Assembly: GCA_944392615.1 (NCBI GenBank) | Contig: CALXXF010000004.1 | Coordinates: 5,429 to 69,428, forward strand | Direction: 5' to 3' | DNA length: 64,000 bases | From: an uncultured Clostridia bacterium | Lineage (GTDB): Bacteria > Bacillota > Clostridia > Oscillospirales > CAG-272 | Shown here: positions 1-64,000 of the stretch, one piece after another | Position numbering within the stretch: the first letter of the stretch is position 1 | Layout of the letters: each line of letters opens with the position of its first letter | The notes under the pieces: model-generated | Database searches by the model: none | Seen by the model: only the letters and a program-made list of their open reading frames with translations | Told to the model about the DNA's origin: nothing | Translations under genes and position numbers: made by a program

Positions 1-1
1 T

Positions 2-244
2 GTCATAATAGCTGTAGGCACAGTACCCAATCCCCTCATCAGAATGACCACTCCCGGACTGGATACAGACAGACACGGATGCATAATCACGAGCGACGGC
101 GTTACGACTACTAAACAGGGAGTATATGCCGGAGGAGACGCTGTTACCGGAGCCGCCACAGTCATACTCGCTATGGGCGCGGGAAGACAGGCAGCTCAAA
201 AGATAGATGAATACATAAAAGGACTTTCCAAAAAGACAGAATAG
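2..244 (+). CDS. C-terminal fragment of an FAD/NAD(P)-dependent oxidoreductase of the glutamate synthase small-subunit / SudA family (5' end outside window)
   Basis: The reading frame is open to the window edge. The C-terminal motif GVYAGGDAVTGAATVILAMGAGRQAA is typical of GltD/SudA-type enzymes. Confidence 0.6.
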   Translation, partial: VIIAVGTVPNPLIRMTTPGLDTDRHGCIITSDGVTTTKQGVYAGGDAVTGAATVILAMGAGRQAAQKIDEYIKGLSKKTE

Positions 245-256
245 TTATCGGAAAAA

Positions 257-302
257 TTTTTCTGCCGGTATCGCTTATGAAAAGCAATGCCGGCAGAATT
301 TG
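257..302. terminator. Hairpin terminator between convergent genes
   Basis: TTCTGCCGG (260-268) pairs with CCGGCAGAA (290-298). An A-run lies upstream and TTTGTT downstream, and the hairpin sits between two convergent stop codons. Confidence 0.5.
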
Positions 303-487
303 TTAGTAAAAAATTTTATGAAGAGTGAGGCGCTGGTTTATACCTGACAGCACAGCCTATAAACAGGCAGCAAAGAGAAATGGCTCAATACAGCTTTTCA
401 ATTTCTCAGCCGGCGTGCAAAACATGTGTACATGTTTGCATGTTAACATGCAGAGCAGTACTGTTTCGTATAAAAGTATTTTCAGAC

Positions 488-1345
488 TCAAACGCTCATT
501 ACACTGCGGGCGTGTTTCCGTATTTCCCCGAGCAGTGAATAGGGTACATGCAGATCGCCATACCCTGTGCCTATGGAAATGTGGGGTTTCATACTACCGT
601 GATAATCGCTCCCGCCAGATAGTATCAGACCGAGACTGGCTGCAAATGAACGGTACGTCTTTTCCATTTCAGGAGTATAGTCTGTGTAATATCCTTCTAT
701 TGCATCTAATCCAAAGCCCTTAAGCTTCTTAAGATATTCATAAAGTTTTTCGTCCGGAAGTTTTATTAAATGCAGGTGGGCGAGAACGGCTACACCGCCT
801 GCCCTATGGATAATGTCTATCGCCTCTCGGTCGGTAAAACAGTGATTTCCGCTGTACGCCGGCTTTCCGCACGAAAGCAGGTCTGCAAAAGCCTGTTTCA
901 CCGAAGAGCAGTAGCCCTTGCTCACCAGAAGATTGGCAAAGTGACCACGCCCAACAAGACCGTGCCCTGCAAGCAGTTCTGCTTCCTCGTAACTGACATC
1001 ATAACCGAGCGAGCGAAGAAGCCGGACTGTTTCCTCATTGCGTTCTTTTCTTGCAATTTTTGAGCGCGCTATTTCGGAAGAAAGAAACTCGTCTGACGGG
1101 TCTATGTAAAGGCCGACTATGTGTGTCTCTGTTTCCGATATGACAGAAATCTCTATACCAGGTATAAATTCTATTCCGCAGGCCTTGGCCGCAAGGCGGG
1201 CCTCCCCGATACCGTCTGTTGTGTCATGGTCTGTAAGTGCTACGGCGCGCAGACCTGCCGCAGAGGCTTTCCGGATAAGCTGCTCAGGACTGTCGGCACC
1301 GTCCGATTTGTATGAATGTGTGTGAAGATCTATATAATCTTCCAA
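488..1345 (-). CDS. PHP-domain metal-dependent phosphoesterase (TrpH/YciV-like)
   Basis: 285 aa. N-terminal IDLHTHSYKSDG and ALTDHDT motifs and a C-terminal GGSDYHG motif. Confidence 0.8.
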   Translation of the reverse strand: MEDYIDLHTHSYKSDGADSPEQLIRKASAAGLRAVALTDHDTTDGIGEARLAAKACGIEFIPGIEISVISETETHIVGLYIDPSDEFLSSEIARSKIARKERNEETVRLLRSLGYDVSYEEAELLAGHGLVGRGHFANLLVSKGYCSSVKQAFADLLSCGKPAYSGNHCFTDREAIDIIHRAGGVAVLAHLHLIKLPDEKLYEYLKKLKGFGLDAIEGYYTDYTPEMEKTYRSFAASLGLILSGGSDYHGSMKPHISIGTGYGDLHVPYSLLGEIRKHARSVMSV

Positions 1346-1528
1346 AAAATCACCACCTTAAAGCTCTTACATATGAATTATAACAGCGCCGTTTTTCTTT
1401 GTCAAGGGCTACATATCTGTATATATTCGTTTATTTTGTATCGCGTGCCTTATATCAAAAGCTCAGTCTTTATTTATTTTACGTTTATTTTCAAGAGATA
1501 ATATATGCGGCGTAAGGAGGTTATCGAT

Positions 1529-1996
1529 TTGGGAAAATTTAAATCTCGGATGTACAGCTTTTTCGGGGGAAGGTACGGCACAGACGCGCTTTATTATTTC
1601 TTGTTTGCCATAGCGCTTTTACTCCTTGTGATAAATGTGTTTGTCGGGTCATTTGTCGCTTCTCTTATATTATACGGCGTTGCAGCTTCTCTTCTTGTAT
1701 GGGGAGCTTTCAGGTCTTTTTCACGGAATATAAGCAGAAGAAGGCGTGAAAACGAGGTCTTCACCGGCTTTTTCCGCAAAGTATTTTCACCGTTTGTGCT
1801 CGCCAAAAATAAGTTCAGGGACAGAAAAACTCATAAATATATAAGATGTAAAAAATGTCGCGCTGTCATACGTGTGAAAAGAATACCGGGGAATCATTTT
1901 CTGCACTGTCCCAAGTGTTTAGAAAAAATAGAAGTGACAATAAAAGAACGGAAAAGTAACAAGGCTCCAAAAAACAAAAACAAAAACAAAAAGTAA
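1529..1996 (+). CDS. Small membrane protein with C-terminal zinc ribbon and lysine-rich tail, function unknown
   Basis: Two hydrophobic helices are followed by a CKKC...CPKC cysteine pair. AAGGAGG at 1514-1520 favours the TTG at 1529 over the upstream ATG at 1505. Confidence 0.55.
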   Translation: MGKFKSRMYSFFGGRYGTDALYYFLFAIALLLLVINVFVGSFVASLILYGVAASLLVWGAFRSFSRNISRRRRENEVFTGFFRKVFSPFVLAKNKFRDRKTHKYIRCKKCRAVIRVKRIPGNHFLHCPKCLEKIEVTIKERKSNKAPKNKNKNKK

Positions 1997-2086
1997 AAAT
2001 CAGTTCTGTGTTTTTCAGCAGAGGTGTATGTTAAGGCCAACAGAGCCAAAAAAGTCTGTCTTTTGCCTTTGCGTGTACTGATATTG

Positions 2087-2135
2087 AAAATGCCGCGTGG
2101 GTGTTTCCTGCGCGGCATTATTCTTTTATTGTTTT
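2087..2135 (+). terminator. Rho-independent terminator after the zinc-ribbon membrane gene
   Basis: AATGCCGCG (2089-2097) pairs with CGCGGCATT (2111-2119), followed by the T-rich tract ATTCTTTTATTGTTTTT. Confidence 0.55.
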
Positions 2136-2435
2136 TGTATCGGTTTGAATGTACCGCGCGAATCAGATTTTTATTCAAACGATTTTCCTACGAAACTGCC
2201 TCCCGCCAAAACAGAAACGGGGTGGGCAACTTCCTTTACTTGGCAATTTCGCTTGATCGTAAGAAATCAGAAATATATATGCGCCGCGTAAGGAAGCGCG
2301 AGATGGTACAAAAATGCTCCCCGGGGGCTCAACAAAGATTTGAGAAGCTCCCGGAGGGCAGTTTTTACTTTTCTGACAAACAGAGCTTGCTGAAAAAGCA
2401 GCGCGGGTGAGTGTCAGGACACGCTTAAGGATTCT

Positions 2436-2864
2436 TCAGAACACTATATCATCGTTTGAAATGCAGCGTATCCCATTGTGTGTGAGTATTTCGGTTGTTT
2501 TTACGTTGTTTTCAACCCTGATTATTATATATGCTTTATCCTCTTTAATTGCGAGAAAGTCATACATATATTCTATGTTCACCTGAGCGTCGTCAAGTAT
2601 GCGAAGCACTTTTGCAAGTCCTCCCACTATATCCTGCACCTCTATGCCGATAACCTGATTTATCGAAACGACATATCCGCTGCTCTGGAGTACTTTCTTC
2701 GCCTTTTCGGCATCCTTGACTATCAGCCGCAATATTCCGAAATCGGTGGTGTCCGCTATGGTGAGCGCGCGTATGTCGATACCCGAATCCGCGAGTACTT
2801 CGGCTATTCCTGACATGGAACCCTGCTTGTTTTCAACAAAAACCGAAAGCTGACTTATTGACAT
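2436..2864 (-). CDS. ACT-domain (amino-acid-binding) protein, last gene of the ior-paaK operon
   Basis: 142 aa. Tandem ACT-like pattern (LSVFVENKQGSMSGIAEVLADSGIDIRAL). It lies directly downstream of paaK on the same strand. Confidence 0.8.
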   Translation of the reverse strand: MSISQLSVFVENKQGSMSGIAEVLADSGIDIRALTIADTTDFGILRLIVKDAEKAKKVLQSSGYVVSINQVIGIEVQDIVGGLAKVLRILDDAQVNIEYMYDFLAIKEDKAYIIIRVENNVKTTEILTHNGIRCISNDDIVF

Positions 2865-2918
2865 GATTTTTTACCACACTTTCTTCAGATTATCAGGCCC
2901 ACAGGGGTCCTGATGCGA

Positions 2919-4220
2919 TTATATTTTTCTCTTGTCTATAACTCTTACTGCCTTGCCGATAGAACGGTCTATGGATCCGGGGGCCGCAAAGGTCACCTTT
3001 GCATTGACGCCGAGAAGGCTTTTGAGCGCCTCTGAGAGCTCTTTTTCCTTTACCGCAAACTTTGTAACAGTGTCCGAGAATACCTCCTGTGTCACTTCGA
3101 CTTTTACTTCGAGAGTGTCAAGGTTGTTTACTCTGTCAACAACTATCTGATAGTTAGGAGAATATCCCATGCGCAAAAGCACGGTTTCTATCTGCGAAGG
3201 GAATACATTTACACCGCGTATTATGAGCATATCGTCGCTTCTTCCGCGGGGCTTGCTCATCTTTACCAGTGTTCTTCCGCACGAACATTTTTTTCTGGAT
3301 ATAACGCCTATGTCCCTCGTGCGGTATCTGAGAAGCGGAAAAGCCTCCTTGGTTATGCAGGAAAAGACAATTTCTCCCTGTTCTCCTTCGGGAAGCACCT
3401 TTCCTGTATCAGGGTCTATGACTTCAATGATGAAATGGTCTTCATTTACATGCATTCCGCTCTGTTCACAGCATTCATACGAAACACCGGGTCCCATTAT
3501 CTCTGTAAGTCCGTAAATGTCGTGAGCCTTTATGTGGAGCTTTTCCTCTATGCGCTGCCTCATTTCCTCCGTCCAGGGCTCGGCTCCGAAAATTCCGCCG
3601 CGCAGGGCAATCTTTGACATATCGACATTTGCCTGCTCCATTGATTCAGCTATGTACATTGCGTATGAAGGCGTGCAGCACAGATAATCCGAACCGAAAT
3701 CCTGAAGAATGGTTATCTGCCTTGCTGTATTTCCGGACGATACCGGTATAGCTACGGCGCCTATCCGCTGTGCTCCGAGGTGAAGACCGAATCCACCGGT
3801 GAAAAGTCCGTACCCGAACGAAACGTGTATCTTGTCCTCTTTCGTCGCACCCGCAGCCACAAGCTGACGCGCGCAGCAATCAGCCCAGATGTCAAGGTCA
3901 TGCCTCGTATATCCTGCCACGATCTGTTTGCCTGTTGTGCCGCTGGAGGCGTGCAATTCCACGACCTGCTCCATCGGTACGGCGAACAGTCCGTAAGGAT
4001 ACGTGTCGCGCAAATCGCTCTTATATGTAAAGGGAAGCTTCCAAAGATCTTCTATACTGTTTATATCGCCCGGAGTAACACCCTTTTCATCCATGAGCTT
4101 TTTGTAGTAGGGTACGTTTTCATATACTCTTTTTACTGTCCTGACAAGGCGCTCATTCTGCCATGCCACAATCTGGTCACGCGACGCCGTTTCAATTTCT
4201 TTCTGCCAATATCTTTCCAT
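2919..4220 (-). CDS. paaK: Phenylacetate-CoA ligase family enzyme
   Basis: ANL-type motifs SSGTTGK and YGLTE, with a PaaK-like N-terminus (MERYWQKEIE...RVYENVPYYK). The ORF extends to a TTG at 4244. The ATG at 4220 is chosen by comparison with typical PaaK N-termini, and the ATG at 4235 is an alternative. Confidence 0.85.
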   Translation of the reverse strand: MERYWQKEIETASRDQIVAWQNERLVRTVKRVYENVPYYKKLMDEKGVTPGDINSIEDLWKLPFTYKSDLRDTYPYGLFAVPMEQVVELHASSGTTGKQIVAGYTRHDLDIWADCCARQLVAAGATKEDKIHVSFGYGLFTGGFGLHLGAQRIGAVAIPVSSGNTARQITILQDFGSDYLCCTPSYAMYIAESMEQANVDMSKIALRGGIFGAEPWTEEMRQRIEEKLHIKAHDIYGLTEIMGPGVSYECCEQSGMHVNEDHFIIEVIDPDTGKVLPEGEQGEIVFSCITKEAFPLLRYRTRDIGVISRKKCSCGRTLVKMSKPRGRSDDMLIIRGVNVFPSQIETVLLRMGYSPNYQIVVDRVNNLDTLEVKVEVTQEVFSDTVTKFAVKEKELSEALKSLLGVNAKVTFAAPGSIDRSIGKAVRVIDKRKI

Positions 4221-4406
4221 ATAAATTATGACCATTCCTTTCAATGCGTCAATTCAGCGTTCTGTGCGGTCCGCCACTGTCAGAGCGGCGACACGTATGG
4301 TCACCGGAGTCATAAGGCGGTATGTAAATTCAGTGCTTCGCTGTTTTGGATCTGTCAAAATTTCTGTCTGCTTGATTTTTCCGTGCAAAGACAGGCCCGG
4401 GGATAA

Positions 4407-4988
4407 TTATTCTTCGTAGCCGAAGCCAAGATCAAAAGCTTTTTCGTTTACCTCAATAAACTTTTTGTTGACGATGGCGGCAATTGCTTCTTTCCACTTT
4501 TCCCGGGAAATGCTGAGATATCTTGCCAGCCTTCCCATGAGGACAATATTTACCGCTTTTGCAGAGCCTGCCTGCTCCGCAAGTGACAGCGCGTCTATTG
4601 CATCGACATTTACATTCATTTCCCGGAGTTTTCCGAGAATTTCCGAGGGATATTCCATGGCGCCTGTTATCACCGGCATGGGGTCTATTTCCTGGGTGTT
4701 GACGATTATACGACCGTTTTCGGCAAGATACTTCGTATAGCGAGCGCCTTCGAGCTTTTCAAATGAGACAATGAAGTCTGCCTCTCCCATGTCTATTATG
4801 GGGGAATAAACCTTGCTTCCGTAACGCACATACGTCACTACAGAGCCGCCTCTCTGGCTCATTCCGTGTACTTCCGATACCTTGACATCGTATCCCTCGT
4901 CGGTCAGAAGCCGACCGAGCAGCTTGCTGGCGAGCAGACTCCCCTGTCCGCCCACACCTACTATCATTATATTTTTTGTCCCGTTCAT
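4407..4988 (-). CDS. iorB: Indolepyruvate:ferredoxin oxidoreductase subunit beta
   Basis: 193 aa with the N-terminal motif IVGVGGQGSLLAS. Its start overlaps the iorA stop (ATGA). Confidence 0.85.
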   Translation of the reverse strand: MNGTKNIMIVGVGGQGSLLASKLLGRLLTDEGYDVKVSEVHGMSQRGGSVVTYVRYGSKVYSPIIDMGEADFIVSFEKLEGARYTKYLAENGRIIVNTQEIDPMPVITGAMEYPSEILGKLREMNVNVDAIDALSLAEQAGSAKAVNIVLMGRLARYLSISREKWKEAIAAIVNKKFIEVNEKAFDLGFGYEE

Positions 4989-6733
4989 CTCATCGAACCT
5001 CCGGAATTATGTATTGCATCAAATTTACAAAGCTGGACACAAACACCACATCCGACACAGAGAGTGGGATCGACGTGTGCCTTGCCGTTCTTCATGCTTA
5101 TCGCAGGGCATCCGAGCTTCAGGCACATCTTGCATGAACGGCATTTATCGCCAGAAACAACGAAGGGATCGCCTGTCTTTACATATTTGAGGAGCACGCA
5201 CGGACGTCTGGATATTATGACAGACGGCTCGTCCTTGGCGAGCTCTTCCTTGAGCACGCGGTCGCATTCATCCAGATCATACGGGTCCACTACGCGGACA
5301 GAATTTATGCCGACAGCACGGCAGAGCGTTTCAAGGTCAATCTTTGTCGCCGGATCGCCTTTTATGTTGTATCCTGTCGTGGGATTCTGCTGGTGTCCGG
5401 TCATGCCGGTTATTGAGTTATCGAGTATCACTACGGTGGAGGCGGAATTGTTGTACGATATATTGATGAGTCCGGTCACTCCGGAATGAATGAACGTGGA
5501 GTCTCCTATTACGGCAACTGTTTTGCCGCTGCCTTCTCCGCTTTGTACTTTGTTAAAGCCATGGATTCCGGAAACAGACGCCCCCATGCAGAGCGTGGTG
5601 TCTACGGCGCACAGAGGCGCCTGCGCGCCCAGAGTGTAACATCCTATGTCGCCTATCACCGTTACCTTGTTCTTGGCAAGCGTGTAATACATCCCTCGGT
5701 GAGGGCAGCCGGCGCACATCACGGGAGGACGGACGGGGAGATTTTCGTCAAGGCTGTACCCGCCTTGGTGTTTTATTCCCAGAGACGCTGCTACAGACGA
5801 CTGTGACAGCTCGCCTATTTGTGAAAAGAGGCTTTTTCCTTCGACTTCTATGCCTATCGAACGGCAATGAGTCTCTATAACGCCGTCAAGCTCCTCGCAC
5901 ACTATTACGCGCTTCACCTTTTTTGCAAAATTTTTTATACGTTCGACGGGTAGCGGATTTACAAGACCTATTTTGAGTATAGAAGCGCTGTCGCCCAGAA
6001 CTTCCTTTATGTACTGATATGCAGTTCCGGATGTTATGACGCCGATTTGTGCTCCTTCATGAATTTCCTCTTTGTTAAAGTCGCTTGTCTCTGCCAACGC
6101 GCGCAAATCGTTCATTCTCTTCTCGACGAAAGGATGACGCTTCTTTGCGTACGCAGGCATCATAATGTATTTTTCCGGGTTCTTTGTGTATTTCTTGTCC
6201 GGGAGGGGAAGCGGCTCGGAAAATCCAACTATGCTTTGCGCATGGGCAATTCGCGTGCACATGCGCAGAAGAACGGGAGTGTCGTATTCTTCTGACAGGA
6301 GAAAGGCCCTTTTTGAAAATTCAAGCGCTTCTGATGAGTCGGCGGGCTCAAGCATCGGGACCTTCGCCGCTATGGCGTAGTGACGTGAGTCCTGCTCGTT
6401 CTGGGATGAGTGCATCGCAGGGTCATCGGCAACACATATTACCATTCCGGCATTGACGCCGGTATACGAGAGAGTAAAAAGCGGGTCGGCTGCCACGTTC
6501 AAACCGACGTGCTTCATTGCACAGGCAGCTCTCACTCCGCCAAGGCTTGCTCCGAACGCCGCCTCGCATGCGACCTTCTCGTTCGGCGCCCATTCGCAGT
6601 ATATCTCGTCGTTTTTGGCGGCAAATTCGGTTATCTCGGTTGATGGGGTCCCCGGATAGCTTGAAATAAAACGGCATCCGCCTTCGTAAAGACCGCGTGC
6701 TACCGCCTCATTTCCGATTAGCAGTTTCTTCAT
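4985..6733 (-). CDS. iorA: Indolepyruvate:ferredoxin oxidoreductase subunit alpha (TPP and 2x[4Fe-4S] domains)
   Basis: 582 aa. TPP-binding region GDIGCYTLG...GDSTFIHSG and a C-terminal CxxCxxC...CP ferredoxin motif (CRSCKMCLKLGCP, CVGCGVCVQLC). Confidence 0.9.
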   Translation of the reverse strand: MKKLLIGNEAVARGLYEGGCRFISSYPGTPSTEITEFAAKNDEIYCEWAPNEKVACEAAFGASLGGVRAACAMKHVGLNVAADPLFTLSYTGVNAGMVICVADDPAMHSSQNEQDSRHYAIAAKVPMLEPADSSEALEFSKRAFLLSEEYDTPVLLRMCTRIAHAQSIVGFSEPLPLPDKKYTKNPEKYIMMPAYAKKRHPFVEKRMNDLRALAETSDFNKEEIHEGAQIGVITSGTAYQYIKEVLGDSASILKIGLVNPLPVERIKNFAKKVKRVIVCEELDGVIETHCRSIGIEVEGKSLFSQIGELSQSSVAASLGIKHQGGYSLDENLPVRPPVMCAGCPHRGMYYTLAKNKVTVIGDIGCYTLGAQAPLCAVDTTLCMGASVSGIHGFNKVQSGEGSGKTVAVIGDSTFIHSGVTGLINISYNNSASTVVILDNSITGMTGHQQNPTTGYNIKGDPATKIDLETLCRAVGINSVRVVDPYDLDECDRVLKEELAKDEPSVIISRRPCVLLKYVKTGDPFVVSGDKCRSCKMCLKLGCPAISMKNGKAHVDPTLCVGCGVCVQLCKFDAIHNSGGSMR

Positions 6734-6741
6734 TTTCTGAG

Positions 6742-6786
6742 AATACCTTTCTTTTAAGAATACCTTATCTTTCTGAGTAATACCTT
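6742..6786 (-). repeat. Three direct copies of AAGGTATT (mRNA sense) in the iorA 5' leader; the proximal copy is the likely SD
   Basis: AATACCTT occurs on the plus strand at 6742-6749, 6759-6766 and 6779-6786. Each copy is embedded in a similar context, AGGTATTCT(C/T)A(G/A)AAAGA. Confidence 0.6.
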
Positions 6787-6954
6787 TTATTTGAAAGTTA
6801 CCGGAGAACGCCTCCCCCGAAGGTGACCATTTAATTTACCTACGTGAAAATGCACACCGGTTCCGTGGATTGTAGAAACATTTTAGCAGACAATGTATAC
6901 CAGCATACTTATGTCGCAATAAACACAGTTTCTGAATCTGCGTTTTCGTAATCG

Positions 6955-7806
6955 CTACTTCAGAACAGTGTATTGAGCCTTTCTGTAGGCGGTAGGCGTA
7001 CAGTTCTTGTATTTTTTAAATACCCTGTTAAAATACGAAACGGAGGAAAAGCCTACGTCATAGGAAACAGAAATTATGCTCTCATTTCCGGTGGCAAGCA
7101 ATTTTTCACTTTTACATACCCTGACGAAGTTCAGGTAATCTACAAAGCTCTGACCGCTTGCCCGTTTGAATATGCGGCAGAAATAAGAGGGGTTGAGATT
7201 CTGAACTGCCGACACTTCTTCAAGGGTTATGTCTCTGTAATAATTTTCTTCGATAAACGAAAGAGCAGGGCGTATCTTCTCCACATCTGCCGTTGTGGTC
7301 CCGTCACCGCTCGATATGGCACCCTGGCGGCAGAGCTCTGCTGTTATTGAAAACAGTGCCCCCTTTATGGCAAAATCCCAAGCTGTTTTTTTATACTTGT
7401 ACTCTTCGAGGACGTGCTCAATAAGGCTGAACAAGAACTTGTCCTTGAGTATTGCAAACGGAGTGACAGAGTTCTGTACAAACCTGTTGAAATACTTTCC
7501 TGCATTGTTGTCGTCGCTCAGGTAATATTCCTGACGGTACTGTACAAGTATGTATCTGCAAATATCACCGGGTTTATATGTGGCGTGCGGAATCCGTGAT
7601 GAAACAAATACTACATCGCCTGTGTCCGCGATATGCTTCTTTTCGTTTATAACGATTTCTATCGGTCCCTTTGTTATTGCGAGCAATTCTATTTCATCAT
7701 GGTAGTGAGGACCGCATATCAGCCCCGGATCTGGCTGAGAAAATACCTGCTCATCCAGAAGAATATTTGCCTTTGGTATGTTTGTTGCAATGAGTTGATT
7801 TTTCAT
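6955..7806 (-). CDS. AraC-family transcriptional regulator (cupin sensor + C-terminal HTH)
   Basis: The C-terminus (SYFCRIFKRASGQSFVDYLNFVRVCKSEKLL...VGFSSVSYFNRVFKK) is a canonical AraC HTH pair. The ATG at 7806 (MKNQLIA) is preferred over the longer ORF that runs to 7884. Confidence 0.8.
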   Translation of the reverse strand: MKNQLIATNIPKANILLDEQVFSQPDPGLICGPHYHDEIELLAITKGPIEIVINEKKHIADTGDVVFVSSRIPHATYKPGDICRYILVQYRQEYYLSDDNNAGKYFNRFVQNSVTPFAILKDKFLFSLIEHVLEEYKYKKTAWDFAIKGALFSITAELCRQGAISSGDGTTTADVEKIRPALSFIEENYYRDITLEEVSAVQNLNPSYFCRIFKRASGQSFVDYLNFVRVCKSEKLLATGNESIISVSYDVGFSSVSYFNRVFKKYKNCTPTAYRKAQYTVLK

Positions 7807-8013
7807 AATTGTATGACAGTGTGCCGTGGGTATGTATCCCAGGATGGTTGTACCTTTTAAAGGCCTGTTTTTAAAAAAAGTCAAAATAATTCAAATATTC
7901 GCTAAAATCGGAATAGAAAAGAGCGCAAGGAACATGTATAATTATTATAACATCGGGCGGTATGTTTGTCAATATCGCTCCAATAATCTGACGTCTTGCA
8001 GGGAGGAAAAAAT

Positions 8014-9186
8014 ATGGCTGGAAACGAAAACAAGCTTCTCGATGCTTTTAAGGAAAATCAGACCGTCGAGAAAATAGACCAAAACAGAAAGCTCAGGGTG
8101 GGTATCATAGGATGCGGCTGGATAGCCGAAGCACATGTCGTTGAATACAAAAGAATGCCTGATGTAGAGATTGTTGCCGGTGCAGATCTTGTTCCCGGAA
8201 AAGCAGAGGCGTTTTTCAAGAGAATGGGACTTGAGGGTGTGAGATGCTATCCCGATCACAAATCTATGCTTGATGCGGAGGAGCTCGACGCTGTAAGCGT
8301 ATGCACCTACAACGTCACGCACGCAGTGTGCGCTATATACGCGCTTGAAAAGGGCGTGAATGTTCTTCTTGAAAAGCCAATGTCGGTTACTCTGGACGAA
8401 GCTGTCGAAATACGCCGCGCCGAAAAGAAAAGCGGAAAAATACTGTCGATAGGTTTCCAGCCCAGATTTGACCCCAACATGAAGATGATAAAAAAGATAG
8501 TACAGTCGGGAGAGCTCGGAAAGGTGTATTACATACAGACCGGCGGCGGCAGAAGGCGCGGTATTCCCACTCCGTTCGGCACATCCTTCATTGCAAAGGA
8601 TACAGGCGGCATTGGAGCCATGGGCGATATCGGATGCTATTCTCTTGACATGGTGATGAATGCGCTTGGATATCCTAAGCCTATAACAATAAGCGGTTAT
8701 AAATCGGCGTATTTCGGAACTGACCCCAATTTCTTCCTTGCAGAAGGAAAGCCCGCATATCTTGCAGAAAAATTTGAGGTTGAGGATTTTGCAGCGGGAT
8801 TTGTACGTCTTGAAGGAGACATAATCCTTGATTTCAGGATCGCTTGGGCGATGAACCTCGACACCCCCGGAGATACCATCATAATGGGAACAAAAGGCTC
8901 GCTCCGTATTCCTTCCACAGAATGCTGGAACGGCTCTGTAGGCGGACCTATGAAAATATATCATGAGGTTTGCGGAGAGGCTGTTGAGACCATAATACCT
9001 ATAATCCCCGATCACTCAAAGGGACTTTTCTATCAGAAGATACGTTCGTTCCTGAATGCTGTAAAGGACGGAGGAACCTCTCCGGTGCCGTCTGACGAAA
9101 TTATAATAAATCAGGCTATAATAGACGGAATAGTGAAGTCGAGCGAGCTCGGTCACGAGATAACCGTGGAAATTCCGGAAGTCTGA
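8014..9186 (+). CDS. Gfo/Idh/MocA-family NAD(P)-dependent sugar oxidoreductase
   Basis: Rossmann motif VGIIGCGWIAEAH and an EKP motif (LLEKPMS). GGGAGG lies 7 nt upstream of the ATG at 8014. Confidence 0.85.
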   Translation: MAGNENKLLDAFKENQTVEKIDQNRKLRVGIIGCGWIAEAHVVEYKRMPDVEIVAGADLVPGKAEAFFKRMGLEGVRCYPDHKSMLDAEELDAVSVCTYNVTHAVCAIYALEKGVNVLLEKPMSVTLDEAVEIRRAEKKSGKILSIGFQPRFDPNMKMIKKIVQSGELGKVYYIQTGGGRRRGIPTPFGTSFIAKDTGGIGAMGDIGCYSLDMVMNALGYPKPITISGYKSAYFGTDPNFFLAEGKPAYLAEKFEVEDFAAGFVRLEGDIILDFRIAWAMNLDTPGDTIIMGTKGSLRIPSTECWNGSVGGPMKIYHEVCGEAVETIIPIIPDHSKGLFYQKIRSFLNAVKDGGTSPVPSDEIIINQAIIDGIVKSSELGHEITVEIPEV

Positions 9187-9329
9187 TTGAATCTGATTGA
9201 AAGAGATGACGGAGCAGGTGCAGTATTTTGTCGCCTGCTCCTTCGGTCGACGGCAATTACCTGGTTCAGCCGCTTTTGCGGTGGTTTTGTTTCCCGGTTC
9301 AAAAAATCTTATGAAAGGAATAATAAAGT

Positions 9330-10151
9330 ATGAATTTCAAAACAGGACTGCAGTTGTATTCTGTCAGGGATGAAATGGCAAAGGACATGGAAAAGACACT
9401 TGCCGCCGTAGCAGATATGGGATATGAGTATGTGGAGTTTGCCGGATATTACGGCAGAAGTTCAGAACAGCTGAGCGAGCTGCTCCGGAAATATTCACTC
9501 AAATGCATATCAGTCCATCAGTCTATAGATTTTTATGACAGAGACCCGGAATCCGCCATTGCTTTCCTGAAGGGATTCGGTGTCAGATATTCTGTTATTC
9601 CGTGGTATGACGGGAACAAGCTTGCCGACGATGACGCATGGAAAGCGACGGCAGCTGATTTCGCCCGTGTAAGCGCTCTGCTTGAGGCGCATGACATGAA
9701 GCTGATGTATCATAATCACGACTTCGAATTCAAGAAGAAAAACGGCGCCTACATACACGACCGTATAATCTCCGATGTACCCGGTATACTTCCCCAGCTC
9801 GATACCTGCTGGGTGCATTATGCGGGGATAGACCCGGTTGTCATGCTCGAAAAATACAGCGGCAGGGTACCGGTAGTCCATCTCAAGGATTTTGTATGCA
9901 GAAATCTCGCCGCAGGCCCGGTCTACGCTCTTATTGATTCTGAAGGCAATGCAAAGGGCGGCAGTCTTGAGGATACCGGATTTGACTATCGTCCCCTCGG
10001 ACAGGGTATACAGGATATTCCGGCAATACTCAGAGCGTGCGAGCGTGCCGGTACCGAATATATCATAGTCGAGCAGGACGAATCGAGCGATATGCCGACT
10101 CTCGATGCGGCTCGCATCAGCAGAGAATATCTCAGGTCACTGGGAGTCTGA
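9330..10151 (+). CDS. Sugar phosphate isomerase/epimerase (xylose isomerase-like TIM barrel)
   Basis: 273 aa with a family-typical layout (YVEFAGYY...YHNHDFEF...HLKD...VEQD). Confidence 0.8.
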   Translation: MNFKTGLQLYSVRDEMAKDMEKTLAAVADMGYEYVEFAGYYGRSSEQLSELLRKYSLKCISVHQSIDFYDRDPESAIAFLKGFGVRYSVIPWYDGNKLADDDAWKATAADFARVSALLEAHDMKLMYHNHDFEFKKKNGAYIHDRIISDVPGILPQLDTCWVHYAGIDPVVMLEKYSGRVPVVHLKDFVCRNLAAGPVYALIDSEGNAKGGSLEDTGFDYRPLGQGIQDIPAILRACERAGTEYIIVEQDESSDMPTLDAARISREYLRSLGV

Positions 10152-10237
10152 AAATCGCTTACAGTGCCGCCCCGCTGATGTCAGGATTTTTACCGCGGGG
10201 CGGCTCAGTTCTTATTAAAGAAGGAAGGATCTTTACA

Positions 10238-11203
10238 ATGAAACTTGGTGTTATGAACCCGATACTTTCGGATATGCCGTTTGAAAAGGCACTCGATTAC
10301 CTGGCTGGTATCGGTGTGCAGACTATAGAAATCGGTGCCGGAGGATATCCGGGAAATTCACATCTGCATTCCGAAGAACTTATAGGAAATCCTGAGGCAA
10401 TAAAGAAGTACAAAAACGCTCTGGCATGCAGGGGGCTTGAGATATCTGCCATAAGCTGTCACGGAAATCCGCTGCACCCGCAGAAGGCGGTGGCTGACAG
10501 TTTTGATTCCCAGTTCAGAAAAGCTCTTGAAGTCGCCTCTGAGCTTGGAGTCGATACAGTCATAGGTTTTTCAGGCTGCCCCGGCGACTGCGATAATTCG
10601 CTTTATCCGAACTGGATAGTGTGCCCGTGGCCAGGCGATAACCTCACCGTCCTGAATTGGCAGTGGAACGAGAAGATAATACCTTACTGGACAAAAACGG
10701 CTGAGTATGCAAAAAGTCTGGGAATATCCAGGATTGCTTTTGAAATGCACCCGTCATTTGCAGTATACAATCCGGAGACTCTGTTGAAGCTCAGGCTGGC
10801 TGTCGGAGATATAATTGGCGCGAATTTTGACCCGTCACATCTGTTCTGGCAGGGAATAGAGCCTGCCGCCGCAATTTCAGCCCTGCGCGGAGCCATATAC
10901 CACTTCCACGCCAAGGACACTGCCATAAACAAGTACAACACCGCAGTAAATGGCGTCCTCGATACAAAGAGCTACGGAGATATAGCCGGCAGGTCGTGGG
11001 TGTTCCGGACAGTAGGATACGGACACGGGCGTGAAGAATGGACGGGTATAATAAGCGCGCTTAAACTTGCCGGATATGACGGCGCGCTTTCCATTGAGCA
11101 CGAGGACGGTCTTATGACGCCGAGAGAGGGTCTTGAAAAGGCAGTCGCATTTTTAAAAGAGCTTATAATATTTGATGAAGGCGGAGCCTCAGGCTGGTTC
11201 TGA
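10238..11203 (+). CDS. Second xylose isomerase-like TIM-barrel protein (sugar phosphate isomerase/epimerase family)
   Basis: 321 aa from the ATG at 10238, which follows GAAGGAAGGA. Motifs FEMHP...FDPSHLFWQG...HAKD...SIEHED. The longer track ORF starting at 10037 overlaps the previous gene and is unlikely. Confidence 0.8.
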   Translation: MKLGVMNPILSDMPFEKALDYLAGIGVQTIEIGAGGYPGNSHLHSEELIGNPEAIKKYKNALACRGLEISAISCHGNPLHPQKAVADSFDSQFRKALEVASELGVDTVIGFSGCPGDCDNSLYPNWIVCPWPGDNLTVLNWQWNEKIIPYWTKTAEYAKSLGISRIAFEMHPSFAVYNPETLLKLRLAVGDIIGANFDPSHLFWQGIEPAAAISALRGAIYHFHAKDTAINKYNTAVNGVLDTKSYGDIAGRSWVFRTVGYGHGREEWTGIISALKLAGYDGALSIEHEDGLMTPREGLEKAVAFLKELIIFDEGGASGWF

Positions 11204-11260
11204 TATGACATATACAAACCGTTTTGACGTCCTTCATTATATAATTGTGGATTTTATGCA

Positions 11261-11304
11261 AAGCACACCGCGCTGTTAGGATACAGCGCGGCGTGCTTGT
11301 TTTA
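11261..11304 (+). terminator. Rho-independent terminator of the oxidoreductase/TIM-barrel operon
   Basis: A hairpin of about 14 bp, GCACACCGCGCTGT/ACAGCGCGGCGTGC, followed by TTGTTTTA. Confidence 0.7.
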
Positions 11305-11364
11305 TAATAGTGGCATGCCTGCTTGAAAAATGTCATTCCAGTCTGCCATAATTTGTGAAATATG

Positions 11365-11393
11365 TTGACAAAAATGCAGGTGTGTGATATACT
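11365..11393 (+). promoter_or_regulatory. Sigma-A-type promoter of the MarR gene
   Basis: TTGACA (11365-11370), a 17-bp spacer, then TATACT (11388-11393), with TG at 11385-11386 giving an extended -10. Confidence 0.6.
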
Positions 11394-11402
11394 TAAAAAG
11401 GC

Positions 11403-11422
11403 GTTGTTGACGCGTCAACAAC
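11403..11422. promoter_or_regulatory. Perfect 20-bp palindrome, probable MarR operator
   Basis: GTTGTTGACGCGTCAACAAC is its own reverse complement. It starts about 10 bp after the -10 box and lies 29 bp before the MarR start codon. Confidence 0.6.
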
Positions 11423-11450
11423 ACAAGAAGACCGGAGGAGAGAACCTGAA

Positions 11451-11903
11451 ATGCTTATAGACAGATACGCAATTTTCAGGGTTTACGTCGAAAGTCTGTC
11501 AAAGAATCTTCAGAAATATGAAAACAAAGTAATGTCTGAAATGGGAATGCGCGGCATACATGCGCTCTGCCTCTTCCATCTCGGAAAAAGCAGAGAGGGG
11601 CTTACTGCCACTCAGCTTGCCACCCTGTGCCATGTGGATAAGGCGCTCATTTCAAGGACGGTTTCCGAGCTTTCCGAGTACGGCGATGTAGTGAGGGATA
11701 TGTCCGGAAAGGGAAAATACAGGAGCAGAATACAGCTCACTCTGAAGGGCAGGCAATGCCTGAGGAAGGTGACTCTCGAAATATGCAATTCGATACGGCA
11801 GATGAAGGACGAGATAACAAGCGAGGAGCTTGAGACCTTCTATAAGGTGCTTGTGACTCTTGACCGGTATTTGAGTGACGGCAGGGATACAAGAGGCACA
11901 TAG
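11451..11903 (+). CDS. MarR-family transcriptional regulator
   Basis: 150 aa with a winged-HTH core (LTATQLATLCHVDKALISRTVSELSEYGDVVR). GGAGGAG RBS. Confidence 0.85.
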   Translation: MLIDRYAIFRVYVESLSKNLQKYENKVMSEMGMRGIHALCLFHLGKSREGLTATQLATLCHVDKALISRTVSELSEYGDVVRDMSGKGKYRSRIQLTLKGRQCLRKVTLEICNSIRQMKDEITSEELETFYKVLVTLDRYLSDGRDTRGT

Positions 11904-12088
11904 ATGTTACCTGAACGTAAATCCGGGACGCCGCTTTCAGGCTCCAGACGGCGATACCTACAAAGCGGCGGCTGTTCTTAAATTCAGTGCAGGGTAAGTA
12001 TGAATACAACTGATGCCGATTGAAAATCAAATGAAACTGTATACAGACTGTATACTTTAAGAAAAAGCATATAAGAAGGTATATCGCT

Positions 12089-13117
12089 ATGTCTATGAAT
12101 TTTATCACAAAACTTCCGATACCGCAGGAAACAAAAGAAAAATATCCCGTAACGCCTGCCGCCATGAAGGCGAAGGAGGACAGAGACGGGCAGATAGCTG
12201 AAATATTTACCGGCAAAGACAGCAGAATGGTGCTTATAATCGGACCCTGTTCGGCAGATAACGAGGAGTCGGTCATAGATTATGCCAACAGGCTTGCAGG
12301 AGTACAGGAAAAGGTAAAGGATAAGCTTCTCCTGATACCCAGAGTATATACGAACAAGCCCCGCACGACCGGAGACGGCTACAAGGGAATGCTGCATCAG
12401 CCGAATCCCGAAGACAAGCCGGACCTTTACAAGGGCGTGCTCGCGATAAGGGAGCTTCATACAAGGGTACTTACTGAGACAGGGCTTTCAACAGCTGACG
12501 AAATGCTGTATCCGACAAATTACCGGTATCTCTCCGATCTTCTCTCATATGTGGCGGTCGGAGCGCGCTCAGTTGAGAATCAGGAGCACAGGCTGGTGTC
12601 GAGCGGAATTGAGGTTCCTGTAGGAATGAAGAATCCCACAGGAGGAGATCTCTCCGTTATGATAAATTCCATAACCGCAGCTCAGCACTCGCATAGCTTT
12701 ATTTACAGGGGATGGGAAGTCAGGACAACAGGAAACAGTATGGCCCATGCTATACTCAGGGGATATGTGAACAAGCACGGACAGAGTCTGCCCAACTACC
12801 ATTACGAAGACCTTGAAATGCTCTACTCCATGTACTCGGCGGCTGGGCTTGAGAACATGGCTCTTATAGTCGATACCAACCATGCAAACTCAGGCAAAAA
12901 ATATCTTGAGCAGAGCAGAATATGCAAGGAAGTTTTACATTCCTGCCGTCACAATGACGACATACGCAGGATGGTAAAGGGATTTATGATTGAGAGCTAT
13001 ATAGAGGACGGTCAGCAGAAAATCGGACAGGGAATATATGGCAAATCAATAACCGACCCATGTCTTGGATGGGAAAAGTCTGAAAGACTTATATACGAGA
13101 TAGCAGACACGCTGTGA
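12089..13117 (+). CDS. 3-deoxy-7-phosphoheptulonate (DAHP) synthase, class I-alpha (AroF/G/H-like)
   Basis: Collinear by eye with E. coli AroG: IIGPCS, KPRTT.G.KG, GARS.E.Q.HR, VGMKN, D..HANS, GKSITD.C.GWE. Confidence 0.9.
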   Translation: MSMNFITKLPIPQETKEKYPVTPAAMKAKEDRDGQIAEIFTGKDSRMVLIIGPCSADNEESVIDYANRLAGVQEKVKDKLLLIPRVYTNKPRTTGDGYKGMLHQPNPEDKPDLYKGVLAIRELHTRVLTETGLSTADEMLYPTNYRYLSDLLSYVAVGARSVENQEHRLVSSGIEVPVGMKNPTGGDLSVMINSITAAQHSHSFIYRGWEVRTTGNSMAHAILRGYVNKHGQSLPNYHYEDLEMLYSMYSAAGLENMALIVDTNHANSGKKYLEQSRICKEVLHSCRHNDDIRRMVKGFMIESYIEDGQQKIGQGIYGKSITDPCLGWEKSERLIYEIADTL

Positions 13118-13177
13118 ATTTCGGCAATGCCGCAGAAAAGACGTTGTGAACGCAGTATATGAGGAGGGCATATAACC

Positions 13178-14041
13178 GTGAACGAATATGTTATAATGAC
13201 CGATACTTCTTGCGATATCAAAAGTGATATGGCTCAGGAGTATGGTCTTGAGATGATGAAGCTCGGCTCAGAGCTGGACGGAAAGCCGTTTGATGCGCAG
13301 ACTTCCGAGGATATAAAGCTGTTTTACCGCGGGCTGCGTGAAAAAAAGGACAGCAAGACCTACGCCGCAAACGCGGACATGTTCTTGAACGCTTTCAAAA
13401 GGATACTTAAGCAGGGAAAGGATATTCTCTACCTTGCCTTCTCGTCGGCACTTTCAGGCACCTATAACGCCGCGGTTGTCGCGTCGCATGAGCTGTCTGA
13501 GGAATATCCCGAAAGAAAGATATACGTTTTCGATACAAAATGTGCCTCATACGGAGAGGGACTTCTCGTGTATCTGGCGGCTCTTAAAAAGGAGGCCGGC
13601 GCTTCAATAGACGAGGTGTTTGCGTACGTGGAGGAGATAAGACCTCACCTCTGCCACTGGTTCACAGTTGACGACCTCTTCTTTCTGAAAAGAGGCGGAA
13701 GGGTGTCCGCCGCAACCGCTGTCGTGGGTTCAATGCTCTCGATAAAGCCTGTTTTGCATGTCGATGACGAAGGCCGTCTTATAAATGTTGGAAAGGCGCG
13801 CGGACGCAGAAATGCTATAAATGAGCTTTTCCAGCATATGAAAAATACAGCGATAGCTCCGTCGGAGCAAACGGTGTTCATAAGTCACGGAGACTGTATA
13901 GAAGATGCGGAGCTTCTTGCAGAAATGATACGCAAGGAGTTTTCACCCAAAGAAATAAAAATATCGGAAATCGGGCCGGTTATAGGCGCGCATTCAGGTC
14001 CGGGGACCCTGGCACTTTTCTTTCTGGGAACAGAGCGATAA
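13178..14041 (+). CDS. DegV-family fatty-acid-binding protein
   Basis: 287 aa. N-terminal TDTSCDI, and family-typical SSALSGTYN and GPVIGAHSGPG motifs. Confidence 0.85.
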   Translation: MNEYVIMTDTSCDIKSDMAQEYGLEMMKLGSELDGKPFDAQTSEDIKLFYRGLREKKDSKTYAANADMFLNAFKRILKQGKDILYLAFSSALSGTYNAAVVASHELSEEYPERKIYVFDTKCASYGEGLLVYLAALKKEAGASIDEVFAYVEEIRPHLCHWFTVDDLFFLKRGGRVSAATAVVGSMLSIKPVLHVDDEGRLINVGKARGRRNAINELFQHMKNTAIAPSEQTVFISHGDCIEDAELLAEMIRKEFSPKEIKISEIGPVIGAHSGPGTLALFFLGTER

Positions 14042-14100
14042 TGAACGAAAGGACGTTATACCGCGCAGCATGACTGTACGGTAATACGGTATCATTCAGT

Positions 14101-15744
14101 ATGAAAGTAAACGGAAAGCTCTTTTATAACATGATGATCTCCGCCGCCAACGCGCTTGATAATAACAAGACGGCTATCAATAACCTGAACGTCTTTCCCG
14201 TTCCTGACGGAGATACCGGAATCAATATGAGCCTGACTATGAGCACTGTCAAGGAACTCAAGGGCTACGACGGCTCGATATCAGACTGTGCCTATAAGAT
14301 AGCCGATATGATATTGAGAAGTGCGCGCGGAAATTCCGGAGCCATATTGTCTCTTTTCTTCAGAGGCATGGCAAAATCTCTGAATTCACTTGAAGAAGCA
14401 GATTCGGCAGATATAGCCAGGGCACTCGAGAACGGTACCAAAGAGGCATACAAGGCGGTTATGCAGCCGACAGAGGGAACAATACTCACGGTTATGAGGC
14501 GCTGTGCCGAAGAGGCTGTGGAAGTCACAAAGACAAGTTATTCAGGAGATGTCATAGGGCTTTTCACATATCTCGTAGCGGTTGCTGAAAGCGAGCTTGC
14601 GAGAACGCAGGAACTCCTTCCCGTGCTGAAGCAGGCAAACGTGGTGGATGCCGGTGGATACGGCTTTGTCACGGTGCTCAAGGGAATGCTCTCTCTTCTG
14701 AATAACAAGCCGGTTGAGGCGCTTAATCCCGTTGACACAGAGGAAGAAGTCAAGGGCGCCGATTTTTCGATGTTCAGTACCGAGGATGTCAAATTTGCAT
14801 ACTGCACTGAGTGCATTGTAGAAAAGGATGACTTTCATCTCGGCGAGTCCTCCGCCTCGGATCTTTATAATTTTATATGTCAGATAGGCGACAGCGCGGT
14901 ATTTATAGACGACGAAAAAATAATAAAGCTCCATGTACACACAAATAATCCCGGAGCTGTCCTCGAAAAGGCGATTGTCTACGGCTCTCTGTCAAAGATA
15001 AAGATTGAGAATATGCGTTTACAGCATTCAGAAAAGATTTTTGACGAACAGAAAGTCAAAGAATCCAATATGAAACGCCCGCCGGTAAAGGATTACGGGT
15101 TTGTCGCTGTATGCATGGGCAGCGGAATAAACGATACGTTCAGGGACCTCGGAGTTGACAACATTGTTTATGGCGGACAGACCATGAATCCGAGCACGCA
15201 GGATATTATAAACGCTGTAAACATGACTGCTGGAAGAGTGGTTTTCGTATTCCCGAACAATAAAAACATATATCTTGTGGCAAAGCAGGCAGCTGAGCTT
15301 GTGACGGATAAAAGAGTTGTGGTCCTGCCAACCAGGAACATACCTCAGGGTATAGCGGCGCTACTTTCTTTTGACGAAAGCGCGAATGCAGAAAAGAACA
15401 TCGCCAGCATGGAGGCGGCGATATCCAGAGTCACCTGCTTTTCTACTACCAAAGCTGTGAGGGACTCTGCGGTAGAGGGGCTTGACATAAGAGAGGGAAG
15501 TGTACTCGGTCTTGTAAACGAAAAAATAAACTGTGTTGCCCCTACTACAGTTGAGTGCATAGATAAGATGACGAAGGAAATGAAACAGTTTTCTTACGTG
15601 ACCATATTTTACGGGCAGGATGCAGACAGTAATGATGTAGACAAGGTCTATTCGATGCTTAACGGACGGCTTGCTGACGATGCCGATATCGTCCTTATTG
15701 ACGGCGGCCAGCCCGTTTACGATTTTGTTATATCTTTTGAATGA
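14101..15744 (+). CDS. DAK2-domain fusion protein (YloV family)
   Basis: 547 aa. The N-terminal Dak2 region (LNVFPVPDGDTGINM) is typical of YloV, and the gene is adjacent to a DegV gene. Confidence 0.85.
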   Translation: MKVNGKLFYNMMISAANALDNNKTAINNLNVFPVPDGDTGINMSLTMSTVKELKGYDGSISDCAYKIADMILRSARGNSGAILSLFFRGMAKSLNSLEEADSADIARALENGTKEAYKAVMQPTEGTILTVMRRCAEEAVEVTKTSYSGDVIGLFTYLVAVAESELARTQELLPVLKQANVVDAGGYGFVTVLKGMLSLLNNKPVEALNPVDTEEEVKGADFSMFSTEDVKFAYCTECIVEKDDFHLGESSASDLYNFICQIGDSAVFIDDEKIIKLHVHTNNPGAVLEKAIVYGSLSKIKIENMRLQHSEKIFDEQKVKESNMKRPPVKDYGFVAVCMGSGINDTFRDLGVDNIVYGGQTMNPSTQDIINAVNMTAGRVVFVFPNNKNIYLVAKQAAELVTDKRVVVLPTRNIPQGIAALLSFDESANAEKNIASMEAAISRVTCFSTTKAVRDSAVEGLDIREGSVLGLVNEKINCVAPTTVECIDKMTKEMKQFSYVTIFYGQDADSNDVDKVYSMLNGRLADDADIVLIDGGQPVYDFVISFE

Positions 15745-15802
15745 CGGGATTGTCAGCTGCCGGAGGGCGTTCTTAACTTTGCAGTTCTGCACGGAGGACG
15801 GC

Positions 15803-15943
15803 ATGGATGCAGGTCCCGCTCGGCGAACGGACGCTGGAAAGCGGGTTATATATATGCTGATAGCAGACTTTGCAAGACTCGCAGGACGCGGGGTGACCGA
15901 CGTGCTGCTGACAATGCGTTCATATTACAACATGCAGAAATAA
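15803..15943 (+). CDS. Candidate 46-aa small ORF (MDAGPARRTDAGKRVIYMLIADFARLAGRGVTDVLLTMRSYYNMQK)
   Basis: GGAGG (15793-15797) lies 5 nt before the ATG. The stop is 15 nt before a strong terminator. I recognise no family. Confidence 0.25.
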   Translation: MDAGPARRTDAGKRVIYMLIADFARLAGRGVTDVLLTMRSYYNMQK

Positions 15944-15957
15944 TATGTTATAAATGA

Positions 15958-15991
15958 AAAGGAGCCGGAGGTCACCCTCCGGCTCCTTTTA
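15958..15991. terminator. Bidirectional rho-independent terminator (yloV side / alaS side)
   Basis: AAAAGGAGCCGGAGG-TCAC-CCTCCGGCTCCTTTT forms a perfect 15-bp stem with an A-run on one side and a T-run on the other. Confidence 0.85.
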
Positions 15992-16157
15992 CTTTTACAT
16001 AAATGGAGTCAACGCGTCCGGCTTTTACATAATCGCAGTCGTTCCTCCGCCTGCTTTTGTGTCTGCAATCGTGACGCTTGGATTTTCTTTTGTTTTTTCA
16101 TTGCCCGGCAGCACGCTATGCCACAACCGCAAGGGTTACGAAAATGTCGGATACATG

Positions 16158-18788
16158 TCAGACAGATTCGGCTACAATCTTTTCTGCGAGCTTCATTGCA
16201 TCGGGGATTTTTGAGAGGTCGTTTCCTCCGGCAGTAGCGCAGTCGGGGCGTCCTCCGCCCTTTCCTCCGCAAACTGCGGCAATTTCCTTCACAAGTTTAC
16301 CGGCAAGCAAGCCCTTGTCCACAGCTTTTTTTCCGCAGGAAACAATGAAATTGAGCCTGCCATCGTTTACAAGGGAAAATACTGCTATTGTGTCAGGAGA
16401 TTCAGCTCTTTTGGAATCGCACACAGAGCGCAGGGCATCCTGAGGTATATTCTCCAATGAAGCAGTTACAAGCCTTAAATCACCCACCTGCACCGCGTCG
16501 GCAAATGCTCCTGAGAGCTTGGAAACAGTAAGGCTTTGCTGGAGTTTTGCAACCTCTCCGTGAGCTTCTTTTATTTCATTCATTACCGATGAAGCTCTTT
16601 TGACAAGGTCTGACGTGTTTGCGAGCTTGAGTTCCTTCGCCGTACTCTCAATCAGCTCATCCTTCTCGTCAAGCAGTGCTATGACATTGAGACCGGTTAC
16701 CGCCTCTATTCTCCTGACTCCGGCAGCTACGGAAGACTCAGAGACTATCTTGAAAAGTCCTGCCTTTGCCGTGTTGTCTATATGAGTGCCGCCGCAGAGC
16801 TCGCATGAATCATCACCCATTTTCACAACTCTTACGGTTTTCCCGTATTTCTCCCCGAAGAGAGCGAGGGCTCCGTATGCCGCGGCTCCATCCTTGTCGG
16901 TTATTATCGTTTCTACTGTGCTTCCTTTAAGTATATAGCTGTTTACAAGCTCTTCTGTCTTTCTTATTTCCTCAGGGGTCATTGCGGCAAAATGCTTGAA
17001 GTCAAAGCGGAGTCTGTGCTCATCCACATAGGAGCCGGCCTGCTCCACATGTGTTCCGAGTACTTTGCGAAGCGCCGCCTGAAGGAGATGGCATGAAGAG
17101 TGGTTGCGCTTTATGGCAGCTCGCCTTTCTCCGTTTATTACGGCGGTTACCGTATCGTTTATCTTTATAGAAAAATCGCTTCCGGAGCAGAGATGGATGT
17201 ACACGCCGTCAGCCTTTTTTGTTTCGACGACATCTATTTTTCTTCCGTCCTCGCAGACGATGGTTCCGGTATCTCCCACCTGTCCGCCGCCTTCGCCATA
17301 GAAAACGGTCCTGTCGAGAATCAGTGAAAACTCTCCCTCTGTCACCATTTCCGCCTCCTCGTCGTCAACTATTATGCCGATGACGCGGGCTTTGCAGCTT
17401 TCTTTTTCATAGCCCTCGAAACAGGTTTTATCAAAGTCAGACAAGAGCGACTTTGATGCCTCGCTCCAGCCGCTTATGTTGGCGCGCGCCGCTCTTGCAC
17501 GCTGCCTTTGCTCGTTCATAAGGACTGAAAATCTGTCCTCATCTATGCTGAGTCCGCTTTCGGCGGCTATCTCTCTGGTGAGGTCGATCGGGAATCCGTA
17601 AGTGTCGTAAAGCTTGAAGGCATCGTCCCCGTTTATAACCGAGCTGCCCATCTCTTTGGCGGTTTTCACAATTTCAGAAAGGATATCGCTTCCCTGGTCT
17701 ATTGTGGATGCGAAGCGTCTTTCCTCTATGTTTATTATTTTTTGTATATAGTTCAGCTTTTCGGTGAGTTCCGGGTATTCGGAATAGTTTTCAGAGGCGA
17801 CGACTGCGGCTATATCAGAAAGGAAAAGGTCCTTTATTCCAAGCATTCTTCCGTGACGCGCCGCCCTTCTGAGCAGTCTTCTGAGGACATAACCGCGGCC
17901 TTCGTTCGACGGGACTACGCCGTCGCAGACGAGAAATGTCGCTCCCCTTATATGGTCGGTGACGACGCGCAGCGAAACATCGCTTTTTTCGTCATCCCCG
18001 TATTTTATGCCCGCTTTCTCCGTGACCGCAGCCATTATATTGCGCACTGTGTCGGTTTCAAAAAGGTTGTTTACGCCCTGCATTATGCAGGCAAGTCTTT
18101 CAAGTCCCATTCCGGTGTCGATATTCGGCTTTGCAAGGCGGGTGTAATTGTTATGACCGTCGTTGTTGAACTGCGTGAATACGAGATTCCAGAACTCCAT
18201 GTATCTGTCGCAGTCACAGCCGGGCTTGCAGTCCGGTTTTCCGCAGCCGAATTTCTCACCGCGGTCGAAATGTATTTCAGAGCACGGACCGCAGGGACCG
18301 GAGCCGTGTTCCCAGAAATTGTCCTCTTTTCCGAGCCTGACGATGCGCTCTGCAGGCACTCCGATTTCATCGTGCCAGATGTTGTACGCCTCGTCATCCT
18401 CAAGATATACCGTGACCCAAAGCTTGTCCTCAGGCAATTCTATTACCTTTGTGCAAAATTCCCACGCCCAGGTTATAGCTTCTCTTTTGAAATAGTCACC
18501 GAAGGAAAAATTTCCGAGCATTTCAAAATATGTCCCGTGTCTTGCCGTGAGTCCGACGCGGTCTATATCAGGTGTACGTATACACTTCTGGCACGTTGTC
18601 ATTCTGTGCCGCGGAGGCTCCTCCTCACCGGTGAAATATTTCTTGAGCGGCGTCATACCGGCGTTTATGAGAAGTATAGATTTGTCGTTTATCGGAACGA
18701 GAGGGAAGCTCTTGTGCCGCAATGAGCCCTTGGATTCAAAAAAACTGAGGTATTTTTCTCTCAAATCATTTGTAGATGTCCATTTCAT
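16158..18788 (-). CDS. alaS: Alanine--tRNA ligase
   Basis: 876 aa. Class II aaRS core, the editing-domain motif HSSCHLLQAALR, and a C-terminal DHHA1 region. Confidence 0.95.
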   Translation of the reverse strand: MKWTSTNDLREKYLSFFESKGSLRHKSFPLVPINDKSILLINAGMTPLKKYFTGEEEPPRHRMTTCQKCIRTPDIDRVGLTARHGTYFEMLGNFSFGDYFKREAITWAWEFCTKVIELPEDKLWVTVYLEDDEAYNIWHDEIGVPAERIVRLGKEDNFWEHGSGPCGPCSEIHFDRGEKFGCGKPDCKPGCDCDRYMEFWNLVFTQFNNDGHNNYTRLAKPNIDTGMGLERLACIMQGVNNLFETDTVRNIMAAVTEKAGIKYGDDEKSDVSLRVVTDHIRGATFLVCDGVVPSNEGRGYVLRRLLRRAARHGRMLGIKDLFLSDIAAVVASENYSEYPELTEKLNYIQKIINIEERRFASTIDQGSDILSEIVKTAKEMGSSVINGDDAFKLYDTYGFPIDLTREIAAESGLSIDEDRFSVLMNEQRQRARAARANISGWSEASKSLLSDFDKTCFEGYEKESCKARVIGIIVDDEEAEMVTEGEFSLILDRTVFYGEGGGQVGDTGTIVCEDGRKIDVVETKKADGVYIHLCSGSDFSIKINDTVTAVINGERRAAIKRNHSSCHLLQAALRKVLGTHVEQAGSYVDEHRLRFDFKHFAAMTPEEIRKTEELVNSYILKGSTVETIITDKDGAAAYGALALFGEKYGKTVRVVKMGDDSCELCGGTHIDNTAKAGLFKIVSESSVAAGVRRIEAVTGLNVIALLDEKDELIESTAKELKLANTSDLVKRASSVMNEIKEAHGEVAKLQQSLTVSKLSGAFADAVQVGDLRLVTASLENIPQDALRSVCDSKRAESPDTIAVFSLVNDGRLNFIVSCGKKAVDKGLLAGKLVKEIAAVCGGKGGGRPDCATAGGNDLSKIPDAMKLAEKIVAESV

Positions 18789-18955
18789 GTCGTTACCGTA
18801 CCTTACCTGTATAATATACTCTGTATTTTATTGATTTTGTCCTGAAAGGCGGAAAGGCTTTTCCTTCATCAACCGGCGTCAATACAGGGACAATGTCATA
18901 CCGCCTGCTTTTCCGTTTGAGCGACTGAAGCGCTTTTGAATCGCTGCCCGTATCC

Positions 18956-19636
18956 TCAATGAGACTTTACTGAGGATTTGAAGAAATCCTTCACCCGTGC
19001 CGCCGCCTCGCGCAGGTCGCGGAAAGCCTGCCCTCTGTAGGTCCTCAGGTCAGCGCTGACCCCTGAGGCGTCAATGCCGAGCGAATCAGCTATATACAGG
19101 GCTCTGTATAAGTGATACTTCTGCGTAACAAGAAGTGCCTTTTCGAAGCTGACTATGTCCTGAGCCCTTTCAAGGGTCTCATAGGTGGAAAGACCGAGCG
19201 TATCTGTCAGCACAGACTGTTCGGGCACGCCGGCATCCACTGCGAGTTTTTTCATTACCTCAGGCTCGTTGTATCCTGATTCTTTTCCGTCACCGCTCAT
19301 CAGTATTACTGGAAGCTGAGCTTCGCTGTCCGGATTTTTAGCAAGCTCAAGATAAATGCTGACAGCTGTCATGACCCTGTCGTAAAGCATATCAGAAGGT
19401 GTGCTGTCGGGCTTTATTCCGCATCCGAAAACTATTATGCAGTCGTAGCCGGAAAAATCTGAGTCACCTGACAATATATTTCCCTCGGTTTTCAGGATCA
19501 TAGCTGAATTTAATGAAAACACGAGCAGTACACAGACTGCAGCTATTGTGACCATTGTTATCCGTGCGGCTTTAAAAAAACGACGCCGTATCAGAAAAGA
19601 ACTTTTATTTGTCACTTGTTTCTGTCCCCTTGTCAT
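18956..19636 (-). CDS. SanA/YdcF (DUF218) family membrane-anchored protein
   Basis: An N-terminal TM helix is followed by CIIVFGCGIKPD...MSGDG...LVTQKYHLYRALY. The ATG at 19636 overlaps the upstream gene's stop (ATGA). The longer track ORF running to 19768 is unlikely. Confidence 0.75.
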   Translation of the reverse strand: MTRGQKQVTNKSSFLIRRRFFKAARITMVTIAAVCVLLVFSLNSAMILKTEGNILSGDSDFSGYDCIIVFGCGIKPDSTPSDMLYDRVMTAVSIYLELAKNPDSEAQLPVILMSGDGKESGYNEPEVMKKLAVDAGVPEQSVLTDTLGLSTYETLERAQDIVSFEKALLVTQKYHLYRALYIADSLGIDASGVSADLRTYRGQAFRDLREAAARVKDFFKSSVKSH

Positions 19637-20442
19637 GAAGTAGCGGAAAAACAGCCGAGGCAGGAAGATGCGGAGGCACTTACATAGGTCAGGATTCCTC
19701 CGCCGCTGTCGTAAAGCGGCTCGTCTGAAAGACATACAGCTTGCACTCCGGCATGTTCTGCAAAACAAAGAATCCTGTCACCGTCGGGGTGAGAAAGTAC
19801 ATTTCCGCAAAAGCCCACCGAATTTCCCGGAAGCGGAAGGGCAGCCCCGCCTATAAAGCCGTAGTCGTAACCAGGAAGTTCTATGTAGCCGGGTCTTATG
19901 AGGAGTACCTTGCAGAAATTGTCAAGAGCTTTTGCAAGTCCGGGATCTGCGGTTATGACATGGCTTTGCGAAAGGACACACACAGAGCATCTCGTGTATC
20001 CCTGTCTTACATTTACCTTTTCCGTGTGCATGTCGAGTATTTCCCGGCATACAGAGTCAAGCCGCGCAAACAGCACGCCTGACAGCGACAGCGCATTAAG
20101 CCCTATGTCGCGGGGGTAGCCGGGAAATACGGCGTGATTTGTCAGTGACACCTTCACGCCGAGCGCCTCAAGCCTACTGAAAAAAGCAGGGTTTTCGGCA
20201 GAATATTCCGAGAATGTGAGAAGGGCTCCGTCCCCCTTTGGAAAAAAAAGCATGTCGGGATGCTCGCTCACAGGAACTGAAAGCTTGTGAAACGAAGGAA
20301 TACGCACAGGCTCCACACCGACCATGCGGAGTGATTTTTCGCATTTGTAAGATATTTTTCCGCACAACAAAACAGGGCGGAGTTTTCCGCCCTTCACAGT
20401 CGCAGTATTGTACATATGCTCTTCAGCAAAAGACTCTTTCAT
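19633..20442 (-). CDS. Conserved hypothetical protein, translationally coupled to the SanA-like gene
   Basis: 269-aa ORF with coding-like composition. I cannot assign a family with confidence, and the start is uncertain (M1 or M10). Confidence 0.5.
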   Translation of the reverse strand: MKESFAEEHMYNTATVKGGKLRPVLLCGKISYKCEKSLRMVGVEPVRIPSFHKLSVPVSEHPDMLFFPKGDGALLTFSEYSAENPAFFSRLEALGVKVSLTNHAVFPGYPRDIGLNALSLSGVLFARLDSVCREILDMHTEKVNVRQGYTRCSVCVLSQSHVITADPGLAKALDNFCKVLLIRPGYIELPGYDYGFIGGAALPLPGNSVGFCGNVLSHPDGDRILCFAEHAGVQAVCLSDEPLYDSGGGILTYVSASASSCLGCFSATS

Positions 20443-20559
20443 GATAAGTTGACACCATGCGCGCGGAATTACGGTATTGAGCGCGACCCGACCGTCAAAG
20501 CGGACGGCGCGCCGACCGATCGCCCGGCGAATAAACAGCTTTGCCGTGTGATATGTGTG

Positions 20560-20745
20560 TTATGCGCGCTCTACCTTACCTGAACGCAGGCAACGGGAGC
20601 AAACATACGCCGTTCTGTGTGTACCGCCCGAAACGATTTTGACTTTTCTGATGTTGGGCTTCCATGTTCTGTTTGTCTTGCGGTTTGAGTGGGACACCTT
20701 GAGTCCGTAAACAACGCACTTTCCGCAGAGTTCGCACTTAGCCAT
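20560..20745 (-). CDS. rpmB: 50S ribosomal protein L28
   Basis: MAKCELCGK...SHSNRKTNRTWKPN is canonical L28. Confidence 0.95.
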   Translation of the reverse strand: MAKCELCGKCVVYGLKVSHSNRKTNRTWKPNIRKVKIVSGGTHRTAYVCSRCLRSGKVERA

Positions 20746-20843
20746 GAGTTTTCTTTCCTTTCCTGAATGAAACCGGAAGCGCGCCGGGTAGGGCGCATTT
20801 TCGATCTGTATCCTGATTTTATTGATTTCAAAACAGCACTGTA

Positions 20844-20872
20844 AATTATATCATAACAAATTAAAAAAATCA
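20844..20872 (-). promoter_or_regulatory. Putative sigma-A promoter of rpmB
   Basis: On the minus strand, TTGATT (20867-20872), a 17-bp spacer, then TATAAT (20844-20849). Confidence 0.5.
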
Positions 20873-21131
20873 ATAGCCAAAACAAAAAAATTAAGTGCAA
20901 AAAAGATTTTGAATATGCCGGAATTCGGCGCCATGCTGTCGCCAGACTATGCCGCTTGACAACTGAATCGTCTATGAGCATTGCGACTTCTTCGGCCGCC
21001 CCTGCTTCTGTACTGAAAAAGCGCAGGCGTGAACAAATCCATCGCAAAAAGCAAAATCCGCCGGTATCCCGCACGCCATATGACGATGTACAATGGACAC
21101 CCGTGTCGTTGTCTTTTTACCGGCACAATAA

Positions 21132-22073
21132 TTATCTGTCGTCCCTATCGTTCAGCTCATCGTCGAGCTCGTCTATGCGGTGCAGACTGCTTTTCTTTCC
21201 GTTCTGCTCAGCAGGAGGTTCAAAAGAGTGTTTGTTTTTGTTCTTGCCGAAATAAAAGCGGTTTTCAGTTCCGTCCATTATCCGCTTTATATTGGAAATG
21301 TGTTTTAATGGAATGAATACTGCAACAAAGAAGGCTACAAGCAGCATGCCCGTAGGCAGACCGTAGGTCATGGTGAATTTCATGTCCGGAGTTACTGTCA
21401 CGGCGCCGTTTATTATATTCAGCGTGGAGTAAAGGCCGTGCTTTACGTAAAGCTCCGGCAAGATCGTAGAATGCATGTATGTGTATATCCTGTTCTGTAT
21501 CAGCGGATATAAAAGAGACATCATCACGCTTCCAAGCGAGAGATACTTGGATGCCGCTACTATAAGTATGAAGAGAAGTATGCATGTCAGAAATGTGAGT
21601 GGGTCAAGAACAAGCACCATTGCCGCAGTTGCAGCTACGCCCTTGCCGCCTTTGAATCCGTAAAAACATGGAAAACAGTGACCGAGAATGCAGAACACAC
21701 CGCACAGAGCGGCTATTTCACATCCGAACGCGAAGAGCGCCACTGCAACGGAAACAACTGTTTTGAGCGTGTCACCGATCATTACTGCCGCCGCGGCTTT
21801 GCCTCCGAAAACTCTTTTCATGTTTGTAAAGCCCGCGTTTTTGCTTCCGTAGTTTCTTATATCGTCGTGGTATATATGCTTTGATATGAGAATGGCAAAG
21901 TTGAGTCCCCCTGCGATATAGGAAACGACCGCCCACACAGCCGCAAGAACAAAGAACAGTATGACGTTGTCGGCAAGTATTCCGCGCAGAAATCCGTTCA
22001 GCTTTATATACTCAAATCTGTAAACAAATTTTGCAAATGAATCAGCAGCGCTCAAAAAAGATACCGGCATCAT
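21132..22073 (-). CDS. plsY: Glycerol-3-phosphate acyltransferase PlsY (long form)
   Basis: GSKNAGFTN, GHCFPCFYGFKGGKGVAT and HISNIKRIMDGTE motifs. At 313 aa it has N-terminal, internal and acidic C-terminal extensions relative to typical PlsY of about 200 aa. Its start overlaps the der stop. Confidence 0.85.
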   Translation of the reverse strand: MMPVSFLSAADSFAKFVYRFEYIKLNGFLRGILADNVILFFVLAAVWAVVSYIAGGLNFAILISKHIYHDDIRNYGSKNAGFTNMKRVFGGKAAAAVMIGDTLKTVVSVAVALFAFGCEIAALCGVFCILGHCFPCFYGFKGGKGVAATAAMVLVLDPLTFLTCILLFILIVAASKYLSLGSVMMSLLYPLIQNRIYTYMHSTILPELYVKHGLYSTLNIINGAVTVTPDMKFTMTYGLPTGMLLVAFFVAVFIPLKHISNIKRIMDGTENRFYFGKNKNKHSFEPPAEQNGKKSSLHRIDELDDELNDRDDR

Positions 22074-23401
22074 TTCTCATCATCTCCTCTCATGCGGATT
22101 ATGAGCTTTATAGGTGTTCCGCTGAATCCGCACGCCTCTCTTATCTGATTTTCGATATATCTCTGATACGAATAGTGGAACAGGGCAGCGTCATTACAGA
22201 ATACCACAAATGTCGGCGGTTTTATCGAGGCCTGTGTCATGTAGTATATTTTGAGGCGCCTGCCCTTGTCAGACGGAGGCTGCACACGTGTGATCGCATC
22301 TGACAGAAGGTCGTTCAGAACTCCTGTGCTTATGCGCTTTTCAGATTCCTCTTTTGCTGAATTTATTACCGGGAACAGCTTATCGACACGCTGACCTGTG
22401 CGCGCCGAGAGAAACACTACGGGCGCATATGTCATATAAGAAAGGGCGGTATTTATATCCTCTGTGAATTTTTTCATGGTCTTGTCGTCTTTTTCGACAA
22501 GGTCCCACTTGTTGACGACTATTACAGAGGCTTTTCCTGCCTCATGCGCTATACCGGCGATTTTTTCATCCTGCTCCGTTATGCCCTTGTCGGCGTCTAT
22601 CATTATGACGCAGACGTCCGCACGGTCGACTGCCATTTTGGCTCTGAGCACGCTGTATTTTTCCACGGCATCTTCAACTTTGCTTTTGCGTCTTATACCT
22701 GCTGTGTCTATAAAGCGGTATTTGCCGTACTGGTTTTCGTATTCGGTGTCGACTGCATCTCTTGTAGTTCCGGGTATATCCGAGACAATGAGGCGCTCTT
22801 CTCCGAGTATCCTGTTTATAAGCGAACTTTTTCCCGCGTTTGGCTTGCCGATTACAGCAACGTTTATCCTGCTGTCGTCTGCCTGCTCCGTTTCTTCTTC
22901 CGGAAGGTAGGAAAACACCGCGTCGAGCAGGTCGCCCGTCCCGTTCCCGTGTACTGATGAAATAGGGAACGGTCCTGATTCAAAGCCAAGCTCATAGAAT
23001 TCATAAAATTCAGCCGGGGGAGCACCTATTGAATCTATTTTGTTTACGGCACATATCACGGGCTTGCGCGAACGCAGGAGCATATTCGCGATATCTCTGT
23101 CGTCAGACGTGAGCCCGGACTTTATATCGCACATGAATATTATTACATCTGCCGATTCTATTGCTATCTGTGCCTGCATACGCATGTTTTTCAGAATAAT
23201 GCTGTCGTTCTTAGGCTCTATTCCTCCGGTGTCTATAAGCATGCAAGTCCTGCCGCACCATTCAGCTTCATGATATATTCTGTCGCGCGTGACACCCGGT
23301 GTGTCCTCGACTATCGAGACGCGCTTTCCGGCAAGCTTATTGAAAAGCGTGCTTTTCCCGACATTTGGCCGTCCTACTATTGCGACTATTGGTTTGGACA
23401 T
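22070..23401 (-). CDS. der: Ribosome-biogenesis GTPase Der (EngA)
   Basis: Two tandem G domains (GRPNVGKSTLFN and GKPNAGKSSLIN) plus a KH-like C-terminus. Confidence 0.95.
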   Translation of the reverse strand: MSKPIVAIVGRPNVGKSTLFNKLAGKRVSIVEDTPGVTRDRIYHEAEWCGRTCMLIDTGGIEPKNDSIILKNMRMQAQIAIESADVIIFMCDIKSGLTSDDRDIANMLLRSRKPVICAVNKIDSIGAPPAEFYEFYELGFESGPFPISSVHGNGTGDLLDAVFSYLPEEETEQADDSRINVAVIGKPNAGKSSLINRILGEERLIVSDIPGTTRDAVDTEYENQYGKYRFIDTAGIRRKSKVEDAVEKYSVLRAKMAVDRADVCVIMIDADKGITEQDEKIAGIAHEAGKASVIVVNKWDLVEKDDKTMKKFTEDINTALSYMTYAPVVFLSARTGQRVDKLFPVINSAKEESEKRISTGVLNDLLSDAITRVQPPSDKGRRLKIYYMTQASIKPPTFVVFCNDAALFHYSYQRYIENQIREACGFSGTPIKLIIRMRGDDEK

Positions 23402-23625
23402 CCCGCAGTACTCCTTAATATGATTTTGCCGAGCTGATTACGCTCCATATTATATATTATGGACTGTAAAAAGTCAACATTACACAGCTATCTGTTTTGT
23501 AAAGCTTTTAAGAAAAGCCCTCATAACGGAAGACAGCCGATCAGTCATGCCGGGACGCTGTAACGCGCCGGCACGAAAAATCGGCTTTTTTATCCATAGG
23601 TTTCCGTATACATATCCGCCAAAGC

Positions 23626-23811
23626 TTATTTCTTGGCTTCCGGCTCAATTACGACCGTGTTGTTGTATGTGCCGCATACGGGACATACTCTGCCGCGTAA
23701 TTTATACTGCCCGCATCTGCACATTTCAAGCGCGGGCGAATCAAGCTTCGAAACGCTTGCGCGTCTTGAATCTCTTCTTGCACCGGATACCTTTCTCTTC
23801 GGTACTGCCAT
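23626..23811 (-). CDS. rpmF: 50S ribosomal protein L32
   Basis: MAVPKRKVSGARRDSRRA plus a CxxC...CxxC zinc ribbon. The start is taken at the MAVPKRK methionine. Confidence 0.9.
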   Translation of the reverse strand: MAVPKRKVSGARRDSRRASVSKLDSPALEMCRCGQYKLRGRVCPVCGTYNNTVVIEPEAKK

Positions 23812-23892
23812 TAAGAACACCTCCTCGAAAATCCCGACAACCGGGACGTGTCCCTTGTCGTTCTTGTATATAATTTTATTTTTTACTGATGT

Positions 23893-24438
23893 TTACTCTT
23901 TGCCGTCCTCTTCGTCCTTTTTAAGAAGAGCGGCAAGAGGGAGCAGACGCGGGTCTATCTCTTTTTTTGAAGAGCAGCCGCAGTCCCCCGTGTTCAAATC
24001 TTTTCCGCACACCGGGCACAGCCCTTTGCAATCCGGCTTGCAGTAGTAGACGCTGTCGAAGCCAAGGAAGATCTCCTCAAGAACCGGGTCGAGAAGCTCC
24101 ACACTGTCATCCGATATAACGATATAATCGTCGGTATAATCGTCCGCACGTTCGCCGCTACCGGGGTTCTTGTCCTCGGCACGCGTGGTGAGGACCCTTG
24201 AAAAAGATTTCGTGAAAGTTCCTGTTATCACGGCGGCGCATCTCGCACAGTTAGTGCGATAAGGGACCGACAGTTCAGCAGATAGGCTGATATACCCAGC
24301 AGAGTTCTTTATGACCCCGCTGACCGAAACTTCGTCTTCAAACTCTATACCGTCAAATCCGTCGGGGCGGGGAAGCCTCTCGTCAAAACTGACAGAGCCT
24401 GTCTTTCCGGCAAGAAGCGCTCCTATATCTATGCGCAT
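23893..24438 (-). CDS. YceD/DUF177 family protein (23S rRNA accumulation protein-like)
   Basis: Classic position upstream of rpmF, and a C-terminal CKPDCKGLCPVCGKDLN zinc motif. GGAGG precedes the ATG at 24438, so the longer track ORF is rejected. Confidence 0.8.
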   Translation of the reverse strand: MRIDIGALLAGKTGSVSFDERLPRPDGFDGIEFEDEVSVSGVIKNSAGYISLSAELSVPYRTNCARCAAVITGTFTKSFSRVLTTRAEDKNPGSGERADDYTDDYIVISDDSVELLDPVLEEIFLGFDSVYYCKPDCKGLCPVCGKDLNTGDCGCSSKKEIDPRLLPLAALLKKDEEDGKE

Positions 24439-24726
24439 AATGTACCTCCAAAGCGGATACGGCGGGCAACCTGCAAAACGCCGGGCATAATGCCGCGGTA
24501 TCTGCCGGCTACTCAAAATGCCGCAAATGATATTATAAATAAAAAAAAGACTCCTGTCAAGTCTTTTTAAAAACTTTTGCAACGTTTTGCGCAAAAACCT
24601 GAGTGAATCTCTTTTTCATATTCATATTCTGCCTGTCAGAGACATAAAACAGTCGCATGTACAGGAAAAAACGGAGCGGTCCTGAGCGCTTGTTCAGAAT
24701 GTCGGGCGACAGTGAGGGCAGTGAGT

Positions 24727-25443
24727 CTAAAGTGTTTTGAGAGCTTTGCGAAGCTGCTCAAATATAAGCTTTTCCTCTCGCGATACCTTTACCTGCGTGA
24801 TTCCGAGAGCCGTTGCCGTCTGCTGCTGCGACATGTCCTTGAAAAAACGCAGATATATTATCTTTCGTCTTTGCTCGGGTAGTTTTCTTATTGCCTCGCT
24901 GAGAGCAATTTTATCGGTTATTGCGTCTGCGGGATTTTCCTTTTCACCCGGAAGATAATATTCAAGAGGCTGCTCGTCCGGGGAAGTGACGTCGCTGAGA
25001 GAGCTTATAGGACTGCATGCTTCTATACTTTGTATTACCTCTTCCACGGTTATCCCGCAAAAGGAAGCGAGTTCTGACACGGTCGCCTCTCTTCCATACT
25101 GCTGCAGGAACAGCTCTTTGTTTTTCATCACGGTGAGTCCTGTGGACTTCAACGACCTGCTCACCTTTATTATTCCGTCATCTCTGAGAAAGCGCTTTAT
25201 CTCTCCTATTATCAGGGGCACAGCATATGTTGAAAACATGCATCCGCGGCTCTCGTCAAAACTGCGCGCGGCGCGCAGAAGCCCTATTGAGCCTATCTGC
25301 ATAAGGTCATCAAATTCGCATCCGCGTCCTGTGAATCTCAGAGCTATACTCCGCACAAGTCCCATGTTTTCTTTTACGAGCTCTTCCAGTGCCTCTTTGT
25401 CTCCGGAGGAATATCTTCTCAGAAGAGTTATGTTGTCGTTCAT
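24727..25443 (-). CDS. sigF: Sporulation sigma factor SigF
   Basis: Sigma-70 regions 2-4 are present (FDDLMQIGSIGLLRAARSFD). It is the third gene of a spoIIAA-spoIIAB-sigF arrangement. Confidence 0.85.
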   Translation of the reverse strand: MNDNITLLRRYSSGDKEALEELVKENMGLVRSIALRFTGRGCEFDDLMQIGSIGLLRAARSFDESRGCMFSTYAVPLIIGEIKRFLRDDGIIKVSRSLKSTGLTVMKNKELFLQQYGREATVSELASFCGITVEEVIQSIEACSPISSLSDVTSPDEQPLEYYLPGEKENPADAITDKIALSEAIRKLPEQRRKIIYLRFFKDMSQQQTATALGITQVKVSREEKLIFEQLRKALKTL

Positions 25444-25484
25444 AAGTACCGCCTTTTGACGCTGCGCTTTTCAGCACGCTCTTC

Positions 25485-25919
25485 TTATTTGCCGAATTTT
25501 ATTTCTATGTAAAGCGCGGTACCTGCTCCCGGAGCTGACACGACACGGAATTTTTCTGACATTGCCTGCATTATTGCAAAGCCCATACCACCGCGTTCCC
25601 CGGACGGATCTGTAGTATAAAGAGGCTGCATGCATTTGTCTATATCCTCTATTCCGCATCCTCTGTCCTTTATTTTTATGCGCATGCTTCTGTCTTCATA
25701 TGTCTTTGCCGTTATTTCTACCTTTCCGGGTGCGTTTTTGTAGGCATGTACGACACAGTTGGTGACTGCCTCGGAAATTATCACGCGCAGATCCGATATT
25801 TCGTCTATGGTGGGGTCGAGTCCGGCAGCGAATGCGCACATTGTCTGCCTTGCGAAGGCTTCGTTGGATGAAATTGCGTCAAATTCAAGCTTCATTCCGT
25901 TTATCTGTTTCTTTTTCAT
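25485..25919 (-). CDS. spoIIAB: Anti-sigma F factor (serine kinase) SpoIIAB
   Basis: HATPase_c motifs (EAVTNCVVHAY, DRGCGI, GGMGF). The ATG at 25919 lies immediately after the spoIIAA stop. Confidence 0.85.
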   Translation of the reverse strand: MKKKQINGMKLEFDAISSNEAFARQTMCAFAAGLDPTIDEISDLRVIISEAVTNCVVHAYKNAPGKVEITAKTYEDRSMRIKIKDRGCGIEDIDKCMQPLYTTDPSGERGGMGFAIMQAMSEKFRVVSAPGAGTALYIEIKFGK

Positions 25920-25920
25920 T

Positions 25921-26253
25921 TCAGGCTTGTCCGCCTTTCTTTTTGATTTCAATTTTTTTGTCAAGACCTGATAGCCTTATTATTTTTTCCGTCTGCTGAG
26001 ACGGATCTGATATGACCAGCCGTCCTCCTATTTCTTCCATCCGCGTGTATCGTCCGAGCATGAGACCGAGTCCGGAACTGTCCATGAAGCCGACGCGGGA
26101 AAGGTCAAGCACAAGAACTGCCGGCCGGTGAAAAAATATTTTTTTGTCGATGTCTTCGCGCAGGTGTCTTGCGGCGTGATGGTCTACCTCTCCCTCAATG
26201 CGGACTGTCAGCACACCGTCGTCATATTCTGCGCTTATTTCTGTCTGATCCAT
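25921..26253 (-). CDS. spoIIAA: Anti-sigma F factor antagonist SpoIIAA (STAS domain)
   Basis: STAS pattern (LDLSRVGFMDSSGLGLMLGRY). The start is taken at MDQTEISAEY. Confidence 0.85.
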   Translation of the reverse strand: MDQTEISAEYDDGVLTVRIEGEVDHHAARHLREDIDKKIFFHRPAVLVLDLSRVGFMDSSGLGLMLGRYTRMEEIGGRLVISDPSQQTEKIIRLSGLDKKIEIKKKGGQA

Positions 26254-26402
26254 CGGATTTTTGACCTGCCTTTCATAAATTTTTTCGCCGCATTCCTGCG
26301 GCTGCATGTAAAAAAAGAACGGTATTCCCGGAGGGAAAACACCGTTTTCCCATACCCGTAGAATACCATTCCAAAGGCGATTTTTTTGTCACATCGTGAA
26401 CA

Positions 26403-29030
26403 TTATTTCATTTTTTCCAGCGCTTCTTCCACTTTTTTAAGGGTGTCCTTCCATGAAACGAGCTTTTTCTTTTCTCCGTCTACTACCGCTGCAGGTGCTT
26501 TTGAAACAAAATTCTGATTTGAAAGCTTGCTTTCAAGACGCTCTATTTCTTTCAGCGCCTTTTCTCGTTCGCCGTTAAGACGTGCAGTTTCTTTTTCATA
26601 GTCTATCATGTCCGCTATCGGTATGAATACCGTAGCCTTGTCGGTGACGATCTGAATGCATTCGTTAGACTTGTAGTGATCGACGTACCTGACATAAAGC
26701 GCCCCGGCGAGCTTTTCAAAGAGGTGGTCCTGAGACGGATTGAAAATGTCGGTGTTATCGGTCATGATAATAACTCCCGTTTTTCTCGACGGCGGCACGT
26801 TCATTTCGTTTCGTCTCACCCTTATAGCCCTTATCGCGGTTATTACAGATTCGGTTTTCCTTTCCTCCTCGGCAAAGCAGAGGTTTTCGTCATACACAGG
26901 GTAGTCTGAGATCATTATGCTGTCCGTCGGACTGGGAAGAGACTGCCATATTTCCTCGGTTATAAAAGGCATGAACGGATGCAGCAGCTTCAGAGATTGC
27001 GACAGCACGTATACAAGTACTCTCTGGCAGTTTTTGCCCGAATCGCTTTCTTTGTCAGAAAGGCGAGGCTTGGCTATCTCTATATACCAGTCGCAGAATA
27101 CGTCCCAAATGAAGTCGTAGAGCTTGGCAAGGGCGACACCAAGTTCAAATTTATCCATATTGGAATTGACCTCGCCGCACAGAGTATTCAGCTTCGATAT
27201 TATCCACTTGTCCTCACAGGCGAGTTCTCCGATATCGGGAAGCGTATAATCGTCTGTGGTGAGATTCATGAGGACAAATCGCGCAGCGTTCCATATTTTA
27301 TTGTTGAAATTGCGCGCAGACTCTATTTTTTCGTCTGAAAAGCGCATGTCGTTGCCAGGAGATATTCCGGTAGTGAGCGCAAATCGCAGAGCGTCTGCAC
27401 CGTATTTCTCTATTATTTCAAGCGGGTCTATGCCGTTTCCGAGCGATTTTGACATTTTCCTGCCCTGTGAATCGCGGACGAGTCCGTGGATAAAAACAGT
27501 GGAGAAGGGCACCTTTCCGGTGTGCTCAATTGATGAAAATATCATTCTTGCAACCCAGAAGAATATTATGTCATAGCCGGTGACAAGTACCGAGGTCGGG
27601 AAATATTTTTCAAGCTCCGGAGTTTTATCAGGCCATCCCATGGTCGAAAACGGCCACAACGCAGATGAAAACCAAGTGTCGAGAACGTCGTTTTCACGAC
27701 GCACCGGTGAAGAGCAGTGAGGGCATTCTGTTATTTCTTCGGCGCACACAGTCATCTCTCCGCAGGTGTCGCAGTAATATGCCGGTATTCTGTGACCCCA
27801 CCAGAGCTGCCGCGATATGCACCAGTCGTGTACGTTTTCCATCCAGTTTGTGTATATTTTTGCAAAACGTTCAGGAACGAATCTGACCTTGCCGCTTTTA
27901 ACCGCTTCAAGTGCCGGTCCTGCCAGAGGCTCCATCTTTACGAACCACTGGTCGGAGGTCATGGGTTCGACGGTTGTCTTGCAGCGATAGCATGTGCCGA
28001 CGTTGTGGACGCAAGGTTCCACCTTCACGAGCAGTCCGAGTTTTTCAAGATCGCTTATAATAAGCTTTCTTGCGGCATACCTGTCAAGAGCGTGATACGG
28101 CGTGCCGGGACAGTTTATTGTGGCGTCATCGTTCATTATTTTGATCTGCGCCAGATTATGGCGCTTTCCGACTTCAAAGTCGTTCGGGTCGTGAGCAGGG
28201 GTTATCTTCACACAGCCTGTTCCGAAATCTCTTTCTACGTATTCGTCTGCAATGACTGGTATCTCGCGGTTTACAAGCGGAAGTATGAGGGTCTTGCCCA
28301 AAAGATGAGCGTATCTTTCATCATCCGGGTGGACAGCTACGGCGGTGTCGCCCAGCATCGTTTCGGGGCGTGTCGTGGCGATTTCTATAAAATCTCCGCT
28401 TCCCTTGACAGGATAACGTATATGCCAGAAGTTCCCGTTCTGCTCTGTATACTCAACCTCGGCATCCGACAGAGCTGTTGCGCAGTGCGGGCACCAGTTT
28501 ATTATGCGGTTTCCCCTGTATATAAGTCCTTTGTTGTAAAGATTCACAAATACGGTTTTGACCGCTTTTGAACAGCCTTCATCCATTGTGAAGCGCTCTC
28601 TCGACCAGTCGCAGGAGGAACCGAGCTTCTTGAGCTGATTGATTATCCTTCCGCCGTACTGTTCCTTCCATTTCCACACGCGCTCAAGAAATTTTTCTCT
28701 TCCAAGGTCATATCTCGTTATCCCCTCGTTTACGCGCAGGCTCTCCTCGACCTTTATCTGAGTGGCTATTCCCGCGTGGTCTGTTCCGGGAAGCCACAAT
28801 GCGGAATATCCCTGCATTCTCCTGCGTCTTATTATTATGTCCTGAAGGGTCTCGTCAAGGGCATGTCCCATGTGAAGCTGACCTGTGACGTTCGGGGGCG
28901 GAATAACTATTGAAAATGCTTCCTTTCCGTCGTTAACGTCGGGGGTAAAATACCCCTTTTCGCTCCACATCCTGTAAAGGGCGTCCTCGGTTTCGCCTGG
29001 TGAATATTTCTTGGCAAGTTCTTTCTTCAT
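26403..29030 (-). CDS. valS: Valine--tRNA ligase
   Basis: HIGH-type motif ([13 protein letters not shown]), KMSKS, and a C-terminal coiled coil. The first ATG ([11 protein letters not shown]) follows AGAGAGG; the track ORF extends to a TTG at 29102. Confidence 0.95.
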
Positions 29031-29269
29031 TATTCTGTACCTCTCTTGCGTCAAAGACCTTTCTTTTGCTTTGCGCCGGATTTTTATTATTTCTTTATTC
29101 AACTTCTGCTATTCCGACATTTATGCAGCGTATCTGACCGACAGCTTTTGCTCGACGTGTCTCAGGCATTAGGAACGGCGCCGCAGGGCACCACTGTCAT
29201 ATTTGCCGTAGGAACAGGATTTCTGCACGCCTGCCAGCCGCTGTGCGGCAGGGAGGTGAAGAGATTCAA

Positions 29270-29531
29270 ATAAAAAATGCGTCCTGCTTCAACAGGACGC
29301 ATTTCATTTGCGCGGTACCACCTGAATTACGCAACGTATTCTGACGCTGCGTCTCTTGATATTCCTGTAACGCATGGAAACGCGGGAGGGGCTACTTAAG
29401 TTCACCCTTCCGGCTCCGGGGCGACCTTCCTCCGCAGTCTGCGGTGCGGCTTCTCAGCATACGCCGCTCTCTGTGACCCGACTTTCGGTTACTGCTCCCC
29501 ATCTCAGCCTTTATATCTGAAAACATATAAC
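29270..29531 (-). promoter_or_regulatory. T-box leader (Val) controlling valS
   Basis: On the minus strand: UGAGAU K-turn, AGUA, AGAGAG bulge, and a specifier loop GAAG-GUC-G (GUC at 29423-29425). The T-box sequence AGGTGGTACCGCGC is at 29301-29317. The terminator AATGCGTCCTG/CAGGACGCATT plus a T6 run is at 29270-29303. Confidence 0.85.
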
Positions 29532-29538
29532 TGCGGTG

Positions 29539-29567
29539 ATTATACCACCATAAAAGGTATTTGTCAA
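29539..29567 (-). promoter_or_regulatory. Consensus sigma-A promoter of the valS T-box leader
   Basis: On the minus strand, TTGACA (29562-29567), a 17-bp spacer, then TATAAT (29539-29544). Confidence 0.75.
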
Positions 29568-29611
29568 GCTGAAAAGACAACACCATACAGTTTTCAGTCA
29601 GCTTTGCATAT

Positions 29612-31954
29612 TTATTTTCCGCTGCTTCCGGCGTTGTCGTGATTTCTTATGTCAACTCTGCGTATCTTTCCGGATATCGTTTTCGGAAGTTCGCTCACAA
29701 ACTCTACTATCCTCGGATATTTGTAGGGAGCTGTGTGCGTTTTGACGTAGTTCTGTATTTCCTTGACAAGCTTGTCGTCGCACACGGTACCCTTGACAGG
29801 CACAATAGTCGCCTTTACGACCTGACCTCTTATGGGGTCGGGAGCGCCTGTTACAGCCACCTCAAGTACGTAAGGAAGCTCCATTATAACGCTCTCTATT
29901 TCGAAGGGGCCAATGCGGTATCCGGACGATTTTATAAGGTCGTCTGTTCTTCCTACGTACCAGTAATAGCCGTCCTCATCTTTCCATGCTGTATCGCCGG
30001 TGTGGAAAATGCCGTCATGCCACGTGTTGTAGGTCTGTTCCTTATGTATCTTGTCATCGGCATTATCGTCATAATAGCCCTTGAAGAGCCCAACAGGGAC
30101 CTTTTTGTCGGTTTTTATGACTATCTCGCCCACCTCGCCGACCTTACAGGAACGGTATTTTCCGTTTTCGTCTTCTATCATTACGTCGGCATCATAAAGC
30201 GGGGATGGCTTTCCCATGGAACCGACCTTCGGAACCATACCTGTCAGATTTCCGATTATCATCGTTGTCTCTGTCTGACCGAACGCCTCCATGAGACTGA
30301 TGCCGGTATGCTTGAGAAACTGGTAGAACACCTCTGGATTGAGAGCCTCTCCTGCTATTGTGGCATGCTTCAGAGATGAGAGATCATATTTTGCAAGGTT
30401 TTCCTTTATGAAGAAACGGTACATTGTGGGAGGAGCGCAGAATGTCGTTATATTGTATCTCTTGAAGAGAGGAAGTATATCGGCTGCGTCAAATCTGTCA
30501 AAGTCATAGGCGAATACAGCCGACTCACAGAGCCACTGTCCGTAGAGCTTGCCCCACATGGATTTTGCCCAGCCTGTATCTGATATGGTCAGATGGAGTC
30601 CGTCGGGCTCTACGTTGTGCCAGTATCTGGCGGTTATATAATGTCCAAGAGCGTACGTGCATGCATGTACCACTATCTTGGGATATCCGGATGTCCCGGA
30701 CGTGAAGAACATTACAAGAGTGTCGTTTCCGCCTACTGCCTCGCTCGTCTTCGGGAAGACGTCAGAGTAATTCATAAACTCGTCAAAATCGAGCCAGCCG
30801 TCCTTTTTCCCGTTAACAGATATTTTCGTCTTTACCGTTGGGCTTGCGGGAAGAGCTTTCTCAACCTCGTTTGTCGCCTCGCCGTCGGCAGTGCAGACTA
30901 TCGCGCTTACTCCGGCGGTATTGAAACGGTACTCGTAGTCTTTCTTAAGGAGCTGATTTGTCGCCGGAATGGCTATTGCTCCGAGCTTCTGCAGTCCGAG
31001 TATAGCAGGCCAGAACTGCCAGTGACGCTTCATTACCAGAAGCACGCGGTCAGATTTCTTTATTCCGATCGCCCTGAAGTAATTCGCCGCCCTGGACGAG
31101 AGGCGGGATATGTCGCTGAACGAAAAGCGTCTTTCGGTCTTATCCTTTGAAAGATGGAGCAAGGCGAGTTTGTCCGGAGTTTTTGCGGCTATTTCGTCAA
31201 TGATGTCAAAAGCAAAATTAAAGCGCTCGGTATTTTTGAAGTCTATCGAAAGCAGTCTGCCTTCGGAATCCTCTTCCGTCACTATATACTTGTCGCAGAC
31301 AAGCGGTACTTTTTCGGTCGCGGCAGTTATCTTTTTCTGCTCCGCAGCGGCAGGCTGAGAATATTCCAGAGCTCTTCCGTGCGGGTCTGTGACTATGGCT
31401 ATGAACTCACAGTCCTTTCCGCCGGTGGCTATCATGCCGTGCGGTTTGCTGCTGTTGTAGTATATCGCGTCCCCGGCATTGAGAATCTCCTCATGACCGT
31501 CGATATTCACCTTGAGAGAGCCTGATAGGATGTAGTCGAATTCTTCGCCTTCGTGCGATGCGGTGACGATGGGCCTTTGATTCTCCTCCTCGCTGTACCG
31601 CGCGCAAACCAGAAAAGGCTCGCTCATTCTTCCCTTGAAGAAAGAGGCAAGGTGATTGTACTTGAATCCCTTACGGCGTTCAAGCGGAAGTCCCTCGCCG
31701 CGCCTGACTACAGAAAATGTAGACAGTCTTGATTCGTCCCCCGTCATAAGGGATGTGATATCCACACCGAATACTTTGGCGCAGTTATGAAGGAAGGTGA
31801 AGGAAAAATCGGATTCTCCGCTTTCACATTTCACATACGTCTCTTCAGGTACGTCAATAATGGAGGCGACCTCTTTCGTTGATTTGCCGGATATCAGCCT
31901 TAGCTCTCTGAGTCGGGAGGCGATCAGTTGCAGTTGTGTCTGTTCGTTTTCCAT
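29612..31954 (-). CDS. Fusion protein: XRE-type HTH + cupin domain + complete AMP-forming acyl-CoA synthetase (medium-chain ACS-like)
   Basis: 780-aa uninterrupted ORF. The HTH is LRELRLISGKSTKEVASIIDVPEETYVKCESG and the cupin is HEGEEFDYILSGSLKVNIDGHEEILNAGDAIYYNSSKPHGM. The ANL motifs are FTSGTSGYPK, GDTAWKDEDGYYWYVGRTDDLIKSSGYRIGPFEIES and ISGKIRR. Confidence 0.85.
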   Translation of the reverse strand: MENEQTQLQLIASRLRELRLISGKSTKEVASIIDVPEETYVKCESGESDFSFTFLHNCAKVFGVDITSLMTGDESRLSTFSVVRRGEGLPLERRKGFKYNHLASFFKGRMSEPFLVCARYSEEENQRPIVTASHEGEEFDYILSGSLKVNIDGHEEILNAGDAIYYNSSKPHGMIATGGKDCEFIAIVTDPHGRALEYSQPAAAEQKKITAATEKVPLVCDKYIVTEEDSEGRLLSIDFKNTERFNFAFDIIDEIAAKTPDKLALLHLSKDKTERRFSFSDISRLSSRAANYFRAIGIKKSDRVLLVMKRHWQFWPAILGLQKLGAIAIPATNQLLKKDYEYRFNTAGVSAIVCTADGEATNEVEKALPASPTVKTKISVNGKKDGWLDFDEFMNYSDVFPKTSEAVGGNDTLVMFFTSGTSGYPKIVVHACTYALGHYITARYWHNVEPDGLHLTISDTGWAKSMWGKLYGQWLCESAVFAYDFDRFDAADILPLFKRYNITTFCAPPTMYRFFIKENLAKYDLSSLKHATIAGEALNPEVFYQFLKHTGISLMEAFGQTETTMIIGNLTGMVPKVGSMGKPSPLYDADVMIEDENGKYRSCKVGEVGEIVIKTDKKVPVGLFKGYYDDNADDKIHKEQTYNTWHDGIFHTGDTAWKDEDGYYWYVGRTDDLIKSSGYRIGPFEIESVIMELPYVLEVAVTGAPDPIRGQVVKATIVPVKGTVCDDKLVKEIQNYVKTHTAPYKYPRIVEFVSELPKTISGKIRRVDIRNHDNAGSSGK

Positions 31955-31967
31955 GATGAGTTGCCGT

Positions 31968-31991
31968 ATTTATTCTCTGCGAAGAATAAAT
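31968..31991. promoter_or_regulatory. 9-6-9 inverted repeat in the 5' leader of the HTH-cupin-ligase gene (operator or mRNA hairpin)
   Basis: ATTTATTCT-CTGCGA-AGAATAAAT, located 14-37 nt upstream of the ATG at 31954. Confidence 0.45.
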
Positions 31992-32065
31992 TTTTCCTTT
32001 CCTTCCCTGGTTTTCCGGGAAATATTCATATTTATTGCATCGTCCCAAAAGGTCCGATAAGCTGA

Positions 32066-32094
32066 ATTATATTAAAATTTTTGCGTTTTGTCAA
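32066..32094 (-). promoter_or_regulatory. Consensus sigma-A promoter of the HTH-cupin-ligase gene
   Basis: On the minus strand, TTGACA (32089-32094), a 17-bp spacer, then TATAAT (32066-32071). Confidence 0.7.
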
Positions 32095-32248
32095 TAGACG
32101 AAAGCAATAAATTTTCTGAACGCAATGTATGCTCATCTTGTCACTGAAAACATTTACGTCTATGCCACGTTGATTTTTTTATGGAAAAGATCTTTGGCAC
32201 GCAAAATTTGAAAAACGTCGTGCTCAATACATGGGGAGCGGACGTGTG

Positions 32249-32353
32249 CGCGCAGGCGTGCGAGCGGGGCGAGTGTGCATGCAGGCGGGGCGGATGAGTG
32301 TGCGAGCGGGGCGGATGAGTGTGCGAGCGGGGCGAGTGTGCATGCAGGCGGGA
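32249..32353. repeat. Five head-to-tail 21-bp GC-rich repeats, each ending in GGGG
   Basis: The units are CGCGCAGGCGTGCGAGCGGGG, CGAGTGTGCATGCAGGCGGGG, CGGATGAGTGTGCGAGCGGGG twice (identical), and CGAGTGTGCATGCAGGCGGGA. A TGCATGCA palindrome occurs at 32276-32283 and 32339-32346. Confidence 0.85.
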
Positions 32354-32367
32354 AAAGATATTTTTTA

Positions 32368-32396
32368 TTGTAGAGCGTTTGTTTTGTTAATATAAT
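32368..32396 (+). promoter_or_regulatory. Putative promoter of metF-metH
   Basis: TTGTAG (32368-32373), a 17-bp spacer, then TATAAT (32391-32396). An A/T-rich tract lies immediately upstream. Confidence 0.45.
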
Positions 32397-32480
32397 GTTC
32401 ATATAAGCGTGTTAAAATCATTAAAAATCAAGCTGCCGTCCAAAAGGACGTGCCTGCCTGTGGTGAAGGGATGTATAACA

Positions 32481-33344
32481 GTGAAGCTTACCGAACTTTT
32501 TGCCAGCAAAAAATCGACCTTGTCTTTCGAGGTGTTTCCTCCGAAGAACACAGACGGCTATGAGAGCGTTTCAGAAGCAGTGGAGAAAATTGCGGCTCTT
32601 GGACCAGACTATATGAGTATAACGTACGGGGCTGGCGGTTCAAACAGCGCCTTTTCTGCCGCCGTTGCAAGCGATGTCAAAAAACGCTGCGGTGTCACTC
32701 CCCTTGCACATCTGTCGTGCGTTACAGCCACGAGACAGTCCATAACCGAATACGTCAGAATACTCACAGGCGACGGCATAGAAAATGTTCTTGCCCTAAG
32801 GGGTGATATTCCGGACGGCGTGGACCCGTCGGGTTTTGAATTTGAACATGCAAGCGACCTTGTCGCGATGCTCAAGGAAATTTCCGGGCTCTGTGTCGGA
32901 GGAGCCTGTTATCCTGAGGGTCATCCTGAATCGGCGTCGCTGGCACAGGATATAGAGGCTGTGCGCATCAAGGTCGCCGCCGGGTGTGATTTTCTCACAA
33001 CCCAGATGTTTTTTGACAACAACGTTCTTTACAATTACATGTTCAAACTGCGCGACAAGGGAGTGAATGTCCCGGTCGTCGCGGGTATAATGCCCATAAC
33101 GAACGCAAAAAGCATAAAACGGATATGTAAATTGTCTGGGATAGTTCTTCCGCAGCGCTTCCGCATGATAGTGGACCGTTACGGAGACGATCCGGACGCC
33201 ATGAAGCAGGCGGGGATAGCATATGCCACGGAACAGATAATAGACCTTTACGCAAACGGGATAAAAGCGGTGCACGTGTATGTAATGAACAAGCCTGATG
33301 TGGCAGCAAAAATAAAAGAAAATCTGTCGTCAATAGTAAAATAA
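32481..33344 (+). CDS. metF: Methylenetetrahydrofolate reductase
   Basis: SFEVFPPK, ITYGAGGS and TQMFFD motifs. The GTG at 32481 is preferred (GAAGGGA upstream), while the track ORF starts at an earlier GTG at 32409. Confidence 0.85.
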   Translation: MKLTELFASKKSTLSFEVFPPKNTDGYESVSEAVEKIAALGPDYMSITYGAGGSNSAFSAAVASDVKKRCGVTPLAHLSCVTATRQSITEYVRILTGDGIENVLALRGDIPDGVDPSGFEFEHASDLVAMLKEISGLCVGGACYPEGHPESASLAQDIEAVRIKVAAGCDFLTTQMFFDNNVLYNYMFKLRDKGVNVPVVAGIMPITNAKSIKRICKLSGIVLPQRFRMIVDRYGDDPDAMKQAGIAYATEQIIDLYANGIKAVHVYVMNKPDVAAKIKENLSSIVK

Positions 33345-33480
33345 GCTTTCGTCGATGGTGATACAATACCGCGATACCACAAACTGCAATTAATTATACA
33401 AAGCGGTGCAGCAATGCGCCGCGCCGTTTTCTGTAAAAATAAACGCCGGAAGGGAGCGGGCTTGCCCCGTTGTTATCTTT

Positions 33481-35856
33481 ATGAAAGAGCTTTTGAGACT
33501 GTGCAGGGAAAGGACCGTTATTTTCGACGGAGGCACCGGCACCCTGCTTCAGCAAAGAGGACTTGCCGCGGGAGAACTTCCCGAAACATGGAATATAACG
33601 CATCCGGAGGAAATGACGGCTCTGCACCTTGATTATATAAATGCAGGGGCAGATATAATTAAAACCAACACCTTCGGCGCGTATTCCAACAAGTTTCACG
33701 ATGATCTTGAACGAATAGTAAGGGCTGCCTTTGAAAATGCCGGTGCCGCCGTAGAAAAAAGCGGGCGCGAGGTCTTCAAGGCGCTCGATATGGGACCTAC
33801 CGGGAAGTTACTCAGCCCGCTTGGCGATCTGGGCTTTGAGCAGGCTGTGGAAATTTTTGCGCGCACTGTTAGAGCAGGGGCTGAGCATGCGGACCTTGTT
33901 CTCATAGAGACAATGAACGATTTGTATGAACTAAAGGCGGCGGTGCTTGCCGCAAAAGAAAACTGCGACCTCCCGATTTTTGCAACCGTCACTTTTGACA
34001 AAGCCGGAAAGCTCATGACAGGGGCGGACCCCGCCGCGGTTGTCGCCCTCCTTGAGGGACTCGGAGTGTCGGCACTGGGGATGAACTGCGGCATAGGTCC
34101 TGCCGCAATGACTGACACACTGCGTGCTCTGCGTCAATACGCCTCTGTTCCTATAATAGTAAATCCAAACGCCGGTCTGCCTGTTGTCAGAGGCACAGAG
34201 ACGTTTTATGAGCTGTCTGCCGATGATTTTGCAGAGCAGATGAGCGAGCTCATCGCCGCAGGCGCCTCTTTTGCGGGAGGCTGCTGCGGAACTACTCCGG
34301 AGCATATAAGAAAGCTTGTCCGGCGCGCGTCGTCGATGCCTCCGGCACAGATATCATACAAAGACAGGACGGTTGTTTGCTCATATACTCATGCTGTGGA
34401 ATTCGGAAGCGACCCTGTCCTGATCGGGGAGCGTATAAATCCCACCGGAAAGCCGAAGCTCAAAGCCGCGCTGCGCGAAAGCGACATGTCATATATTGTC
34501 GATCAGGGCATAGAGCAGAGCGAAAAAGGCGCAAAGGTATTAGACGTAAATGTCGGCCTTCCGGAGATAGACGAGCCGCAGATGCTTGAGAAGGCAGTGC
34601 TTGCTCTTCAGGAAATATGCGATACTCCGCTCCAGATCGATACCTCCGATAAGGAAGCAATGGAGCGTGCGCTTAGAATATACAACGGGAAACCGCTTAT
34701 AAACTCTGTGAACGGTAAAAGGGAAAGCCTTGACTCTATATTGCCCTTGGCAGCTAAGTACGGAGGCGTCCTCATAGGACTTACGCTTGACGAAAACGGG
34801 ATACCGGATACAGTCGAAGGACGTGTTGAAATTGCGCTCAGAATATATTCAGAGGCGGAAAAATACGGTATCAGGCGCAAGGATATAATTATAGACCCTC
34901 TTGCTCTTGCGGTGAGCTCCGATCCGTCTGCCGCAAAGACGACGCTTGCGACAGTGGCGGCAATTTGCAGTATGGGCGGTAAAACAAGTCTCGGAGTCTC
35001 AAACATATCCTTCGGCCTTCCGGAACGTGAAAAGATAAACACCGTTTTTTTCGCTATGGCGCTGTCTGCGGGGCTGAGTGCGGCGATCATGAATCCTTTT
35101 TCAGAAAGCATGATTGATGTATATATGGCGTACAGAGCACTTTCCGGTATAGATTCTGGCTCAAGGGAATATGTTTCATATGCAGCAGGGAGCACAGTAA
35201 AGGAAAGCACCGTTCAGCAGCAAAGGGAGCTTACTCTTTTTGAGGCTGTGAAAAAGGGGCTTTCCGAAAAGGCTGCCGCAATCACAGAGTCGCTTGCAAA
35301 GGAAGGAGATTTTCTTTCTGTAATAAACGGTCATATTGTACCGGCGCTCGATGAAGTCGGCGCGGGATTTGAAAAAAAGACGCTCTTCCTTCCTCAGCTG
35401 CTTGCCGCTGCCGAGGCGGCGTCAGCGGCGTTTGACGTTATAAAAAAGCGCATGCCCGCTTCAGCGGCAACAAAGGGAAGGATAATTCTTGCAACAGTTA
35501 AAGGCGATATTCACGACATAGGTAAGAATATTGTCAAGGTCATGCTTGAAAACTACGGCTACGAGGTCATAGACCTCGGAAAGGATGTTGCGCCTGAGCT
35601 TATCGCGGAGACTGCCAGAACGCAAAAGATAAGGCTTGTCGGCTTGAGCGCCCTCATGACAACCACCGTCGTATCTATGGAGCAGACTATAAAGCTTATA
35701 CGGGATTCTTGTACAGACTGTAAGGTCGTTGTCGGAGGAGCGGTCATGACAGAGGAATATGCGGCGATGATAGGTGCCGACAAATATGCCGCAGATGCAA
35801 TGGACACAGTGCTTTATGCCGAAGAGATCTTCGGGGAAAAATCTTTGCGCGCCTGA
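33481..35856 (+). CDS. metH: Cobalamin-dependent methionine synthase, short form (Hcy-binding + pterin-binding + B12 cap/B12-binding, no C-terminal AdoMet reactivation domain)
   Basis: 791 aa from MKELLRLCRERTVIFDGGTGT. It contains GGCCGTTPEHI, a pterin-binding barrel, and the B12 motif GDIHDIGKNIV...SALMTTT. Confidence 0.9.
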   Translation: MKELLRLCRERTVIFDGGTGTLLQQRGLAAGELPETWNITHPEEMTALHLDYINAGADIIKTNTFGAYSNKFHDDLERIVRAAFENAGAAVEKSGREVFKALDMGPTGKLLSPLGDLGFEQAVEIFARTVRAGAEHADLVLIETMNDLYELKAAVLAAKENCDLPIFATVTFDKAGKLMTGADPAAVVALLEGLGVSALGMNCGIGPAAMTDTLRALRQYASVPIIVNPNAGLPVVRGTETFYELSADDFAEQMSELIAAGASFAGGCCGTTPEHIRKLVRRASSMPPAQISYKDRTVVCSYTHAVEFGSDPVLIGERINPTGKPKLKAALRESDMSYIVDQGIEQSEKGAKVLDVNVGLPEIDEPQMLEKAVLALQEICDTPLQIDTSDKEAMERALRIYNGKPLINSVNGKRESLDSILPLAAKYGGVLIGLTLDENGIPDTVEGRVEIALRIYSEAEKYGIRRKDIIIDPLALAVSSDPSAAKTTLATVAAICSMGGKTSLGVSNISFGLPEREKINTVFFAMALSAGLSAAIMNPFSESMIDVYMAYRALSGIDSGSREYVSYAAGSTVKESTVQQQRELTLFEAVKKGLSEKAAAITESLAKEGDFLSVINGHIVPALDEVGAGFEKKTLFLPQLLAAAEAASAAFDVIKKRMPASAATKGRIILATVKGDIHDIGKNIVKVMLENYGYEVIDLGKDVAPELIAETARTQKIRLVGLSALMTTTVVSMEQTIKLIRDSCTDCKVVVGGAVMTEEYAAMIGADKYAADAMDTVLYAEEIFGEKSLRA

Positions 35857-35972
35857 AGACTGTCGATTCGCGCCTTGTTCTGCGACTCTCACGCCTTGTT
35901 CTGCGGCTGTTCAGAAGGTTTGTGACGTCACTGCAAAAATACGCATGCATAAAATCGCATACAAAAAACGCA

Positions 35973-36007
35973 TGAAAAAAATACGCCGCGGAGTGCATCC
36001 GCGGCGT
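35973..36007 (-). terminator. Rho-independent terminator of the membrane-anchored MBL gene
   Basis: ACGCCGCGGA/TCCGCGGCGT forms a 10-bp stem (35983-36007), followed on the minus strand by a T7 run (the plus-strand A-run at 35974-35980). Confidence 0.65.
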
Positions 36008-36193
36008 AAAATATACTGAAATATCGGACAAAATCGGGCTTGACGCGCCGGCGTCCGGCAAAGGCAGCGGCAGGACAATGGACATCTCCACATAATTTGT
36101 ATTTGCGCCGGAGTACCTGTTCTGTCGCGCCTCATCGCTTTTATATGTCAGGTCTGCTTTCCGGATGCGCTTTTTGTGATAAAGCGCACCATC

Positions 36194-37225
36194 TCAGGCA
36201 GCGTCGGGAAGCTTGCGCAGCTTATCCGTCAGATTCACAGGGCAGGAAAAAACGCACGCATTTGACAGCGCTCCCTCAGATGAGCGGTTGCTGCTGCTTA
36301 CAATCTGTCCGTATGTATTCTGAGACTGATTGGAGCTTATCACGTCTCCGTCTGTGGTGAGGATTATATCTCCCAACAGGTCGGTCCTCAGTATTTTGCA
36401 TGACAAAGATGAAAGCGCTTTAAGTGTCTTTTCGTGCGGGTGGCCGTATGAGTTGTCCTTGCCGCATGATATGATGGCTACCTCAGGGCTGACTTCCTTG
36501 AGAAAATCTTCCGTGCTTGAAGAGTCAGAACCGTGATGACCAACTTTTAAAACATCTGATTCGAGTTTTTCAGGACAGCTTTCGAGAAGCTCCTCCTCGC
36601 GTTCACTCTCGGCATCTCCGGTAAAAAGAAAGCTGATGTCTCCGTATGTAAGACGTGTGACTATGCTGTCGTTGTTTCTTCCATTGTCGGTTATCTCGGC
36701 TGAGGAAAGTACCTCAAGTCTGGCATTGCCGCCGAGGTCGATTGAATACCCGATGTCCGGATGCACCACCTCTGCGCCTTCATTTTCGATTGCCGTCATG
36801 AGACGTTCTCCGCATTTCGTTGTCGGAACATAGTCGGGAGTGAGAAAGTTTTTCACTTCTACGGCGTTTATCACGTCGTCAGCCCCTCCGATGTGGTCCT
36901 GGTCGTAATGCGTTATTATCATATAGTCTATTGTCGTTACCTTCAGTTCGTCAAGATATTCGATTGTTGGGTGCTCATTCTGCTTTGACGTCTTTTCGTC
37001 TCCTGCATCTATCAGCACCGTACTCCCGGTAGGAGAGACGATCAGGCAGGAATCTCCCTGACCGACATCTATGAAGTGTACCTCCACGTCTCCTGACAGC
37101 TTCGGCTTGTTGTTCATATCCCTCACGTACGTGTAGGTATAGTAAGCCGCAGCAATTACAAGCAGTATCATCAGTATGCCGAACGATACCCGCCTTGACT
37201 TTCTTTTTTTCTTTTCTTTGCCCAT
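36194..37225 (-). CDS. Membrane-anchored MBL-fold hydrolase related to the ComEC C-terminal (beta-lactamase-like) domain
   Basis: A lysine-rich N-terminus and TM helix are followed by FIDVGQGDS, ITHYDQDHIGG and VGHHGSDSS. GGAGG precedes the ATG at 37225. Confidence 0.75.
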   Translation of the reverse strand: MGKEKKKRKSRRVSFGILMILLVIAAAYYTYTYVRDMNNKPKLSGDVEVHFIDVGQGDSCLIVSPTGSTVLIDAGDEKTSKQNEHPTIEYLDELKVTTIDYMIITHYDQDHIGGADDVINAVEVKNFLTPDYVPTTKCGERLMTAIENEGAEVVHPDIGYSIDLGGNARLEVLSSAEITDNGRNNDSIVTRLTYGDISFLFTGDAESEREEELLESCPEKLESDVLKVGHHGSDSSSTEDFLKEVSPEVAIISCGKDNSYGHPHEKTLKALSSLSCKILRTDLLGDIILTTDGDVISSNQSQNTYGQIVSSSNRSSEGALSNACVFSCPVNLTDKLRKLPDAA

Positions 37226-37793
37226 TTGATATCCTCCAACAGCTTTTGCGTTATACAAAAGCACTTGACAGACACTGACTGCATGTGCTCAGTTCTGCCT
37301 GACGACCTTCAGATTCCGGAAAGCTCGGCAGCACCGGTTTCATGCTTCCGAACTTGCGGTAATATAACTTCCGGCAGCATTGTACAAATGCCATGCATGC
37401 TCCTTATACAGCGCCGTGCATACCGGAATAAACCGGATTGAATCGTGAGAAAATGCTTTGTCCTTCTTCGGCGTTTTCAATGCAGTGTCCTGTACTGCCT
37501 GTTTTACAGAAACGTGTGTTCTGTACCGGTTCAGTAAGGCTTTGACATATCCATTCCTCTTGCGGCGTAACAGGCGTTTCAGGAATGCAATTCAAAACTT
37601 ATGGAAGATGACGCGACCGGTGTGATAGCAGTGAAAAATACAAATGAAAAACACAGGTGAAAAATACTGTAAAAAAACGTCAGGGACGGATTATTCTACC
37701 ATACAATTTGTTTTTTTTCAACCCTTTTTGCAAAACTTGTCGTTAAAGTACGTCAATTAATTCCTGCAAAGCTGATTTTTTAAATAAGTATAT

Positions 37794-38321
37794 TTGAAGG
37801 GTCATCAGATCATGTGTGAAAATGTGGCGGCGGATAATTTGAAATTTACAGAATATATGAAAAAAGCGCTTGGACTCGCAGAGATGGCGTTTGATGCAGG
37901 AGAAGTGCCTGTAGGAGCTGTTGTTGTGTGGCGTGACGAAAACGGAAATGAAAGTATCGTCGGGCAGGGAATGAATTACAGGGAAAACGGGCGCAATGCT
38001 CTCTTCCATGCAGAGCTGAGCGCTATTGACCAGGCGTGCAGGACCCTTGGAGGGTGGCGCCTGCACAGAGCAACGCTGTATGTTACTCTTGAGCCCTGTG
38101 TAATGTGTGCCGGGGCGATAATAAACGCCAGAATAGAACGTGTTGTTTACGGGGCGGCTGATTTGCGCTTCGGAGCCTTCGGCGGACATGTTGACCTGAA
38201 CGCTTTTGGCTTCAACCACAGACCGGAGATAGTTCGCGGTGTTTTATCTGAAGAATGCTCGAATCTTTTGAAATGCTTTTTTGAAAATCTGCGCAACAGA
38301 AGAAACAGGAACATGTCCTGA
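37794..38321 (+). CDS. tadA: tRNA adenosine(34) deaminase
   Basis: CDA motifs HAELSAI and PCVMCAGA. The true start is possibly the internal ATG at 37812. Confidence 0.85.
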   Translation: MKGHQIMCENVAADNLKFTEYMKKALGLAEMAFDAGEVPVGAVVVWRDENGNESIVGQGMNYRENGRNALFHAELSAIDQACRTLGGWRLHRATLYVTLEPCVMCAGAIINARIERVVYGAADLRFGAFGGHVDLNAFGFNHRPEIVRGVLSEECSNLLKCFFENLRNRRNRNMS

Positions 38322-38412
38322 TATGACGGACAGATAAAAGAAAAATAAAAACTGTTTTGACACCCGAAAAGCTCTTAAATTAAAATATTTACGGTCATAT
38401 ATACAAAAAACA

Positions 38413-38441
38413 TTGACATTTGCGGCCCAATGTTATATAAT
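38413..38441 (+). promoter_or_regulatory. Consensus sigma-A promoter
   Basis: TTGACA (38413-38418), a 17-bp spacer, then TATAAT (38436-38441). Confidence 0.75.
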
Positions 38442-38447
38442 ACAAAC

Positions 38448-38684
38448 GAAGTAATGACCATGGGGTGGTGGGCGTTTTCGTCGGCTTTTGCATTTTAGAT
38501 GGCGAGTCCGTCTGTCCATACCGCAAAGCGAAGCGAAGCCTGAAATTCGTATAACGTGAAGAAATGGAAAGAGCAGTCTTCCGCATGGACTGTAACCGGA
38601 TGTCACGTTGTTCGCGGCGGTCAGGTCATTGACGAGTTTCAAACAATATTTTCATCATTTCCAAATTACCGGAGGTATTTCTGT
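38448..38684 (+). promoter_or_regulatory. Leader of about 237 nt of unknown class upstream of the secreted beta-helix repeat protein
   Basis: This is the distance from the predicted TSS to the ATG at 38685. Local helices include AACGTGA (38553-38559)/TCACGTT (38603-38609) and GTCCAT (38514-38519)/ATGGAC (38585-38590). I see no terminator and recognise no riboswitch core. Confidence 0.35.
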
Positions 38685-40787
38685 ATGAAAAGTAAAAAAT
38701 GGCGTATAGCGGCGCTTGCTTTTTTGGCAGTAGTTGTTGTCGTCGCGTCTTTTTCTTTTGCCGCAACCTCGTTTGCTGCAGAGCCGGCTCTTGAGACCGA
38801 CAGTGACGGATACTACAAGATAGAGAGTGCCGACGACCTCATTGAGTTCAGAAACAATTATTATGACGGAATAAAGGGAAGGCTCTATGCCGATATCGAC
38901 ATGTCCGGCAAGGAGTTCACTCCCTTTGAAAAAGCGATATTCTACTTTGATGGAAACGGTAAAACTATCTCCAATCTCAGCCGCACTTATGAAGGTGACG
39001 GTAATATAGGACTGTTTATCGATACCGCTTCAAACGGAAATATGGTGAATTCAAACATAACCGACATAAACTTCAAGAATTGCTCCCTCACCGTCAAGAT
39101 AAGCGGTACGAACGAGAGCAAGGTCGGTATAGTCGCCGGTATGGCAGACAGAGCAGCTGTTACCGGATGTACGTTTGACAATGTTACCCTCAAGGTCACC
39201 GGCAGCGACAGCGTGAACACATACGTCGGTATGGTATGCGGACGCGCTGACTGGGGCTATGATGCAGGGAAAATTCCGGTTAACGGCGTTGTAAAAAGCA
39301 ACTGTTCAATAACTGCAACAGGCTCCATGACGTATGCGGCAGGAATAGTCGGAGCTCACAGCGGCGACTTGCTCGAAATAATAGGAGCAAAGGTCGATTG
39401 TACAATAGACGCTCCCAATAAGGCTGCGTATGTTTATCAGCTCTGGAACACGGCTCTGATCGGTTCCTGCACCACTACTACCGGACTTCCCGCTACGAAT
39501 TTCCCGGACAAGGTCATGACCATATATACTGTCAATACCACCGATGAGCTCGACGCTTTGATCGCAAAGCTGAACGACGGTACGTATGACAGGATTTCTA
39601 CATGGATAACTCTTGGCGCAGACCTTGATTACACCGGCAAGACGTTCACTCCCATCAGTCCGGCCGGCGGATATGTCGGTACGTTTGAAGGCGGCGGACA
39701 CACCATAAAGGGCATAGAGCTCACATATGACGATGTTCAGAGCGGAAACTACGGTCTGCTTATAAACAACCTTTCAAACTCCAATGCCTACGGCAAGATA
39801 TACAACCTCACGCTTGAGAACTGTTCAATAACCGTTAATGCGGCAGACGGGGCTTCGGACGTGACCGTTGGAGGTTTTACGGGAAAGCAGGACAGAGGAT
39901 ACATTGAAAACTGCCATCTCGTAAATGTCACCATTGAGATGAACGGGGAATTCTCCGGCATTTCTTCTGCCGGCGGTATAACTGGTCACGGTGAGTGGGC
40001 TTGCGACGGACGTGTCGGAATAATCAACTGCACCACCGACGCAGCCTCTTCTGTAACAACCAACGGCAGTACGGTCTGTGCAGGCGGTATCCTCGGTTCC
40101 TTCAAGTGGGACGACAGGCTTGATATAAACGGCTGTAAGAACTACGCCTCAGTGAGCAGTGCTTATGTCGCCGGAGGAATCGTCGGCAACATGATCGACG
40201 CAAAGTCGGCAGACAACGGCATTTATAACAGCGTAAGCGCCGGTCCTGTGAATGCCTCCGTGGCAGGCGGCTTCATAGGCAATTTCGTAGGCAATGCAGT
40301 CAAGATCGAAAACAGCATCTGCACCGCTCTCATAACCGGAGATACGACGGATACATTCTGCGCATCCTCTTCCGGAACATGCACGACAGACAACGGAAAT
40401 ACCGATAATGCGATATTCAATCCGCTGTCCGCCGACACATTTGCGGCATATATGCAAACCGCTACTGGTGATATCACCGGCGGAAAACTCAGAGTTGTTA
40501 TCGTAGCCAACTACGCCAAGATGATAAAGAACAGCGCTGTCAATGTCTCAATAAAATTTGAGCTTAGTGACGGCAGCACGAAGACCCACTCCGGAAAGTT
40601 CAGCACAGGAGTACAGGATTTTGAGCTTTTCAGAGAGGTCTCTGCAGGAAGCGAAGTGTTTGAGGCAGCTGACGGAAACGTGATGTTCGGTGCGGTGTAC
40701 ACAGGCGTTCCTTTCTCGGAGCTTGAGTCTGTTACCGTCACAATAACCGACGGCTCAGGAACAGAGCTGTATAAGGCACAGGCTTGA
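38685..40787 (+). CDS. Secreted repeat protein with GLUG-like beta-helix repeats (putative surface/adhesin-like protein)
   Basis: Signal peptide MKSKKWRIAALAFLAVVVVVASFSFAATSFAAEP. Recurring motifs of the xxGG(I/F)xG type (VGIVAGM, AAGIVGA, VGGFTGK, AGGITGH, AGGILGS, AGGIVGN, AGGFIGN). Two homologous N-terminal modules are visible (ADDLIEFRNN...GKEFTPF versus TDELDALIAK...GKTFTPI). GGAGG RBS. Confidence 0.7.
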   Translation: MKSKKWRIAALAFLAVVVVVASFSFAATSFAAEPALETDSDGYYKIESADDLIEFRNNYYDGIKGRLYADIDMSGKEFTPFEKAIFYFDGNGKTISNLSRTYEGDGNIGLFIDTASNGNMVNSNITDINFKNCSLTVKISGTNESKVGIVAGMADRAAVTGCTFDNVTLKVTGSDSVNTYVGMVCGRADWGYDAGKIPVNGVVKSNCSITATGSMTYAAGIVGAHSGDLLEIIGAKVDCTIDAPNKAAYVYQLWNTALIGSCTTTTGLPATNFPDKVMTIYTVNTTDELDALIAKLNDGTYDRISTWITLGADLDYTGKTFTPISPAGGYVGTFEGGGHTIKGIELTYDDVQSGNYGLLINNLSNSNAYGKIYNLTLENCSITVNAADGASDVTVGGFTGKQDRGYIENCHLVNVTIEMNGEFSGISSAGGITGHGEWACDGRVGIINCTTDAASSVTTNGSTVCAGGILGSFKWDDRLDINGCKNYASVSSAYVAGGIVGNMIDAKSADNGIYNSVSAGPVNASVAGGFIGNFVGNAVKIENSICTALITGDTTDTFCASSSGTCTTDNGNTDNAIFNPLSADTFAAYMQTATGDITGGKLRVVIVANYAKMIKNSAVNVSIKFELSDGSTKTHSGKFSTGVQDFELFREVSAGSEVFEAADGNVMFGAVYTGVPFSELESVTVTITDGSGTELYKAQA

Positions 40788-40912
40788 CCGATGATTTTGC
40801 TTTCGGGCATTGCGGATTACTCTGAGACGGCTGTTTACGTGTGAGTGCCGGAATCAGAGAGCTTTTGGCAGAATATTAAAGAGTGTTCATACCACATAAT
40901 CATTGCGTGATT

Positions 40913-40946
40913 AAAAATCCGGACGGCTGCCGCCGTCCGGATTTTT
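40913..40946. terminator. Bidirectional rho-independent terminator
   Basis: AAAAATCCGGACGGC-TGCC-GCCGTCCGGATTTTT. Confidence 0.85.
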
Positions 40947-41057
40947 ATACAGCCATTCTCATGCCGTGTACGTGAGTTTTATCTCACGAGGCGCGAGGTT
41001 TTTATGCATAAAAGCATGGTCAGAAAGTAGCGGCAATATGCTTTTGAGTGACGCTTA

Positions 41058-41086
41058 TTGACAAAGTTGCAAAAAAAATGTATAAT
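41058..41086 (+). promoter_or_regulatory. Consensus sigma-A promoter of the PfkB-like/hydrolase-like operon
   Basis: TTGACA (41058-41063), a 17-bp spacer, then TATAAT (41081-41086). Confidence 0.75.
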
Positions 41087-41204
41087 TATCGCGTATATAA
41101 AATTTGTCACCGTAGTCGGGACGCTTTTTCAGACCTTTGTGCGCGATAGATTGAGTTGCCCGTATATCCGCTTATTATGAAATAACTGATTCGGGGGGGA
41201 GATA

Positions 41205-42140
41205 ATGAAGCCAAAACTTTTGATTGTGGGAGATGTCGGAATTGAGATAATATGCGAGCTCCGGCATATGCCTGAACCCGCCGAAGTGCTTGCGGAAGAT
41301 AAATATTCATTTCTTCCGGGTGCCGAGGCAGGCAATTCCGCCCTTTGTGCAGATGGACTCGGTGTTTCCGCTCAGTTGTGCTCAAGGGTAGGCAAGGACG
41401 GTAATGCGGCAAGACTGAGATCGTTCTTCTATGAAAACAACATAGATACAGGTACGATATTCACGGACAGCTCTGCTCAGACTGCACTTACCGTATATCT
41501 CTCTGACACATCCCGGGCCAGCGTCAGGACGATTGAATACAGGGCCGCCGCGTCAAAGCTCTGTACGCAGGATGTAGACACGGCTTTGGAAGGCGCTGCG
41601 GACATGGTCCTTGTGCTGAAAAACACATCGGCGCCGGTTTGCGTACATATCGCTCAGCGTGCTTCTTCTCTTGGCATACCTGTATTTTTTGAGGCGTCAT
41701 GTGAAGGGCTGTCCGCTCTTGAGGAGGCGTCTGCTCAGGGAATAGAGTTTATTTACGCGGACAGCGATACTTTTGAGAACTATACGGGTATACATACAAG
41801 AGATGTAGAGCACTGTCTTAAGTGTTGCCTTGCCGTTGAGCAGAAGGTAAAGTCACACTTCTACATAATAAGGATAAAAAACAGAGGCCTTTTCGTGTAC
41901 GACGGAAAATTTTACAATATAGTTTCTGCGACAGATCTCAGCGAAGCTTATGTAAAATGTGGTTTTGCTGACATAGAGGTGGCAGCGCTCGCCTCTGAAT
42001 ATCTGGTATCTGAGGATATCGTAAGGTCGTGCAGAGTTGCTGAAATCGCTGATAAAATTGCAAGACAGTCTGCAACAGTGAGAATACCGTCGAGAGAAAT
42101 AATAGAGAGCTTTGCTTTGGAAAACGATATAGACCTCTGA
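41205..42140 (+). CDS. PfkB/ribokinase-fold protein with degenerate catalytic motifs
   Basis: The N-terminal half aligns by eye with ribokinases (LLIVGDVGIEI...GAEAGNSA...SRVGKDGNA). The expected GG dipeptide, NxxE and DTxGAGD motifs are not recognisable; the region reads ATDLSEAYVKCGFAD instead. Confidence 0.65.
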   Translation: MKPKLLIVGDVGIEIICELRHMPEPAEVLAEDKYSFLPGAEAGNSALCADGLGVSAQLCSRVGKDGNAARLRSFFYENNIDTGTIFTDSSAQTALTVYLSDTSRASVRTIEYRAAASKLCTQDVDTALEGAADMVLVLKNTSAPVCVHIAQRASSLGIPVFFEASCEGLSALEEASAQGIEFIYADSDTFENYTGIHTRDVEHCLKCCLAVEQKVKSHFYIIRIKNRGLFVYDGKFYNIVSATDLSEAYVKCGFADIEVAALASEYLVSEDIVRSCRVAEIADKIARQSATVRIPSREIIESFALENDIDL

Positions 42141-42150
42141 GGGAAATGAT

Positions 42151-43074
42151 ATGAAAATTCTTGAAAATACCATTTCATTTGCAACATCGGACGGGCTCTC
42201 CGAAATTGACGTCAGAAGATTCACCCCTGTCGAATCCGCCGCTTGCGGTATAGTCTTGTTTATACACGGTGAGGGTGGCTTCACACGGTATTGTAAAGAG
42301 GCGGCTGAACTGTTCTGCCGTGCCGGATACGTGGTGTTTGCCCCTGAACTTCTGCTGGACGGCAAGACGGCACTGAAACGCATCAGAGGCAACGCACCCG
42401 CAACTGCTGCAGGCGAATACCTTGCAAGTGATGTTCTGGATGTGCTCGGCAGGATAAGAGCCAAATACAGAAATCTTCCTCTTTTTCTGTGCGGGGTGGG
42501 TACAGGAGCTCTTATAGCTCAGATCGTGATGGCTGAATGCGCTGAGAAAGCGGACGGCGCGGTCTTTGTCGCACCTTTGCGCAGAGGACATGCAGGATTT
42601 CTGAAGGAACGTTCGTTTTACGGCAGTATTGCAAAGGCGAAAGACGGATTCAGCATAAAGACAGAGCGTATTTTTTTTGAGACGACCGCTGGGAAGGGCG
42701 CTTGTGCCGGGAACAAGGAAAATACATACCCCGGACTTCCTGCCGCTGTTTACGGATATTTTTATCGTCTTATGCGCATAGTCGGCTCCCCGGAGTTTCC
42801 CGGCAGGCTTCCAAAGAACAAAGCATATCTCTTTATTGCAGATAAGCGCGATGTACTTTCGGGAAACGGAGCAGATTGCCTTGAAATGACGAATGAGCTT
42901 GCTGAGCTTGATTTTTCTGAAGTGACGTGCAGACTCTATCCCGGCGAAAACATGAGCGACGGAGTGCCGGAACCTTACGGCAGGGACGAGCTTGTCTCAC
43001 AACTTAAAAGCGAGATTGTCGTGTGGCTGAATGAGTGGACAGAAGCGGTTATAGCCGCACGTACGAGCCTATGA
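42151..43074 (+). CDS. Alpha/beta-hydrolase-fold protein (lysophospholipase/MGL-like) lacking a canonical GxSxG nucleophile elbow
   Basis: VLFIHGEGG...GYVVFAP is followed by LFLCGVGTGALIAQ where GHSMGG is expected. Confidence 0.6.
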   Translation: MKILENTISFATSDGLSEIDVRRFTPVESAACGIVLFIHGEGGFTRYCKEAAELFCRAGYVVFAPELLLDGKTALKRIRGNAPATAAGEYLASDVLDVLGRIRAKYRNLPLFLCGVGTGALIAQIVMAECAEKADGAVFVAPLRRGHAGFLKERSFYGSIAKAKDGFSIKTERIFFETTAGKGACAGNKENTYPGLPAAVYGYFYRLMRIVGSPEFPGRLPKNKAYLFIADKRDVLSGNGADCLEMTNELAELDFSEVTCRLYPGENMSDGVPEPYGRDELVSQLKSEIVVWLNEWTEAVIAARTSL

Positions 43075-43228
43075 TTCACACATGGGTATGCATTTCTGCT
43101 TCAGGCAGGTTGTCTTTATAAAGCTTTGAGATACAAACACATGATCTTGCCGTCATTTCCTGCCAACACCGGAAAGGACGGGAGTTAAACCGGATCCATT
43201 TTATCATCATCAGACTCGCAAGTGCTCT

Positions 43229-43744
43229 TTGGTCAATGAGCCTGCTGAGAATGATCTTTCTTTATCGGCATTAATTGCCGTATTGTTGAAACGGGGGATA
43301 ATTATTAACTCAAAAAGGGTTCTCGGAATAGATTACGGAGAGGCGCGTACCGGATTTGCCGTCAGCGACCCGCTCGGAATTATGGCATGCGGGCTTGAAA
43401 CGGTCAGGTCGGGAAAGCCGGAAATGCTCGCCGGGCTTATAGCGGAATATGCGGAAAAGTATGACGCCGGAGTCATTGTGATAGGGAATCCCGTCAATAT
43501 GAACGGGACAGCCGGACCTCGCAGCGAAAGAGCCGCAGAGCTTGCCGCAATGGTTGAAAGAATGTCGGGCAGACATGTCGTCCTTTTCGATGAAAGATGC
43601 ACTACTATGCTTGCGCATAAGATAATGAATGAAACGGACACACGCGGTAAAAAAAGGAAGAAGAATGTGGACACGCTTTCGGCAGAAATAATACTTCAGA
43701 ATTACATGGACAGCGTCAAAAACAGAAAAAATACGGATGCATGA
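43229..43744 (+). CDS. ruvX: Holliday junction resolvase-like nuclease RuvX (YqgF)
   Basis: Core motifs VLGIDYGEARTGFAVSD and LFDERCTT. The start is uncertain: TTG at 43229 in the track, and TTG codons near 43283 would give a typical N-terminus. Confidence 0.8.
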   Translation: MVNEPAENDLSLSALIAVLLKRGIIINSKRVLGIDYGEARTGFAVSDPLGIMACGLETVRSGKPEMLAGLIAEYAEKYDAGVIVIGNPVNMNGTAGPRSERAAELAAMVERMSGRHVVLFDERCTTMLAHKIMNETDTRGKKRKKNVDTLSAEIILQNYMDSVKNRKNTDA

Positions 43745-43754
43745 GCATCCTGAA

Positions 43755-43784
43755 AGAGCCGCCGGGTGACCGCGCGGCTTTTTT
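43755..43784 (+). terminator. Rho-independent terminator after ruvX
   Basis: AGCCGC (43757-43762)/GCGGCT (43774-43779), followed by a T6 run. Confidence 0.6.
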
Positions 43785-44077
43785 ATACCTTTTTCATATT
43801 ATTGCGTCATGGCGTATTTTTTGATGCTTCAGGTCGCATTTCAACTCATGCTGCATGCCGGTTACAGGCTGTTTGGAGGCACGTGAGCACCGGAAAAAAA
43901 GGGGTATAGTCGCTTCTGTCCGATATTCCGGCACGAAGCTTTCTGCAGCTCTATGTTCTGCGTAGTATGCGCCAAAAAAAGGTGGATACAGAATATGCGC
44001 TTTTTTTGTCGGGTCTGTATAATATTTGTTTTAAAGGCAAGAATATTATCAGCAAAACAAAAAAGGAGTAAGGGCAT

Positions 44078-44794
44078 ATGAATTCCAAATTCAAAATGAA
44101 CGAGAAAACGGTTACGACTCTTTTGTACGTAGGCGCCGCCGTTCTTGTCGTGGCTATTCTCTGCGTATCTATCTTTGCTTTTGTAAGCCAGAGCAGGAAA
44201 GAAAAGAATCCTCAGGATACCACGTCAAACGGTGTTGTTACTACGGAACAGATCCCCTCGGACAATGATCCGGTAACGAGCCAGAACGCTCAGGACACAC
44301 AGCCTACACCCGATACAAGTAAAAATACAGAAAACGTATCGGATGACGATCCCGATGAGGTGGTGTTCAGAAACCCCGCCGAGGGTGCCGTGGCAAAGAA
44401 TCACGATACCGAAACTCTTGTTTATTCGGTTACGATGAACGATTACAGAGTCCACTGCGGAGTGGATATAGCTGCCGCTGTCGGAACACCGGTATATTCT
44501 GTCGCAGACGGTACGATAACGAGAATATATGATGACTATCTCATGGGTAAATGCATAGAGATAGATCATGGAAACGGAATCGTATCCTGCTACAAGAATC
44601 TTCAGCCGGAGCTTCCCGAAGGAATTGCGGAGGGCGCCTCGGTGACTTCCGGACAGCTTATAGCCGGAGTCGGCGAAAGTGCTATAATAGAGCAGAGCGA
44701 CGAAGCTCACCTCCATTTTGAAATGATGAAGGACGGGGAGTACGTCAATCCGCTTGATTACCTCGCCTACAATCAAAGCGGCGGAGATATGTGA
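44078..44794 (+). CDS. M23-family metallopeptidase with N-terminal membrane anchor
   Basis: HCGVDIAAAVGTPVYSVADG and HLHFEM motifs. AAGGAG RBS. Confidence 0.85.
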   Translation: MNSKFKMNEKTVTTLLYVGAAVLVVAILCVSIFAFVSQSRKEKNPQDTTSNGVVTTEQIPSDNDPVTSQNAQDTQPTPDTSKNTENVSDDDPDEVVFRNPAEGAVAKNHDTETLVYSVTMNDYRVHCGVDIAAAVGTPVYSVADGTITRIYDDYLMGKCIEIDHGNGIVSCYKNLQPELPEGIAEGASVTSGQLIAGVGESAIIEQSDEAHLHFEMMKDGEYVNPLDYLAYNQSGGDM

Positions 44795-44843
44795 TCGTTT
44801 CAGGCGTTTGTTCTCACGCACTGACCGGGTCACAGCCGTGACG

Positions 44844-44878
44844 GGGACCTGCAGAATATGCAGGTCCCTGTCTTTTTT
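44844..44878 (+). terminator. Rho-independent terminator
   Basis: GGGACCTGCA-GAATA-TGCAGGTCCC followed by TGTCTTTTTT. Confidence 0.85.
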
Positions 44879-45119
44879 ACGCACCAGGAGTGAAATTATC
44901 GCTGCTCATTGTGAAACCATCCTGCCGTCACGCCGCCGCTGTCACCTGTGTCTTTTTCAAAACGCAGTCTAACGATATCTGTGAAAAACAAATGCTGAAA
45001 TTGCCGGAGCATTTTGCTTGCTTGTGCCGGCAGACTTTTTGATAAAAGTATTACTTGACATTTTTCGCCGTTCGGTATATCATATAGCCGTGTTAAGTAG
45101 CTTAGGGGGAATGTGTAAC

Positions 45120-47210
45120 ATGTCAGATTTTGATAAGAAATTTGCTACAAAGGTGTTTTCCGACAGGGTCATGCGTGAGCGACTTACGCCGGGGACTTAT
45201 GAGGAGCTTCACAAGGTTATTTCTGACGGAGGTGAGCTCGATATATCCATTGCCAACGACGTTGCCGAGGCAATGAAGGAGTGGGCAATGGAAAACGGCG
45301 CGACTCACTACACACATTGGTTTCAGCCCATGACCGGAATAACAGCTGAAAAGCACGATGCCTTTATAAAAATTCAGAAGGACGGCAGTGTCATAGCAGA
45401 GTTTTCAGGCAAGAAGCTGATAAAAGGCGAGCCTGATGCGTCTTCATTTCCGTCCGGAGGGTTGAGAGCCACGTTTGAGGCAAGAGGATATACCGCATGG
45501 GATCCCACGTCATACGCTTTTCTCAAATCAAACACGCTTTGCATACCGACGGTTTTCTGTTCTTACAGCGGTCAGGTGCTTGATAAAAAAACTCCGCTGC
45601 TGCGTTCCATAGAAGCTCTTTCTGCCCAGGCGGTCAGGATACTCAGGCTTTTCGGAAAAACAGACGTCACAAGAGTGAATGCCCAGGTGGGAGCGGAACA
45701 GGAGTATTTTCTTATAAGCAAGGAGCTTGCAGCCAAAAGAAGAGATATAACATATACCGGAAGAACACTTTTCGGAGCAAAGCCTCCGAAGGCACAGGAG
45801 CTTGAAGACCATTATTTCGGCTCGCTCAGACCTGAGGTTAAGGAGTTCATGACAGACCTTGACAAAGAGCTATGGGAGCTCGGCATATATGCAAGTACCG
45901 AGCACAATGAGGTCGCTCCTTCCCAGCACGAACTTGCCCCGATCTTTTGCTCCGCAAATATGGCAACGGATCAGAATCAGCTCACAATGGAAATAATGAA
46001 AAAGGTGGCAGACAAACACGGTCTTTGCTGTCTTCTTCACGAAAAGCCCTTTGAGCATATAAACGGGAGCGGCAAGCACAATAACTGGTCACTTTCCACC
46101 AACACCGGTGAAAATCTGTTCAAGCCGGGCAATTCACCGTATGATAATACACAGTTCCTTCTGTTTCTCGCAGCCGTTATAAAGGCTGTGGACGAATATC
46201 AGGATCTTCTGAGGATATCCGTCGCCTCCGCTTCGAACGACCACCGTCTCGGAGCGGCAGAGGCGCCGCCTGCAATAATATCGATATATCTGGGTGATGA
46301 GCTCACTGCAGTTCTCGACGCAATAGCAAAGGGCAAGGAATATTCTGTTGTCAAACGAGGAAAAATGGAAGTCGGAGTAAGCTCGCTTCCGGAATTTGCA
46401 AAAGATACCTCGGACAGAAACAGGACCTCTCCCTTCGCGTTTACGGGAAACAAGTTTGAGTTCAGGATGGTGGGCTCTTCCCAGTCTGTTGCCGACCCGA
46501 ATATGACGCTCAATACTATAATGGCTGACGCGCTTTCCGATTTTGCTGACTTTCTTGAGGCAAACGAGCAAGACGGCGACATCGAAAAAAGGGCGCGGGA
46601 GCTTGTGCGCTCTACGCTCATAGAGCACGGAAGAATAATATTCAACGGAAATAATTACTCGAATGAGTGGACAGAAGAGGCAGAGAGGAGGGGCCTTTGC
46701 AATTACCGCACTGCGGCGGATGCCATACCCCATCTCCGCGACCCCAAAAACATCAAACTCTTTGAAAAGCACAGGATATTCACAGAGGCGGAGATAGACT
46801 CGCGAACCGAAATAATGCTTGAAAATTATTTCAAGGTTGTCAAAATAGAAGCGCAGACAATGCTCGCAATGGTGCGCTGCGATATAATGCCCGCGGTTTA
46901 TTCATATATAGAAAAACTGTCAAAAATGATAATAGACAAGCGCACGGCAGGGCTTCCCGACGGAAGGGAAAACGATACAGCACGCCGTATCTGCGCCGGA
47001 GCGGATGAGCTTTACGACGCAGTCGGAGTCCTTGACAAGGCAATAGCCGGTTCCGATTCACCCGCTGACGCAGAGGCGGCAGCATTTTACATGAAAAACG
47101 AGGTGCTTCCGGCAATGCAGGATGTAAGGGCTGTGTCCGATGCGCTTGAAACAAATATAGGAAGGGAATACTGGCCGTTCCCCGTTTACGGCGACATAAT
47201 ACTTCACTGA
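45120..47210 (+). CDS. glnN: Glutamine synthetase type III (paralog 1)
   Basis: 696 aa. [51 protein letters not shown] and [10 protein letters not shown]. The ATG at 45120 follows AGGGGGA. A TTGACA-17-TATCAT promoter lies at 45055-45083. Confidence 0.9.
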   Translation: MSDFDKKFATKVFSDRVMRERLTPGTYEELHKVISDGGELDISIANDVAEAMKEWAMENGATHYTHWFQPMTGITAEKHDAFIKIQKDGSVIAEFSGKKLIKGEPDASSFPSGGLRATFEARGYTAWDPTSYAFLKSNTLCIPTVFCSYSGQVLDKKTPLLRSIEALSAQAVRILRLFGKTDVTRVNAQVGAEQEYFLISKELAAKRRDITYTGRTLFGAKPPKAQELEDHYFGSLRPEVKEFMTDLDKELWELGIYASTEHNEVAPSQHELAPIFCSANMATDQNQLTMEIMKKVADKHGLCCLLHEKPFEHINGSGKHNNWSLSTNTGENLFKPGNSPYDNTQFLLFLAAVIKAVDEYQDLLRISVASASNDHRLGAAEAPPAIISIYLGDELTAVLDAIAKGKEYSVVKRGKMEVGVSSLPEFAKDTSDRNRTSPFAFTGNKFEFRMVGSSQSVADPNMTLNTIMADALSDFADFLEANEQDGDIEKRARELVRSTLIEHGRIIFNGNNYSNEWTEEAERRGLCNYRTAADAIPHLRDPKNIKLFEKHRIFTEAEIDSRTEIMLENYFKVVKIEAQTMLAMVRCDIMPAVYSYIEKLSKMIIDKRTAGLPDGRENDTARRICAGADELYDAVGVLDKAIAGSDSPADAEAAAFYMKNEVLPAMQDVRAVSDALETNIGREYWPFPVYGDIILH

Positions 47211-47371
47211 TTGCTCCGCCGACGTGATACGCCGCATGCCCTGACTCCGTTTTACGTGCCCGTTAAGTCAGGATGCGGATAAATCCGCAATACGTGCCTT
47301 TTATGCCGGGTCAGATTCTTGCGCACGGCAACCGCACGGCAGATTTTTATGTTTCTGAGCGCGTACATTTC

Positions 47372-47405
47372 AGGAATTTTCAGAACGCCGCACATTTAAA
47401 CATGT
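47372..47405 (+). terminator. Strong hairpin after glnN paralog 1
   Basis: AGAACGCCGCACAT/ATGTGCGGCGTTCT forms a 14-bp perfect stem. The downstream T tract is weak (TTGCGTT...TTTTTTT). Confidence 0.6.
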
Positions 47406-47740
47406 GCGGCGTTCTTGCGTTATGCTGCTTTTTTTCTTAATCTGTTTCGTTCCGAGAGATGCGGTACACAAAAAATATGCCATTCAGAAAAGTTTACCAT
47501 AACAGCCGGGTAAAGCATAAAATCACAGTGCGTGTCAATGCGAAAAAGCAAAGACTGAAATATCCGGATACTTCGTAAAGGAAAAAATTCTCTTAACCTG
47601 TATCCATGGGTCATGGTCCGGATGCAATTTGAGAAAGAATGGTATTTTTACGTAAAACATGATGACGTCGATTGAATAAAGCCTGTCTTCAAGGTCAAAA
47701 ATAGACATGTGAAAATATAAAGCCAACCGGAGGACATCGG

Positions 47741-48358
47741 ATGAAGAGGTTTCTTTTGCTTTTTTCAATCGGCATTTTTGTCATTCTTCTGATCTGCATG
47801 ATAGCACCAATAAGCGAGGCAAAGGGAATATATGAAGGTGTTGTCAGAATCCACATACTTGCTGAGTCTGACAGCGAGGAAGATCAGCAGCTGAAGCTGG
47901 CTGTCAGAGACGCCATACTTGAATATTCTTCGGCACAGATGAAGCAGCTGTCGTCTGTTGAACAGGCAAGGGAATATATCGAGAACAACATGGACAGTTT
48001 TGTCAGCACAGCTGAAGAGGTCATAAAGAAAAGCGGATACGATTATGATGTCACTGCGGAATTCTGCGTTGAATATTATCCCACACGTCAGTATCTCGAC
48101 GTCACGATGCCTGCAGGCGAATACCTGTCGCTTCGCATAAACATAGGAAGCGGACAGGGGAAGAACTGGTGGTGCATGGTATATCCGCCGTTGTGCACAA
48201 GCGCTGCAAAAGCCGAGGAAGAGCTCATACAGGCGGGGTTTTCATCTAATCAGATACGTCTCATAACGCAGGATGACGACGAGGAATATGAAATGAAGTT
48301 CAAATTCATAGAGAGCGCTCAACAGGCGGTTGAAAAAATAAAGGAGCTTTTTTCCTGA
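47741..48358 (+). CDS. spoIIR: Stage II sporulation protein R
   Basis: An N-terminal signal/TM segment is followed by VVRIHILAESDSEEDQQLKLAVRDAIL and NWWCMVYPPLC. GGAGG RBS. Confidence 0.85.
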   Translation: MKRFLLLFSIGIFVILLICMIAPISEAKGIYEGVVRIHILAESDSEEDQQLKLAVRDAILEYSSAQMKQLSSVEQAREYIENNMDSFVSTAEEVIKKSGYDYDVTAEFCVEYYPTRQYLDVTMPAGEYLSLRINIGSGQGKNWWCMVYPPLCTSAAKAEEELIQAGFSSNQIRLITQDDDEEYEMKFKFIESAQQAVEKIKELFS

Positions 48359-48387
48359 ACGTCTTTAAGATCGGGTGGGTGTGAATT

Positions 48388-48660
48388 ATGATAAAAGGCT
48401 GTCAGCGCAGGATCGTAATGGTGAAAAATCCCAAGAGCGCACTTTTTGAGGAAGCATACTTCATCCTCAGAGAGGAGTGTGCGTCGGAGGAACCGGACAA
48501 TGACGACATAGTCGGAGAGGCAGAAAAAATAATATCTGCATATGCAGAGAAGAAGACTCGCAAAAAGAGGAAGAGCTTTTCAGTTGCAGAGCTTTTGTTT
48601 TTTATATCCGGTACTCTTATATCGGGAATAGTCTATGCAATAATACAGTTTGTTGCCTGA
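48388..48660 (+). CDS. Small tail-anchored membrane protein, function unknown
   Basis: 90 aa, comprising a soluble N-terminal region, a KKTRKKRK patch, and a C-terminal TM helix (LLFFISGTLISGIVYAIIQFV). Confidence 0.5.
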   Translation: MIKGCQRRIVMVKNPKSALFEEAYFILREECASEEPDNDDIVGEAEKIISAYAEKKTRKKRKSFSVAELLFFISGTLISGIVYAIIQFVA

Positions 48661-48850
48661 CCTGTAATATATTAACAAATGCAACGATATATATTAATTC
48701 CATGTTCATATTGTCATGATAAAATTAATCGGTTTTGATTGATCGTTAAAAGGCGGCATCGTCTTGCAAGGGGCGTTTATTGCAGGATATACGATTCCGC
48801 TCATACATACGGCTTGTTTCGACGGGCTTTTATTTTCGTGTCCTTATTTC

Positions 48851-48891
48851 CCTGAGCGCGGGTGTTTTTTCCTGAGCACGGGCGCTTTTTT
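48851..48891 (+). repeat. Tandem repeat of about 20 bp upstream of rnj
   Basis: CCTGAGCGCGGGTGTTTTTT followed directly by CCTGAGCACGGGCGCTTTTTT. Confidence 0.5.
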
Positions 48892-49060
48892 GCGCCTTTG
48901 GCGTATCTTACACGCTGACTGCGGATGTTTATCACTACTGACAGGACACTTTTGCGTTTCGCCGGTCATTGCCGTCATAGACGGCTGCGGCACGCCTGGA
49001 ACAGCATTTTTCAATACAATCCTGAAAAAAGATTTTAAGACATTGTGAAAGGATCATTAA

Positions 49061-50737
49061 ATGGCAAAAAAGAAAAACAGCTCTAAAATAAAAGTGGCGT
49101 TCTTAGGAGGACTTGGCGAAATAGGTAAAAATCTTGCCGTTATAGAATACGAGGACGACATAGTAGTTATAGACTGCGGACTCGGCTTTCCGGACGAGGA
49201 TATGTTCGGCATAGACCTTGTCATACCTGATACAGAGTATCTTGAGAAAAACGCCGACAGAGTGCGCGGAATTTTTTTGACACACGGACATGAGGATCAC
49301 ATAGGAGCGCTTCCTTACGTGCTCAAGAATCTCAACGTGCCCGTTTACGGCACACGGCTTACAATAGGAATAATAGAGAACAAGCTAATGGAACACAAGC
49401 TGGATTTTGTTCCTCAGCTTCGCAGCGTAAGCGCAGGGGATATAATAGAAGCGGGCTCTCTTTCGGTTGAATTCATACGTGTCAATCACTCTATCGCTGA
49501 TTCGTGCGCCATAGCAGTCAAAACGCCTCTCGGTTATATAGTGCATTCAGGTGATTTCAAGCTTGACCTGACCCCTATCGAGGGCGATATAATGGATATA
49601 GCGCGGCTCGGTGAGCTCGGAAAAAAGGGCATCATATTGCTCTTGTGCGAATCGACAAATGCGGAACGTCCCGGATATACCCCTTCTGAAAAGACGGTCG
49701 GCAAGACGCTTGACAATATATTCTTAAGATACAGGAAAAAGAGAATAGTAATAGCGACATTTTCGTCAAACGTCCACAGGGTGCAGCAGATTATCGACAA
49801 CAGCATCGCCTATGGAAGGAAGGTCGCCCTTACCGGAAGGAGCATGCTCAATATAATCAACGCCGCCAATAATCTCGGATATATGAATATCCCGGCGGGT
49901 ACGCTGATAGATATATCTGAAATAAATAAATTCAAACCGGAGCAGGTCACGGTTGTCACGACAGGGAGTCAGGGAGAGCCCATGTCTGCTCTTTACAGGA
50001 TGGCATATTCCGAGCACGACAAGATAGTTCTCGGAAACGACGACCTGGTTGTGCTTTCCGCAAACGCCATCCCCGGAAATGAAAAGTTTGTCAACAAAAT
50101 AGTCAACGAGCTAACAAAGCACGGGGTAGAGGTTTTCAGGGATCCCGCCTTCGGCGTACATGTATCCGGTCACGCCTGCGCCGAGGAACTCAAGCTCATG
50201 CATGCGCTTACCAAGCCAAAATATTTCATGCCGATACACGGTGAATACAAGCACCTTGCGGCACACCGGGACCTCGCAAAGTCTATGGGACAGAGCTCAA
50301 ACAATATTTTCCTCGGTGAAACCGGAATGGTACTTGAAATAGATTCCAAAAAGGCGGCGTGGAACGGGACAATTCCGTCAGGGATACTTCTCGTGGACGG
50401 TTACGGCGTTGGAGATGTTGGAAACATAGTACTGAGAGACAGGCGCCACCTTGCTGAGGACGGTATAATAATTGTTACAGCCGCAGTTGCCATAGAGGAA
50501 GGGCTTATCCTTAACGGCCCTGAAATAGTATCGCGCGGATTCGTGTATATGCGGGAGAATGAAGAGCTTATAGCCAAGCTGCGCGAAATTGCGGCTGAGG
50601 GCATAAACAAAGCTCTTGACAAACATGTTACAGAATGGGCGCAGATAAAAAAGGCCGTCAGCGACGGCATGTCAAAATATATATATCAGGTTACCAAAAG
50701 AAGGCCTATGATACTTCCGATAATACTTGATGCCTGA
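49061..50737 (+). CDS. rnj: Ribonuclease J
   Basis: MBL motif THGHEDHIGALPY, a beta-CASP region, and a C-terminal domain. 558 aa. Confidence 0.9.
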   Translation: MAKKKNSSKIKVAFLGGLGEIGKNLAVIEYEDDIVVIDCGLGFPDEDMFGIDLVIPDTEYLEKNADRVRGIFLTHGHEDHIGALPYVLKNLNVPVYGTRLTIGIIENKLMEHKLDFVPQLRSVSAGDIIEAGSLSVEFIRVNHSIADSCAIAVKTPLGYIVHSGDFKLDLTPIEGDIMDIARLGELGKKGIILLLCESTNAERPGYTPSEKTVGKTLDNIFLRYRKKRIVIATFSSNVHRVQQIIDNSIAYGRKVALTGRSMLNIINAANNLGYMNIPAGTLIDISEINKFKPEQVTVVTTGSQGEPMSALYRMAYSEHDKIVLGNDDLVVLSANAIPGNEKFVNKIVNELTKHGVEVFRDPAFGVHVSGHACAEELKLMHALTKPKYFMPIHGEYKHLAAHRDLAKSMGQSSNNIFLGETGMVLEIDSKKAAWNGTIPSGILLVDGYGVGDVGNIVLRDRRHLAEDGIIIVTAAVAIEEGLILNGPEIVSRGFVYMRENEELIAKLREIAAEGINKALDKHVTEWAQIKKAVSDGMSKYIYQVTKRRPMILPIILDA

Positions 50738-50811
50738 AATATCTGCCGCAACGCCATGCTGAATTATCTGTCGCGGTACCATGCTGAAATGTCGGCCGCG
50801 ACGCCATGCTT
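50738..50811 (+). repeat. Three tandem repeats of about 24-25 bp in the rnj 3' UTR
   Basis: AATATCTGCCGCAACGCCATGCTG, AATTATCTGTCGCGGTACCATGCTG and AAATGTCGGCCGCGACGCCATGCTT start immediately after the stop codon. Confidence 0.55.
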
Positions 50812-50847
50812 CCGCCCATAATACGCAGATGTTCAGTCGACAAAATC

Positions 50848-50888
50848 AAAGCTGCCCGACGTCTTTTATCGTGCCGGGCAGCTTTTTT
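50848..50888. terminator. Bidirectional terminator between rnj and the symporter gene
   Basis: AGCTGCCCG (50850-50858)/CGGGCAGCT (50875-50883), with a T6 run on the plus strand and a T-rich tract on the minus strand. Confidence 0.8.
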
Positions 50889-51013
50889 ATCGTTTTTTAT
50901 AAGATTATGGCAGGCAGTTTTTTTACGGTCTTTTTATGAATGTCGGCAGCCGCCTGTCCGGTTCGCTTTACATGCGTGGGGAATATTTGAGCTGGACGCT
51001 TGTGACGTATCAT

Positions 51014-52546
51014 TCAGTCGAGATGTTCCTTTGCTGTAGTGGTCACTTTGCGTTCATATGAAGCAAAGGCGGCGTCTACCTCGTTTTTGTCCGGAGCTTT
51101 TGTAAAGGCGCTTACGACAGGCACTATCAAAAATCCCAGGAGCATTACGGCGGCGCCGCAATTTATAGGAGACTGCAGCCAGACGGGAAACATGTCCTTG
51201 AAAGCCATGTTCGCGAGCATGACAACCGTTGCAAATATGAAGCATACCCATACAGACACCTTGCTGGTACGCTTCCAGTAGAGTCCGTAGAAGAAGGGGG
51301 CAAGAAAAGAGCCTGCAAGGGCACCCCATGAAAGGCCCATCAGTTGAGCTATGTATTTTACCGCTTCGCTGGTGCTGGTGTGCTGAAATATGGCTATTGC
51401 GGCGGATATAGTGACGAAGATTACGAGAAGCACGCGCATTGTCAGCAGCTGACTTTTTTTGCTCATGTTTTTTACCACATGACCGTTGATAAGGTCAAGG
51501 GTGAGAGTGGAGCTTGAAGTGAGAACAAGAGATGACAGCGTGGACATTGAAGCCGAGAGAACGAGTATGACTACTATTCCTATGAGTATGTCGGGAAATT
51601 TTTCAAGCATTGTGGGAATTATGGCGTCGTATCCGGACGTATTTACATCCACGTCGTACAGTCTGCCGAATCCTCCCAGAAAGTAGCATCCGCCTGAGAC
51701 GATAAGAGCAAAAAATGTCGATATAATGGTGCCTTTTGTTATGGCATGTTCATCCTTTATGGCATAGAATTTGCCCACCATCTGTGGAAGTCCCCATGTT
51801 CCCAGCGATGTCAGTATTATGACGAAAAGCAGCCCGAGAGGATCAGGACCGAAGAAGGATGCAAACGCCCCCGGATTTGTTCCATCCTCGCTGATACCGG
51901 AGAGACTTGCTATAGCTTCTGTAAAGCCGCCGTTTCCGTTCAGAACGGCGGCAATGACAGCTACAATGCCGAACAGCATGATTATGCCCTGTATGAAATC
52001 ATTGACCGCGGTGGCCATGTAACCGCCTATTACGACATATATGCAGGTCAGCACCGACATTGCTACTATGCATATAGTGTAATCTATTCCGAACGCCATA
52101 CTGAACAGTCTTGAAAGTCCGTTGTAGAGGGATGCGGTATACGGAACAAGAAATACGAATACTATTACCGATGCGGCAATCTTAAGCCCTTTGCTGTCGA
52201 ATCTGTGCCCGAAAAACTGGGGCATCGTCGAGCTGTCGTAGTGCTGGGTCATAAGACGGGTGCGCCTTCCGAGCACCACCCAGGCGAGAAGCGAACCGAT
52301 GAGGGCATTCCCTATGCCTATCCATGTGGAGGCTATACCGAATTTCCAGCCGAATTGTCCGGCGTAGCCGATGAATATAACTGCGGAAAAGTAAGACGTG
52401 CCGTAGGCAAAGGCAGTGAGCCAGGGACCAACGGAACGACCGCCCAGGACAAAGCTGTTGACGTCGGAAGCATGCTTGCGGCAGAGTACGCCCACCGAAA
52501 TCATAATGCCGAAGAAAACAACCAGCATAATAACCTTTATCACCAT
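51014..52546 (-). CDS. Sodium:solute symporter family (SSF) transporter, predicted tyrosine/aromatic amino-acid uptake from its T-box
   Basis: 510 aa and polytopic, with SSF-like composition. The ATG at 52546 follows AGAGGTG. The longer track ORF runs into the leader terminator. Confidence 0.85.
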   Translation of the reverse strand: MVIKVIMLVVFFGIMISVGVLCRKHASDVNSFVLGGRSVGPWLTAFAYGTSYFSAVIFIGYAGQFGWKFGIASTWIGIGNALIGSLLAWVVLGRRTRLMTQHYDSSTMPQFFGHRFDSKGLKIAASVIVFVFLVPYTASLYNGLSRLFSMAFGIDYTICIVAMSVLTCIYVVIGGYMATAVNDFIQGIIMLFGIVAVIAAVLNGNGGFTEAIASLSGISEDGTNPGAFASFFGPDPLGLLFVIILTSLGTWGLPQMVGKFYAIKDEHAITKGTIISTFFALIVSGGCYFLGGFGRLYDVDVNTSGYDAIIPTMLEKFPDILIGIVVILVLSASMSTLSSLVLTSSSTLTLDLINGHVVKNMSKKSQLLTMRVLLVIFVTISAAIAIFQHTSTSEAVKYIAQLMGLSWGALAGSFLAPFFYGLYWKRTSKVSVWVCFIFATVVMLANMAFKDMFPVWLQSPINCGAAVMLLGFLIVPVVSAFTKAPDKNEVDAAFASYERKVTTTAKEHLD

Positions 52547-52592
52547 GTCTGTAACACCTCTTTTCTTTTTACAGAGGAGCGCAAGACAGGTG

Positions 52593-52890
52593 AAAAAAAC
52601 GTCCTCTGTTTTCAAAACAGAGGACGAAATAATATTCCGTGTTACCACCTCATTTTGCCATTGCCTCACGACTAATGGCCTCACCGAGTACGTTATCATA
52701 CTCTAACGCTTTAACGGGCGTACCCGTCTGCTCCTACACGGACGCCGACAGCTCACAGAATGTGCGTCACGTCTTTCAGAGTGCCGCTGGCGGAATGTAT
52801 TCGCCTGTTTCACACCTGCCGTCTTACACCAGCCGACGGCTCTCTGCAAGGTTGTGATGAGGCTACTTGTTTCCGTTCATCGCGTTTATG
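52593..52890 (-). promoter_or_regulatory. T-box leader with a UAC (Tyr) specifier
   Basis: On the minus strand: GCGAUGA K-turn, CGGAA helix, AGUA, AGAGAG bulge, a distal hairpin CCGUC...GACGG, and the specifier GAA-UAC-A abutting UUCCG (UAC at 52797-52799). The T-box sequence AATGAGGTGGTAACACGG is near 52641-52658. The terminator CGTCCTCTGTTTT/AAAACAGAGGACG plus a T7 run is at 52593-52626. Confidence 0.8.
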
Positions 52891-52896
52891 GTAGGG

Positions 52897-52925
52897 ATTA
52901 TATCATTCTGAACGGCATTTGTCAA
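52897..52925 (-). promoter_or_regulatory. Consensus sigma-A promoter of the Tyr T-box leader
   Basis: On the minus strand, TTGACA (52920-52925), a 17-bp spacer, then TATAAT (52897-52902). Confidence 0.75.
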
Positions 52926-52989
52926 GATGCTTAATGAAAAAAAGTGAATATCTGCAAAAAATGTGAATTAAAAGTGCGCCGAGGCGATT

Positions 52990-53853
52990 TCAGCCCATGC
53001 CTCCGGTGACTGACGGTATGTTTATTTCCGCAAGGCACTCTGTCACTGCGTCTTTAAGTATTATTTCGCCGGCGGAATCCGCGTTTATTCTCCCTGAAGC
53101 GGGATTTTTGACCGAATCTATATGTCCGCGTATATCGGCTTCCACATCCGAATATTCAAAGGCAAAATCACACCCCTGCATTGTACAGTTTATAAGCCTG
53201 AGATTTTTGCAGTAGCAAAGCGGCTGGGTTCCTGAGATCCTGCAATTTATAAGTGTGAGACCGTCTGAATACCAGCCGAGATATTCTCCCTTGAGCACAG
53301 AGTTTTTCACCGTGACGTTTTCTGAGTGCCAGAAGGCATCTTTAGTGTCAAAATAGCTGTCGTCAACGCACATTCCTTCAACATACTGGAAAGAGTATTT
53401 ACCACTCATGCGCAGACGGCTTATGTCAATGTTTTTGCTTTCAAACATAAAGTATTCGGATTCTATCACACTTGAGGTTATCCGTATATCCGAGCATCTC
53501 CAACCGAACTCAGGCGAGCGGACAGAGCACCTGTCAATTTCTATGTTTTTGCATTCTCGCAGTGTTTTTATCCCGTCTATTGTGCATCCAGAGAGCTTTC
53601 CGTCAGAAGCATACCATATGGGCGCTCTCGTCTTGGAGTCAAGGTAACTGTCGCTGAGTGAAAAACGCTGAGCGTGCCAGAGCGGGTACCTCAAAGCGAA
53701 GGAGCATCCGGAAATATTTACATCCCGGCATTCCTTGAGCACCGATTCGCCGTCCGCAGGACCTCCGAATATGCAATCTGTAACGTCTGCGCCTGTGAGA
53801 TTGTACAGCGAGCGCTCCGCATCAAATGTCATGTTTTTAATTTCTTTTCTCAT
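52990..53853 (-). CDS. DUF3737-like right-handed beta-helix protein, function unknown
   Basis: 287 aa with a repetitive pattern of beta-helix turns (DCIFGG..., NISGCSF, IDRCSV, INCRISG, INCTMQGCDF). Confidence 0.65.
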   Translation of the reverse strand: MRKEIKNMTFDAERSLYNLTGADVTDCIFGGPADGESVLKECRDVNISGCSFALRYPLWHAQRFSLSDSYLDSKTRAPIWYASDGKLSGCTIDGIKTLRECKNIEIDRCSVRSPEFGWRCSDIRITSSVIESEYFMFESKNIDISRLRMSGKYSFQYVEGMCVDDSYFDTKDAFWHSENVTVKNSVLKGEYLGWYSDGLTLINCRISGTQPLCYCKNLRLINCTMQGCDFAFEYSDVEADIRGHIDSVKNPASGRINADSAGEIILKDAVTECLAEINIPSVTGGMG

Positions 53854-54060
53854 ATATGTACACCCCGAAATGTCTTAAATGCCAGATACTGTTTCGGCGA
53901 TCCTTGACAGCGTCAGGCTTTGCAAATAAATATTCACATGTATAGTTTACTATTTTATTTCTTCTATGTCAATACATGACAATATATAATATATCACCAT
54001 ATTGTCGGGTATGACAGGATGCTTTGACAATACGCGCGCCTGAAAAATCAGATGAAAAGG

Positions 54061-54106
54061 AAAAACGCGGCTCTTTTCTTAATATAAAGAGCCGCGTACC
54101 GTTTTT
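54061..54106. terminator. Bidirectional terminator downstream of spoVT
   Basis: ACGCGGCTCTTT/AAAGAGCCGCGT forms a 12-bp stem flanked by an A5 run upstream and GTTTTT downstream. Confidence 0.8.
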
Positions 54107-54198
54107 CAACGGATTTTGTAACGATTGAGTCAGGCATTTCCGATAGTGGAAAGATATGCGGTATGAGTGTTAAGCTGTTGTTTTTGGTGGCGTTGACG

Positions 54199-54738
54199 TC
54201 AGCTTTCAAGCTGCTTTCCGAGGAAATTGGCTGCAGTGCGTACCAGTTTTATCTCTGTCTCGTCGGGGACCCCGTTGCCTTCGGAGCAGAGCGATGCAAC
54301 GCATCCTATGACGTCGCCCTCTGTTATTATAGGCATCATGCAGCGCACCTGCCAGTCTTCGCTTTCGGTTATCCTCAGGGGCTCTGCTGAATCGGAAGCT
54401 GTGTAAAGCGCGCGTTTTTCAACCAGCTCCTCTGCGCGATATGATATGCGTTTGTCGGCAAAATCGCGTTTCGGAAGACCGGCGCATGCTATAACTGCGT
54501 CGCGGTCGCATATTACCACCGACAACTCGCATGTCTTATGGAGGGTCTCCGCGTACTGAGCGGCGAACGAGGTGAGCTCGCCTATGGGCGAATATTTTTT
54601 GAATATGACCTCGCCTTCATGGTCGGTATATATCTCAAGCGGGTCGCCTTCACGTATCCGCATTGTTCTTCTGATTTCTTTTGGAATTACGACCCGTCCC
54701 AGGTCGTCTATTCTTCTTACTATTCCTGTGGCCTTCAT
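54199..54738 (-). CDS. spoVT: Stage V sporulation protein T (AbrB-type N-terminal domain + GAF-like C-terminal domain)
   Basis: MKATGIVRRIDDLGRVVIPKEIRRTMRIREGDPLEI is the SpoVT/AbrB swapped-hairpin motif. 179 aa. AAGGAG RBS. Confidence 0.9.
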   Translation of the reverse strand: MKATGIVRRIDDLGRVVIPKEIRRTMRIREGDPLEIYTDHEGEVIFKKYSPIGELTSFAAQYAETLHKTCELSVVICDRDAVIACAGLPKRDFADKRISYRAEELVEKRALYTASDSAEPLRITESEDWQVRCMMPIITEGDVIGCVASLCSEGNGVPDETEIKLVRTAANFLGKQLES

Positions 54739-54925
54739 TGAAGTAACTCCTTTTATAAACTGTTTTTGCCTGCAAAGATATTGTCTGCAAATTTCTCCGG
54801 ATTATTCAGATTTTACATCGCAAAAGTTAAAACAAAACAGCCTGTGCAGAAATTGCACAGGCGTGAAATAAATCGTATATCCGGTAAAGATGAATATCCT
54901 GTATGGCTTTTCGCCCGACTTAAGG

Positions 54926-55285
54926 TCATATGATCCTGGCTCCGAAGGGAAACAGCGCGAGTTTTATGAAATGAAAATATTTGATACCAAACGGAATGCC
55001 TATTATGGTCATGCACAGCGCTGCTCCAATTACAAGTGAATATACGGCAAGAGGAATGCCGATGAATATTATCCACAGCACATTCAGAAGAAAGCGGACT
55101 GCCCCCATGTTCAAAACTATTTTTCTTCCGAACGGAAAGAGCATGTATTGGGCTATCTTAAAAAACTGTATTCCAATCGGGATGCCTATTATAGTGATGC
55201 AGAATAAAATTCCGACAGCCGCCCACAGGACAGCCGTCATGAGACCGCCGAAAATTATCCAGAGTATGTTGGCTATAAGTTTCAT
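54926..55285 (-). CDS. YccF-domain inner-membrane protein
   Basis: Duplicated motif NILWIIFGG...IGIPIGIQFFK and NVLWIIFIG...IGIPFGIKYF. GGAGG lies 5 nt before the ATG at 55285. Confidence 0.8.
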   Translation of the reverse strand: MKLIANILWIIFGGLMTAVLWAAVGILFCITIIGIPIGIQFFKIAQYMLFPFGRKIVLNMGAVRFLLNVLWIIFIGIPLAVYSLVIGAALCMTIIGIPFGIKYFHFIKLALFPFGARII

Positions 55286-55375
55286 AAAGACCTCCGTCAT
55301 TTACATAGATAAAGTCAGGAATTGAGCGCTTTTCACGGATGCTGTGTACCTGTGAAAGCTGAAAGGGCAGTTCCT

Positions 55376-56494
55376 TCAGCCAAGTTTTACATAATTTCCA
55401 TGCGTATATGGGAAATCAAGCCTTACTGTACCTTCGTATCCTGCGACGATGTGCTCCTTTACGCATTCCATTGAGAGAAGACGGCGGTTTACCGTTCTGT
55501 TTCTGTTGCCTTCAAAGCCGTAGTCGGGCGTTGGCCAAAGAGCAGTTGAAGGAGATATGAGCTCATATGTCTCCGATGTCGCTCCGTTGAATCCGTGATG
55601 CGACACCTGTACTATGTCTGCGGAAAGGTCCTTTCCATACATGGCTTCGAGCTTTCTGCACGAGTCGGTCTGTATATCTCCGAGAAATATTATGCGCTGG
55701 TCGCCTATGCTCACGGAGAGCACGGTGGAAGTGTCGTTGAATGAGCCTATACGTTCCGGGTAAATGTCCTCGTGGGTGAAAAGCACTTCAAAGCGTACTC
55801 CGGGCAGGGAAAAAGAGTCTCCGGTGTGCAGGATATGACGCGGTACGAAAGGAAGATACAGGTCAATGTCATAGAAGAACTCACGTATCGACGAATTGTC
55901 TGAGCTCTTCCACGAGGCCGCTTCGGGAAGACTGAGCGACGGGAAATTATAGTATAACCCGTCTATGTCAATATCATGTGAGTGAGCGGAAATAAAATCA
56001 AGAAAACATCCGAAATGATCCTGATGGGCATGGCTGAAGAACCAGCCGGCAATATGCACCCTTCCGCCGTACGAAACGCTTTTCATCAGGTCAAAGAGCC
56101 TTTCGCCCTGCAGGTGTGTAAAATACCCGCCGTCTATCATGAATATGCTCCCGTCACGCAGTCTGATGAGATACGACATGCCGCAGTCTATCCGGCTGTT
56201 GTCGAGGTCTATCTGGAACAGCGAAACGGGGGTCCCCTGACCCTGAAGCGAATATTCTTCACAGGGAAGCTGCCGGCGTAAATTCAGTGGTTCTGTCACA
56301 GTTACTATGCGCCTGCGTCCTTCAGAATAATACATATGTATGAATTTGTCATTCAGTACGGCGTCAGTGAAATAATTTGAAGCTGCGCCTGAAACTACAG
56401 CTTTTGAAAGCAGTATGTCTGCATTTTCAGCTGCAAGTCTTTCTGTCATTTTTTCATAATCCCGCATGCCGGCGGGACACATAATCTCTGTCAC
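55376..56494 (-). CDS. MBL-fold metallo-hydrolase (ComEC-type beta-lactamase-like domain), cytoplasmic
   Basis: SHAHQDHFG and VSHHGFNG motifs. The GTG start at 56494 lies 8 nt after AAGGAG. Confidence 0.7.
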   Translation of the reverse strand: MTEIMCPAGMRDYEKMTERLAAENADILLSKAVVSGAASNYFTDAVLNDKFIHMYYSEGRRRIVTVTEPLNLRRQLPCEEYSLQGQGTPVSLFQIDLDNSRIDCGMSYLIRLRDGSIFMIDGGYFTHLQGERLFDLMKSVSYGGRVHIAGWFFSHAHQDHFGCFLDFISAHSHDIDIDGLYYNFPSLSLPEAASWKSSDNSSIREFFYDIDLYLPFVPRHILHTGDSFSLPGVRFEVLFTHEDIYPERIGSFNDTSTVLSVSIGDQRIIFLGDIQTDSCRKLEAMYGKDLSADIVQVSHHGFNGATSETYELISPSTALWPTPDYGFEGNRNRTVNRRLLSMECVKEHIVAGYEGTVRLDFPYTHGNYVKLG

Positions 56495-56576
56495 TTTTCC
56501 AGCTCCTTTGCCGTTTTATTCTGCAAATACCGATACAAAAGCGAAGAACCAAAAATCCAAACCGCATGCGGGGACA

Positions 56577-57425
56577 TCACTGCGGTTTCTGAGGAATATC
56601 GCCTGAAAAAGCCATGAGAGCAGCCCCTATGACCGTCCCGAACTGCGACATCGGCGGTATTATGAAATTGACGTCAAAAAGACGGTTCAGGGAAGAAAAT
56701 ATTTCCTTTGTCTGAGGTATTGAGGTCATATTTCCGGTCAGCACGATATCCCTTATCCCATATCTTCTGGCGGCAAATACCGATTGCATGCCGACAGTTT
56801 CAAATATCATATTGATAAGACCGAGAGTTATATCGCTTTTTGTGGCAAGGTCGCTTACCTTGCCGAAGTTAGCTGCGGTAAGCTCAGGAGAAAGTCCCGG
56901 ATGTACATCATTCTTTGTTATGTCGTTTACACGCAGGTCAACCTTGTTGAGGTCGCCGCTTGCTGCGGTTTCAACAATATTGTGTATGCTTCCGATTCCT
57001 GTGAGCAGCTTTGAAAGACCGACAAGAGTGCCTCCTCCTACGCCTGTACCTCCGAGATATTCGCTCTTCTCCCTGTCGGCATAGACTATGGCGGTACCCG
57101 TTCCCATCGACACGACGATTGCGCGTTCAAGTCCTGAAAGGTACAGCCCGCCCTTACCTATACAGGGAAATTCAACGAGCTGATGGCAGCTTATCTTATA
57201 TATCGGGGAAGTGATAAAGGATGAGCCGACTCCGGTCACCATAATGCGGTCGATGTCCGAAAGGTCGAGGCTGTTTTCAGAGGTGAATCTCCCGAATGCC
57301 CCGTATGCGGATGTCAACTGATCGTGTGCGCGCACGAATATTGGTTCAATAAGCTTTTTGTTTTCGTCGAAACCCACTATCTTCGTAGTGGAGCCTCCGA
57401 CATCTATTCCGATGACAACTTTCAT
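56577..57425 (-). CDS. coaW: Type II pantothenate kinase
   Basis: Collinear by eye with staphylococcal type II PanK: GIDVGGSTTKIV, MGTGT, GGTGVGGGT, DLTAANFG. GGAGG RBS. Confidence 0.75.
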   Translation of the reverse strand: MKVVIGIDVGGSTTKIVGFDENKKLIEPIFVRAHDQLTSAYGAFGRFTSENSLDLSDIDRIMVTGVGSSFITSPIYKISCHQLVEFPCIGKGGLYLSGLERAIVVSMGTGTAIVYADREKSEYLGGTGVGGGTLVGLSKLLTGIGSIHNIVETAASGDLNKVDLRVNDITKNDVHPGLSPELTAANFGKVSDLATKSDITLGLINMIFETVGMQSVFAARRYGIRDIVLTGNMTSIPQTKEIFSSLNRLFDVNFIIPPMSQFGTVIGAALMAFSGDIPQKPQ

Positions 57426-57661
57426 AGTCTACCTCCGATAATACAGGTACATACTACCACAAACATGCCGTAAAAGCAATAGATTTAATCGTTTGTTCAA
57501 AAATAAAAGACCGTAAGGCAGACTGTACAGATAAAATACAAAAAACATGTTGACACATCGTGCAAAATAGTATAAAATAATGAGGGGAAGCTGACAGGTG
57601 TCGGAGCATATCAGGGGTATGCGCCTTCTCACTAATGTTTTACGATTGGATGTGTTTTGTT

Positions 57662-57961
57662 ATGCCGGAAGAAATTAACGAAGAGTTTTCTGATATATAC
57701 ACCCTTATCGACGAAGAGGGAAACGAGGTAGACTTTGAGCTGCTCGAAAAGGCCGAATTTGAAGGCAAGATCTACTATGCGATGGCGCCGGTTGAAGAAA
57801 ATGAGGGCGAAGACTCCGAGTATGTGATACTCAGGCTCGATTCCGAGGAGAGCGAGGACGATGTCAATCTTGTGACCATTGAAGATGACGACGAATTTGA
57901 CAGGGTTGCCGATTTCTTTGATGACCTGCTTTTCGGAGAAGTGGATTACGACGAAACCTGA
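57662..57961 (+). CDS. DUF1292-family acidic protein
   Basis: LIDEEGNEVDFELLEKAEFEGKIYYAMAPV...EYVILR is typical of DUF1292. The start is taken at MPEEINEE. Confidence 0.7.
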   Translation: MPEEINEEFSDIYTLIDEEGNEVDFELLEKAEFEGKIYYAMAPVEENEGEDSEYVILRLDSEESEDDVNLVTIEDDDEFDRVADFFDDLLFGEVDYDET

Positions 57962-57966
57962 CGTTT

Positions 57967-57999
57967 GCATCTCTGCTCGAATGGAAAAGATGCTTTTTT
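57967..57999 (+). terminator. Rho-independent terminator after the DUF1292 gene
   Basis: GCATCT (57967-57972)/AGATGC (57988-57993) followed by a T6 run. Confidence 0.55.
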
Positions 58000-58278
58000 G
58001 CAAAAATATAAATTCCTTCATTTTCCGCTTCTAAAAGGGCGGATCTCCCGATATAATAACAGTGCACGGCTCACTGTCCTGCTTTGTTCGTGATAGCTAA
58101 GTAAATAAACCTACAGAATTTTATTGGAGTCCGGAACTTTCTCTGCGGGATGCAGACCTCCCCGGCGCCTATTGCGTCCGGGACGTTGGGAGCGCAAAGC
58201 AGCGAAGAGGACACCGCCTTGCACATAGCAGGGTTATATTTCTTTGCTACACGGCACGGTGGGCGTGAAAGCAATAAA

Positions 58279-58305
58279 GCGCGGGTTTTTCCGCGCTTTT
58301 TGTTG
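58279..58305 (+). terminator. Orphan rho-independent terminator closing an ORF-free segment
   Basis: AAGCGCGG-GTTTTT-CCGCGCTT followed by TTTGTTG. Confidence 0.6.
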
Positions 58306-58352
58306 TTGCAGCTTTTGGGAACATTTTGTTGTGTTTTTTTTCAAAAAAAAAC

Positions 58353-58381
58353 TTGACAAAACAAAATGTTTTGTGTATAAT
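58353..58381 (+). promoter_or_regulatory. Consensus sigma-A promoter with an embedded 7-5-7 inverted repeat, driving the small peptide gene
   Basis: TTGACA (58353-58358), a 17-bp spacer, then TATAAT (58376-58381). ACAAAAC (58356-58362) and GTTTTGT (58368-58374) form an inverted repeat across the -35 box and spacer. A T8-C-A9 tract lies immediately upstream. Confidence 0.7.
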
Positions 58382-58549
58382 TAAGGAGTAATAGGCTAGG
58401 TGGTCGTTCAGGAGACCATCTGTAGCATATGAAAAATGAAAATTTTCTCCGGGAGATTTATGCGGGATCGATCGGGCAGGCAGAAAACCGGACCGCCTAT
58501 GCGGCTTCTGCTTGTGAAGAAAAATGATGAGGCGGAGAAAGAGGATTCG

Positions 58550-58681
58550 ATGAAAGTTACATATGTTGCTCCCGAAATCGAAATCACCGTTGTTGATGAC
58601 GAGGATGTCATAATGATATCCGGACTTGAAATCAAGGCCAGCGGAGAGCTTACTGAGGTTGGCTGGAGCTCTTTGTCATAA
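58550..58681 (+). CDS. 43-aa acidic peptide MKVTYVAPEIEITVVDDEDVIMISGLEIKASGELTEVGWSSLS, function unknown
   Basis: AGAAAGAGGA lies 6-7 nt before the ATG at 58550. The gene has its own promoter and a strong terminator 30 nt after the stop. The longer in-frame track ORF from 58436 has no RBS. Confidence 0.5.
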   Translation: MKVTYVAPEIEITVVDDEDVIMISGLEIKASGELTEVGWSSLS

Positions 58682-58710
58682 CCCCTTGCTTTTGTTTAAT
58701 TGTGCGGCTT

Positions 58711-58743
58711 AAAAGCGTACACGTCTGGCGTGTACGCTTTTTT
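58711..58743 (+). terminator. Rho-independent terminator of the peptide gene
   Basis: AAAAGCGTACACG-TCTGG-CGTGTACGCTTTT followed by TTG. Confidence 0.85.
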
Positions 58744-58914
58744 GTGTATATGAAAGTGTCGCTTCATGATTTTCCGAAGACGCAGGTATCAGCGCGGCGG
58801 CTTATTCACTGATACCTGAAGGATCACTTCCTGTTTGCGGAAAACTTTTAAAACGAGACCTTACTTTGGCAGGGATTGAAGATCATTTGAGATATATTAC
58901 TCTGTAATAAAGTT

Positions 58915-58947
58915 AAGGCGCGGCATCTTCAAATGGTGCCGCGCCTT
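58915..58947. terminator. Strong hairpin downstream of asnB (probable terminator)
   Basis: AAGGCGCGGCA/TGCCGCGCCTT forms an 11-bp stem, with T-rich sequence on both sides. Confidence 0.55.
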
Positions 58948-59183
58948 TGCAGGTTTGTTTTTGGCGTTTTCGCTATATTGGTGTTTTTTGCCTCTGATCT
59001 CCGGAATGCCATCAGGATTTTGTACTGAGCACATCATTTCAACAACTTACCGGAAATATTCACAGCTTCGGAAAGACATGTCATTGCGCAGCCGTAAAAC
59101 GCCGTTTGGCTTCATTTACTGCAAGGCCATGCAGCTTCCGGAAAAAACAATTCATACGTTTTTTTGCGGCTGTGAACGATTAT

Positions 59184-60764
59184 TTATTCGGCGCTTTTTC
59201 CGTAGTTCGAAAGTACGCGAGCGGACGGGTCATTTACCTTGCAGCCGTCCCAGTCCCTGTTAGGCATCCAGAATCCAGCTATCATTTCCGACTGCCCCTT
59301 ATAATATTTTTCAAATATCTCTCTGTAGAGGAGCGATTCTTTTGTGAAGGGGGCGGCGTGCGAATATACGCTGCGTTTTAACTCAAATTCTTCATCTGTG
59401 TAAAATTCATCGGCGTATTTTTGGAGATAATCCACCATTGAATGGCCCACCGCATCGCTGAAAGCCGCTTTCTCACGGTACAGGATGGAATAAGGCAGAA
59501 GTTTTCCTTCAAAGGCGTGTCGCAACAGATATTTTCCCTTGTTGTAGGTGTTTATTTTGAGTTTCGGGTCAACATGCATGACGTAGTCCACAAAGTCAAG
59601 GTCGCCGAAAGGAACGCGCGCTTCAAGTGAATTTACTGAAATGCATCTGTCCGCTCTCAAAACGTCGTACATGTGTAATTCTCTCACCCGTTTCTCCGAT
59701 TCTGACTGAAAGGCTTCGGCAGAAGGGGCAAAGTCGGTATATTTGTATCCGAACAGTTCGTCGGATATTTCACCTGTCAGTAGCACTCTTATATCCGTGG
59801 TTTCGTGTATTGCCTTGCAGACAAGATACATCCCTATGCTCGCTCTTATAGTGGTTATATCATACGTTGCGAGAAGGGCTATGACAGTTTCAAGGGAGTT
59901 TATTACGTCGCTTTCATCTATTATCACCTCGCGGTGGTCGCTGTGTATATGCTCTGCGACTATTCTCGCATATTTCAGGTCTATGGCGTCTTTACTCATG
60001 CCGATTGAAAAGGTTTTTATGGGCTTATCTGAAAATTCGGCAGCTATCGCGCATACAAGAGACGAGTCAAGACCGCCTGAAAGAAGAAATCCGACCGGAG
60101 CATCCGAGTCAAGACGCTTTTTTACGCCAAGCGTCAGCTTTTCCTTTATATTCCTGCATACGGTTTCAAGGTCGTCATGACTGTATGTTCCGACAGCGCT
60201 CATGTCGCGGTAGCACACAAATCTGCCGTCGCAGTAATAATGTCCGGGCGGGAAGGGAAGTATTTTTTCACAAAGCCCGACGAGATTTTTGGGCTCACTT
60301 GCAAATACCATACCTCCGCTTTCGGATAATCCGTAGTAAAGAGGGCGTATGCCTATCGGGTCTCTTGCAACGACAAAATCTTTTTTGCTTTTGTCGCTTA
60401 TTATGCATACAAATTCTGCATCAAGCTTCCTGAAAACGTCCACTCCGTATTTTTCGTAAAGAGGAAGAAGTATTTCACAGTCGGAATCGCCGGAAAATTT
60501 GTAACCGTCTTCCTCAAGCTCTTTTTTCAGTGCTCTGAAGCCGTATATTTCCCCGTTGCATACCGCGTAATTTCCGTTTTTGTAAAACGGCTGCATGCCG
60601 TTTTCGTCAAGACCCATTATAGAAAGACGCGCAAATCCCAGCATACCCTGCGGCGTTTCTTCTATGCGCATGGCGTCAGGACCTCTCGACCGTGTTTTTT
60701 CAAAATGTTGTATAAAGGTTTTTTCACTTATGTCTTTTCCTGTATAACCCATTATGGAGCACAT
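59184..60764 (-). CDS. asnB: Asparagine synthase (glutamine-hydrolysing)
   Basis: The N-terminal MCSIMGY gives the Ntn Cys2 of class II amidotransferases, and the synthetase motif is LLSGGLDSS. The longer track ORF running to 60872 is rejected. Confidence 0.9.
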   Translation of the reverse strand: MCSIMGYTGKDISEKTFIQHFEKTRSRGPDAMRIEETPQGMLGFARLSIMGLDENGMQPFYKNGNYAVCNGEIYGFRALKKELEEDGYKFSGDSDCEILLPLYEKYGVDVFRKLDAEFVCIISDKSKKDFVVARDPIGIRPLYYGLSESGGMVFASEPKNLVGLCEKILPFPPGHYYCDGRFVCYRDMSAVGTYSHDDLETVCRNIKEKLTLGVKKRLDSDAPVGFLLSGGLDSSLVCAIAAEFSDKPIKTFSIGMSKDAIDLKYARIVAEHIHSDHREVIIDESDVINSLETVIALLATYDITTIRASIGMYLVCKAIHETTDIRVLLTGEISDELFGYKYTDFAPSAEAFQSESEKRVRELHMYDVLRADRCISVNSLEARVPFGDLDFVDYVMHVDPKLKINTYNKGKYLLRHAFEGKLLPYSILYREKAAFSDAVGHSMVDYLQKYADEFYTDEEFELKRSVYSHAAPFTKESLLYREIFEKYYKGQSEMIAGFWMPNRDWDGCKVNDPSARVLSNYGKSAE

Positions 60765-61154
60765 GACATTCATCCTTTCATTATGGAGTCGCGGTTTCAT
60801 CACTCCCCTATCGCCGGCAGAAAAGAGCGGCAGTGCGGGTAAATAAAAACGCAGTAAACAAAAATGGTGCAAAAAAACACCTGTTATAAACAGAAGACCG
60901 CCCGTCCCGTTAAGGGGGAGCGAGGCGGGCGGTATCTATGTCAAATCGCCGCAGCAGGAATTGTCTCCGCCATCGGAGCTCTATTCCGTCGGGGCAACGA
61001 TTTGTCTTATGGCTTTTGCGTGTCGCTGAATATATAACGGACAGTCAGATCAGAATGCGAACATACTGTAGCGGTAATACTCGTTTTGTTCGGCTAACCG
61101 CTGAGCCCGTCAATCGGTATTCTCAGCGCCGTTTGTTTTGCGGCGCCGTCTGTT

Positions 61155-63251
61155 TTATCTCACGCCGAAAAGAAGTTCGCCATACGAGGGATATGGCCAG
61201 TACTCTGCTTTGCATATCTGCTCCGCCTCGTCAACCGCAGCACGAAGCTTTTGCATGTCGGGGATGATCACATCCTTGTATCTGAAGGAAAGAGTTTCAA
61301 GATCCGGAGCGTCCTTGACAGAAGAGAGGTCGTCAGAAAGGGCGCTGTCATATTCGTCTATGGCAGACGAGAGGGAAGAGAGTTTCCTTATGAGCTTCTC
61401 CTCATATGTGCAGTCGATACCGGATACGGCCGCTTTTTTTGCGGTGCAGGTCTCTGCCACATCCTTGGTATACGCCCCTATTGCGGGAAGTATATCCTTG
61501 CGGACCATATCTGTCATGGTCATTGCCTCTATGTTCAGTGTCTTGCAGTAGTTGTCAAGGAGTATTTCGTGTCTTGACGAAATTTCAGCAACGCTGTAAA
61601 CCTTGTGCTCGGTGAAAATCTTCAGGTTCTTTGCGTCAAGGAGATGTGCCATGGCGTCAGGCGTTGTCTTGAGGTTGAGAAGTCCGCGCTTGTTCTGCGC
61701 CTCCTCGATCCACGCGTCGTCGTATCCATTTCCGTTGAAGATTATCCGCTTGTGTGCCTTTATCGTGGATTTGATGAGTTCATTGAGCGCCGTCTCAAAA
61801 TCCTCTGCCTTTTCGAGAATGTCCGCATACTGGCGAAGCGATTCCGCAACGGCAACGTTAAGCATTATGTTCGTGCAGGCGATGGAGTTTGCAGATCCCA
61901 GCATCCTGAATTCAAATTTGTTTCCTGTGAAGGCAAACGGAGAGGTTCTGTTTCTGTCGGTCGTGTCTTTCGGAAGCTTGGGCAGGACATGCACGCCGAG
62001 CTTGAGCTGCGTCTTTTCGGTCTTGTCGTAATGAGTGCCTTTTTCTATTGCCTCAAGGACTGCCGTCAGCTCATCTCCGAGAAATATTGACACAACTGCC
62101 GGGGGCGCTTCGTTTGCACCGAGACGATGGTCGTTTCCGGCGGTGGCGACAGCGATCCTCAGAAGATCCTGGTAATCATCAACTGCCTGTATCACGGCGA
62201 CAAGGAAAAGAAGAAATTGAGCGTTCTCATAGGGCGTTTCACCCGGTGCAAGAAGATTTATCCCTGTGTTTGTGCCTATTGACCAGTTGTTGTGCTTGCC
62301 GCTTCCGTTTACGCCGGCAAATGGCTTCTCATGGAGCAGACAGACAAGAGAATGCTTCTTTGCTATTTTCTGCATTATCTCCATTGTCAGCTGATTGTGG
62401 TCGGTCGCCACGTTGGCTGTCGTGTATATTGGGGCAAGCTCGTGCTGCGCCGGGGCAACCTCGTTGTGTTCGGTTTTGGCAAGTATCCCAAGCTTCCACA
62501 ATTCCTCGTTCAGCTCAGCCATATAAGCGGCAACTCTCGGCTTTATTGTTGCAAAATAATGGTCTTCGAGCTCCTGACCTTTCGGAGGTCTTGCTCCGAA
62601 AAGTGTCCTTCCCGTGTATATGAGGTCCTTACGCTTGTCGTAGGCATCTTTATCAACAAGAAAGTATTCCTGTTCAGGTCCTACAGATGTACGCACGCAC
62701 GCCACATCTGTGTGTCCGAAAAGACGCAATATTCTCATTGCCTGCTTGTTGACAGCTTCCATTGAGCGGAGCAAGGGAGTCTTTTTGTCAAGAGCTTCAC
62801 CGCCGTAGGAGCAGAATGCTGTCGGTATGCAGAGCGTCTTTTCCTTTATGAAAGCATATGAGGTCGGATCCCAGGCCGTATAGCCTCTTGCTTCAAACGT
62901 AGCTCTCAGACCGCCTGATGGAAATGAAGAGGCGTCCGGCTCTCCGCGGACAAGTTCCTTGCCCGAAAATTCCATTATGACCTTCCCGTCTGCTGTCGGG
63001 GAAATAAAGCTGTCGTGCTTCTCGGCGGTTATACCGGTCATCGGCTGGAACCAATGTGTATAGTGAGTGGCGCCGTTCTTCACAGCCCAGTCCTTCATTG
63101 CGTTGGCAACGATATTTGCCACTCCTATATCAAGGGACTTGCCCTCGTTTATCGTTTTTTTGAGCGATGTATAGGTCTCCTTGGGAAGACATGCCATCAT
63201 GGCGCTGTCGTCAAAGACCATGCTTCCGAAATATTCTGGAATCGTTTTCAT
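61155..63251 (-). CDS. glnN: Glutamine synthetase type III (paralog 2)
   Basis: 698 aa, collinear with paralog 1 and sharing its motifs ([24 protein letters not shown]). AAAGGAG RBS. Confidence 0.9.
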
Positions 63252-63314
63252 TGGTTTCTCCTTTCAGAACCTCTTTCAAAGACGACCGGCATTTTTCATG
63301 CTGCCGGCATTCAG

Positions 63315-63378
63315 AAAAACAAAAAAACGGCAAAGACTGCACAGGAGAGTTCTTTCTCCTGTACGGCGTCTTTGCCGT
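63315..63378 (-). terminator. Leader terminator/attenuator upstream of glnN paralog 2
   Basis: The mRNA-sense sequence is ACGGCAAAGAC GCCGU ACAGGAGA AAGAAC UCUCCUGU GCA GUCUUUGCCGU UUUUUUG. It has an 11-bp basal stem plus an 8-bp apical stem. An alternative 5-bp hairpin, ACGGC-AAAGAC-GCCGU, would sequester the 5' arm. Confidence 0.7.
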
Positions 63379-63388
63379 TCACGCGCTC

Positions 63389-63417
63389 ATTCTATACTAA
63401 CTTTTTTGACTTGTCAA
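63389..63417 (-). promoter_or_regulatory. Putative sigma-A promoter of glnN paralog 2
   Basis: On the minus strand, TTGACA (63412-63417), a 17-bp spacer, then TAGAAT (63389-63394). Confidence 0.6.
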
Positions 63418-63549
63418 GTGCTTTTTGCCAAAAAAACCGAATATTTTTTGATTTTTTGCAAAAAAGACAATATGTTTCGAGCAGCTGTGCAAGCTATTGT
63501 CTATTTCGCCGAAGGTTGCCACACAGTGTAAAAAACTGACCTCAACCTA

Positions 63550-63577
63550 TTGACATTTTACGTGACTTCTTTATAAT
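63550..63577 (+). promoter_or_regulatory. Consensus sigma-A promoter with no downstream ORF
   Basis: TTGACA (63550-63555), a 16-bp spacer, then TATAAT (63572-63577). Confidence 0.6.
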
Positions 63578-63583
63578 TATTAG

Positions 63584-63643
63584 ATGGAACAACGGGGTTC
63601 TGTTGCGGGGTACGTGTCCCTTGAGCTCACCGTTGTTTTTTTT
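63584..63643 (+). ncRNA. Candidate small RNA of about 60 nt, or an orphan leader ending in a terminator
   Basis: AACAACGG (63588-63595) pairs with CCGTTGTT (63630-63637), followed by a T8 run. The interior contains GGGGTACGTGTCCC. No plus-strand ORF follows. Confidence 0.4.
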
Positions 63644-64000
63644 GTTTGGTTTTTGCATATGACTCCTTTATTGCATGTAAAGCTGGCTTGGGTCATGCAT
63701 TCAGCCCTGCAAACTGCCGCTTTGCAGTGACATGTCAGAGTCGTAAGGAAAAGCCTTGTCGCTTTTGAACACGCTCCTGCAGGAGGCTTCATGCTTCATA
63801 TATGCCAAAGATATGTTGAAACATGTCGTAACAACGAGATTTTACGTGTTGTTAACAAATAATGCTGATGCAGGAGTTATAATATAATGTCAGGCATGAT
63901 CTTTCTTTTTCGGCTGGTCTTTCTACAGAGAGGTATGTTATAATTTAAAAGTCCGAAGACATCCGGTAGCTCGAACAAGTATAACAAAGACTGGTCCGCA

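Follow-up and report, generated by a model that had tools for sequence, protein, structure and literature searches.

An HTH-cupin module paired with a putative short branched-chain acyl-CoA synthetase in anaerobic gut and rumen bacteria

Why a complete acyl-CoA synthetase should carry a helix-turn-helix (HTH) and a cupin at its N-terminus is the question raised by a 780-aa ORF with an ATG start, located at positions 29612–31954 on the minus strand of the 64-kb stretch of Clostridia DNA analysed here (the window). A sequence-only reading of the locus had described it as an unusual, self-contained transcriptional module. The ORF is intact, with zero internal stops, and a Pfam scan bore out the proposal that an HTH, a cupin and a whole ANL enzyme are encoded on one polypeptide: HTH_31 matched just below its cutoff at residues 12–65 (25.1 bits, cutoff 27), as did HTH_3 at 15–67 (22.1 bits, cutoff 23), and clear matches were Cupin_2 at 132–187 (53.3 bits), AMP-binding at 253–628 (200.1 bits, cutoff 29.9) and AMP-binding_C at 685–763 (76.7 bits, cutoff 24.5). 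From Pfam, alignment and structure prediction, residues 1–72 form an XRE-like five-helix domain (31739–31954, minus strand, as are all of the following), and residues 80–190 a subfamily-variable segment and the cupin barrel (31385–31717). A variable linker, residues 191–240 (31235–31384), leads into the N-terminal strands of the ligase, and is followed by the ANL N-terminal (AMP-binding) domain, residues 241–680 (29915–31234), and the ANL C-terminal domain, residues 681–780 with the stop codon (29612–29914). Within the linker, residues 193–213 have a pLDDT below 50, and the full-length structure model, with this disordered segment, does not inform on the docking of the module and the ligase.

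The fusion is a real, widespread but unstudied family of gut and rumen anaerobes. The same architecture, with the unbroken frame across the junction that had been claimed, is present in P0001 (99% identical to the window protein, from an independent ENA assembly and with 38 member sequences), in all of the 120 best protein clusters (733–845 aa), and as full-length fusions in 80/80 species-representative genomes checked. A frameshift or assembly artefact is ruled out by the independent assembly, the clusters and the genomes. The family, though uncharacterised, is therefore very common rather than unusual, and so is a split form of it; no paper on the fusion or its T-box control was found in the literature searched. 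In the split form, found in bacteria and in Methanomassiliicoccaceae archaea, the HTH-cupin gene is directly upstream of the ligase gene and the gene boundary corresponds to the linker at residues 191–240 of the fusion. In a set of 84 loci, from metagenomes and other sources, about 66 encode an HTH-cupin ORF of 190–205 aa with a MacsMa-like ligase starting no more than about 100 nt after it and in the same orientation; about nine of the 84 are fused, and only five lack a ligase. The split genes overlap in three of four annotated examples, which include an archaeon, and are separated by 40 nt in the fourth. The HTH-cupin would thus accompany this ligase clade obligately, supplied by fusion or by an overlapping upstream gene, and would be dedicated to it from Clostridia to Methanomassiliicoccaceae archaea.

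The identity of the ligase half was examined by structure and profile comparisons. Its closest solved relative is MacsMa of Methanosarcina acetivorans (PDB 3ETC; E about 1e-183 to 8e-183, residues 242–774), and its best NCBIfam model is MbcS (NF047394), with 416.7 bits over residues 244–774 against an equivalog cutoff of 850 bits; as judged by these scores the window protein is related to MbcS, yet is not an MbcS equivalog. MacsMa prefers 2-methylbutyrate (PMC10455477), and MbcS selectively activates 2-methylbutyrate and isobutyrate (PMC10026030). The core ANL motifs TSGTSGYPK (418–426), GQTETT (559–564), HTGD (651–654), GRTDDLIKSSGYRIGPFEIES (668–688) and PKTISGKIRR (757–766) are in invariant or near-invariant columns, and the three motifs named in the sequence-only reading (TSGTSGYPK, GYRIGPFEIES and SGKIRR) were found in invariant or near-invariant columns of 30 homologues. 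K763 of the last motif is at the position of the catalytic A10 lysine, and the end of GYRIGPFEIES is in the same C-terminal domain. The signature of medium-chain enzymes is also present, as the gate Trp of Acs is replaced by G559 (FGQTETT) and W445 (RYWHNV) corresponds to Trp259 of MacsMa, for which the roles of the gate Gly and of this alternate pocket Trp have been described (PMC10455477). The window ligase is like MacsMa in both of these residues, but differs from it in the GWGK motif, which is GW-A-K in the window protein, and in that MacsMa is without the HTH-cupin module.

The residue that differs, Ala463 (codon GCA, 30566–30568, minus strand), aligns with a position in the acyl pocket of Acs. 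It is Gly in MacsMa, in the 29 closest relatives and in 43/43 orthologues with an Ile T-box, and Ala in 23/23 orthologues with a Val T-box, and is the only strict type-specific residue of the ligase. Position 463 may therefore be part of a candidate specificity code, in which the Ile or Val T-box is matched by Gly or Ala, and the Ala463 of the window copy suggests a pocket shifted toward the smaller isobutyrate.

The T-boxes themselves are a feature of most of the orthologues. In 68/79 orthologue loci, the 200 nt preceding the gene start contain a T-box core, against a background of 0.005 per 200 nt (8 of 3950 shuffled windows), and Rfam T-boxes at gathering score are directly upstream in L002, L019, L052, L056, L058 and L069. 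The strict form of the search pattern matched 2/80 loci and was relaxed after the leaders were read by eye; the specifier register was calibrated on Rfam alignments of the T-box of valS in the window and of four orthologue leaders. In one clade, a conserved box, AAATTTGAATATCAC, lies between the −10 element and the T-box. The specifier follows the protein subfamily exactly, with Val codons (GUA/GUC) in 23/23 genes of the 'AHGM' subfamily and the Ile codon AUC in 43 genes of the other subfamilies, and where Ile-type and Val-type paralogues are in tandem, each has its own matching T-box. Many orthologues are followed by genes for a ParA-like ATPase, the alpha, beta and gamma subunits of a VOR-type 2-oxoacid:ferredoxin oxidoreductase (OFOR) and a class IV (branched-chain) aminotransferase (BCAT). 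Together, the specifiers and the OFOR and aminotransferase partners indicate that the family most likely starts a route from a branched acid to Ile or Val. The substrate, left as an unknown ligand by the sequence-only reading, we infer to be most likely 2-methylbutyrate and/or isobutyrate, based on the T-box specifiers, the operon partners, the kinship with MacsMa and MbcS, and the G/A463 correlation.

Fibre-degrading anaerobes of the rumen and gut need 'isoacids' (isobutyrate and 2-methylbutyrate), as has been known since the 1960s. For Oscillospirales-type bacteria, the searchable literature yielded no enzyme assigned to the activation of these acids and no account of its control. In the proposed pathway, the C-terminal 540 residues would act as an AMP-forming acyl-CoA synthetase for short branched chains, of the same type as MacsMa and MbcS, and would most likely convert acids imported from the gut or rumen to 2-methylbutyryl-CoA and/or isobutyryl-CoA; these would be reductively carboxylated to the 2-oxoacid by the VOR-type enzyme and then converted to Ile or Val by the branched-chain aminotransferase. 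For the family as a whole, uncharged tRNA-Ile or tRNA-Val would turn on transcription via the T-box leader. The reductive carboxylation of 2-methylbutyrate to Ile is an established part of rumen physiology (Robinson & Allison 1969, as cited in PMC2812497). A very common and unnamed 'AMP-binding protein' could in this way be linked to isoacid activation.

How the N-terminal module acts is the second part of the question. Five helices (residues 2–22, 26–32, 37–44, 52–62 and 66–71) are predicted with a pLDDT above 90, and R14, R19, E44, D49, F52, F54, C58 and A59 are invariant; the fold is kept and conserved. The 'textbook' XRE HTH reported from the sequence is thus matched by the predicted fold, but not by the recognition-helix stretch, which is acidic (net charge −2) and variable among homologues. 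The net charge of the HTH is −4 in the window protein, has medians of −6 in fused and −7 in standalone members, and is between −2 and −11 in 240/240 members examined. Following the subfamily-variable stretch RRKGFKY (residues 92–98), the cupin has H134, E138 and H172, which do not vary in two sets of 58 and 49 sequences; further invariant residues are G161, D162 and S168. The three residues align with the iron ligands of HppE (2-His-1-Glu positions), and on this alignment the cupin may bind a metal.

Structural comparison of the module gave HppE (1zz9) as the top Foldseek match (E 7.6e-15 over 190 columns), with the Vibrio cholerae HTH_3 protein 1Y9Q, an annotated regulator, level with it (E 5.2e-14). 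The order was reversed in an hmmsearch with the family profile, where 1Y9Q was first (E 3.9e-12) and HppE second (E 2.6e-11); the standalone-only alignment A3 was used for this search of the PDB, as the search with alignment A2 was dominated by ligase columns. Psf4, HEPD and MPnS join HppE among the best solved relatives of the two domains, and the closest solved folds also include the small catalytic cupins KdgF and TM1459.

On balance, the account in which a branched-acid ligase is joined to an HTH-cupin that acts on the protein level is judged to be the probable one, if modestly so. The module would act mainly in this way and not as a classical operator-binding repressor: the cupin would bind a metal or a ligand, with the HTH-like domain capping or dimerising it in the manner of HppE, and would sense a metabolite of the pathway and gate the ligase. 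Its features fit a sensor or partner dedicated to the enzyme better than a classical DNA-binding regulator. On a relaxed list that is confounded by phylogeny, 11/13 Val-type-specific residues are in the N-terminal module. HppE, Psf4, HEPD and MPnS share with it the HTH-like alpha domain, the cupin and the 2-His-1-Glu positions, and their HTH-like domain does not bind DNA, which is a precedent for an XRE-like domain serving a cupin site; they are unlike it in identity (about 22%), in their oxidative chemistry, which is unlikely in strict anaerobes, and in having no link to a ligase. A further parallel is IlvN, the small ligand-sensing regulatory subunit of the biosynthetic enzyme AHAS. Here too a small protein is encoded beside, and co-translated with, the first branched-chain amino-acid enzyme, with fused forms in some lineages, but IlvN has the ACT fold and not an HTH-cupin, and any feedback binding by the HTH-cupin would be by analogy. 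Were the module to be an allosteric sensor, it would be a type of regulatory subunit new to ANL enzymes.

The alternative that survives best is a trigger enzyme, the idea raised in the sequence-only reading, as in BirA, NadR and PutA, where a DNA-binding domain is covalently joined to an active enzyme; the co-repressor of BirA is its adenylate intermediate. The HTH would bind an operator in its own leader, in the promoter or elsewhere, and the state of the cupin or ligase (substrate, acyl-AMP) would switch binding, with a single polypeptide activating the acid and signalling its supply to transcription; we regard this as possible but unlikely. It draws on the XRE-cupin layout of PuuR-type regulators and 1Y9Q, which have the same order of a five-helix XRE-like domain and a cupin, and on a weak full-length similarity to both, on the high-confidence prediction of the HTH fold, and on the persistence of the module, which equals that of the ligase over hundreds of species. 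In lineages without T-boxes (archaea and Eggerthellaceae), moreover, the HTH-cupin-ligase operon is divergent from the VOR operon, which is the classical layout for a regulator. Several of the residues specific to the Val or Ile type fall in the HTH; these could equally mirror operator specificity, or the Val type may be one fast-evolving clade, and the strict Ile/Val specificity-determining positions number only two. C43 and R109 look 'Val-like' only when compared with the 43 Ile loci, and both occur in the window's own clade.

Set against a trigger enzyme are the acidic charge of the HTH in all 240 members, its acidic and variable recognition helix, and the absence of a conserved palindrome from both 11 aligned promoters of one closely related clade and 44 T-box-less split loci. 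Most orthologues are already under the control of a T-box RNA, and T-boxes are also found ahead of the HTH-cupin gene in the split form; in most orthologues, unlike in BirA-type systems, transcriptional sensing is done by RNA. The module is also far below the PuuR family cutoff (32.4 bits against an equivalog cutoff of 211) and is tied to a ligase, unlike PuuR-type regulators, and BirA, NadR and PutA are not homologous to it and have defined operators and basic DNA-binding surfaces, neither of which was found for the window family. An acidic HTH is no proof against DNA binding. DNA binding is nevertheless doubtful, because the HTH is acidic, a conserved operator was not found, and HppE-type enzymes, which show that the two-domain fold need not bind DNA, are among the closest solved folds. 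That this is a true second BirA-like case among adenylate-forming enzymes, in which the HTH-cupin reads the substrate or acyl-adenylate state, binds nucleic acid and couples the supply of branched acids to expression, is a tentative and rather unlikely proposition. Its target could be DNA, or the purine/pyrimidine leader hairpins that replace the T-box in the window clade, and a response would be, for example, that de novo Ile/Val synthesis is switched off when salvage is possible. A module that binds nucleic acid would make this a new trigger enzyme, and with either outcome the result is relevant to isoacid supplementation in ruminants and to the annotation of thousands of MAG proteins.

The window copy differs from most orthologues in its leader, which is approximately 105 nt long. 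Rfam showed no T-box between positions 31955 and 32408; this copy's T-box has been lost, and a consensus promoter with a short structured leader takes its place, which makes some other form of control, such as by a trigger enzyme, plausible. The perfect consensus promoter that had been reported is confirmed, as a sigma-70-type TTGACA-17-TATAAT with 12/12 matches at 32094–32066 (minus strand), and an equivalent strong promoter is at the same place in the close relatives L081–L083, L169 and L170. Six close relatives have a T-box-less leader like that of the window. The first of two leader hairpins (32005–32019, minus strand) is CCCGG-AAAA-CCAGGG, followed by the purine tract GGGAAGGAAAGGAAAA; in relatives it is UUCCC-UUCG-GGGAA, followed by AAAGAAAGGAGC. 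The second (31968–31991, minus strand), 13 nt 5' of the AUG, is the palindrome that had been put forward as an operator, ATTTATTCT-N6-AGAATAAAT in the DNA and AUUUAUUCU-UCGCAG-AGAAUAAAU in the RNA, and its counterparts at the same place in relatives are UUCUUCU-(3 to 16 nt)-AGAAGAA.

The palindrome is present, but is better read as an RNA hairpin, a stem with a loop of variable length, than as an operator, because the arms change together in relatives around a loop of 3–16 nt, a range of spacings that is incompatible with one dimer geometry. This case was made by reading the sequences directly and from the fold of the leader as a single sequence (z = −2.56); for seven leaders aligned by MAFFT, RNAalifold gave zero compensatory pairs, with hairpin 2 misaligned owing to the variation in loop length. 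The window copy falls in the Ile-type (RRxGF) clade, and its consensus promoter is followed by a leader in which two hairpins flank a purine-rich, Shine-Dalgarno-like tract. With orthologues mostly under T-box RNA control, no conserved operator found and a strongly acidic HTH, the idea of a self-contained transcriptional module found no positive support.

Whether the window ligase serves amino acid synthesis at all has also to be considered, as it could instead prime the synthesis of branched-chain fatty acids with branched acyl-CoA, as MbcS does in S. aureus (PMC10026030, PMC11167679), or scavenge short-chain acids, with the constitutive-looking promoter a reflection of this role. We consider this improbable. 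In its favour are the MbcS precedent, the perfect sigma-70 promoter, the six close relatives that share the T-box-less leader, and the neighbourhood of the window copy: tblastn detected no VOR-type OFOR or BCAT within the 64-kb window, only an IOR-like pair at 4407–6733, although VOR and BCAT genes could sit beyond it. Conversely, the window protein clusters with the Ile-T-box orthologues of the RRxGF subgroup (at most 64% identical to it), the gene adjoins a T-box-controlled valS both here and in L081, and a conserved structured leader suggests regulation over constitutive expression. MbcS selects the same acids as those implied by the Ile and Val T-boxes of the family, but stands alone and supplies primers for fatty acids rather than working in an amino-acid salvage operon with a T-box, VOR and BCAT. 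A role in amino acid salvage is still preferred for the window copy, and rests on its orthologues because its own T-box and VOR/BCAT neighbours are absent.

Least probable, and very much so, is a catalytic cupin, a metal-dependent isomerase, epimerase, lyase or hydrolase acting on the acid, acyl-adenylate or acyl-CoA that the ligase makes, with the fusion as a two-step channel. In its favour are the match of the invariant H134/E138/H172 to the iron ligands of HppE, the phosphonate-pathway enzymes, KdgF and TM1459 as closest solved folds, and the strict pairing of the module with one enzyme clade, with genes overlapping as for enzyme subunits. Against it, the salvage route (acid, acyl-CoA, 2-oxoacid, amino acid) requires no added step, the module accompanies the type for chiral 2-methylbutyrate as well as that for achiral isobutyrate, and the hosts are strict anaerobes, which disfavours oxygen- or peroxide-dependent chemistry. 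The H/E/H triad is itself not diagnostic of catalysis because PuuR-type regulators carry the same positions.

On its promoter side the gene neighbours metF-metH, and the repeat array that had been noticed there is real. It is a GC-rich tandem repeat with a 21-nt unit in 4.5 copies, located at 32259–32352 between the promoter and metF, and this is its only occurrence in the window.

The sequence-only reading had joined an XRE-like helix-turn-helix (HTH), a cupin and an ANL ligase in one unbroken ORF, and this was borne out, as the 780 codons at 29612-31954 (minus strand) are uninterrupted. It had also proposed a domain scan, in which Pfam models detected Cupin_2 (residues 132-187, 53 bits), AMP-binding (residues 253-628, 200 bits) and AMP-binding_C (residues 685-763, 77 bits), and matched the XRE-type HTH (residues 12-67) slightly below the cutoffs (HTH_31, 25.1 against 27; HTH_3, 22.1 against 23). 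The linker, residues 191-240, is variable among homologues and has low confidence in the structure model. The proposed survey across genomes likewise recovered the fusion. A search of 5.8 billion proteins gave at least 8000 candidates, and in all 120 of the best clusters, which were inspected, Cupin_2, AMP-binding and AMP-binding_C occur together (59-99% identity, 733-845 aa); where these clusters are named, it is solely as 'AMP-binding protein', 'acetyl-CoA synthetase' or 'cupin domain-containing protein'. Cluster P0001 is 99% identical to the window protein and was assembled independently. When one genome was scanned per species, at least 80 loci were found. The best 80 all encode the full-length fusion and come from rumen, gut or faecal MAGs with the labels Oscillospiraceae, Acutalibacteraceae, Christensenellaceae, Ruminococcus or Clostridia. 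A sequencing frameshift as the origin of the fusion is ruled out, since the same architecture recurs in the independent assembly, the 120 best clusters and the 80 best loci.

Residues 242-774 match MacsMa of Methanosarcina acetivorans (PDB 3ETC; E 8e-183), followed by 4-hydroxybutyrate-CoA ligase and human ACSM2A. The preferred substrate of MacsMa is 2-methylbutyrate (PMC10455477), and MbcS selectively activates 2-methylbutyrate and isobutyrate (PMC10026030). Among NCBIfam models the MbcS equivalog of S. aureus scores highest, but its 417 bits fall short of the cutoff (850); the window ligase is a relative of MbcS but not an MbcS equivalog. All of the ANL core motifs are invariant among the homologues. 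The gate tryptophan of Acs is replaced by Gly559 in the window ligase, and W445 is aligned with Trp259, the alternate pocket Trp of MacsMa (PMC10455477). The ligase half is predicted with high confidence to be an active branched short-chain acyl-CoA synthetase, and it is a further member of an enzyme kind already known.

Terminator-like hairpins are found directly 5' of the fusion starts among the best 80 loci and are part of T-box leaders. Rfam T-boxes at gathering score lie directly upstream of the fusion gene in L002, L019, L052, L056, L058 and L069, and 68 of 79 loci among the best 80 have a T-box core no more than 200 nt from the start, against 0.005 per 200 nt elsewhere and 8 of 3950 shuffled windows. 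The specifier register was set on the Rfam alignment with the window's own valS T-box (GUC then G, model positions 91-94). Every readable leader of the subfamily whose residues 94-97 (window numbering) are 'AHGM' (23/23) has a Val specifier (GUA in 21, GUC in 2), and every one of the 'EDGI', 'KxHG' and 'RRxGF' subfamilies (43/43) has AUC, an Ile codon; the two classes are referred to as Val-type and Ile-type. Position 463, in a GW-x-K motif, is the sole strictly type-specific residue of the ligase. The 43 Ile-type proteins all have Gly there, as does MacsMa, and the 23 Val-type proteins all have Ala. We take this position to align with the Val310/Ile312 acyl-pocket residue of Acs, and a specificity code at this position, with the smaller residue for the larger acid, would be a sensible interpretation.

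Some loci carry further elements. A box, AAATTTGAATATCAC, is near-invariant in 11 species of one clade (L016, L036, L038, L046, L051, L053, L054, L059, L066, L068 and L080), where it lies in the interval of ~15 nt that separates the -10 element from the T-box, at the transcript 5' end before stem I; weaker forms, AATTGAATA, occur in other loci. At L078:3608-3778, upstream of the T-box operon, Gut-1 RNA (Rfam RF01706) is matched twice in adjoining positions, once on each strand, at 50 and 53 bits.

When neighbouring ORFs were clustered and annotated with Pfam, the recurrent same-strand genes 3' of the fusion were a CbiA/ParA-like ATPase (27 loci, ~17 nt past the stop) and, further along the same series, the alpha, beta and gamma subunits of a 2-oxoacid:ferredoxin oxidoreductase (OFOR; 19, 15 and 14 loci) and a class IV aminotransferase (14 loci). 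In at least 14 loci this series is preceded by tandem Ile-type and Val-type paralogues, each with its own matching T-box. The orthologue operon is an enzyme set leading from acid to acyl-CoA to 2-oxoacid and on to transamination: the ligase would turn a branched acid into its acyl-CoA, the OFOR would reductively carboxylate this to the 2-oxoacid, and the aminotransferase would transaminate the product. Reductive carboxylation of 2-methylbutyrate to Ile is described as long established in rumen anaerobes (Robinson & Allison 1969, as cited in PMC2812497). At the family level, there is high confidence that the ligase opens a route of Ile/Val salvage.

The HTH-cupin module (residues 1-190) is conserved, with a mean pairwise identity of 52% (70% in the ligase), and its invariant residues include E44, D49, F52, F54, C58, A59, H134, E138, G161, D162 and H172. 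A search of 1.84 billion cluster representatives returned 2839 relatives of the module; 94 of the best 150 are at most 200 aa, mostly ~185 aa, with 35-50% identity. In four annotated contexts (a Methanomassiliicoccaceae archaeon, an Eggerthellaceae contig whose protein is also listed under Raoultibacter massiliensis at NCBI, an Oscillospiraceae bacterium and Gallacutalibacter) a stand-alone HTH-cupin gene is followed directly, in the same orientation, by a gene for an AMP-binding ligase; the two overlap in three contexts and are 40 nt apart in the fourth, and in two of the four a ParA-like-ferredoxin-OFOR operon lies beside this split pair. Together with 80 loci from a metagenome scan these make 84, of which ~66 are split pairs, ~9 are fused, 5 are without a ligase and the rest are at contig edges. 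The expectation that XRE-cupin regulators normally act alone thus does not hold for this family. As the stand-alone genes are mostly paired with the ligase and have T-boxes in front (at least 32 loci with one before the split HTH-cupin gene), the module is a specific partner of this ligase clade.

Several loci add detail to this picture. In the Methanomassiliicoccaceae contig (L085:4101-7213), from gut/rumen methanogenic archaea, the split pair (~47% identity to the window protein in the module, 54% in the ligase) is accompanied by a divergent ferredoxin-OFOR operon, which suggests that the whole unit has been transferred between domains of life. The first gene of that OFOR operon has no Pfam match; in the divergent OFOR operon beside the L086 split pair it is a CbiA/ParA-like ATPase, a P-loop protein of ~220-290 aa that also lies between the ligase and OFOR genes in 27 fusion loci (e.g. 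L033:12140-12805). Homologues of 191 aa with ~51-52% identity to the window module fall outside the pairing rule in L114, L118, L121, L122 and L125, where no MacsMa-like ligase was found within 4 kb downstream of the HTH-cupin gene. In some split loci (L117:3830-4000, L113, L119) the 3' end of another gene directly precedes the HTH-cupin gene, so the module gene can sit within an operon and not at its head, an odd place for an autoregulator; the upstream gene in L117 ends ...PKTTSGKVMRVTIRKRD, by eye a ligase C-terminus.

In our tentatively preferred view, the N-terminal module works at the protein level and serves the ligase as a sensor or regulatory partner. The reading of the fusion as a BirA-like trigger enzyme, with the module as a transcription factor, is rather unlikely, although it accords with a confidently predicted five-helix fold (pLDDT 91.7), with detection by the family profile of the Vibrio HTH_3 protein 1y9q (E 4e-12), SinR, the 434 repressor and, weakly, PuuR, and with a regulator-like divergent layout in T-box-less lineages. 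Against this, every one of the HTH domains examined, from 80 fused and 160 stand-alone members, has a net charge between -2 and -11 (medians -6 and -7), and the recognition-helix stretch is variable with a median charge of -2. Canonical XRE proteins have basic residues in the loop after helix 3, whereas here an Asp is invariant in that loop. No conserved palindrome was found near the promoters, and in most orthologues the T-box RNA already senses for transcription. HppE (Foldseek E 7.6e-15; profile E 2.6e-11), Psf4, HEPD and MPnS are among the best solved matches to the two-domain module, and their XRE-like (alpha) domain is not known to bind DNA. H134, E138 and H172 align with the metal ligands of HppE. 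A catalytic role of the cupin itself is considered very improbable. Of the 13 residues separating Val-type from Ile-type proteins 11 are in the module and one is in the ligase, suggesting that the module may recognise something type-specific, but this distribution may instead reflect phylogenetic confounding or operator specificity.

The window copy belongs to the RRxGF (Ile-type) subgroup, and moderate confidence is placed in its opening the Ile/Val salvage route. Its residue 463 is Ala, the position being Gly in all 29 closest relatives. No T-box was found upstream of it with Rfam, and no VOR-type OFOR or branched-chain aminotransferase was found within the 64-kb window; a fatty-acid-primer role for this copy is considered unlikely. 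It is flanked by metF-metH and the T-box-controlled valS, a synteny partly retained in relatives that are 73-75% identical. L081-L083 and L169-L171, six of these relatives, likewise lack a T-box and share the same distinctive short leader, found at 31952-32060 (minus strand) in the window and at L081:5910-6003, L082:4260-4360, L083:5900-6003, L169:2910-3003, L170:1250-1339 and L171:550-635.

The perfect consensus promoter reported from the window alone was confirmed (TTGACA-17-TATAAT, 32094..32066, minus strand), and a strong promoter, TTGAC[A/T]-17-TA[T/A]AAT, is present in L081-L083, L169 and L170, perfect in three of these five; none was found in L171. In the relatives the promoter is followed by ~40 variable nt, a hairpin (UUCCC-UUCG-GGGAA), a purine tract (AAAGAAAGGAGC) and then a second hairpin, whose arms are UUCUUCU and AGAAGAA, and the AUG lies 7-17 nt further on. 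The palindrome of the window, described earlier as operator-like, is indeed an inverted repeat (31968-31991), its two 9-bp arms matching perfectly across a 6-nt spacer, and it corresponds to the second hairpin, both arms having changed together (AUUUAUUCU/AGAAUAAAU). The operator interpretation is less likely, as the spacing between the arms varies across the seven sequences (3, 4, 6, 8, 9, 10 or 16 nt), a variation that an RNA loop readily accommodates but that the two half-sites for a dimeric HTH protein would hardly allow. The argument for this hairpin rests on inspection, because the variable loop defeated the automatic alignment given to RNAalifold, which yielded no covariation statistics; so read, the palindrome would be an RNA stem-loop beside a Shine-Dalgarno-like tract. 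The pyrimidine arm could instead pair with that tract, suggesting a putative translational switch. The window leader folds at -24.7 kcal/mol (z = -2.56 against shuffles) and, as the one member of the clade scanned, has no match in Rfam at gathering score. The intergenic repeat array also exists as sequence, a GC-rich 21-nt tandem repeat of 4.5 copies at 32259-32352. It is unique in the window, lies in an otherwise AT-rich region, matches no Rfam family and yields a spurious 80-aa ORF (32160-32402, minus strand) with a repetitive APLAHSS translation.

In full-text literature searches, no publication was found that describes the obligatory HTH-cupin partner, the control by Ile/Val T-boxes that match the paralogues, or the T-box-less leader of the window clade.

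A third operon is found near fusion loci (L018:14648-19000; also L013, L029, L038, L043 on the minus strand, L059 and L072). It comprises a T-box, a LeuA/CimA-like gene (HMGL-like and LeuA_dimer), a ~840-aa protein in which a xylose-isomerase-like TIM barrel (AP_endonuc_2) is fused to a complete AMP-binding ligase, and an Amidohydro_2 protein. The Leu specifier CUC was read in L018 and L043, and the T-box core alone was seen in the others. The fusion in this operon is another uncharacterised ligase with an N-terminal extension, possibly the leucine counterpart. Within the window, at 2919-6733 (minus strand), a PaaK-like ligase (441 aa: AMP-binding, AMP-binding_C_2) adjoins an IorA-like (582 aa: POR_N, TPP_enzyme_C, Fer4) and IorB-like (193 aa: POR) pair, a set which is the aromatic equivalent of the scheme leading from acid through acyl-CoA to 2-oxoacid, and an AraC-cupin regulator is encoded at 6955-7884. 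A second T-box of the window (52617-52889, minus strand) has a UAC (Tyr) specifier and precedes a sodium:solute symporter family gene (51014-52600, minus strand) in place of a tRNA synthetase.

Follow-up and report, generated by a model that had tools for sequence, protein, structure and literature searches.

The leader of glnN, the gene for a 698-aa type III glutamine synthetase (61155-63251, minus strand; Pfam GSIII_N, Gln-synt_C and Gln-synt_C-ter), is most probably a transcription attenuator of the GnfR/NitR (ANTAR) type, operated by a protein. It was analysed within the window, a stretch of 64,000 nt of DNA from an uncultured Clostridia bacterium (referred to below as the window species). 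The assignment draws on four kinds of evidence: linkage to an ANTAR gene, conservation of a short hairpin at the start of the transcript (P1), covariation within that hairpin, and its match to a site bound experimentally by an ANTAR protein. The comparative data support placing the glnN leader among the already known GnfR/NitR-type attenuators of nitrogen genes. Two points of modest interest go beyond this, namely the single-hexaloop, 5'-terminal architecture found across many Clostridia, and the pseudo-receiver character of the candidate regulator. As glnN lies on the minus strand, its leader must be read as the reverse complement. The features discussed are collected in Table 1.

Table 1. 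Features of the divergent glnN and glnA/ANTAR leaders, in window coordinates.
Feature	Position	Strand	Details
Sigma-70-type promoter of glnN	63389..63417	-	-35 TTGACA 63417-63412; 17-nt spacer; -10 TAGAAT 63394-63389
P1 hairpin ACGGC[AAAGAC]GCCGU	63363..63378	-	putative antiterminator and ANTAR recognition hairpin; ACGGC 63378-63374, loop AAAGAC 63373-63368, GCCGU 63367-63363; A1 = 63373, G4 = 63370
Apical terminator hairpin ACAGGAGA/AAGAAC/UCUCCUGU	63341..63362	-	directly after P1; second hairpin of the sequence-only reading
Alternative register of the apical hairpin, GGAG[AAAGAA]CUCU	63346-63359	-	loop with A1 and G4
Terminator 3' arm and U-run	63315..63337	-	GUCUUUGCCGU 63337-63327; U7-G-U5 63327-63315
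Hairpin GCCGGCA-N10-UGCCGGU	63285..63308	-	in the interval from terminator to Shine-Dalgarno sequence; without U-run
Shine-Dalgarno sequence and glnN	61155..63264	-	AAAGGAG 63264-63258; ATG at 63251; putatively regulated gene
glnA/ANTAR operon leader	63550..63643	+	divergent from glnN; genes of the operon beyond the window end
Perfect promoter TTGACA-16-TATAAT of the glnA/ANTAR operon	63550-63577	+	
P1-like hairpin GGAAC[AACGGG]GUUCU	63586-63601	+	glnA/ANTAR leader
Terminator AACAACGG...CCGUUGUU with U8	63588-63643	+	glnA/ANTAR leader

The glnN promoter matches the consensus at 11 of 12 positions and is expected to start transcription at about 63383-63381. Ten bases lie between its -10 box and P1, an A1/G4 hexaloop hairpin with a stem of at least 3 bp, which is the form laid down for the first hairpin of an ANTAR target. 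The apical hairpin is separated by GCA from the terminator 3' arm GUCUUUGCCGU, which is complementary to the 5' arm and loop of P1. An earlier reading of the window made from its letters alone (the sequence-only reading) had described this layout, and its elements were all recovered on the minus strand: a TTGACA-17-TAGAAT promoter (63417-63389) just ahead of a long terminator with a U-run, a local fold ACGGC-AAAGAC-GCCGU with A1 and G4, and an adjoining second hairpin whose AAGAAC loop carries G at position 3.

The minimum-free-energy terminator of glnN comprises 23 bp (-37.0 kcal/mol), and the fold of the 181-nt leader region has a z score of -4.4 relative to shuffled sequences. P1 alone contributes -7.9 kcal/mol, and P1 together with the 8-bp apical hairpin -19.9 kcal/mol. 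When growing prefixes of the transcript are folded, P1 is the first structure to form and persists until the 3' strand emerges, upon which the terminator replaces it. When P1 is imposed on the fold, the U-run has no hairpin directly next to it; the remaining strong hairpin, the apical one, ends 14 nt before the run and so, according to the predicted folds, cannot terminate transcription as long as P1 is held. In these folding models the hairpin that excludes the glnN terminator is P1. Because the terminator displaces P1 by default, the default outcome would be to stop, and read-through would need something that holds P1. A leader predicted to stop by default follows the logic of protein-mediated antitermination.

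Comparative evidence was obtained from a GlnN scan with one genome per species, which gave 80 loci (65-73% protein identity), mostly from uncultured Clostridia. The 330 nt upstream of glnN in these loci were searched for units, a unit being a C-G-closed hexaloop hairpin of 3-8 bp with an overlapping terminator, and 57 units were found in 45 of the 80 loci. Their gapless alignment (24 columns) has the consensus AAAGGC-AAnGGC-GUCUU, with the core GGC[AAnGGC]GYC, and reads AAAGGCAAnGGCGUCUU over P1. Columns C9, G13 (the loop G4) and G16 are invariant, and A1 and A2 of the loop are conserved at 90% or more. Pair cells are paired in 86% of cases, and double-sided changes occur in 47 cells, against 19.6 +/- 3.2 in shuffled alignments (none of 500 reaching 47) and 6-20 in slid-partner controls. 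A minimum of 3 paired positions was required of every curated unit, which leaves the outer pairs alone free of selection; the cleanest evidence of covariation therefore comes from the unselected fourth pair (columns 6-19), which is AU in 33 units, CG in 16 and unpaired in 4. In the 80 leaders, A1/G4 hexaloop hairpins closed by C-G occur 55 times on the sense strand and 14 times on the antisense strand, against a count of 3.9 +/- 1.9 for shuffled sequences; A1/G4 hexaloop hairpins without such closure occur at chance level.

The position of the hairpin relative to promoter and terminator is equally regular. In 58 of 59 family units the terminator overlaps P1, the minimum-energy hairpin next to a U-run drawing P1 nucleotides into its 5' arm. 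The 5' arm of the terminator consists of the P1 loop and 3' arm in 38 of these 58, and of the P1 5' arm and loop in only 2, the glnN leader of the window included, which thus follows the rarer arrangement. A TTGACA-type promoter precedes P1 in 37 of 46 promoter-proximal units, with the end of its -10 box 7-16 nt (median 10) before the hairpin. The transcript would therefore begin at most a few bases ahead of P1, which excludes an upstream partner hairpin. The hairpin that follows P1 is variable across the family, both in sequence and in the size of its loop (3-8 nt). The comparison of orthologous leaders that the sequence-only reading had called for thus bears out one half of its proposal, P1 being conserved with compensatory stem changes, and goes against the other, the second hairpin not being conserved. 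In some leaders two hexaloop-terminator units follow one another, each complete with a terminator.

A generic scan for an A1/G4 hexaloop hairpin with an overlapping terminator is not specific (8 matches in the window, 5 in its reversed sequence and 1-3 in shuffles), and comparative models were used instead. A covariance model (R2) of P1, based on the 57 foreign units alone, was run against both strands of the 64-kb window with filters off. Its top match is P1 itself (63382-63359; 20.8 bits, E about 0.001), and the next matches reach 15.6 and 15.3 bits. Two candidates at 15-16 bits (E about 0.05) were rejected: one, at 56495-56518 on the minus strand, coincides with the AAAGGAG Shine-Dalgarno region of a gene for a protein of metallo-beta-lactamase fold, and the other, at 8196-8219 on the plus strand, lies inside an ORF; neither is accompanied by a terminator. 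The motif is absent from the glnN-asnB intergenic region. Counts of k-mers upstream of the promoters revealed nothing beyond TTGACAA and A/T runs, and no second protein site.

The model run on the 80 loci (R1) also matches leaders outside its seed. These matches precede amt (ammonium transporter), gdhA, asnA-glnN operons, GOGAT-like genes, gltB, guaA and type I glnA, and each of them is followed by a terminator overlapping the hairpin. In the leader of a GOGAT-like amidotransferase gene divergent from glnN, for instance, P1 reads AUGAGC[AAAGGC]GUUCAU. In every case the motif immediately precedes a nitrogen gene that is read from the same strand. A simple 24-nt model thereby points, for many uncultured Clostridia of gut and rumen, to a nitrogen regulon (glnN, glnA, amt, gdhA, asnA, GOGAT-like, guaA).

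Clues on the regulator came from an exact lookup of the GlnN protein, which led to six metagenome contigs of the same species (L001-L006). A few substitutions and short indels are all that separates their intergenic DNA from that of the window. Within P1, these contigs are polymorphic only at the third loop position, which is also the one that varies in the consensus; in the hairpin downstream of the terminator, SNPs fall in the loop (63297) and at the first stem base (63308). On all six contigs, glnA and then an ANTAR gene follow just past the point where the window ends, divergent from glnN. The upstream gene of the pair encodes a 410-aa type I glutamine synthetase and the downstream gene a 199-aa protein with a Pfam ANTAR match of 59.6 bits and a weak Response_reg match of 32.7 bits, homologous to Rv1626, EutV, NasR and AmiR. 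In window-equivalent coordinates taken from these contigs, the ANTAR gene starts about 2.0 kb from P1. Within the 64-kb window itself, a profile HMM made from 16 NitR-like orthologues finds no ANTAR ORF at E <= 10, in agreement with what had been stated from the letters alone. A search for such a gene elsewhere in the genome had also been advised, and its presence on the same-species contigs removes the objection that the genome has no ANTAR protein.

Linkage between motif and regulator gene extends to the family. An ANTAR gene is present in the flank of 16 of the 80 loci, and the divergent arrangement of ANTAR-glnA and glnN in at least 11. The motif occurs in all 16 loci with a flanking ANTAR gene versus 29 of the 64 others (Fisher p = 3e-5), the 5-kb flank being a weak test as the gene may sit elsewhere in the genome. 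Immediately upstream of the ANTAR gene there is invariably its constant neighbour, the gene for a type I glutamine synthetase of short length (410 aa).

The receiver-like domain of the 199-aa protein lacks the usual phosphorylation site. The phospho-acceptor Asp of EutV (DLVLMD) and Rv1626 (DLVIMD) is replaced by Asn (DIIIVN), and the acidic pocket reads Ser-Ser-Ser-Glu. The same holds for 14 orthologues from syntenic loci, in which the acidic pocket is replaced by Ser, Ala or Thr and the phospho-acceptor site is IN[TAS]PL in 13 and has Gln in one. Judged from these residues, the regulator is a conserved pseudo-receiver ANTAR protein, as in AmiR, a pseudo-receiver ANTAR protein controlled by its partner AmiC. 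Activation by a kinase is unlikely for a pseudo-receiver with Asn at the phospho-acceptor position, and no kinase gene was seen adjacent to the ANTAR gene on the six same-species contigs. Without the phospho-acceptor Asp, the route of the signal would differ from that of GnfR and EutV. As in AmiR, a receiver-like domain without phospho-acceptor residues implies control by a partner or ligand in preference to phosphorylation. Unlike the situation of AmiR, no AmiC- or NasS-like gene lies beside the ANTAR gene, which is surrounded by glnA and by nucleotide and amidotransferase genes, and the similarity to AmiR itself is weak (E = 0.002). It is tempting to speculate that the type I glutamine synthetase is the signalling partner of the ANTAR protein.

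The closest parallel to P1 is found in Geobacter sulfurreducens, where the phosphorylated receiver-ANTAR protein GnfR binds RNA carrying CAGGCAAGGGCGCC, mutation of the site abolishes binding (Ueki & Lovley 2010, PMC2995071), and deletion of gnfR or gnfK causes premature termination (PMC2995071). The GnfR site CAGGCAANGGCGCC can be read as a hairpin, GGC[AANGGC]GCC, which equals the P1 family consensus (CGGC[AAAGAC]GCCG in the window); this hairpin reading is made here and is absent from PMC2995071. Compared by eye, the window sequence ACGGCAAAGACGCC agrees with the GnfR consensus CAGGCAANGGCGCC at 10 of 13 specified positions, the mismatches being confined to the outer stem and loop position 5 (R). 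P1 resembles the GnfR sites also in its location, upstream of and overlapping an intrinsic (Rho-independent) terminator in a leader. Both systems concern leaders of nitrogen genes, amtB and glnK in Geobacter and glnN, glnA, amt, gdhA and asnA here, and both have a regulator composed of receiver and ANTAR domains. They differ in that GnfR is a true response regulator with a kinase, GnfK, whereas the present regulator has Asn at the phospho-acceptor position; in that promoters of GnfR-dependent leaders are sigma-54 dependent and the promoters here are of a strong sigma-70 type; and in their hosts, Deltaproteobacteria for GnfR and Clostridia here.

A second parallel is NitR of Clostridium saccharobutylicum. 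As cited in PMC6316151 and PMC4676874 after Stutz et al. 2007, NitR is an ANTAR antiterminator proposed to act on GS/GOGAT genes under nitrogen limitation. On this account, the ANTAR gene lies directly downstream of type I glnA in C. saccharobutylicum (nitR) as it does here, both hosts being clostridial; the gene under putative control here is, unlike in the NitR description given there, a type III synthetase gene divergent from the glnA-ANTAR pair. ANTAR RNA matches upstream of glutamine synthetase/ANTAR gene pairs, of asparagine synthase genes and of ammonium transporter genes in Clostridia and relatives had already been listed by Ramesh et al. 2012 (PMC3369931, Table S2).

The number of hexaloops involved sets the glnN leader apart from the better known ANTAR targets. 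According to Ramesh et al. 2012 (PMC3369931), such a target consists of two A1/G4 hexaloop hairpins, a linker, and a terminator overlapping the second hairpin (P2), with linkers of 5-12 nt in eut; linkers of 3 nt or 14 nt impair function, and 3 nt in eutP drastically cuts induction. Mehta 2021 accepts a linker of 2-25 nt. Walshe et al. 2022 found that one hexaloop is contacted by a EutV dimer, Tyr164 being the residue on which G4 stacks, and redefined the minimal motif as a single hexaloop, eut antitermination still needing two correctly spaced loops (PMC8934654). In an alignment, the position of Tyr164 is occupied by His in the 199-aa protein and by Phe in Rv1626. The extent to which sites with a single hexaloop are in use was raised as a question along with the EutV structure (PMC8934654), and a 2025 review still presents every ANTAR target as a dual hairpin and leaves NitR out (PMC12591593). 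Like the targets of EutV, NasR and AmiR, the glnN leader has an A1/G4 hexaloop hairpin of at least 3 bp that is mutually exclusive with a terminator, an ANTAR regulator and a nitrogen theme. Unlike them, it has only one conserved hexaloop, located at the 5' end of the transcript with no partner upstream. This single hairpin is the one overlapped by the terminator and so plays the role of the canonical P2, whereas the neighbouring hairpin is variable and, in the stable register, is simply the tip of the terminator. The overlap with the second hairpin described by Ramesh et al. 2012 is therefore found at P1 instead.

The sequence-only reading had taken the two adjacent hairpins together for an ANTAR-like target whose formation excludes the terminator. 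The competition between a terminator and an A1/G4 hexaloop hairpin is well supported; the pair as the conserved design is not, the second hairpin being variable and part of the terminator itself. A canonical dual-hexaloop target could still be construed from the alternative register, if the protein engaged P1 as well as GGAG[AAAGAA]CUCU after a 3-nt linker (ACA), both being incompatible with the terminator. The alternative loop does have A1, G4 and a stem of at least 3 bp, EutV antitermination does require two hairpins, and a second A1/G4 hexaloop before the U-run is found in 10 of 59 units, above the 3.5 +/- 1.8 of shuffles. We nevertheless consider this arrangement unlikely. The other 49 units have no second A1/G4 hexaloop, apical loops in the family range from 3 to 8 nt, and A1/G4 hairpins lacking C-G closure, as noted above, are no more frequent in the 80 leaders than expected by chance. 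The alternative register adds only about -2.5 kcal/mol to P1, so that the whole fold has -10.4 kcal/mol in place of -19.9 kcal/mol with the 8-bp register and is about 9.5 kcal/mol less stable. The linker, of 0 nt in the register first proposed and 3 nt in the alternative one, falls outside the eut range; 3 nt is a length within the limits of Mehta 2021, but one that drastically reduced induction in eutP. As far as the alignments indicate, what is conserved is one hexaloop hairpin, which also serves as the antiterminator. A stronger proposal, put forward tentatively and with less than even confidence, is that the Clostridia leaders form a natural single-hexaloop class of ANTAR targets in which the 5'-terminal hairpin is both binding site and antiterminator, and a non-phosphorylatable receiver takes its signal from a partner or ligand, for which the 410-aa type I glutamine synthetase would be a candidate. 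For the ANTAR field, the family provides dozens of natural leaders with one conserved hexaloop overlapping the terminator, and would make the single-hexaloop question testable with one protein and one 24-nt RNA.

The attenuator of GnfR/NitR type favoured here would work as follows. RNA polymerase would start at a strong, constitutive-looking promoter and transcribe P1 first. By default, GUCUUUGCCGU would displace P1 and complete the 23-bp terminator, and transcription would stop at the U-run to give an RNA of about 55-70 nt. Under what is presumably nitrogen limitation, the ANTAR protein from the divergent operon would bind the P1 hexaloop (A1, G4) and its closing C-G pair. Bound P1 would stay folded, only the apical hairpin would form, and polymerase would read through into glnN; a single hexaloop would thus suffice for antitermination. 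Other explanations of the same leader are far less probable. The likeness of P1 to an ANTAR site might be incidental, the leader being an unregulated attenuator, an RNA-stability element or the target of a non-ANTAR factor. That the protein binds P1 is indeed something that we infer, and the generic pattern of hexaloop and terminator is not rare, as the scan of the window and its reversed sequence made plain; but chance likeness would hardly keep loop letters, closing pair and covarying stems across many genera and before non-homologous nitrogen genes, in tight linkage with ANTAR genes and in a form that matches an experimentally bound ANTAR site. Nor does the leader offer another regulator: searches with Rfam 15, whether at gathering thresholds or with E <= 10, yielded no fitting family and nothing above chance level, no TnrA/GlnR box (TGTNAN7TNACA) is present in 63252-64000, and no T-box was found in the glnN leader. 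This explanation is accordingly given very little weight. Slightly less still is given to the view that the terminated transcript works, in the manner of EutX or Rli55, as a small RNA titrating the ANTAR protein, besides or instead of a role in cis. Sequestration of EutV by a hexaloop-bearing small RNA is published (PMC8934654), and strong promoters would yield abundant RNAs of about 55-70 nt with one binding hairpin each if P1 were folded; in the terminated RNA, however, P1 is buried in the -37 kcal/mol hairpin and would be unavailable, and the constant location of the element in front of a nitrogen gene argues for an action in cis. Ribosome-mediated attenuation through a leader peptide was rejected as hardly credible. 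An open frame of 23 codons (GTG-AAC-GGC ... TTC-TGA) can be seen to run across the terminator from about 63381, but its GTG coincides with the presumed transcription start or is no more than 1-2 nt away from it, without a Shine-Dalgarno sequence, related leaders differ in length and frame, and conservation tracks RNA pairing, with compensatory changes in the stems, and not codons.

The operon of the regulator has a leader of similar build within the window, on the plus strand (Table 1). Its hairpin scores 9.0 bits with model R2, which is weak and not significant alone; hairpins of the same GAAC/GUUC class followed by a terminator also precede glnA-ANTAR operons in four further loci (L007, L023, L024 and L031). 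If this hairpin is functional, the presence of the same kind of leader on the regulator's own operon would entail positive autoregulation, the ANTAR protein promoting read-through into its own gene as well as into glnN.

The window contains a second gene for a type III glutamine synthetase (paralog 1, 45120-47210), with its own promoter at about 45056. The sequence-only reading had found it essentially leaderless and had thought the two synthetases to be regulated differently. Its leader is indeed only about 30 nt long and does not contain the motif, and differing regulation of the two paralogs is supported at this level. For annotation, the consequence would be that one of the two type III paralogs is under nitrogen control and the other is not.

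Among loci related to the glnN leader, two tandem units, each consisting of a P1-type hairpin (a short stem with a hexaloop) and its overlapping terminator, are found upstream of glnN in L009, L011, L014, L016, L017, L024, L031, L042, L049, L066 and L075, an arrangement that would give two checkpoints in succession ahead of the gene. Several loci, including L012, L081 and L008, feature near-perfect palindromic terminators whose 5′ arm is the entire P1, and the reverse strand of such terminators scores as P1 as well (e.g. L012 4953-4976, minus strand, 29.7 bits). P1 in many units has one and the same hexamer as its 5′ arm and as its loop (AAAGGC-AAAGGC), which could let the 3′ strand of the terminator pair in either of two registers.

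The window may itself retain the leftover of a second unit, in the interval between the glnN terminator and the Shine-Dalgarno sequence (see Table). A 7-bp hairpin is followed there by CGUCUUUGAAAGAG, which carries a second copy of GUCUUUG from the terminator 3′ arm and is similar to the family P1 3′ arm plus flank. Natural variation in this leader among contigs of the same species spares A1, G4 and the stem of P1: one contig (L005) has A>G at loop position 3 (window 63371) and one differing U in the U-run (63326), and in another (L004) the U-run region carries an insertion of 9 nt at about 63320-63322.

Features of the glnN region and of other parts of the window. L001 is a same-species contig encoding identical GlnN and extending past the window end.
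Feature	Position	Strand	Remarks
T-box leaders (two)	29290-29514 and 52617-52889	-	122 and 111 bits, above Rfam gathering threshold
Clean intrinsic terminator, end of gene upstream of glnN paralog 1	44846-44880	+	
Paralog 1 promoter and leader	45056-45120	+	TTGACA at 45056; leader ~30 nt
Hairpin CGGC[AAAGGA]GCUG	56495-56518	-	15-16 bits with P1 models
CGUCUUUGAAAGAG	63271-63284	-	after 7-bp hairpin
7-bp hairpin, terminator-to-SD interval of glnN leader	63285-63308	-	10-nt loop
glnA/ANTAR operon leader	63550-63643, extending beyond the window end as far as about 64141 (L001 9111-9700, minus strand)	+	
ANTAR gene	L001 7273-7872 (-), window-equivalent about 65380-65979	+	
glnA, ANTAR gene, two guaA-like genes, pyrG, purB, purA	L001 1-9110	-	

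The leader of the divergent type I glnA begins with a perfect TTGACA-16-TATAAT promoter, followed by a P1-like hairpin, GGAAC[AACGGG]GUUCU, and a U8 terminator. About 500 nt of further untranslated DNA, with extra promoter-like TATAAT boxes at about 63875 and 63936, separate this terminator from glnA, whose product is unusually short (410 aa). The receiver domain in the ANTAR protein encoded by the next gene is a pseudo-receiver, since Asn replaces the phospho-acceptor Asp and the acidic pocket is missing, a state shared by 13 of the 14 syntenic orthologues (motif IN[TAS]PL). In L001 the same strand goes on downstream with a pair of guaA-like genes followed by pyrG, purB and purA, and the stretch from glnA and the ANTAR gene through purA may form a single long operon under nitrogen control. 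The products of these five downstream genes all use glutamine or aspartate nitrogen.

Paralog 1 of the type III glutamine synthetase is an independent unit with no attenuator, given the terminator upstream, its own promoter and the short leader. The hairpin found with P1 models immediately 5′ of a metallo-beta-lactamase-fold gene, next to its GTG start codon, was rejected as a P1-type site: it is without a terminator, its loop is the AAAGGAG Shine-Dalgarno sequence, and the match is probably due to chance, even though an overlap with the ribosome-binding site does occur for some actinobacterial ANTAR sites.
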